Source of the DNA: Calditrichia bacterium
GTDB taxonomy: Bacteria; Calditrichota; Calditrichia; RBG-13-44-9; J075
Assembly (NCBI GenBank): GCA_050633245.1
Contig: JBOEGD010000047.1
Span: forward strand, 20,179-36,208
Direction of reading: 5' to 3'
DNA: 16,030 nucleotides
Shown: in pieces, positions 1-16,030 of the stretch
Position numbering within the stretch: the first letter of the stretch is position 1
How the letters are laid out: each line of letters begins with the position of its first letter
Translations under genes and position numbers: made by a program
Notes under the pieces: model-generated
Told to the model about the DNA's origin: nothing
The model's database searches: none
Seen by the model: the letters and a program-made list of their open reading frames with translations, nothing else

Positions 1-23
1 TGCCTTACTGCCTTACTGCCTAC
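1..23. repeat. Short tandem repeat TGCCTTAC x2 + TGCCTAC, probably truncated by the window edge
   Basis: Read directly: tgccttac (1-8), tgccttac (9-16), tgcctac (17-23). Confidence 0.75.
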
Positions 24-28
24 CAGCA

Positions 29-53
29 TTCGACAAGCTCGGTGTGACAAAAA
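29..53. repeat. REP-like extragenic repeat, copy 1
   Basis: TTCGACAAGCTCGGTGTGACAAAAA lies 10 nt past the receptor stop codon. It is near-identical to 3132-3157 and resembles the TTCGAC..GCTC.G.GTGAC type of dispersed repeat familiar from Bacteroidota intergenic DNA. Confidence 0.6.
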
Positions 54-63
54 CAATACCCGA

Positions 64-2409
64 TCATTCTTCCTGCCCAAACGGAATTGCCACACGCAGA
101 ACGATATCTCGTCCCGGGTCATCTGCAAAATAGCGGTAGCGGCTTTGGTAACTTCGGTAGCTGGCATCGAGAATATTGCGCACGCTGATGCTGAAGCGCG
201 GCGTCGTGTTACCAATAGGCATTTCAGCCCCAAACTCCAGGTTATGCAGTACATAGCCATCTGGTGGATCCACAATATCCTGCCCGGCCGGGAACCGATC
301 CTGCCGTGCCACGAAATCGGTCTGGTAGCTAAGGAAAAGTTCATCCAAACCAAGAGCGGTTGGCAGGTGAAATTCGTGCATCAGTCGCATACGATTGGCC
401 GGCATGTAGATGAGCGGCTCATCCGCATCGAGATTATCTGCCAGAAGGAATGATCCGCGCAAGCCGACCTGATAGGTAAGAGTCGGATGAAAAAAGAACT
501 CCCCCTCGAATCCACGCAGACGGGCATTCGCCTGAGCATAATCGAATCCCGGAAAGGCACCGCGAATTGTTACGCAGAGGTTTTCTCTTGGTTGGAGGTA
601 GATGAAGTCGGTAATGGAATTATTGTAAGCACTGACGCTCAGCTGTATACGCTCACCCTCATGCCGAACAGAGATATCGGCACTAAGACTGCTCTCGGAC
701 GTTAAATTTTCATTGCCAAACTCACACTGGGCACTACCATGATGCAGTCCCTGGCTATAGAGCTCGTTAATTCCCGGCGGACGCCAGGCCGTGCCGATAT
801 TTGTTCCCAAAGACCAGCCCGCTCCCAGCTGGTAGTTTAGTCCGACAGCCCCGGACAGGTTTTGGTAGGTATTCGTGTCTTCTGTGACAGCCCCTACCCT
901 TTCGACAAATGCCTTCTGCCAGCGATACTGATAACGCGCTCCCGCTTCCAATGTCAGGTTACCAGTGGTCCATTTTTCCAAAGCAAACACTGCTGCATTG
1001 TAAGCGCGGAAATTTGGAATCAGCGAGCCGCTGCTCTGGCGGGCATTTCCCTGCCGGGAGAAACTAACCCCGAAGCTACCAAAGAAATTATTTGCCGGTG
1101 TGTGGCGAAACGTCAGATCACCTGAGTAGGTTGTCAGCTCTAAATCGAAGGCTGCCTCTTTCGGTGGTTCTGAAGAAAAACGGCTGTGCGCATCAAATTC
1201 CTGTCGGTGGTTCTGCTGCCAGCCATACTGCATTTCCAGCATACCCAAGTGTCCGATTCGCTGACCTGCAAAGACTGAAAGTAATCGATGCGAAATGGAC
1301 TGCTTCGGCGCATCAATTTCGTAGGAAAATGAATTAAGACGCGCCGGTTCCCCACGCTCCAGCGCACGTTCAAGGTCGTTTAATGTTCCGATATGCGCAC
1401 CACGAAAAATACCCAAATCGGTATTGAAATGGCTGTAATAAGCTCTGACACTTCCGCTCTCGCGCTGAAACCCTACCGTCGCAGCACCGCTAAACTCAGC
1501 AAAGCCGGTGTTGTTTAACACATAGCCCGGAGTTTGAGCATCTCCGGCACGTCGACTACTGCCCTGCATCCTCCAGCTCAAACCATTAAAGCGCTCCGTA
1601 CGTCCTTCAATTAATAGCGACGCTGCCCCCTGCCGGTTGTTTGAAAACCCATTCAGGTTAAACTTACCGGCAACTCCGTAAGAAGATCGTAGACGTTTTG
1701 GCGATAATTTGATAACGCCACCAATGGCGTTTGAGCCATATTGCACGGTTGCCGGGCCACGAAGCACTTCAATTTGAGCTGGTGCAAAAGGGTCAATCGC
1801 AGGGCCGTGATCCCCACCCCATTGCTGTCCTTCCTGCGCAACACCGGCATTCATAATAGTAATGCGCTGGCTGTGCAAACCGCGGATAACTGGCTTGGAA
1901 ACGGCGGGGCCCGTTTGCAGCACCGTTACACCGGCTACCTCTTTTAAGCCCTCAGCAAGCGTTTGTCCGCGAATGCGCTCCAGCTCTTTTTCGTTTAGAA
2001 CAGTCAGAGACTGCGAGCTTTCCTTCTCAAGATTGCGCTGACCAAAAGTTGTTTCTTCAATAATCTCAATAAGAATCGAGGTCAACTGAAAAACACGATC
2101 TTCCTCTCTGTCCGGAAAAATTTCGGCGAGGAGCGTTTCGTAGCCCAGATAAATAATCTCGATAGAGTCTGGAAGAAGTGATTGCAATTCCAACAGGAAT
2201 ACCCCATCCTCATCGGAGGTAGTACCGATAATCTGATTACTCGTGCGATTCCGACTGCTTTGAAGAACAATAGAAGCTCCAGGCAATCCTTTACCGGTAT
2301 CACCATCTATTACCTGTCCAGCATAGCGGGTTGAATTTTGTGCAAACAGAGACGCGCTCAGTAAAATGGCTATCAATAACCATCTTACCGGCTTCATAAA
2401 ACTATACAT
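64..2409 (-). CDS. TonB-dependent outer membrane receptor, probably for metal or metal-chelate uptake
   Basis: Signal peptide (MKPVRWLLIAILLSASLFA-Q), N-terminal carboxypeptidase-regulatory-like domain (GQVIDGDTGKGLPGASI), plug motifs (KPVIRGL, QEGQQWGGDHG, IEVLRGPATVQYGSNAIGGVI), beta-barrel ending in NILDASY...PGRD, and a His loop LYSQGLHHGS. Start moved from the ORF-track 2448 to ATG 2409, which has GGAGG 4 nt upstream. Confidence 0.92.
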   Translation of the reverse strand: MYSFMKPVRWLLIAILLSASLFAQNSTRYAGQVIDGDTGKGLPGASIVLQSSRNRTSNQIIGTTSDEDGVFLLELQSLLPDSIEIIYLGYETLLAEIFPDREEDRVFQLTSILIEIIEETTFGQRNLEKESSQSLTVLNEKELERIRGQTLAEGLKEVAGVTVLQTGPAVSKPVIRGLHSQRITIMNAGVAQEGQQWGGDHGPAIDPFAPAQIEVLRGPATVQYGSNAIGGVIKLSPKRLRSSYGVAGKFNLNGFSNNRQGAASLLIEGRTERFNGLSWRMQGSSRRAGDAQTPGYVLNNTGFAEFSGAATVGFQRESGSVRAYYSHFNTDLGIFRGAHIGTLNDLERALERGEPARLNSFSYEIDAPKQSISHRLLSVFAGQRIGHLGMLEMQYGWQQNHRQEFDAHSRFSSEPPKEAAFDLELTTYSGDLTFRHTPANNFFGSFGVSFSRQGNARQSSGSLIPNFRAYNAAVFALEKWTTGNLTLEAGARYQYRWQKAFVERVGAVTEDTNTYQNLSGAVGLNYQLGAGWSLGTNIGTAWRPPGINELYSQGLHHGSAQCEFGNENLTSESSLSADISVRHEGERIQLSVSAYNNSITDFIYLQPRENLCVTIRGAFPGFDYAQANARLRGFEGEFFFHPTLTYQVGLRGSFLLADNLDADEPLIYMPANRMRLMHEFHLPTALGLDELFLSYQTDFVARQDRFPAGQDIVDPPDGYVLHNLEFGAEMPIGNTTPRFSISVRNILDASYRSYQSRYRYFADDPGRDIVLRVAIPFGQEE

Positions 2410-2411
2410 AG

Positions 2412-2515
2412 ATCCTCCACGCCAATTATATATGGCGCAATCGTACAATTGCGTACAACAGCGATTAAATCGCAGTCAGCAATAATTAAAATAAATTAAA
2501 CGATTAGTGGAGAAT
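2412..2515 (-). promoter_or_regulatory. Putative translational-control leader: SD/anti-SD helix enclosing three small hairpins
   Basis: mRNA AUUCUCCAC (2515-2507) can pair with GUGGAGGAU (2420-2412, contains the SD) as 8 Watson-Crick pairs plus 1 G-U. Inverted repeats at 2420-2437, 2436-2453 and 2461-2473 lie between them. Confidence 0.55.
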
Positions 2516-2794
2516 AGTGGGTGGGGCCCGGGAGGCAGAGGCAGAGGCAAAAACATCCTCTGTAATAATAGAAACCGGCTCGTCAATCTCAATTGTGGGA
2601 TACTGGCAAGCAGGTGCGGTGTCAGAAGAAGTCATTAGAAACCCGGTTGCACTTTTCTGCACGATACAAATCGTACAATCGTGCTCATCCGCGCATTCAT
2701 AAACGTGCCAGGCAGCTAATGTCATACTGCTAAGCAGCAATACAACCAGCGCTGCTTTCAAGTAATTCAAAGATGTTAGTTGCTTGACGTTCAT
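2504..2794 (-). CDS. DUF2946/CruR-like upstream ORF with N-terminal hydrophobic segment, H-D-CxxC and C-terminal RAPP arrest motif
   Basis: 96 aa with hydrophobic AALVVLLLSSMTLAAW, then HVYECADEHDCTIC, a low-complexity linker, and SRAPP four residues before the stop. It lies directly upstream of, and co-oriented with, the TonB-dependent receptor. Confidence 0.8.
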   Translation of the reverse strand: MNVKQLTSLNYLKAALVVLLLSSMTLAAWHVYECADEHDCTICIVQKSATGFLMTSSDTAPACQYPTIEIDEPVSIITEDVFASASASRAPPTILH

Positions 2795-3117
2795 GAGCCT
2801 AATATAGTTATTTTTAATTCAAACGCTACAAAACTATAATTTTCTTCCTAAAAAGGCTAGAAAAAAAATTAGTTTATTTGATTTCACGCGCGATAATCAG
2901 ATTATTCCCTCGCCGTATGATTAACACCAAGATTATCATATTCCCGGAATCTCGGTTCTGTTTGTGTAGATTCACTTTATGGAGTTAGTTCTCATCCCGA
3001 AATAGGATGGTTAATAATGACATACACGTCGGTCAAAAAAACATTTTGATTTTATTGCCTTTTGTCATTATGTATGAGTTGCATGTTGAAGCTTTGGCTA
3101 TGCTTCACGGACAAAGA

Positions 3118-3157
3118 TGTCGTGCTGGCACTTCGGCTGCGCTCGGCGTGACAAAAA
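3118..3157. repeat. REP-like extragenic repeat, copy 2, within a degenerate hairpin
   Basis: TTCGGCTGCGCTCGGCGTGACAAAAA (3132-3157) aligns with 29-53. TGTCGTGCTG (3118-3127) pairs with CGGCGTGACA (3144-3153) using three G-T wobbles. Confidence 0.6.
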
Positions 3158-3229
3158 TAGAGATATAGACTTCTAACCGTAATTCGCATATGATGCTTAA
3201 CCATTCAATCAACCAAAGGAGGGGTTACT

Positions 3230-3847
3230 TTGCCTCTACGATACTCCCAATCAGCTCTTATTTGTGTGCTGTTGGCGATCACTGTTCTATTAGGCGGCTG
3301 CGGTGAGAAGTCCTCACCCGATGTCTCAGAAAACCTGCAATTTGATGTAAACCCCGAGTTGCTGGCAGCTGCTTATTCGGATGCCACGCATGGAATTTCC
3401 ATACATCCGCCTGCTCATTGGGAAAAAGCATCTGCTCCTTTATTCGAGGCGTTTAAAGATCGCCTGGCGCAGCAAATGATCAGCGACTCTCTCTATCGCT
3501 TGAGCCCGGTTCAACTTTTCGGAAGTTTCGAAGATGGCAGGATTTTAATTGTATCTGAAATTGAGAGCGCCACATCAGTTTCATCTCTGACAGAGTTTGC
3601 CAAGAGCTATAGAGCAGATCTAAATAATAAATTTCCCGGCGTTTCAATTCGCGAAACCAATTTCGCAATCAACGGCATTCCGGTCTTCCAGTATTTGCTA
3701 ATGCTGGATAAGATGGTTGCCTTTAAACTCGTTTTGGAATCGCCCGGTGGGAAACACCTGCAGCTGGATTACAGTATATCGCGTCAAAACTATGAAGGTC
3801 TTCTAAAAAGTATTGAAGCGTCAATCGGCTCGCTAAGAGCCCTATAA
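3230..3847 (+). CDS. Lipoprotein of unknown function, possibly PsbP/DcrB-like fold
   Basis: TTG start with strong SD AAGGAGG and lipobox LLGG-C. The motif YSDATHGISIHPPAHWEK resembles the Y-x-D...G-x-S-I-x-x-P-x-x-W start of PsbP/Mog1-like domains (fold call is inference). Confidence 0.75.
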   Translation: MPLRYSQSALICVLLAITVLLGGCGEKSSPDVSENLQFDVNPELLAAAYSDATHGISIHPPAHWEKASAPLFEAFKDRLAQQMISDSLYRLSPVQLFGSFEDGRILIVSEIESATSVSSLTEFAKSYRADLNNKFPGVSIRETNFAINGIPVFQYLLMLDKMVAFKLVLESPGGKHLQLDYSISRQNYEGLLKSIEASIGSLRAL

Positions 3848-3880
3848 AATAGTTAGTTTAATCTAAAAATGGAGAAACCC

Positions 3881-4177
3881 ATGTTAAAAAAGCTTACTAA
3901 TCTTTTGCTGGTAGTCTCAATGGTTACCCTTTGCGGTTGCTATGCGAATGTGCATACAGTCGGGAATGGTGGTAACTCGGCAAATAAGGTGGAAAAGAAA
4001 CAGTGGTATATTTTGTGGGGTCTTGTTCCGTTGAACGAAGTGGATTCTCAGGTAATGGCTGCTGGAGCGGAGAATTACACCATTAAAACTGAACATAAGT
4101 TTGTTGACATGTTGATTGGTGTAGTTACCGGTATTGTTACGATTCAGCCAAAGACAGTAACTGTTACCAAAGAATAA
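3881..4177 (+). CDS. Bor/Iss-like small lipoprotein
   Basis: Lipobox TLCG-C, motif WYILWGLVP and hydrophobic C-terminal hairpin FVDMLIGVVTGIVTIQPKTVTV typical of Bor-family proteins. ATG 3881 is preceded by GGAG; the ORF track starts at 3869. Confidence 0.75.
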   Translation: MLKKLTNLLLVVSMVTLCGCYANVHTVGNGGNSANKVEKKQWYILWGLVPLNEVDSQVMAAGAENYTIKTEHKFVDMLIGVVTGIVTIQPKTVTVTKE

Positions 4178-4225
4178 CCAGAACTTTATATACCACTCTT
4201 CACCAATTGTCATTGTCAGAGACAT

Positions 4226-4262
4226 AAAAAAGGGCGATCCCATTTACAGAGGATCGCCCTTT
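4226..4262. terminator. Bidirectional intrinsic terminator between convergent lipoprotein genes
   Basis: Perfect 12-bp stem AAAGGGCGATCC (4229-4240) / GGATCGCCCTTT (4251-4262) with a 10-nt loop, an A-run on the left and TTT on the right. Confidence 0.85.
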
Positions 4263-4312
4263 AAATATGATTGCAAACGAATCGCTCTTCACCCAGACTC
4301 GTTACAGCATTT

Positions 4313-5671
4313 CTATTCCCGGTGAAGTTTCTCTTTTTCTATATTCACTATTTGTTGAACTACCTCACCATGACTCATCGTTCTGTCTTTTTTGACTAAA
4401 GCTGACGTACGCGTCCCAATTATTCTATAGGCTTGATAGCGATGTGCCGGAGGTATCCCGTTTCCAATCAGCCAATACGTTAAGCCCTCCTCATATCCAT
4501 TCATCTCAGGCCATTCTTCAGCCGCAACTTCAAAGGGGGCCATTGCAGGAAACGTATCGATAATAGCCAGGTTCTGTAAAACGGAGTCGGGAATTAGGGG
4601 ACGTTCTAATACATTATTATTCCCGGATGCATACACTCGCCAGAATAATGTGCTGGTATTGTTCGATCCGGACCATGTTCCATTCAGCATATCTGCTTCA
4701 CCAGTATAGATAATGCTTTCTATTGAACTGTTGCTACTATTCACTTGAGCAGATACCGCACCACCGGGAACATTAAGCATATCGGGCACCTCTTCAGTGG
4801 CGATAAAATAATTAGATCTTGAATCAGTATCTCTTACGAATGTCACAATAAAAAACGATTCAACATCCAGTGAATCGGGATAAAAAACAAGGTAATCCGA
4901 TTTACCACCTTCCACTTCTTTGAAAGATGATCGCAGGGGCCAGCTTCCAACACTGCCCCGCTCACTAAAGCGTATAGAAACTGCTTCCACAGGTCGGGAT
5001 GTCATCATAGGTTTAGAGGCTAAAGGAATATTTGCAGTTACAGAATAACCATTTGTTGTACCTATTGTAAAATCGAGTCCCTTTTTGAGTCCATAATAGC
5101 CAACACCGGTAGCTTCATTATATCCTGCTCCGTATACAGACATTTTATTAAGTGAATCTAGATAGCGTACCGTAAACAGGTGATTGACATTATCATAACT
5201 TCCCGATTCGTAGTCACTCACGACCAGACTGGATCCGAGGCCACCGCTAAAAGCCTCTGTATAGTTTCCCCGTGGTAGATAGGTAAATACATGCGCCGTG
5301 CCCAGGGTATCTGAACTATAAAAACGTCTGATTGTCCAGTTGCCGGCAGGCGCGTTCCAAAACGTTGAAATAAAATAGCGAACTGGTTCTTCATCGGTTT
5401 GTCGCTCTATTATCGAGACCGTTACGGTCGAACTATCTACTAGGCCAAAGTCAAATGTTCCCTCTCCCTGCAAACTGCGACTATCAAGTATTTGCTGACC
5501 GTCGTTGGAATGTAAAATTGCCCAGGAGAGAATATCATCAGTCGGACCATCCAGAAATACAGACAGTGAGTACTCTTCCGGTTCGGGCTCGGGAGTGTTT
5601 ACATTTGTTTGATCTTCCGAACACCCAACAAATAGTAGAATGGCAATAACAAGCAGCATCGGATACTTCAC
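4313..5671 (-). CDS. Hypothetical beta-rich lipoprotein (about 450 aa)
   Basis: Long ORF. GTG at 5671 gives MKYPMLLVIAILLFVG-C (lipobox) with AAAGGGGA upstream; the alternative ATG at 5695 has AAGGA. A PEPEPE linker follows the Cys, then a Ser/Thr/Gly/aromatic-rich mature part. The ORF-track start at 5743 falls inside the pnp terminator. Confidence 0.75.
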   Translation of the reverse strand: MKYPMLLVIAILLFVGCSEDQTNVNTPEPEPEEYSLSVFLDGPTDDILSWAILHSNDGQQILDSRSLQGEGTFDFGLVDSSTVTVSIIERQTDEEPVRYFISTFWNAPAGNWTIRRFYSSDTLGTAHVFTYLPRGNYTEAFSGGLGSSLVVSDYESGSYDNVNHLFTVRYLDSLNKMSVYGAGYNEATGVGYYGLKKGLDFTIGTTNGYSVTANIPLASKPMMTSRPVEAVSIRFSERGSVGSWPLRSSFKEVEGGKSDYLVFYPDSLDVESFFIVTFVRDTDSRSNYFIATEEVPDMLNVPGGAVSAQVNSSNSSIESIIYTGEADMLNGTWSGSNNTSTLFWRVYASGNNNVLERPLIPDSVLQNLAIIDTFPAMAPFEVAAEEWPEMNGYEEGLTYWLIGNGIPPAHRYQAYRIIGTRTSALVKKDRTMSHGEVVQQIVNIEKEKLHRE

Positions 5672-5741
5672 TATTTTCCCCTTTGGATTTATCATGTATT
5701 CCTTCGAAGTTGTAAAATGCTGAATGGTTTCCGCTTTACCC

Positions 5742-5774
5742 AAAAAAAAAGACCCCGCCAGGGCGAGGTCTTTT
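5742..5774 (-). terminator. Intrinsic terminator of pnp and the rimP operon
   Basis: Minus strand AAAAGACCTCGCC-CT-GGCGGGGTCTTTTTTTTT forms a GC-rich stem with one G-U pair and a 9-U tail, about 20 nt after the pnp stop. Confidence 0.9.
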
Positions 5775-5795
5775 AAATACTGCTATGTAGTAACG

Positions 5796-7889
5796 TTATT
5801 CGTCTTCTTGCGGAGGCAGTGCTTCTTTGCGGCTCAGATTGTAGCGCCCCTCGCGATCGACCTTCTTCAGGACTACCGTAAGCTTATCGCCTTCTGAAAC
5901 CACATCAGTCACTTTCGCTACACGCTTATGATCCAGTTCGGAAATATGAACAAGACCCTGCTTACCGGGGAGGAATTCTACAAAAGCGCCGAAGTCCATA
6001 ACCTTCATAACGGTCGCATTTTCGTAGCGTGTGCCTACTTCCGGCTCAACTGTCAGCCCGCGAATAATCGCCTTGGCCTTATCAGCTGCTTCAGAATCGA
6101 CGGATGCAATAATCACCAAACCGGTATCATCGATATCGATCTTGGCGCCGGTTTCTTCGATGATTCCACGAATCACCTTACCGCCCGGCCCGATAACTGC
6201 ACCGATCTTATCGACCGGAATGTTCATGGAGAGTATTCTCGGTGCAAACTGAGAGATCTCCGCACGTGGACTGTTGATGGTCTCTTCCATAATGCCCAAA
6301 ATCTTAAAGCGTGCATTCCTCGCGCGCTCCAGAGCTTCCGACATTACTTCAAAAGTAATTCCACCAATTTTAATGTCCATTTGAAAAGCCGTGATTCCCT
6401 CGCGGGTTCCGGCTACTTTAAAGTCCATGTCACCGAGATGATCCTCGTCTCCAAGAATATCTGTTAACACACGCACTTCATCTTCTTCTTTAATCAACCC
6501 CATGGCAATACCGGCAACGTGGCACTTTGTTGGCACACCGGCATCCATCAGACTTAGAGAACCGGAACAAACGGTAGCCATTGAAGAGGATCCGTTCGAT
6601 TCCAGAATTTCCGATACGATGCGAATGGTATAAGGAAAGCTGTCTTCATCCGGCAGTACGGTTTTCAGAGCACGCTCGGCAAGGTCACCATGACCGATTT
6701 CACGACGGCTGGTGCCGCGGAAAGGTTTGGCTTCACCTACTGAAAATCCCGGAAAGTTATAGTGCAACATGTAGCTTTTGCGAGACTCGCCTTCGAGGGC
6801 ATCGATAATCTGTTCGTCTACTTTTGTTCCCAGAGTGGTTGTTCCAAGGCTCTGAGTTTGCCCACGGGTAAAGATCGCAGAACCGTGTGCACGCGGCAGA
6901 AATGCCGTCTCACAATCGATCTGACGAATATCGTCCAATCCGCGTCCGTCCAGACGAATATTTTTGCTGATAATCATATCGCGAACTTCGCGCTTTTCCA
7001 AGTCGCTAAAAAGACCTTTAATGGCTTTTTTATAGTCTACATACTCTTCGCCAAGTTCCTCCATTAACTCATCGCGAATAGCACCTAATGCAGTATGACG
7101 TTCTTTTTTCTCGGTATGCTTTACTGCTTCACGCATGCGTTCCAGCGAGAAATTTTCTACTTTTTCGGCGAGACCTTCCGGTAATTCCGGCTTTACAACA
7201 TCCATCTTCGTCGGGTTGATCTCGGCAATAATTTCTTTCTGCAGCTCAATGAGCGTCTTAATAGACTCGTGTCCCACACGCAGAGCGGCAAGCATTTCAT
7301 CTTCGCTAATTTCTTCTGCCTCACCTTCAACCATCAGAATAGAATCTTCGGTTCCGGCAACAACCAGATCGATAATGCTGTCTTCGAGTTGAGTCAGTGT
7401 CGGATTGACAACGAACTCACCGTCGATTTGAGCGACGCGCACGGATGCGATCGGGCCTTCGAAAGGGATATCGGATACGCCAAGAGCAATAGATGCTCCT
7501 ACACCACCAAGCACATCAGCCGTATTTTCTTTGTCACTGGAGAGGACATAGATAACGACTTGAGTTTCATTTCGATATGCTTTTGGGAATAGCGGGCGGA
7601 TCGGGCGATCAATTAGGCGAGCACTCAGGATCTGATTTTGTCCCGGGCGGCCTTCACGTTTAAAAAATCCACCGGGAATTTTACCGGCGGCATAGGTTTT
7701 TTCCTGATACTCTACGGAGAGCGGGAAAAAATCTAAATCTTCTCTCGGGCTTTTCGATGCTGTAGCTACAGCTAAGATCATAGTGTCGCCGTATCGCACC
7801 ACAGCTGCGCCATTGGCAAGTCTTGCCAGGCGGCCCGTTTCAATGGCCAACATTCGTCCATTAATTTCTCGTTCTTTTTTTACTATCAT
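5796..7889 (-). CDS. pnp: Polyribonucleotide nucleotidyltransferase (PNPase)
   Basis: Motifs GKIPGGFFKREGRP, RREIGHG, SNGSSSMA and GDMDFKVAG, plus KH (IGPGGKVIR) and S1 (DFGAFVEFLPGKQGLVHISEL) domains. ATG 7889 has GAGGA upstream. Confidence 0.98.
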   Translation of the reverse strand: MIVKKEREINGRMLAIETGRLARLANGAAVVRYGDTMILAVATASKSPREDLDFFPLSVEYQEKTYAAGKIPGGFFKREGRPGQNQILSARLIDRPIRPLFPKAYRNETQVVIYVLSSDKENTADVLGGVGASIALGVSDIPFEGPIASVRVAQIDGEFVVNPTLTQLEDSIIDLVVAGTEDSILMVEGEAEEISEDEMLAALRVGHESIKTLIELQKEIIAEINPTKMDVVKPELPEGLAEKVENFSLERMREAVKHTEKKERHTALGAIRDELMEELGEEYVDYKKAIKGLFSDLEKREVRDMIISKNIRLDGRGLDDIRQIDCETAFLPRAHGSAIFTRGQTQSLGTTTLGTKVDEQIIDALEGESRKSYMLHYNFPGFSVGEAKPFRGTSRREIGHGDLAERALKTVLPDEDSFPYTIRIVSEILESNGSSSMATVCSGSLSLMDAGVPTKCHVAGIAMGLIKEEDEVRVLTDILGDEDHLGDMDFKVAGTREGITAFQMDIKIGGITFEVMSEALERARNARFKILGIMEETINSPRAEISQFAPRILSMNIPVDKIGAVIGPGGKVIRGIIEETGAKIDIDDTGLVIIASVDSEAADKAKAIIRGLTVEPEVGTRYENATVMKVMDFGAFVEFLPGKQGLVHISELDHKRVAKVTDVVSEGDKLTVVLKKVDREGRYNLSRKEALPPQEDE

Positions 7890-7905
7890 TCGTTCCTCTG
7901 TCTCG

Positions 7906-8178
7906 TTAGCGTCGTAGTCCAAGCTCTTTGATTAGACTTCTGTAGCGGTTGATGTCCTTCTTTTCCAGATAATTTAACAATCTTCTGCGCTGTCCAACCA
8001 GTTTAAGCAAGCCACGTTGAGAGTGGTGATCTTCCTTATTCGATTTCAAGTGGTCGGTCAGGTGAACAATACGGCTGGTAATCAGGGCAACCTGAACTTC
8101 CGTACGTCCGGTATCATTGGGATTTTCTCCAAACTTGGCAACGATTTCCTGTCGTTGTTCTTTTGTAATGCTAGACAT
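7906..8178 (-). CDS. rpsO: 30S ribosomal protein S15
   Basis: [35 protein letters not shown] and LGLRR; the SD GGAGGA lies in the last codons of ribF. Confidence 0.98.
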
Positions 8179-8180
8179 GT

Positions 8181-9119
8181 TTAAGTCCTCCAGTTAGCGA
8201 AATATTTTTCACATTCCAATTTGTCTTTTTTGAGTTGCTCGACAAGTGCATTAACTCCATCGAACTTCCGCTCGTTGCGGATATATTTTAGTAGACGAAC
8301 CTCCAGAGTGCTGTCATAGAGATCATCATTGAAGTTAAATAGGTTCGCTTCTAAAGTCAAGAAGTCAAATTCAAAGGTCGGGCGCACGCCGATGTTCATC
8401 ATGCCGTCATAGCGCTTGTTGGCAACATGTGCCTCGATGGCATATACACCCTGAGCAGGGATTAATTTATCTTCATCATCGGGTAGAATATTCGCGGTTG
8501 GAAACCCGATTTGACGACCGCGCCCATCCCCGCGCTGTATTTCACCGCGCAGACGATACGCATAGCCGAGGTATTGATTTGCTTCCTCTACCCTGCCCTC
8601 GTCGAGAAGTTTGCGGATCAAAGAACTGCTCACAACAACGCCATCCTGTTCCTGCGCCCCCACCTGGTGCACGTTAAATCCGCTGCGGGCGCCAAGCTCA
8701 GACAAGGCTTCGAAACTGCCTTCACGGTTGCGACCAAAGTGGTGGTCGTAGCCAACAATCATTTCGGTCACGTTTAGCTTATCAACTAAAACGGTCGTTA
8801 CAAATTCTTCCGATGAGAGCGCCGCAAACGCACGATCAAAGGGGATAATCAGTAATTCATCGAGGCCAAACTCTCGGGCGAGGTCTATTTTTTCTTCAAT
8901 GCTATTGAGTAAACGCGGCGGATGGTCCGGATTGCCAACAACTTTTCTGGGGTGCGGGTCGAAGGTTACGAGAGTTTTGCGCAGATCATGTTCTTCCGCT
9001 TGCTGAAAGAGCTTCTCCAAAATTGCGCGATGGCCGGGATGAAAACCATCGAATGTGCCGACAGTAAGCGCGCTGCCACCAACGGCTGTAATTTCATCGA
9101 GCTGACGATAAATCTTCAC
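8181..9119 (-). CDS. ribF: Bifunctional riboflavin kinase / FAD synthetase
   Basis: [44 protein letters not shown] and NIGVRPTF; the GTG start overlaps the truB stop (GTGA). Confidence 0.97.
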
Positions 9120-9820
9120 GCGTCACCGGCCTTTTTACCGGTAAATTCTTCCTGCACTTCGTCCATACTGTAGGCATCTTCAAGACGATGCTCGCCTACT
9201 CTGGTGCGGATTAATACGCTTAGATGACCGGCACTGCCTATTTCACGAGCGATGTCTCTGGCCAGCGTACGAATATAGGTGCCACGACCACAGGCAACAC
9301 GAATCTGTAGCGAATCCTTTTCCAGTGCAAGTAATTCAAGTGAGTATACAGAAACTTTTTTGAACAGCTGTGGCACTTCCTTGCCGGCTCTGGCCAGTTT
9401 ATAAAGTCGCTTTCCCTTATATTTGGCGGCAGAATATGACGGAATTTCCTGTTCAATATCACCGAGAAATTGCGGGAAAACGTTTTCTACATCTTCAGGG
9501 GTTACGTCCGGAAGTGCGGCTTCGAGGGTGATGGAACCGGTATGGTCCATGGTGTCGGTTTCGCTTCCGAGGGAAATAGTTGCGACATATTCTTTTTCGA
9601 GCTCAAGCAGTTCTGAGAACCGCTTGGTGGCTTTACCAAGACAAATTAGCAGAATACCGGTAGCGAAAGGATCAAGCGTTCCGGCATGCCCAACCTTTTT
9701 AATTCCGCTTAAACGACGGACTTTATTCACAACATCGAAAGACGTCCAGTCTACCGGCTTATCGACAACCAATATGCGGCCTTCTTCTGCAGAATATATG
9801 TTATTCTTCTTCTGGTTCAT
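9116..9820 (-). CDS. truB: tRNA pseudouridine(55) synthase
   Basis: DKPVDWTSFDVV, KVGHAGTLDPFATG, PSYSAAKYKGKRLY and CGRGTYIRTLA; short form lacking the C-terminal PUA domain. Confidence 0.97.
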   Translation of the reverse strand: MNQKKNNIYSAEEGRILVVDKPVDWTSFDVVNKVRRLSGIKKVGHAGTLDPFATGILLICLGKATKRFSELLELEKEYVATISLGSETDTMDHTGSITLEAALPDVTPEDVENVFPQFLGDIEQEIPSYSAAKYKGKRLYKLARAGKEVPQLFKKVSVYSLELLALEKDSLQIRVACGRGTYIRTLARDIAREIGSAGHLSVLIRTRVGEHRLEDAYSMDEVQEEFTGKKAGDA

Positions 9821-10166
9821 CCTTCTTGATGCCGCTTAAAAGTTCGTCAATACGCCGGGAATAACTCATTGTATCATCTTCAAAAAAGCGTAGATCCGGC
9901 ACTACGCGAAGACTTAGCTCCGGGGCAATTTCGCCACGGATAAAATTTTTAGCACGGGTTAAAGCCGCCAATGATTTAGCAGTCGCTTTTTCATCGCCTA
10001 GCACAGTAAAGTAAATTGATGCGATGCTAAGATCACGGCTCATCTTTACCTTGGTAACGGTAACAAAGCCCTTGTCCGGATCATTTATCTTGCGATCGAT
10101 TACTACACTGATCGTTGCACGGACACGATCTGCAACTTTGCGCTGCCGAACGGATTCTTTAGCCAT
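9801..10166 (-). CDS. rbfA: 30S ribosome-binding factor A
   Basis: RQRKVAD, VTVTKVKMSRDLSIASIY and LRVVPDLRFFEDDT; canonical position between infB and truB. Confidence 0.95.
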   Translation of the reverse strand: MAKESVRQRKVADRVRATISVVIDRKINDPDKGFVTVTKVKMSRDLSIASIYFTVLGDEKATAKSLAALTRAKNFIRGEIAPELSLRVVPDLRFFEDDTMSYSRRIDELLSGIKKDEPEEE

Positions 10167-10179
10167 AATGTTCCTGTTT

Positions 10180-10470
10180 CTAAACGTATTCTACCGAATG
10201 ATCGATGACTTCAAGTTCATGAATATTATCGATCATTCGAAAAATAGTATCAATACTCTTTTCAAGAAAGCCATACTCATTACCAATCTGAGCAATTCCG
10301 ATTTGCGAGCGTTGCCACTTGTCCAGATAGTTCAATTCAGCAACGGACACATTAAATTTTTTGCTCACCTTGTCTTTCAGGCTGCGCAAAACCATGCGTT
10401 TATCTTTTAGCGAAAGACTACCGGGGAGGTGTATATCAAGAATGAGTACAGCTACAATAACGGAGTTCAT
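10180..10470 (-). CDS. DUF503 (YlxP-like) protein
   Basis: LHLPGSLSLKDKR-type motif (IHLPGSLSLKDKRMVLRSLKDK), KFNVSVAE and DKWQRSQIG; position between infB and rbfA as in the Bacillus operon. Confidence 0.92.
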   Translation of the reverse strand: MNSVIVAVLILDIHLPGSLSLKDKRMVLRSLKDKVSKKFNVSVAELNYLDKWQRSQIGIAQIGNEYGFLEKSIDTIFRMIDNIHELEVIDHSVEYV

Positions 10471-10485
10471 CTATTAATCCGAGCC

Positions 10486-10505
10486 CGGCGGCTAAGAAGC
10501 CGCCG
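10486..10505. other. Intergenic GC-rich hairpin between infB and DUF503
   Basis: CGGCGGCT-AAGA-AGCCGCCG, a perfect 8-bp stem with no U tail on the minus strand. Confidence 0.6.
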
Positions 10506-10511
10506 AGATGG

Positions 10512-13370
10512 TTAGTTCATGGCGCCCTGACGGTCTTGCTTCAGGGTTTGTGCTTCCTGTACAACTTCGTATGCTTCGATGATATCACCTTCTCGCAGGT
10601 CATTATAGCGTTCGATCATCAAGCCACACTCAAAGCCGGCATTCACTTCTTTTGCGTCATCTTTCTCGCGCTTCAGCGAAGACAGTTTTCCGCTATAAAT
10701 CTCAACGTCATTTCGCACAACGCGAATGAGTGAGTTACGGGTAACCTTTCCACTTAGCACCATGGATCCGGCAACCGTTCCAAGGCGAGAGATTTTGAAC
10801 AACTGTCGCACTTCAACGGTTCCGAGTAGCACTTCACGCTCGATCGGCTGAAGCATTCCTTCAAGGGCCGCTTCAACTTCTTCAATAGCATCGTAGATGA
10901 CTTTGTATTGGCGAATATCTACCTTCTCGCGATCGGCCAGTTCCTTTGCCTTAACGGACGGTCTAACGTGGAAGCCGATAATGATCGCGTTCGAAGCAGC
11001 GGCCAAAATAACGTCTGACTCAGCGATTGGTCCAACCGCGCGACGAATAACCTGCACTTCAATGGTATTGGTAGAAAGTCGCTGTAGCGAATCTGCCAGA
11101 GCCTGCGCAGAACCGTCTACGTCTGCCTTTACGACTAACTTAAGTTCCTGCAGATTGCCCTGCTGAACCTGCTTGGACAATTCGTCCAGCGTCATTAGTC
11201 TTACCTGACGGAAGTCCTGCTCGCGTTTCAATTGCTGACGTCGCTGTGCCACATCCCGCGCTTCGCGCTCGTCTTCCATTCCAATAAAGCGGTCTCCCGC
11301 TTCAGGCACACCGTCTAACCCAAGCACCTGAACCGGCACAGAGGGTCCGGCCTGTTTAATGCGTTTACCTTTATCATCGAACATGGCACGAACTTTACCA
11401 TTAATCTGTCCTACAACAAAGCTATCACCAACATTCAGCGTTCCGGCAGAGATAAGCACGTTTGCAACCGGGCCTTTGCCCTTATCCAATCGAGCTTCAA
11501 CAACCACACCGCGAGAACGTTTGTTTGGATTCGCCTTTAGGTCAAGCAATTCGGCTTCAAGAAGCACTTTTTCCAGTAGATCGTCTACGCCGTCACCTGT
11601 TTTAGCAGAGACTTCAACGCACTGGAATGTTCCACCCCAGTCTTCTACCAGAATATTGCGATCGGCAAGCTGTTTCTTAATCGTATTTGAATCAGCGCCC
11701 GGCTTATCCATTTTATTTATTGCAATTACGATAGAGACACCGGCAGCTTTCGCATGGTCCAGTGCTTCCTCGGTCTGCGGCATCACCTTGTCATCCGCGG
11801 CGATTACCAGAATAACGATATCAGTAACCTGAGCACCACGGGCACGCATCGCAGTAAAGGCTTCGTGACCAGGTGTATCGAGGAATGTTATCGAGCGACC
11901 TTCAGACATCTGCACCTGATAGGCTCCGATGTGCTGGGTAATTCCGCCAGACTCTCCGTCAGCGACATTTGCTTTACGTACATAGTCTAACAGGGATGTT
12001 TTACCGTGATCGACGTGTCCCATAACGGTAACGACCGGTGAACGCGGTAGCAGATCTTTTGGATCATCTTCTTCATCGGCTGCTTCTTCGATAAAGTCTG
12101 AGCCAAATTCTTCTTCCTGCTCAACTTCATAATCGAATTCTGCGGCTAGCAGGCTAATGGTATCCATATCGAGGCGTTGATTGATAGTCACAACCAAACC
12201 GAGCTCCAGACACTTGCGGATAATATCGATTGTAGACACATCCATCAAGTTAGCCAGATCATTGGCAGTAATAAACTCGGTTACCTTAACTACATTTACT
12301 TCAATCTCTTCTTCAACACCTTCTTCAGTGCGAATCTTCTTGCGTTTCTTGCGACCACCACCGGAATCACTCATTGAAGCGAGTGTTTTCTTCAGTGCAT
12401 CATCAACTTCTTTCTGGTCAACTTTTTTCTTCTTGCGCTTACGTCTGCCCGGTGATCCGGATGTAGAAGAAGAATCATCATCGCCGCCTGCAGGAATGCT
12501 GGGTCGCGATTTGCGACCTTCTTGGCGAAGCATTTCGAAAGCTTTTTTGCGACGAGCTTCGCGATCTTCCTTGCGGGTCTTTTTCTTGCCGCGTTTTTTA
12601 TCATCTTCCTCAGTGGCTTCGCCAGCTTTGGCAGGTGCTGCCTTTGCCTTAGCTTTCGCTTTGCCGCTCTTCTTCTCTTCGGCACGCTGGGCACGCTCTT
12701 CAGCTTCGCGCTTCTGACGTTCCAGAAACTGCTTAGCCATCGGGTGGTCAGTAATAATATCACCGACCTTCGGTTGTTCTTCGCCAATTCCGAGAGGCTC
12801 TACAACTTCTTCCACCACGGCTTCGGTCGTCTCAACAACATCAACTTCCGGCTCAGTTGCTTCTGGCTCGGCAACTTCGACAGGTGCTTCTTCAACCGGT
12901 TCTTCATCAACAGGTTCTTCGGCAACTTCTTCAGCAGGCTCTACTTCAGCAGGGGCTTCCTCTTCAACAGGTTCTTCCTCTACTTCTTCAGCCTCTTCCA
13001 CAGGAGCTTCTTCGGGTTCGACCGGAGCTTCCTCTTCCACAGGAGCCTCTGCAATCTCTTCTTCAACAGGAGTCTCTACAGGCACATCTTCAGCTTCAAC
13101 GGCCTCAGGAGTCTCTTCAACGACAACGTCCTCTTCTTCTTCACGAGTACGTTCGTCGCGACGCGCCTGAATTTTTTCAGCTTCCTTCTTCTCATATGAG
13201 AAGCGATCTAAAAGCTGTTCATAAACTTCAAATGGAATTCTCATATTGGGATTGGTAACCTTCGTCCCTTTCTTCTCGAGAAATTCCTTGATAGTATCAA
13301 AACCAAGATTCAGTTCTTTTGCGATCTGAAATATCTTTTTTGGTTTTCTATCTTTAGCTTCTACCGCCAT
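10512..13370 (-). CDS. infB: Translation initiation factor IF-2
   Basis: IF2_N (KIFQIAKELN), long acidic then basic linker, G-domain motifs GHVDHGKTSLLD, DTPGHEAF and NKMD, then KADVDGS and C-terminal GFECG. Confidence 0.99.
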   Translation of the reverse strand: MAVEAKDRKPKKIFQIAKELNLGFDTIKEFLEKKGTKVTNPNMRIPFEVYEQLLDRFSYEKKEAEKIQARRDERTREEEEDVVVEETPEAVEAEDVPVETPVEEEIAEAPVEEEAPVEPEEAPVEEAEEVEEEPVEEEAPAEVEPAEEVAEEPVDEEPVEEAPVEVAEPEATEPEVDVVETTEAVVEEVVEPLGIGEEQPKVGDIITDHPMAKQFLERQKREAEERAQRAEEKKSGKAKAKAKAAPAKAGEATEEDDKKRGKKKTRKEDREARRKKAFEMLRQEGRKSRPSIPAGGDDDSSSTSGSPGRRKRKKKKVDQKEVDDALKKTLASMSDSGGGRKKRKKIRTEEGVEEEIEVNVVKVTEFITANDLANLMDVSTIDIIRKCLELGLVVTINQRLDMDTISLLAAEFDYEVEQEEEFGSDFIEEAADEEDDPKDLLPRSPVVTVMGHVDHGKTSLLDYVRKANVADGESGGITQHIGAYQVQMSEGRSITFLDTPGHEAFTAMRARGAQVTDIVILVIAADDKVMPQTEEALDHAKAAGVSIVIAINKMDKPGADSNTIKKQLADRNILVEDWGGTFQCVEVSAKTGDGVDDLLEKVLLEAELLDLKANPNKRSRGVVVEARLDKGKGPVANVLISAGTLNVGDSFVVGQINGKVRAMFDDKGKRIKQAGPSVPVQVLGLDGVPEAGDRFIGMEDEREARDVAQRRQQLKREQDFRQVRLMTLDELSKQVQQGNLQELKLVVKADVDGSAQALADSLQRLSTNTIEVQVIRRAVGPIAESDVILAAASNAIIIGFHVRPSVKAKELADREKVDIRQYKVIYDAIEEVEAALEGMLQPIEREVLLGTVEVRQLFKISRLGTVAGSMVLSGKVTRNSLIRVVRNDVEIYSGKLSSLKREKDDAKEVNAGFECGLMIERYNDLREGDIIEAYEVVQEAQTLKQDRQGAMN

Positions 13371-13702
13371 TGATGCTCCTGTTTTAACTTAACTGCAAAT
13401 CCTTTGGCAAGACTGCCGGACTGCATACCTAATATTTTATATCCGGTTACAAACTCAACTCTAAATTCATCTTCTGTAGCTTTGGCAACTAATAGTGGAA
13501 TCTCATTACGTTCGACCAGGCTAAGAACCTTTTTGCGTGAGTTCTGTGCCAGCGAATCGTCGATCAGCACAAAACCGAGCTTTCCCTGTGTCGCCGCGCG
13601 ACGAACAGCTTCAAAGCCTGCAACCAATGCGCCGGATTTTTTTGCAAATCCAAGCATACTAATCAATTCCTTGCTTAACTGCATGTAGCGAGTGCCCTTC
13701 AT
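13361..13702 (-). CDS. L7Ae/L30e-family RNA-binding protein (YlxQ-like)
   Basis: SMLGFAKKSGALVAGFEAV matches the LGLAxKAGxLxxG L7Ae signature; it sits between nusA and infB and overlaps infB by 10 nt. Alternative start at 13684. Confidence 0.85.
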   Translation of the reverse strand: MKGTRYMQLSKELISMLGFAKKSGALVAGFEAVRRAATQGKLGFVLIDDSLAQNSRKKVLSLVERNEIPLLVAKATEDEFRVEFVTGYKILGMQSGSLAKGFAVKLKQEHQWR

Positions 13703-13709
13703 CGGCGCC

Positions 13710-14996
13710 TTATATCGTCAACATACTCAGAATTTTCTGAGCTGTTTTTTGTCCTACACCAGGGATATCCATCAGACCTTGAAGTCCAAGTCCCTTTAAT
13801 TCATCAGCTGTATTAATGCCGTGGCTTTTAAGTTTTTCTGCCATACTTGCTGAAATACCGGGGACTTCTTCAACCATCATTTCCGGGCTTTCTTCAAGTT
13901 CTGTTGCGGTGTTTTCATAATATTCAGATTCTTTAATTAGCTCGATGCTGATTCCGGCAAGTTCCTGAGCCAGTTCGCGGTTACTTTCACCGCGTCCCAT
14001 AGCCAATCCCATATCCTTATCAGGAATAATTGCCACACCAAGCTGCTCTTCCTTGTTGTAAATAACCTTAATTGGCTTTGCAGGCGTAATGACGCGATTC
14101 AGGAATACTTCCGGTTCGGAAGTCCATGGAATAACGTCAATCTTTTCGCCATTCAATTCGCGAACAACACTCTGAATACGCACGCCGCGCATTCCAACGC
14201 AGGCGCCAACAGGGTCAATTCGTTTATCAATAGACTCCACCGCGATTTTTGAGCGTTCTCCCGGCTTGCGAGCAACTTTCTTAATTTCGACGATACCATC
14301 AAAAATTTCCGGCACCTCAATTTCAAACAAGCGAATAAGGAAACGCTTGTCTGCACGCGAGATAATAATTTCCGGGCGATGATTTCTGCGACGGCGCGGT
14401 CGCTCTTCAACCGGGGCTTCCTGCAGTACGTCTGGCTTTATTACTTCTTTAATTAGCGCTCTTACGCTGTCTCCGCGACGCAAACGTTCATTTGGAATCG
14501 ATTCAGAGCGCGGCATAAACATTTCCGTGCGATCGACGACAACAAAGTAGCCCCCGCGTGTTTCCTGATGCACATCGCCGATAATAATTTCACCAACACG
14601 TGACTTATATTCTTCGTATACTTTTTCTTTTTCGTATTCACGAAGACGCTGCAGCAAGGTTTGTTTAGCGATATTGATGAGGCGGCGACCAAAATTTTCC
14701 GGATCCACAACCTCGGCAAACTGCTCACCTTCTTCAACATACGGATCGGTCTTCTTAGCATCGGCCAGAGCAATCTGCGTGTCTTCATCTTCAACCGTTA
14801 CAACAACTTCTTTTTCTACGTAAATTTCCATATCGCCGCGATCAATATTTACAATCACGTCGAAATCTGCTTCCTCGCCATACTTTCTATTCATCAATGT
14901 AGTAAAAATGTCTTCGAGAATATCGCGCAGATCTTCCTTGTCAATTCGCTTTTCGCGTGCAATTTCGGCAGCAGCAGTTACAATTTGGCTTTTCAT
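13710..14996 (-). CDS. nusA: Transcription termination/antitermination factor NusA
   Basis: FGRRLINIAKQ, S1 domain, LFEIEVPEIFDG, ARKPGERSKIAV, DPVGACVGMRGVRIQSVVRELNGEKIDVI and C-terminal helix-hairpin-helix repeats (VPGIS, IPGVGQKTA); SD GGAGG. Confidence 0.98.
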   Translation of the reverse strand: MKSQIVTAAAEIAREKRIDKEDLRDILEDIFTTLMNRKYGEEADFDVIVNIDRGDMEIYVEKEVVVTVEDEDTQIALADAKKTDPYVEEGEQFAEVVDPENFGRRLINIAKQTLLQRLREYEKEKVYEEYKSRVGEIIIGDVHQETRGGYFVVVDRTEMFMPRSESIPNERLRRGDSVRALIKEVIKPDVLQEAPVEERPRRRRNHRPEIIISRADKRFLIRLFEIEVPEIFDGIVEIKKVARKPGERSKIAVESIDKRIDPVGACVGMRGVRIQSVVRELNGEKIDVIPWTSEPEVFLNRVITPAKPIKVIYNKEEQLGVAIIPDKDMGLAMGRGESNRELAQELAGISIELIKESEYYENTATELEESPEMMVEEVPGISASMAEKLKSHGINTADELKGLGLQGLMDIPGVGQKTAQKILSMLTI

Positions 14997-15021
14997 GAAA
15001 TAATCTAAACCTCCGGAATGG

Positions 15022-15474
15022 TTACCATTTTAATTGCACTCTGGCTTCGTTGATATCGGCAAGCTGAACAGAGACATCATTTTTTCCGACTTTCAATACA
15101 ATTCTGTCTTCGTCTACGGTGCTTAACACACCTTTCACCTTTTTCGTCTCCGCGTCTTCCAAAAACTCTACTTTCAACTCGCGACCGATATTTTTACGAA
15201 ACTCCCAGAGTTGCTTAAGGGGGCTTTGAGCTCCTGGTGAGGAGATCTCTATTCGATAACCGCCCTTAATAACGTCTTCCTCATCCATCATTATGCTAAC
15301 AGCTTTGGTGAGGGCAATAATCTGATCCATGCCGATACCTGTTTCCGTATCAGCTCTTATATCCAGCACCCGGCTGCCGGGGCGACCGCGAAGGGTTAAA
15401 CTAACCAGATAGACATTTGCCGAGTCAAAAATCGGCTGTATCAAATCCAGTAACTGTTGTTTCAAACCATCCAT
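15022..15474 (-). CDS. rimP: Ribosome maturation factor RimP
   Basis: YRIEISSPGAQSPL (LEVSSPG motif), size and position first in the nusA operon. The ORF-track extension to 15540 runs through the leader terminator, so ATG 15474 is preferred. Confidence 0.92.
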   Translation of the reverse strand: MDGLKQQLLDLIQPIFDSANVYLVSLTLRGRPGSRVLDIRADTETGIGMDQIIALTKAVSIMMDEEDVIKGGYRIEISSPGAQSPLKQLWEFRKNIGRELKVEFLEDAETKKVKGVLSTVDEDRIVLKVGKNDVSVQLADINEARVQLKW

Positions 15475-15499
15475 GTCGTGCTCGGTATAAATTGGACTT

Positions 15500-15529
15500 A
15501 AAAAAAAAAGTGGGATTTCGCCCACTTTT
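15500..15529 (-). terminator. rimP-leader premature terminator (attenuator)
   Basis: Minus strand AAAAGTGGG-CGAAAT-CCCAC followed by 10 U lies between the promoter and the rimP start. The GTGGG/CCCAC stem is the form commonly seen in rimP leaders. Confidence 0.85.
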
Positions 15530-15538
15530 AACGCGCCC

Positions 15539-15567
15539 AATATACATGGAGAACTAGGTCAATGCAA
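15539..15567 (-). promoter_or_regulatory. Sigma70-type promoter of the rimP-nusA-infB operon
   Basis: -35 TTGCAT (15567-15562), 17-nt spacer, -10 TATATT (15544-15539); predicted start site near 15532. Confidence 0.7.
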
Positions 15568-15939
15568 GTAAATTTAACAATCTATGCAATCAGAAATCAA
15601 GTAAGTGGAGACCTGTAATAATATTAACCTGCTGAGTCTGTTAATACTACGTATTTTTCAGATTTTCTCACTCCTATTCCCCCAGCTTACAACACGTATC
15701 AAAATATTTCCTAAAGCAGGGCTCATATATAACGAAGTACTAAGTATAGTCTAGGAATTTTTGCCAGACTCCGGCAGTTTACCCCTGCCCGGGGTAACAT
15801 TTTACCAAAAAACGAGCATATCTGTTAAACTTTGTATGACAGCTTATATTTTTTGCGCAAAAATATCGCTAAAAACAGAAGTTATTAATGCACTACTCAA
15901 TCTCTATTAACCTACTAACTATATGCAAGGGGTCCTTGG

Positions 15940-16030
15940 ATGAATAGTTTCAACAGACTCGTCATCCCGGTACTGATTTCCTGCTTCACCTGCCTCAGCC
16001 TGTTCGCTCAGGACAAGAAGGTAGATGAAC
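15940..16030 (+). CDS. 5' end of a secreted protein (truncated by the window)
   Basis: ATG 15940 with AAGGGG upstream; MNSFNRLVIPVLISCFTCLSLFA-QDKKVDE is a Sec signal peptide, and the frame is open to the window end. Confidence 0.7.
   Translation, partial: MNSFNRLVIPVLISCFTCLSLFAQDKKVDE

Follow-up and report, generated by a model that had tools for sequence, protein, structure and literature searches.

In the window (the whole 16,030-nt stretch of DNA that was analysed), a small leader gene lies on the minus strand in front of a gene for a TonB-dependent receptor, and the same-strand order is leader, 94 nt, TonB receptor, a 188-aa lipoprotein and an ABC ATPase. The receptor was recognized by the Pfam Plug and barrel models (Table 1). 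Its closest solved chain by sequence was ZnuD (4rdr_A, 7.2e-27), and its NCBIfam matches (heme, ZnuD and copper) all fell below the cut-offs. We placed the receptor start at 2409 because, of the two in-frame ATGs, only this first one is retained in the related locus L006. Across the family of loci described below, the neighbouring genes include those for CobW, MacB/FtsX, a TonB receptor and a porin-like protein. The lipoprotein that follows the receptor (690-1256 of locus L002, minus strand; 188 aa) is a conserved operon partner: behind the receptor orthologues of L003, L004 and L005, too, there is a look-alike lipoprotein. The window's lipoprotein matched no Pfam family, and its only match, to MG4, was below threshold.

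No Rfam family matched in the window at gathering thresholds. Neither a sigma-70-like promoter nor a minus-strand terminator was scored between the leader and the receptor (2410-2503), and the only minus-strand promoter-like match, in a scan for one promoter type, lies inside the leader gene. A 14-nt AT-rich block (window 2795-2815, minus strand) is identical in L006, where its surroundings differ, and ends about 5-7 nt before the leader start codon. This block may be a promoter -10 region near the start codon, implying a very short untranslated leader or none.

Table 1. Features of the leader-receptor locus, in window coordinates
Feature	Position	Strand	Basis or remark
TonB-dependent receptor, 781 aa from ATG 2409	64..2409	-	Pfam Plug 1.2e-19, barrel 5.3e-32
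Intergenic leader, 94 nt, with conserved blocks and small hairpins	2410..2503	-	alignment with L006
SD arm GUGGAGGAU, GGAGG at 2414-2418	2412..2420	-	sequence and pair probabilities
SD-proximal hairpin GCGCCA/UGGCGU	2419..2438	-	consensus fold; 3′ arm shares two bases with SD arm
Putative cruR/cutF-like leader gene, 96 codons (span includes stop)	2504..2794	-	ORF list; C-terminal RAPP-TILH
Anti-SD arm AUUCUCCAC, Ile-Leu-His codons	2507..2515	-	sequence, MFE/centroid, pair probabilities; U2513 is C in X2, X3 and X4 contigs
RAPP codons CGG GCC CCA CCC, residues 89-92	2519..2530	-	presumed arrest site; CCA in P site, CCC in A site
Three tandem GCCUCY hexamers (Ala-Ser x3) just before RAPP	2531..2548	-	alternative anti-SD copies, C>G bubble core, candidate rut site
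C40-T-I-C43, presumed metal-binding CxxC	2666..2677	-	first Cys invariant in 26/26 aligned members
Hydrophobic N-terminal segment, residues ~11-28	2711..2764	-	presumed export signal or membrane anchor

The initial annotation had referred to a uORF before the receptor. A small upstream ORF does exist there, but it is a 96-codon gene (2794-2504) and not a mini-ORF. The best 15-residue Kyte-Doolittle mean in its N-terminus is 2.28, and the presumed signal was judged by this hydrophobicity alone. The protein has H30 and a His/Cys motif, 45 residues separate the CxxC (40-43) from RAPP (89-92), and four codons follow RAPP. The protein gave no Pfam match even at E<=10 and no NCBIfam match, and its Atlas model was poor (pTM 0.30). 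Among related strains the Arg codon of RAPP changes synonymously, from CGG to AGG or CGU; together with the retention of RAPP amid varying neighbours, these changes suggest that the peptide sequence of the leader is under selection. In genome G000, [RK][AG]PP occurs in the last 12 residues of 10 of the 72,566 stop-to-stop segments of at least 40 codons. Permuted motifs occurred 34-54 times in these segments, yet [DE][AG]PP was just as rare, with 9 occurrences. The combination of the motif, an N-terminal hydrophobic segment and a real-looking gene was found in that genome for the window ORF only.

Because a search of 61 related genomes with the single protein returned only the window's own copy, a profile search was needed. 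Across 86 species genomes of the phylum it found 23 places in 17 genomes, all 23 of which encode ORFs ending in [RK][AGS]PP plus 2-13 residues. A search with a 4-sequence alignment returned 1 metagenome locus and none among genome contigs. Database searches turned up few close relatives, the nearest being P0002 and P0003. P0002 is 82% identical to the window leader over a 73-residue BLASTP segment (76% of the query) and 75% identical in the full-length alignment. RAPP is retained in P0002, P0003, P0004 and P0006, and the tails behind it, with the window included, differ (TILH, AILH, ANLR, LYFL and A). A further candidate, P0005 (1014 aa, matched in 16 short stretches), was dropped as a repetitive false relative. 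In the alignment of 26 sequences, the hydrophobic N-terminal stretch was aligned across all members and the stretch from Cys to PP was almost gap-free. Invariant residues were C40, P91 and P92 only, and mean column identity was 25%. The distance from CxxC to the motif is 43-47 residues in the 12 family loci that have a CxxC; the second Cys, present in the window, is absent from 12 of the 24 tabulated family loci.

The receptor orthologues in three same-family genomes each have a similarly built small ORF upstream. Outside this lineage, in FCB records labelled KSB1, Rhodothermales, Ignavibacteria, Kapaibacterium or Bacteroidota, such an ORF was also found upstream of the receptor at 29 of 36 ortholog loci. 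A relative carries the label Calditrichaeota, and a locus with a 49%-identical receptor is labelled KSB1. The Pfam DUF2946 model matched 6 of the 26 aligned members at E<=10 (best 7.1e-6), one of them (L023) over the cut-off, and look-alikes in the protein Atlas fell in DUF2946 and DUF2607 clusters, which we regard as leads only. Because the DUF2946 link thus runs through relatives (6/26, L023), we filed the window leader as CruR/CutF-like and not as a member of Pfam DUF2946.

In 12 of the 24 family loci (L010, L011, L012, L013, L014, L015, L019, L022, L025, L026, L028 and L029), K-A-P-P, with the consensus F-x-N-K-A-P-P, replaces RAPP at the same position and spacing. Systematic mutagenesis found Arg to be irreplaceable for arrest in ApcA, ApdA and ApdP (PMC12992588), and the main text of the same paper does not contain 'KAPP'. 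Either arrest proceeds with Lys in this lineage, or the motif is used otherwise. Set against the mutagenesis, KAPP in half of the family would suggest an arrest chemistry peculiar to this lineage or a second role of the motif that does not involve arrest. Five family members (L011, L025, L027, L028 and L029) lie on one contig, C57 of genome G003, where they precede a lipoprotein, a MacB/FtsX permease, a TonB receptor and a CobW-type GTPase. Two of them are in tandem, with L027 starting 192 nt after L011. The cluster resembles an island for metal limitation in which each unit has its own leader.

The window leader is built like CruR (Bp2923) from Bordetella pertussis, a DUF2946 leader that combines a signal and a CxxC with a RAPP placed 3 residues from its end (PMC9426467). 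The class is marked by an N-terminal signal peptide or Nin-Cout membrane segment, and its CxxC-RAPP spacing is reported to be 45, within 1-2 residues, in >2000 DUF2946 proteins (Roy et al. 2022, PMC9426467). According to that work, the ribosome stalled on cruR bars Rho from a C-rich rut site that starts in the 3′ part of the leader, and metal relieves the stall so that transcription terminates before the receptor gene (PMC9426467). The cruR/cutF homologues are described there as operon-first genes with long intergenic regions (PMC9426467). Like CruR, the window leader heads a putative operon with a TonB-dependent transporter gene next, and has a presumed N-terminal export signal, a CxxC, 45 residues and a RAPP near its C terminus (followed by 3 residues in CruR and 4 in the window). 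A C-rich 3′ end, a long untranslated spacer and the expected polarity, in which the stall would turn the uptake gene on, are also shared. Unlike CruR, the window protein is not recognized by the Pfam DUF2946 model (PF11162), and it comes from a metagenome-assembled genome of the FCB group rather than from a proteobacterium. The spacer is 94 nt versus 162 in CruR, the receptor resembles ZnuD/heme receptors more than OprC-type copper receptors, and the CruR model has no helix that hides the SD.

The second characterized relative, CutF of Rhodobacter capsulatus, provides such a helix: its stall on a C-terminal Pro-rich motif opens a stem-loop that shields the SD (PMC9973294; bioRxiv 10.1101/2025.02.05.636593). 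Neither CruR nor CutF was detectable as a mature protein (PMC9426467; PMC9973294). The window leader belongs to the same superfamily as CutF and has a similarly short intergenic region, its 94 nt being within the CutF-type range (PMC9973294). The window protein passes every one of the rule-based filters for 'CutF-like' proteins (Ozturk et al. 2023, PMC9973294), which ask for <150 aa, PP in the last 15 residues, an N-terminal signal and a next gene on the same strand within 1000 nt: it has 96 aa, PP at 91-92, the next gene 94 nt downstream and a signal judged by hydrophobicity only. In contrast, CutF has a CxxxC, a PPP motif and an involvement of EF-P, and its polarity is the opposite, since copper prolongs the CutF stall and turns on a detoxifying oxidase. 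The anti-SD of CutF is located in the intergenic stem-loop, whereas that of the window lies in the last sense codons.

The helix had been likened in the initial annotation to the switch of SecM-secA. In Escherichia coli SecM, an exported leader arrests at R-A-G|P and the ribosome disrupts a helix that hides the SD (PMC10951299, PMC9426467), with FxxxxWIxxxxGIRAGP as the arrest sequence (PMC12992588). SecM precedes secA, senses Sec pulling force, has a longer arrest sequence and lacks a CxxC, whereas the window leader has a TonB receptor gene downstream and ends in ...ASRAPPTILH. The resemblance to SecM would therefore be functional and by analogy only, with no membership. As a mechanism, the proposed switch is plausible and sound in principle, but stall-dependent unmasking of the SD is not new in principle, having been published for CutF of the same superfamily (PMC9973294; bioRxiv 10.1101/2025.02.05.636593). 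The RAPP core is shared with ApdA and ApdP (PMC10951233, PMC7897499, PMC12992588), which, unlike the window leader, precede Sec/YidC genes. Fujiwara et al. report an enrichment, throughout Gram-negative bacteria, of small secretory proteins ending in RAPP/RGPP in front of TonB receptor genes (PMC12992588). Their RAPP/RGPP survey names classes rather than the family of the window leader (PMC12992588); published family lists may already include this subfamily.

We next describe the complementarity between the end of the leader and the ribosome binding site of the receptor. On the minus strand, the leader ends in the RAPP codons CGG GCC CCA CCC, then ACU, then AUU CUC CAC as the last sense codons (2515-2507) and the stop codon UAA (2506-2504). 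The stretch AUUCUCCAC (2515-2507, minus strand) can form 9 consecutive base pairs with GUGGAGGAU (2420-2412), of which U2513-G2414 is the only wobble. The GGAGG covered by this pairing (2418-2414) sits 4 nt before the receptor ATG (2409-2407). Thus the 9-nt complementarity with one G-U across the GGAGG of the receptor, as originally proposed, was confirmed from the minus-strand letters, as was the claim that the anti-SD begins 3 nt past the RAPP codons, a single Thr codon (2518-2516) lying between them. The folding check that had been suggested also came out in favour of the helix. It was present in both the MFE and the centroid structure of 2550-2395, and was the dominant predicted structure in the context of the full 481-nt leader mRNA, with pair probabilities of 0.75-0.98. 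Because the letters, the MFE/centroid structures and the 481-nt fold agree, we take the coordinates and the pairing to be correct.

Within the intergenic leader, the consensus fold of the window and L006 contains a 6-bp helix (2505-2500 with 2444-2439) in addition to the SD-proximal hairpin. The latter includes one compensatory pair, G-C in the window versus A-U in L006. An 11-nt direct repeat occurs on the minus strand at 2679-2669, in the CxxC codons, and at 2449-2439, in the intergenic leader. The intergenic copy lies within a block conserved in L006, and part of it pairs just after the stop codon in the consensus fold; this copy could be a regulator site or an RNA element.

The helix exceeds chance only marginally. 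When an equivalent 28-nt window was compared with the -22..+3 region, a run of at least 9 bp (Watson-Crick plus GU) was found in 4.4% of 3017 long ORFs, and a run of the same length in 6.1% of 489 long ORFs having a strong SD. With a 100-nt source window, the frequency of such runs rose to 16.6%. The z-score of the local fold (2550-2395) was -1.77, and 12 of 200 shuffled sequences folded as well. Of 30 shuffles of the 28 footprint bases, 10 retained roughly the same level of pairing with the SD, indicating that the C-rich composition rather than the exact 9-mer carries most of the effect. The SD itself is in keeping with the genome. Because the assembly has no 16S gene, SD use was gauged from gene starts: a 4-mer SD was found at -20..-4 in 43% of 3030 long ORFs versus 7% further upstream. 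The position of GGAG at the receptor start is typical for the genome, at the SD peak.

Conservation of the helix was mixed. In the short, low-depth contigs from related strains, U2513 is replaced by C in four contigs (runs X2-X4, one study), which turns the wobble into a G-C pair. This was the only variant seen in the helix, and it strengthens the pairing. Two contigs, X1 record 1 and X2 record 5, span the SD arm, and neither had a difference listed there. In L006, the sole relative with DNA (leader 55% identical), the 9-bp helix is not kept in register. The MFE structure of L006 pairs the SD with the CCUCC of the Pro-Pro codons, again in the stall region, and the two-sequence consensus of the window and L006 pairs it with the CCUCY just 5′ of the Arg codon. 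The expectation that homologous loci would conserve the helix or compensate for changes in it agrees with the strengthening strain variant but not with L006, nor with the orthologous modules of other lineages, in most of which there is no SD to pair.

In 12 of the 24 family loci, pairing between the stall footprint and the SD window of the next gene peaks at a probability of at least 0.66, and the other 12 show little or no such pairing. When all 28-nt windows of a locus were ranked by duplex energy against the start region, the footprint was in the best 5% in 7 of 24 loci, against ~1.2 expected, a figure that overstates independence because these are related loci, with L012 and L013 almost the same. 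The window's own footprint ranked at 6.6%. CCU, which creates CCUCC, encodes the first Pro in 14 of 24 loci, and it makes up 24% of Pro-Pro first codons in the window's genome. Spacers measure 190-440 nt in many family loci. Among the 29 orthologous leader-receptor modules in other lineages, 27 lack even a 4-mer SD at the heuristically chosen start, 2 have a 4-mer and none has a 5-mer; receptor starts for both the family and the module counts were chosen by eye or by a hydrophobicity rule, and some may be wrong. Because the SD is so scarce in these modules, SD masking cannot be their general means of coupling. It is at most a layer added in an SD-using lineage, and the SD-hiding helix appears to be specific to this one.

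How a stalled ribosome would act on the helix depends on its footprint. In a ribosome stalled on the RAPP core, the P site holds RAP and the A site holds Pro (PMC10951233), and when this geometry is applied to the leader, the anti-SD arm (2515-2507) lies at +9..+17 from the P-site codon. By the usual footprint, this distance would place the arm under the stalled ribosome, inside it or at its entry. The initial annotation had suggested that the arrested ribosome covers the anti-SD and frees the RBS of the receptor. The location of the arm agrees with the first part of this suggestion, but the second part fared less well: when the footprint (2536-2509) was masked in silico, the SD was still paired at >=0.9, with the upstream GCCUCY repeats (2548-2531) as its partner. 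The SD opened to 0.2-0.6 only when the upstream stretch was masked as well, for example by queued ribosomes. The accompanying claim that the stall corresponds to the 'on' state of the receptor agrees with the polarity of CruR, by analogy to which the same polarity may be expected here.

The assignment of the leader to the class of CruR/CutF-like arrest leaders controlling TonB receptor operons appears well supported by sequence anatomy and comparison. We infer the arrest, the metal (Zn or Cu), the polarity and the coupling. Taken as a whole, ORF 2794-2504 is likely to be a divergent CruR/CutF-like (DUF2946-related) metal-sensing leader, with a putative arrest and a mechanism as follows. The leader would act in cis while nascent, as a short exported metal sensor. 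At arrest, the CxxC 45 residues back would just have emerged from the exit tunnel, and metal binding at the CxxC, or export of the chain, would alter the duration of the arrest. The arrested ribosome would cover the C-rich 3′ end of the leader, so that the downstream TonB receptor operon would be on; relief of the arrest would expose the C-rich segment and turn the operon off. The exposed segment would pair with the GGAGG of the receptor in the 9-bp helix, as in CutF and SecM, and/or load Rho, as in CruR, and these routes are compatible. For Rho, we consider a contribution to the coupling evenly balanced between yes and no; for SD sequestration, the balance falls slightly on the negative side. 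The helix is plausible as a CutF/SecM-like switch, but it is statistically marginal and shares its C-rich segment with the Rho route.

The strongest competing explanation is attenuation purely of the CruR type, in which the stalled ribosome only blocks Rho and the complementarity to the SD is a by-product of a C-rich segment facing a G-rich one. This is what has been published for the one characterized DUF2946 leader that precedes a TonB receptor (PMC9426467). The 3′ end of the leader forms a C>G bubble (C 0.40 versus G 0.13 in about the last 60 nt, uORF positions 240-299), as do the corresponding ends across the family (mean C 0.32 and G 0.14 over the final 60 nt), and the genome has a rho gene (703.9 bits, over the cut-off). 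The by-product interpretation also fits the 27 of 29 orthologous modules that have no SD to hide, the shuffled footprints that pair about equally in 10 of 30 trials and the occurrence of helices of this length in 4.4-16.6% of genes. Against it, the helix is predicted at pair probabilities of 0.75-0.98 and its sole variant strengthens the pairing. In addition, at 7 of 24 loci of this SD-using phylum the stall site falls in the top 5% for complementarity to the start region, and the 94-nt leader fits the CutF-type range (PMC9973294). An untranslated 5′ end of the receptor gene would itself invite Rho, which makes the two routes hard to separate. On balance, we hold Rho acting by itself to be possible, though clearly less probable than its negation.

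A receptor transcribed from its own intergenic promoter or operator, with the conserved TGTACGAUUGC block as a regulator site, would leave the 3′ end of the leader and the SD on separate RNAs, and the helix would never form. Between the window and L006, the intergenic region matches the coding 3′ half in its degree of conservation, roughly, the 11-nt direct repeat (2679-2669/2449-2439) includes the TGTACGAUUGC block, and the intergenic regions of many family loci measure 190-440 nt. No sigma-70-like promoter was scored in 2410-2503, however, in the scan for that one promoter type; the conserved blocks form consensus-fold helices, one with a compensatory change, and cruR/cutF homologues are described as heading operons with long intergenic regions (PMC9426467). 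We consider a separate promoter improbable. Still more so is the idea that the leader works in mature, stable form as a metal-binding protein of the membrane, such as a chaperone or a partner of the receptor, with RAPP as a structural or interaction motif and without arrest: the export signal and the Cys/His motif would suit such a protein, as would KAPP in 12 of 24 loci, given the irreplaceable Arg of ApcA, ApdA and ApdP (PMC12992588), but the conservation of Cys, PP and their spacing alone while the rest drifts at a mean column identity of 25% suits a folded protein less well than a nascent-chain ruler, the Atlas model is poor (pTM 0.30), and CruR and CutF are undetectable as mature proteins (PMC9426467, PMC9973294).

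If the arrest-leader interpretation holds, it brings a little-studied lineage of the FCB group into the CruR/CutF class of nascent-chain metal sensors, through a subfamily that current Pfam and NCBIfam models miss. One orthologous group of TonB receptors carries such a leader across several phyla (29/36 loci). For annotation, genes of 90-110 codons of this kind should be called and labelled as regulatory leaders. A bolder idea, which we think unlikely but worth stating, is that the CruR-like leaders of this phylum have repeatedly made the codons within and directly behind their arrest motif a built-in anti-SD, so that one C-rich stretch would serve as both Rho loader and SD mask, a double transcription/translation gate on the uptake of a metal that is probably zinc. 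The locus is a compact natural case in which to ask whether a single C-rich segment can both mask an SD and load Rho.

Follow-up and report, generated by a model that had tools for sequence, protein, structure and literature searches.

The closest described counterpart of the gene arrangement reported here is that of CruR (Bp2923) of Bordetella pertussis, in which the RAPP and CxxC motifs of an upstream open reading frame (uORF) are both needed for copper control, by way of Rho, of a TonB-dependent receptor (PMC9426467). CruR is 145 amino acids long, its CxxC and RAPP motifs are separated by 45 residues, RAPP lies 3 residues from the end of the protein, and a 162 nt gap follows the uORF (PMC9426467); the accessible part of a 2025 survey reports that CruR arrests in vitro at Pro-Pro, and that RAPP uORFs lie before TonB-dependent receptors "universally" in Gram-negative bacteria (PMC12992588). 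The second system is CutF of Rhodobacter capsulatus, a DUF2946 protein that is described, in the available portions of two reports, as an exported protein that senses metal as a nascent chain and carries a Cys motif and, at its C-terminus, a Pro-rich motif for stalling (PMC9973294), and whose stalling melts a stem-loop over the ribosome-binding site of the next gene (bioRxiv 2025.02.05.636593). The uORF described below also resembles ApdA, ApdP and seven S. lividans peptides, which, as the accessible text presents them, are small proteins that bear a localisation signal and have R[AG]PP close to their C-terminal end. However, the tested RAPP/RGPP peptides in the available part of the survey monitor Sec/YidC or are from Actinomycetota, and none is from the FCB group or precedes a ZnuD-like receptor (PMC12992588); unlike the ApdA/ApdP class, the gene that follows our uORF encodes a TonB-dependent receptor and not protein localisation machinery.

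The window analyzed here is a 16,030 bp stretch of contig JBOEGD010000047.1 from a Calditrichia bacterium, and its features of interest are collected in Table 1. The uORF (P0001) starts at the ATG at position 2794 and ends with the TAA at 2506–2504; this start is favoured over the TTG at 2770 because the first 10 residues, M-x-x-K-Q/R-x-T-S-x-N/H, are kept in P0004–P0006 and P0012, the four nearest of five close homologues (P0003–P0006 and P0012). The residues of the candidate metal site, H30-VYECADE-H38-D39-C40-T-I-C43, make up the pattern H-x7-HDCTIC. RAPP occupies residues 89–92 of 96 in the context S88-R89-A90-P91-P92, followed by T-I-L-H and the stop, and 94 nt (2503–2410) separate the uORF from the receptor ATG at 2409. 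The anatomy given for this locus in the initial annotation (96 amino acids, H-x7-HDCTIC, a spacer of about 45 residues, SRAPP and 94 nt) is exact to the base. The window holds 76 stop-to-stop ORFs that are 60 amino acids or longer, and only the uORF itself has an R[AG]PP. As with CruR, a small ORF comes first in the (here putative) operon and is followed by a long untranslated gap and then a TonB-dependent transporter, the N-terminal hydrophobic segment in the window being a candidate counterpart of the CruR export signal, CxxC and RAPP are 45 residues apart, and RAPP is near the stop (4 residues from it here, 3 in CruR). The peptide is shorter than CruR (96 versus 145 amino acids), as is the gap (94 versus 162 nt).

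Table 1 Features of the uORF and receptor region (positions in the window)
Feature	Position	Strand	Basis or remark
uORF P0001, 96 aa	2504..2794	minus	ORF and translation; divergent DUF2946/CruR-type arrest-peptide candidate
Hydrophobic segment LKAALVVLLLSSMTLAA, codons 12–28	2711..2761	minus	read from sequence; K4 and K13 precede; candidate signal peptide or N-in/C-out anchor
Candidate metal site H30-x3-C34-x3-H38-D39-C40-T-I-C43, codons 30–43	2666..2707	minus	alignments A2 and A5
Spacer, codons 44–88, exactly 45 residues	2531..2665	minus	length fixed, sequence poorly conserved
RAPP codons CGG GCC CCA CCC	2519..2530	minus	predicted arrest site
C-rich, G-poor tract, last 75 nt of uORF	2504..2578	minus	27 C, 12 G; resembles a Rho-utilisation site
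Anti-Shine-Dalgarno arm AUUCUCCAC, codons I94-L95-H96	2507..2515	minus	pairs with 2412–2420
A+T-rich intergenic region, 94 nt	2410..2503	minus	no intrinsic terminator predicted, no Rfam family
Receptor Shine-Dalgarno region GUGGAGGAU	2412..2420	minus	partner of 2507–2515
TonB-dependent receptor P0002, 781 aa	64..2409	minus	Pfam CarboxypepD_reg-like, Plug and TonB barrel; ZnuD-like

Protein homologues of the uORF number 25, the five close ones and 20 more distant, among them an 89 amino acid subgroup (P0007–P0027); a word-index search with the single peptide yielded two of them and an exhaustive phmmer search four, and the rest were found with profiles. These 25 sequences form alignment A2, and alignment A5 holds 32 sequences that include the syntenic uORFs discussed below. 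The columns of H30, C40, C43, P91 and P92 are invariant in both alignments, and D39 is invariant in A2 only. The R-x-PP motif is invariant among the 25 homologues (RAPP in 24 and RGPP in one) and is invariant or nearly so in A5. The CxxC-to-RxPP spacing is 45 or 46 residues in all 25 homologues, yet the sequence between the motifs diverges among them and contains indels; an unconserved spacer of fixed length would suit a ruler rather than a fold. The initial annotation had made much of additional His and Cys ligands beside the CxxC. H30, C40 and C43 from its list are the invariant ones, but C34 and H38 vary across the family in A2 and A5, and these "extra" ligands therefore carry little meaning. 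A Kyte-Doolittle scan found a comparable hydrophobic 15-mer near the N-terminus of 26 of 30 related uORFs.

Related loci were also gathered independently of the uORF, by receptor similarity. This set contains 36 genomic loci whose receptors are 34–51% identical to P0002, and was built without the contigs of P0004–P0006, P0012 and the 89 amino acid subgroup P0007–P0027. The hosts belong to the Ignavibacteria, Kapaibacteria, Rhodothermales, Bacteroidota and KSB1; these relatives are FCB-group bacteria, which bears out the earlier suggestion of a non-proteobacterial host and sets the family apart from CruR with its proteobacterial one. At 31 of the 36 loci a same-strand ORF that ends in [RK][AGSD]PP, at most 8 residues from the stop, lies upstream of the receptor and is the first gene of the module; the order is uORF, lipoprotein, receptor in L010. 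The core is R[AG]PP in 27 of these 31 uORFs and KGPP, KSPP or RDPP in the other four (L021–L023 and L029; the KGPP of L022 is from the cultured Albibacterium bauzanense DSM 22554), and in 29 of the 31 a CxxC lies 41–47 residues (mode 44) before the xxPP. The L028 uORF lacks CxxC and four receptors (L030 and L033–L035) have no uORF at all; such variant cores, the missing CxxC and the uORF-less receptors indicate an element that is dispensable or decaying. No genes 5′ of the uORF are conserved across the related loci, where the neighbors are unrelated. As a background, R[AG]PP occurs within the last 12 residues of 29 of the 2,682 stop-to-stop ORFs of at least 60 amino acids in the 36 loci; 26 of these 29 ORFs directly precede a receptor module and three lie elsewhere. 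On these counts, a CxxC and RAPP ORF ahead of the receptor is more than a chance arrangement. The paired motifs and their spacing, whose conservation the initial annotation had left to be checked, are thus found in 25 of 25 homologues and in 29 of the 31 syntenic uORFs at the 36 receptors.

The relationship to DUF2946 (PF11162; gathering cut-off 23.7 bits) is less direct. P0001 has no Pfam or NCBIfam match even at E≤10, DUF2946 included, and differs in this from CruR, since it lies below any reportable DUF2946 score. The wider family fares better: 21 of the 25 members of the window family match PF11162 below threshold (best E 9.8e-5), with the CxxC-to-RAPP portion placed on about positions 52–117 of the 117 in the model, and scores of 14.5–20.0 bits were obtained for 15 of the 18 family members scanned. 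Of 30 syntenic uORFs, six reach the cut-off (23.7–35.2 bits), four more score below it and 20 have no match at E≤0.1. An hhalign comparison of the window family (A2) with the DUF2946-scoring syntenic uORFs (A3) gives a probability of 97.2% and an E value of 3.3e-11 over the 60 columns from CxxC to RAPP, a match that is anchored on two short motifs with low-complexity sequence between them. The syntenic uORFs that reach the cut-off, together with this profile link, make P0001 a divergent uORF of the CruR/CutF arrest-peptide type, and since it has no DUF2946 match of its own it is by transitive and profile evidence that the uORF is a member, and a divergent one, of the DUF2946 (CruR/CutF) superfamily. 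The DUF2946 kinship foreseen in the initial annotation is in this way upheld for the family through profile comparison, but not for the peptide itself. DUF2946 clusters are also present among the Atlas neighbors, which is a lead only.

The receptor that follows the uORF is, as judged from sequence comparison, of the ZnuD-like metal type. The PDB chain nearest to P0002 is Neisseria meningitidis ZnuD (4rdr; E 7.2e-27, runner-up 7.8e-9), the closest solved structure, and D200, H201 and H556 of P0002 align with ZnuD Asp-99, His-100 and His-499, three of its four zinc ligands; the fourth, Glu-340, falls outside the aligned stretches. All 37 members of the receptor family have [ED]H and HH at the ZnuD-ligand positions. 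Against the NCBIfam ZnuD model (NF038289) P0002 scores 136.2 bits, under the 950 bit cut-off, and its top NCBIfam match, TonB-hemin, is slightly higher at 146 bits. Haem receptors have His positions similar to those of the ZnuD ligands. P0002 differs from ZnuD in its extra N-terminal CarboxypepD_reg-like domain and in having a uORF, none being described for ZnuD in the accessible parts of the sources. The receptor of the CruR system belongs to the CrtA (BfrG) type, in which a PepSY_TM gene comes next in more than 75% of loci and which is mostly beta- and gamma-proteobacterial. The CrtA cluster stands apart from every TonB-dependent transporter with a solved structure (PMC12914433). Judged by neighbors, hosts and PDB chain names, P0002 is not of this copper type: no CrtA-named chain is present among its 42 PDB matches, and no PepSY_TM gene was found in the 67 downstream ORFs of relatives scanned (the window stops 63 nt past the receptor). 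What accompanies the receptor in the relatives, and sets them apart from the CruR system, is an uncharacterized, novel lipoprotein; its fold model is confident (pLDDT 88.8), with no PDB match at E≤0.001 and no match in Pfam or NCBIfam.

Two RNA features near the 3′ end of the uORF could link its translation to the receptor. The C-rich end of the ORF, a property that is shared with CruR and is consistent with the Rho-based model, has a (C−G)/(C+G) value of 0.38 in the window; values of at least 0.2 are found in 24 of 30 uORF ends, against −0.12 to +0.08 for the initial 600 nt of the 30 receptors. This skew may come partly, perhaps largely, from Ala, Pro and Ser codons; the tract fits Rho control. 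The other feature, a point of difference from CruR and analogous to the stem-loop over the ribosome-binding site in the CutF system, is a 9 bp helix (2507–2515 with 2412–2420) between the last uORF codons and the Shine-Dalgarno (SD) region of the receptor. It is present in both the MFE and centroid folds, and its duplex energy of −13.3 kcal/mol (z −2.4) is matched by 6 of 200 shuffles; the 181 nt fold that contains it has a z of −1.0. With the mRNA blocked to +14, the predicted accessibility of the window's ribosome-binding site rises only from 0.27 to 0.37. SD masking was rejected as a feature of the family, as only 5 of 31 loci have such a helix at p≤0.03 and the accessibility changes are small. 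GGAG-type sites also precede other genes of the window (rpsO, nusA, infB and ORF 3230). No riboswitch or known leader RNA was found by Rfam in 2200–3300, where the sole match is a chance-level sRNA (E 0.27), and a scan for sigma-70 promoters and terminators gave counts no better than those in shuffles. A palindrome, ATAATCTGATTAT, is at most a putative operator; no other perfect 6-1-6 repeat occurs within the same 250 nt, and it is absent from every related locus.

As a whole these features are best explained if the uORF encodes a cis-acting, metal-sensing arrest peptide that controls the receptor, and we consider this likely. We infer that the peptide stalls its ribosome, that stalling depends on metal, and that metal sufficiency turns the receptor off. 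The translating ribosome would arrest at R89-A90-P91-P92, its P site holding Pro91 and its A site Pro92, an assignment carried over from the analogous CruR toeprint of the available part of the survey (PMC12992588). C40 and C43 would then be 48–51 residues, and H30 61 residues, from the peptidyl-transferase center, which would place the His/CxxC site just outside the exit tunnel with the N-terminal hydrophobic segment already emerged. Metal occupancy of the invariant His and CxxC site would set the duration of the arrest. An arrested ribosome should cover the C-rich 3′ end and the anti-Shine-Dalgarno codons 94–96, and during the arrest the ZnuD-like receptor could be transcribed and translated, together with the lipoprotein partner in the relatives. 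Upon release the ribosome would terminate and depart, the tract would be open to Rho or the 9 bp helix would re-cover the SD, and expression would drop. By the logic of uptake systems and the analogy with CruR, it is the metal-replete state that should release the arrest and turn the receptor off. Rho termination would be the favoured output route across the family, and SD masking a possible one in the window genome.

The polarity might be the opposite, with metal binding prolonging the arrest, as in CutF, and the receptor induced by the sensed species, such as an imported metal chelate or haem. Copper enhances stalling in CutF, also a DUF2946 protein, in the accessible part of that report (PMC9973294), and the SD-masking helix lies beside the arrest site in the window much as CutF stalling, in the available text of the preprint, melts a stem-loop that shields the ribosome-binding site (bioRxiv 2025.02.05.636593); moreover, the Kyte-Doolittle scan places a second, stronger hydrophobic stretch between CxxC and RAPP in the remaining four of the 30 related uORFs (L009, L024, L025 and L032). 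CutF, however, differs in its motifs (CxxxC and a PPP-type motif, with EF-P-dependent and copper-enhanced stalling, as far as the accessible text describes it) and in its target, which is a multicopper oxidase for detoxification where ours is an uptake receptor. It is for detoxification genes that such logic is known, a receptor that takes up a scarce metal is as a rule shut down by that metal, the masking helix is unconserved, and CruR, the sole characterized uORF of this kind before a TonB receptor, works the reverse way (PMC9426467); opposite polarity is considered distinctly unlikely. A further alternative, that a long leader contains P0001 by chance and the receptor is under promoter control only, could appeal to the absence of a family match for P0001 and to the uninformative promoter and terminator scans, but it is refuted by the invariant motifs in 25 homologues and the presence of the ORF at 31 of 36 syntenic loci.

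It is very unlikely that the product acts in trans as a mature small exported or membrane-anchored metal-binding protein, for example a periplasmic chaperone or receptor accessory, with RAPP structural or tuning its own yield. The N-terminal segment, as a signal or anchor, and the conserved His/Cys site would suit such a protein, the uORF is annotated as a hypothetical protein in public records, and its length in the relatives (100–141 amino acids) is plausible for a small protein. On the other hand, the sequence from CxxC to RAPP is almost unconserved although its length is fixed, the Atlas structure prediction is of poor quality (pTM 0.30), proteomes show strong avoidance of R[AG]PP outside arrest peptides according to the accessible part of the survey (PMC12992588), and CruR is undetectable as a protein and works through its translation (PMC9426467). 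Even less probable is a release of the arrest by pulling force, during membrane insertion or secretion, or by a periplasmic disulfide at the CxxC, which would make the peptide a reporter of export or oxidative folding and not of metal. The next gene encodes a metal-type receptor and no Sec, YidC or Dsb component, the signal peptide of CruR is dispensable for regulation (PMC9426467), and the invariant His near the CxxC and the His-rich linkers of related uORFs (such as HHKAQHHKAQHH in L004) suggest metal binding, even though the available text of the survey describes the best-studied RAPP peptides, those of the ApdA/ApdP class, as monitors of Sec/YidC with N-terminal localisation signals, and places RAPP uORFs upstream of DsbA and thioredoxin genes as well (PMC12992588). 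Thioredoxin-fold genes do lie near two of the related loci, L008 and L009.

If the uORF is a metal-sensing arrest peptide, as we prefer, the ZnuD-like receptor makes a non-copper metal plausible. Zinc is a tentative first choice, for which the ZnuD-like ligands, a CobW neighbor (L032) and an ABC-2 neighbor (L003) speak; iron or haem is a possible one, with the Fur-type operator in relatives and the TonB-hemin match of the receptor as its pointers. That operator speaks for iron no less than for zinc. Copper, for which the pointer is the CruR precedent, seems rather doubtful and any other metal more doubtful still. In the literature collection searched, no DUF2946- or CruR-type uORF was tied to zinc or to the Bacteroidota. 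A more elaborate reading, which may be entertained but is on balance doubtful, is that an FCB branch of the CruR/CutF family was recruited to a ZnuD-like receptor and the novel lipoprotein, a beta-sandwich with a His2/Asp/Tyr set, that it senses zinc or iron/haem and not copper, that its read-out in the window genome is translational (SD unmasking) and not by Rho, and that in relatives it is layered on a Fur-family operator.

Most likely, the locus is a new and divergent example of a known principle, that of copper control in Bordetella, in which a peptide stalls its own ribosome to switch a receptor; the proposal in the initial annotation of a CruR-like CxxC and RAPP uORF before a metal-type TonB receptor is supported by all of the computational checks that it had called for. 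The design of a His/CxxC site, about 45 residues and R-x-PP is widespread in Ignavibacteria, Kapaibacteria, Rhodothermales, Bacteroidota and KSB1, where it carries the label "hypothetical protein", is mostly missed by the Pfam model, and guards a different class of receptor and an undescribed lipoprotein. Its practical use is as a recognition rule for annotating such leader peptides. The natural variants (spacings of 41–47 residues, the cores RAPP, RGPP, KGPP, KSPP and RDPP, and loci that have the uORF or lack it) should be useful for dissecting how metal binding leads to release of the arrest. To our knowledge, the characterized metal-sensing arrest peptides are two proteobacterial cases only, CruR and CutF, and both respond to copper. 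Should the metal sensed here be a different one, the principle would reach beyond copper to further nutrient metals, and if the non-copper reading of the FCB branch is true, this would be the first nascent-chain sensor for a nutrient metal other than copper.

The uORF of the window encodes a 96-residue protein (P0001) in which two lysines precede a hydrophobic segment (residues 12–28), followed by a His/Cys motif consisting of H30, seven residues and H38-D-C40-T-I-C43; exactly 45 residues then separate C43 from the RAPP core. The next long frame opens 94 nt downstream of the uORF with the ATG (2409) of the TonB-dependent receptor P0002, which is 781 aa long. A check of the sequence found each of the elements listed in the initial annotation in its place. 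The ATG of the uORF is the likelier start, since its first ten residues are kept by four close homologues, over a TTG eight codons inside the frame at which the gene call made elsewhere for P0003, a close homologue, begins. The window has 76 stop-to-stop ORFs of 60 aa or more, and the uORF is the only one with R[AG]PP anywhere. The upstream TAGTTTTG is a candidate promoter element, matching TAnnTTTG, the −7 element of Bacteroidota. Strings of the form TAG[AT]TTTG lie ∼6–13 nt before the uORF ATG at four related loci (L003, L004, L025 and L032), whose uORF mRNAs would be nearly leaderless if these are promoter elements.

Coordinates of features in the window and at related receptor loci (L numbers)
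Feature	Record	Position	Strand	Remark
uORF	window	ATG 2794 to TAA 2506-2504	minus	96 residues, read from sequence
S-R89-A-P-P92	window	RAPP codons 2530-2519	minus	four codons more, then stop
Anti-SD arm AUUCUCCAC	window	2515-2507	minus	codons 94-96; paired with 2420-2412 in MFE and centroid folds
Receptor Shine-Dalgarno region GUGGAGGAU	window	2420-2412	minus	partner of codons 94-96
TAGTTTTG	window	2829-2836	minus	35-42 nt 5′ of uORF ATG
Palindrome ATAATCTGATTAT	window	2893-2905	minus	perfect 6-1-6, A+T-rich; 99-111 nt 5′ of uORF ATG
Lipoprotein-like ORF	window	3230-3847	plus	without family
Lambda_Bor lipoprotein	window	3869-4177	plus	102 aa; PF06291, E 1.2e-13
Hairpin and T run AAAGACCTCGCCCTGGCGGGGTCTTTTTTT	window	5744-5773	minus	directly after pnp stop
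rimP-nusA-infB-DUF503-rbfA-truB-ribF-rpsO-pnp cluster	window	15540-5796	minus	
IF-2	window	10512-13370	minus	
Variant-core uORF	L021	4558-4941		KSPP
Variant-core uORF	L022	4521-4889		KGPP
Variant-core uORF	L023	4507-4875		KGPP
Variant-core uORF	L029	4209-4589		RDPP
uORFs with His-rich linker	L004; L003	4398-4820; 3625-4002		HHKAQHHKAQHHKAQHH in L004
Second ORF ending RGPP	L011	10394-10807	plus	FSARGPPADRQTTV
TTGCAAAT-N-ATTTGCAA copies	L003; L004; L005; L024; L025; L032	3579; 4352; 4442; 4492; 4486; 1638		45-46 nt 5′ of uORF start
Weaker palindrome copies	L008; L009	4235; 4400		at -59
Palindrome copies without uORF	L033	4865, 4882		directly before receptor
Lipoprotein, examples	L001; L012; L033	7332-8030; 7390-7971; 7481-8062		

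When 1.84 billion representatives were searched exhaustively with phmmer, four relatives of P0001 were found, and a profile search brought the family to 25 proteins in all. Seven residues (H30, D39, C40, C43, R89, P91 and P92) are invariant in their alignment, and the sequence between CxxC and RAPP is nearly unconstrained, its length being 45 or 46 residues in all 25; such a constraint on length but not on sequence is expected of a molecular ruler, and not of a folded domain. When the syntenic uORFs described below are included (32 sequences), H30, C40, C43, P91 and P92 remain invariant and R89 nearly so. Some relatives have His-rich linkers between the anchor and CxxC, and an 89-aa subgroup (P0007–P0027) reads HHHD...DDHDC-P-IC...HHQH. 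Many relatives carry Cys-Pro inside CxxC (CPIC, CPLC; CTIC in the window), which resembles haem-regulatory Cys-Pro motifs.

A scan of species-representative genomes with P0002 yielded 36 loci with receptors 34–51% identical to it, in hosts recorded as Ignavibacteria, Candidatus Kapaibacterium, Rhodothermales, Bacteroidota (Albibacterium, Sphingobacteriaceae, Cytophagia and Flavipsychrobacter) and KSB1, plus several MAGs. A scripted read of the upstream DNA found, at 31 of these loci, a same-strand small ORF whose stop follows [RK][AGSD]PP within eight residues. The pair of motifs whose conservation upstream of related receptors the initial annotation proposed to test is present in 29 of the 31, with CxxC 41–47 residues before the core (44 in twelve, 43 in six, 41 in four, 45 and 47 in three each, and 46 in one); of the other two, L007 is cut by a contig end and L028 is without CxxC. 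The core is R[AG]PP in 27 and a variant in four, those with KSPP or KGPP belonging to Sphingobacteriaceae and Albibacterium. Five loci have no uORF: L026 has no upstream DNA, and the absence is genuine in L030 and L033–L035, L030 being a close relative of the RDPP-bearing L029. These variant cores and uORF-less receptors suggest that the element has been weakened or lost in some lineages. To gauge the background, R[AG]PP endings were counted among the 2,682 ORFs of 60 aa or more at the 36 loci: there are 29, and 26 of these are the uORFs; one of the three outside that position is a second small ORF in L011, away from the receptor and without CxxC. No shared genes were found 5′ of the uORF, where the neighbours are unrelated between loci; thus the conserved unit begins at the uORF.

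A lipoprotein of 180–230 aa accompanies the receptor at 25 of the 36 loci. It is the gene immediately after the receptor in 22 of them and the second gene after it in L024 and L025, and in L010 it separates the uORF from the receptor; these counts describe the related loci, the window stopping 63 nt past the receptor stop (64–66). It has no Pfam or NCBIfam family, and its invariant residues (21-sequence alignment) are the lipobox Cys, one Tyr, two His and one Asp. The predicted structure is a confident all-beta sandwich (pLDDT 88.8) with no PDB match at E ≤ 0.001. This protein may sit at the surface and bind metal or haem as a partner of the receptor. The window itself carries a Lambda_Bor lipoprotein, on the strand opposite to the uORF and adjoining a lipoprotein-like ORF.

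The DUF2946 (PF11162) search proposed in the initial annotation left P0001 itself unmatched (neither Pfam nor NCBIfam gives a match with E values up to 10 allowed), but weak DUF2946 matches occur in 21 of the 25 family members (best E 9.8e-5). Of 18 members scanned singly, 15 match at 14.5–20.0 bits (cut-off 23.7), and the matches run from just before CxxC to RAPP, profile positions ∼52–117 of 117. Six of 30 syntenic uORFs (L003, L004, L009, L024, L025 and L032) reach the cut-off with near full-length matches, four fall below it and 20 have no match. Profile-profile comparison joins the window family to the DUF2946-scoring uORFs (97.2% probability, E 3.3e-11, 60 columns). From these comparisons we conclude that the window ORF is a DUF2946 superfamily member beyond the reach of the Pfam model. 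In public records these proteins are entered as “hypothetical” and carry no domain assignment.

The characterised CruR of Bordetella pertussis opens an operon that also contains a TonB-dependent transporter; it is a DUF2946 protein of 145 aa, from a family found mostly in Proteobacteria. Its RAPP is required for downstream expression and its CxxC for copper control, a five-residue change in the spacing between them impairs regulation, it works without signal peptide and without EF-P, and its output is Rho-dependent termination (PMC9426467). Both CruR and P0001 have 45 residues between CxxC and RAPP, whereas P0001 is shorter, its RAPP lies four rather than three residues from the end, and the gap to the TonB gene is 94 nt rather than 162 nt (PMC9426467). 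In vitro, CruR arrests with its Pro-Pro codons occupying the P and A sites; proteomes are depleted of R[AG]PP, and the 2025 survey places small secretory R[AG]PP ORFs 5′ of TonB receptors “universally” in Gram-negative bacteria (PMC12992588). In the DUF2946 member CutF of Rhodobacter capsulatus, copper lengthens stalling, which opens a stem-loop at the ribosome-binding site of the following gene, and its authors consider nickel or cobalt a possible signal for some relatives (PMC9973294; bioRxiv 2025.02.05.636593). FCB-group uORFs may already be listed in the supplements to the CruR, CutF and 2025-survey papers.

With Pro91 in the P site, C43 and H30 are 48 and 61 residues from the peptidyl-transferase centre. 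The exit tunnel holds roughly 30–40 residues, so at arrest the His/Cys site would lie just outside it, with the hydrophobic segment fully emerged. By analogy with CruR, and by the logic of an uptake system, metal would end the arrest and uptake would be switched off. Two output routes are compatible with the sequence, Rho termination and masking of the receptor Shine-Dalgarno (SD). The last 75 nt of the uORF contain 27 C and 12 G (skew 0.38), and the C-over-G skew is at least 0.2 at 24 of 30 uORF ends, compared with −0.12 to +0.08 in the opening 600 nt of the corresponding 30 receptors; it must be due in part to Ala, Pro and Ser codons. This C-rich, G-poor tract is where a stalled ribosome would sit, as in the CruR/Rho model, and no intrinsic terminator is predicted in the 94-nt gap. 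For masking, the SD is probably functional, since other window genes use GGAG-type sites, and its duplex with the anti-SD arm (−13.3 kcal/mol) is equalled by 6 of 200 partner shuffles. With the ribosome arrested at Pro91/Pro92, roughly the first half of that arm would be covered, and predicted accessibility of the ribosome-binding site rises from 0.27 to 0.37 upon blocking to +14. The 181-nt fold has a z of −1.0, and comparable pairing occurs in only 5 of 31 loci. Because support for masking is modest and the pairing is found at few loci, Rho-type attenuation is favoured as the family-wide route, with masking a possible local addition.

Elsewhere in the window, AAAGACCTCGCCCTGGCGGGGTCTTTTTTT, a G+C-rich hairpin followed by a T run, looks like the intrinsic terminator of the rimP–pnp cluster; it overlaps the listed TTG start of ORF 4313–5743, so the real start of that ORF is probably further in. 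The window's IF-2 has a long acidic N-terminal region with Glu/Pro/Val/Ala repeats (∼residues 75–190) and a Lys/Arg-rich stretch between this and the conserved domains.

P0002 has CarboxypepD_reg-like N-terminal, plug and barrel domains (Pfam). Zinc is a tentative candidate for the sensed metal: the closest solved structure is ZnuD (E 7.2e-27; next 7.8e-9, OprC 5e-7), whose zinc ligands Asp-99 and His-100 align to D200-H201 and His-499 to H556, Glu-340 lying outside the aligned parts; a CobW-type GTPase near L032 and an ABC-2 transporter near L003 (one relative each) point the same way. QEGQQWG-x-[ED]H and [VL]HHG are invariant in all 37 family receptors. Iron or haem is an almost equally likely candidate. 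The best NCBIfam model for P0002 is TonB-hemin (146 bits, vs 136 for ZnuD, both far under cut-off), and six relatives carry the palindrome TTGCAAAT-N-ATTTGCAA (8-1-8, at most one mismatch) before the uORF, with weaker copies in two others and two copies in the uORF-less L033. This 17-mer is the core of an engineered Fur-feoAB1 operator co-crystallised with Magnetospirillum Fur (PMC4506495), which suggests Fur-family repressor control layered on the uORF in the palindrome-bearing relatives; the window has no such operator. The palindrome ATAATCTGATTAT is loosely Fur-box-like, is common to no related locus and may be due to chance. Copper, for which the case is only the CruR precedent and the CxxC motif, is less likely. 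P0002 is not a CrtA-type receptor (PMC12914433; PDB matches).

Family conservation, synteny and the DUF2946 link make the original reading of a CruR-like uORF essentially right, with stalling, metal response and output route predicted. Experiments on this kind of uORF date from 2022 and 2023 and a survey across phyla from 2025, and by sequence the uORF of the window is a divergent member; within the limited literature searched, none of this type was linked to zinc or described from Bacteroidota. What it adds is that the Pfam model misses it, that it occurs in another host group, that it is paired with a ZnuD-like receptor and a lipoprotein not described before and, as a possibility, that the sensed metal is other than copper.
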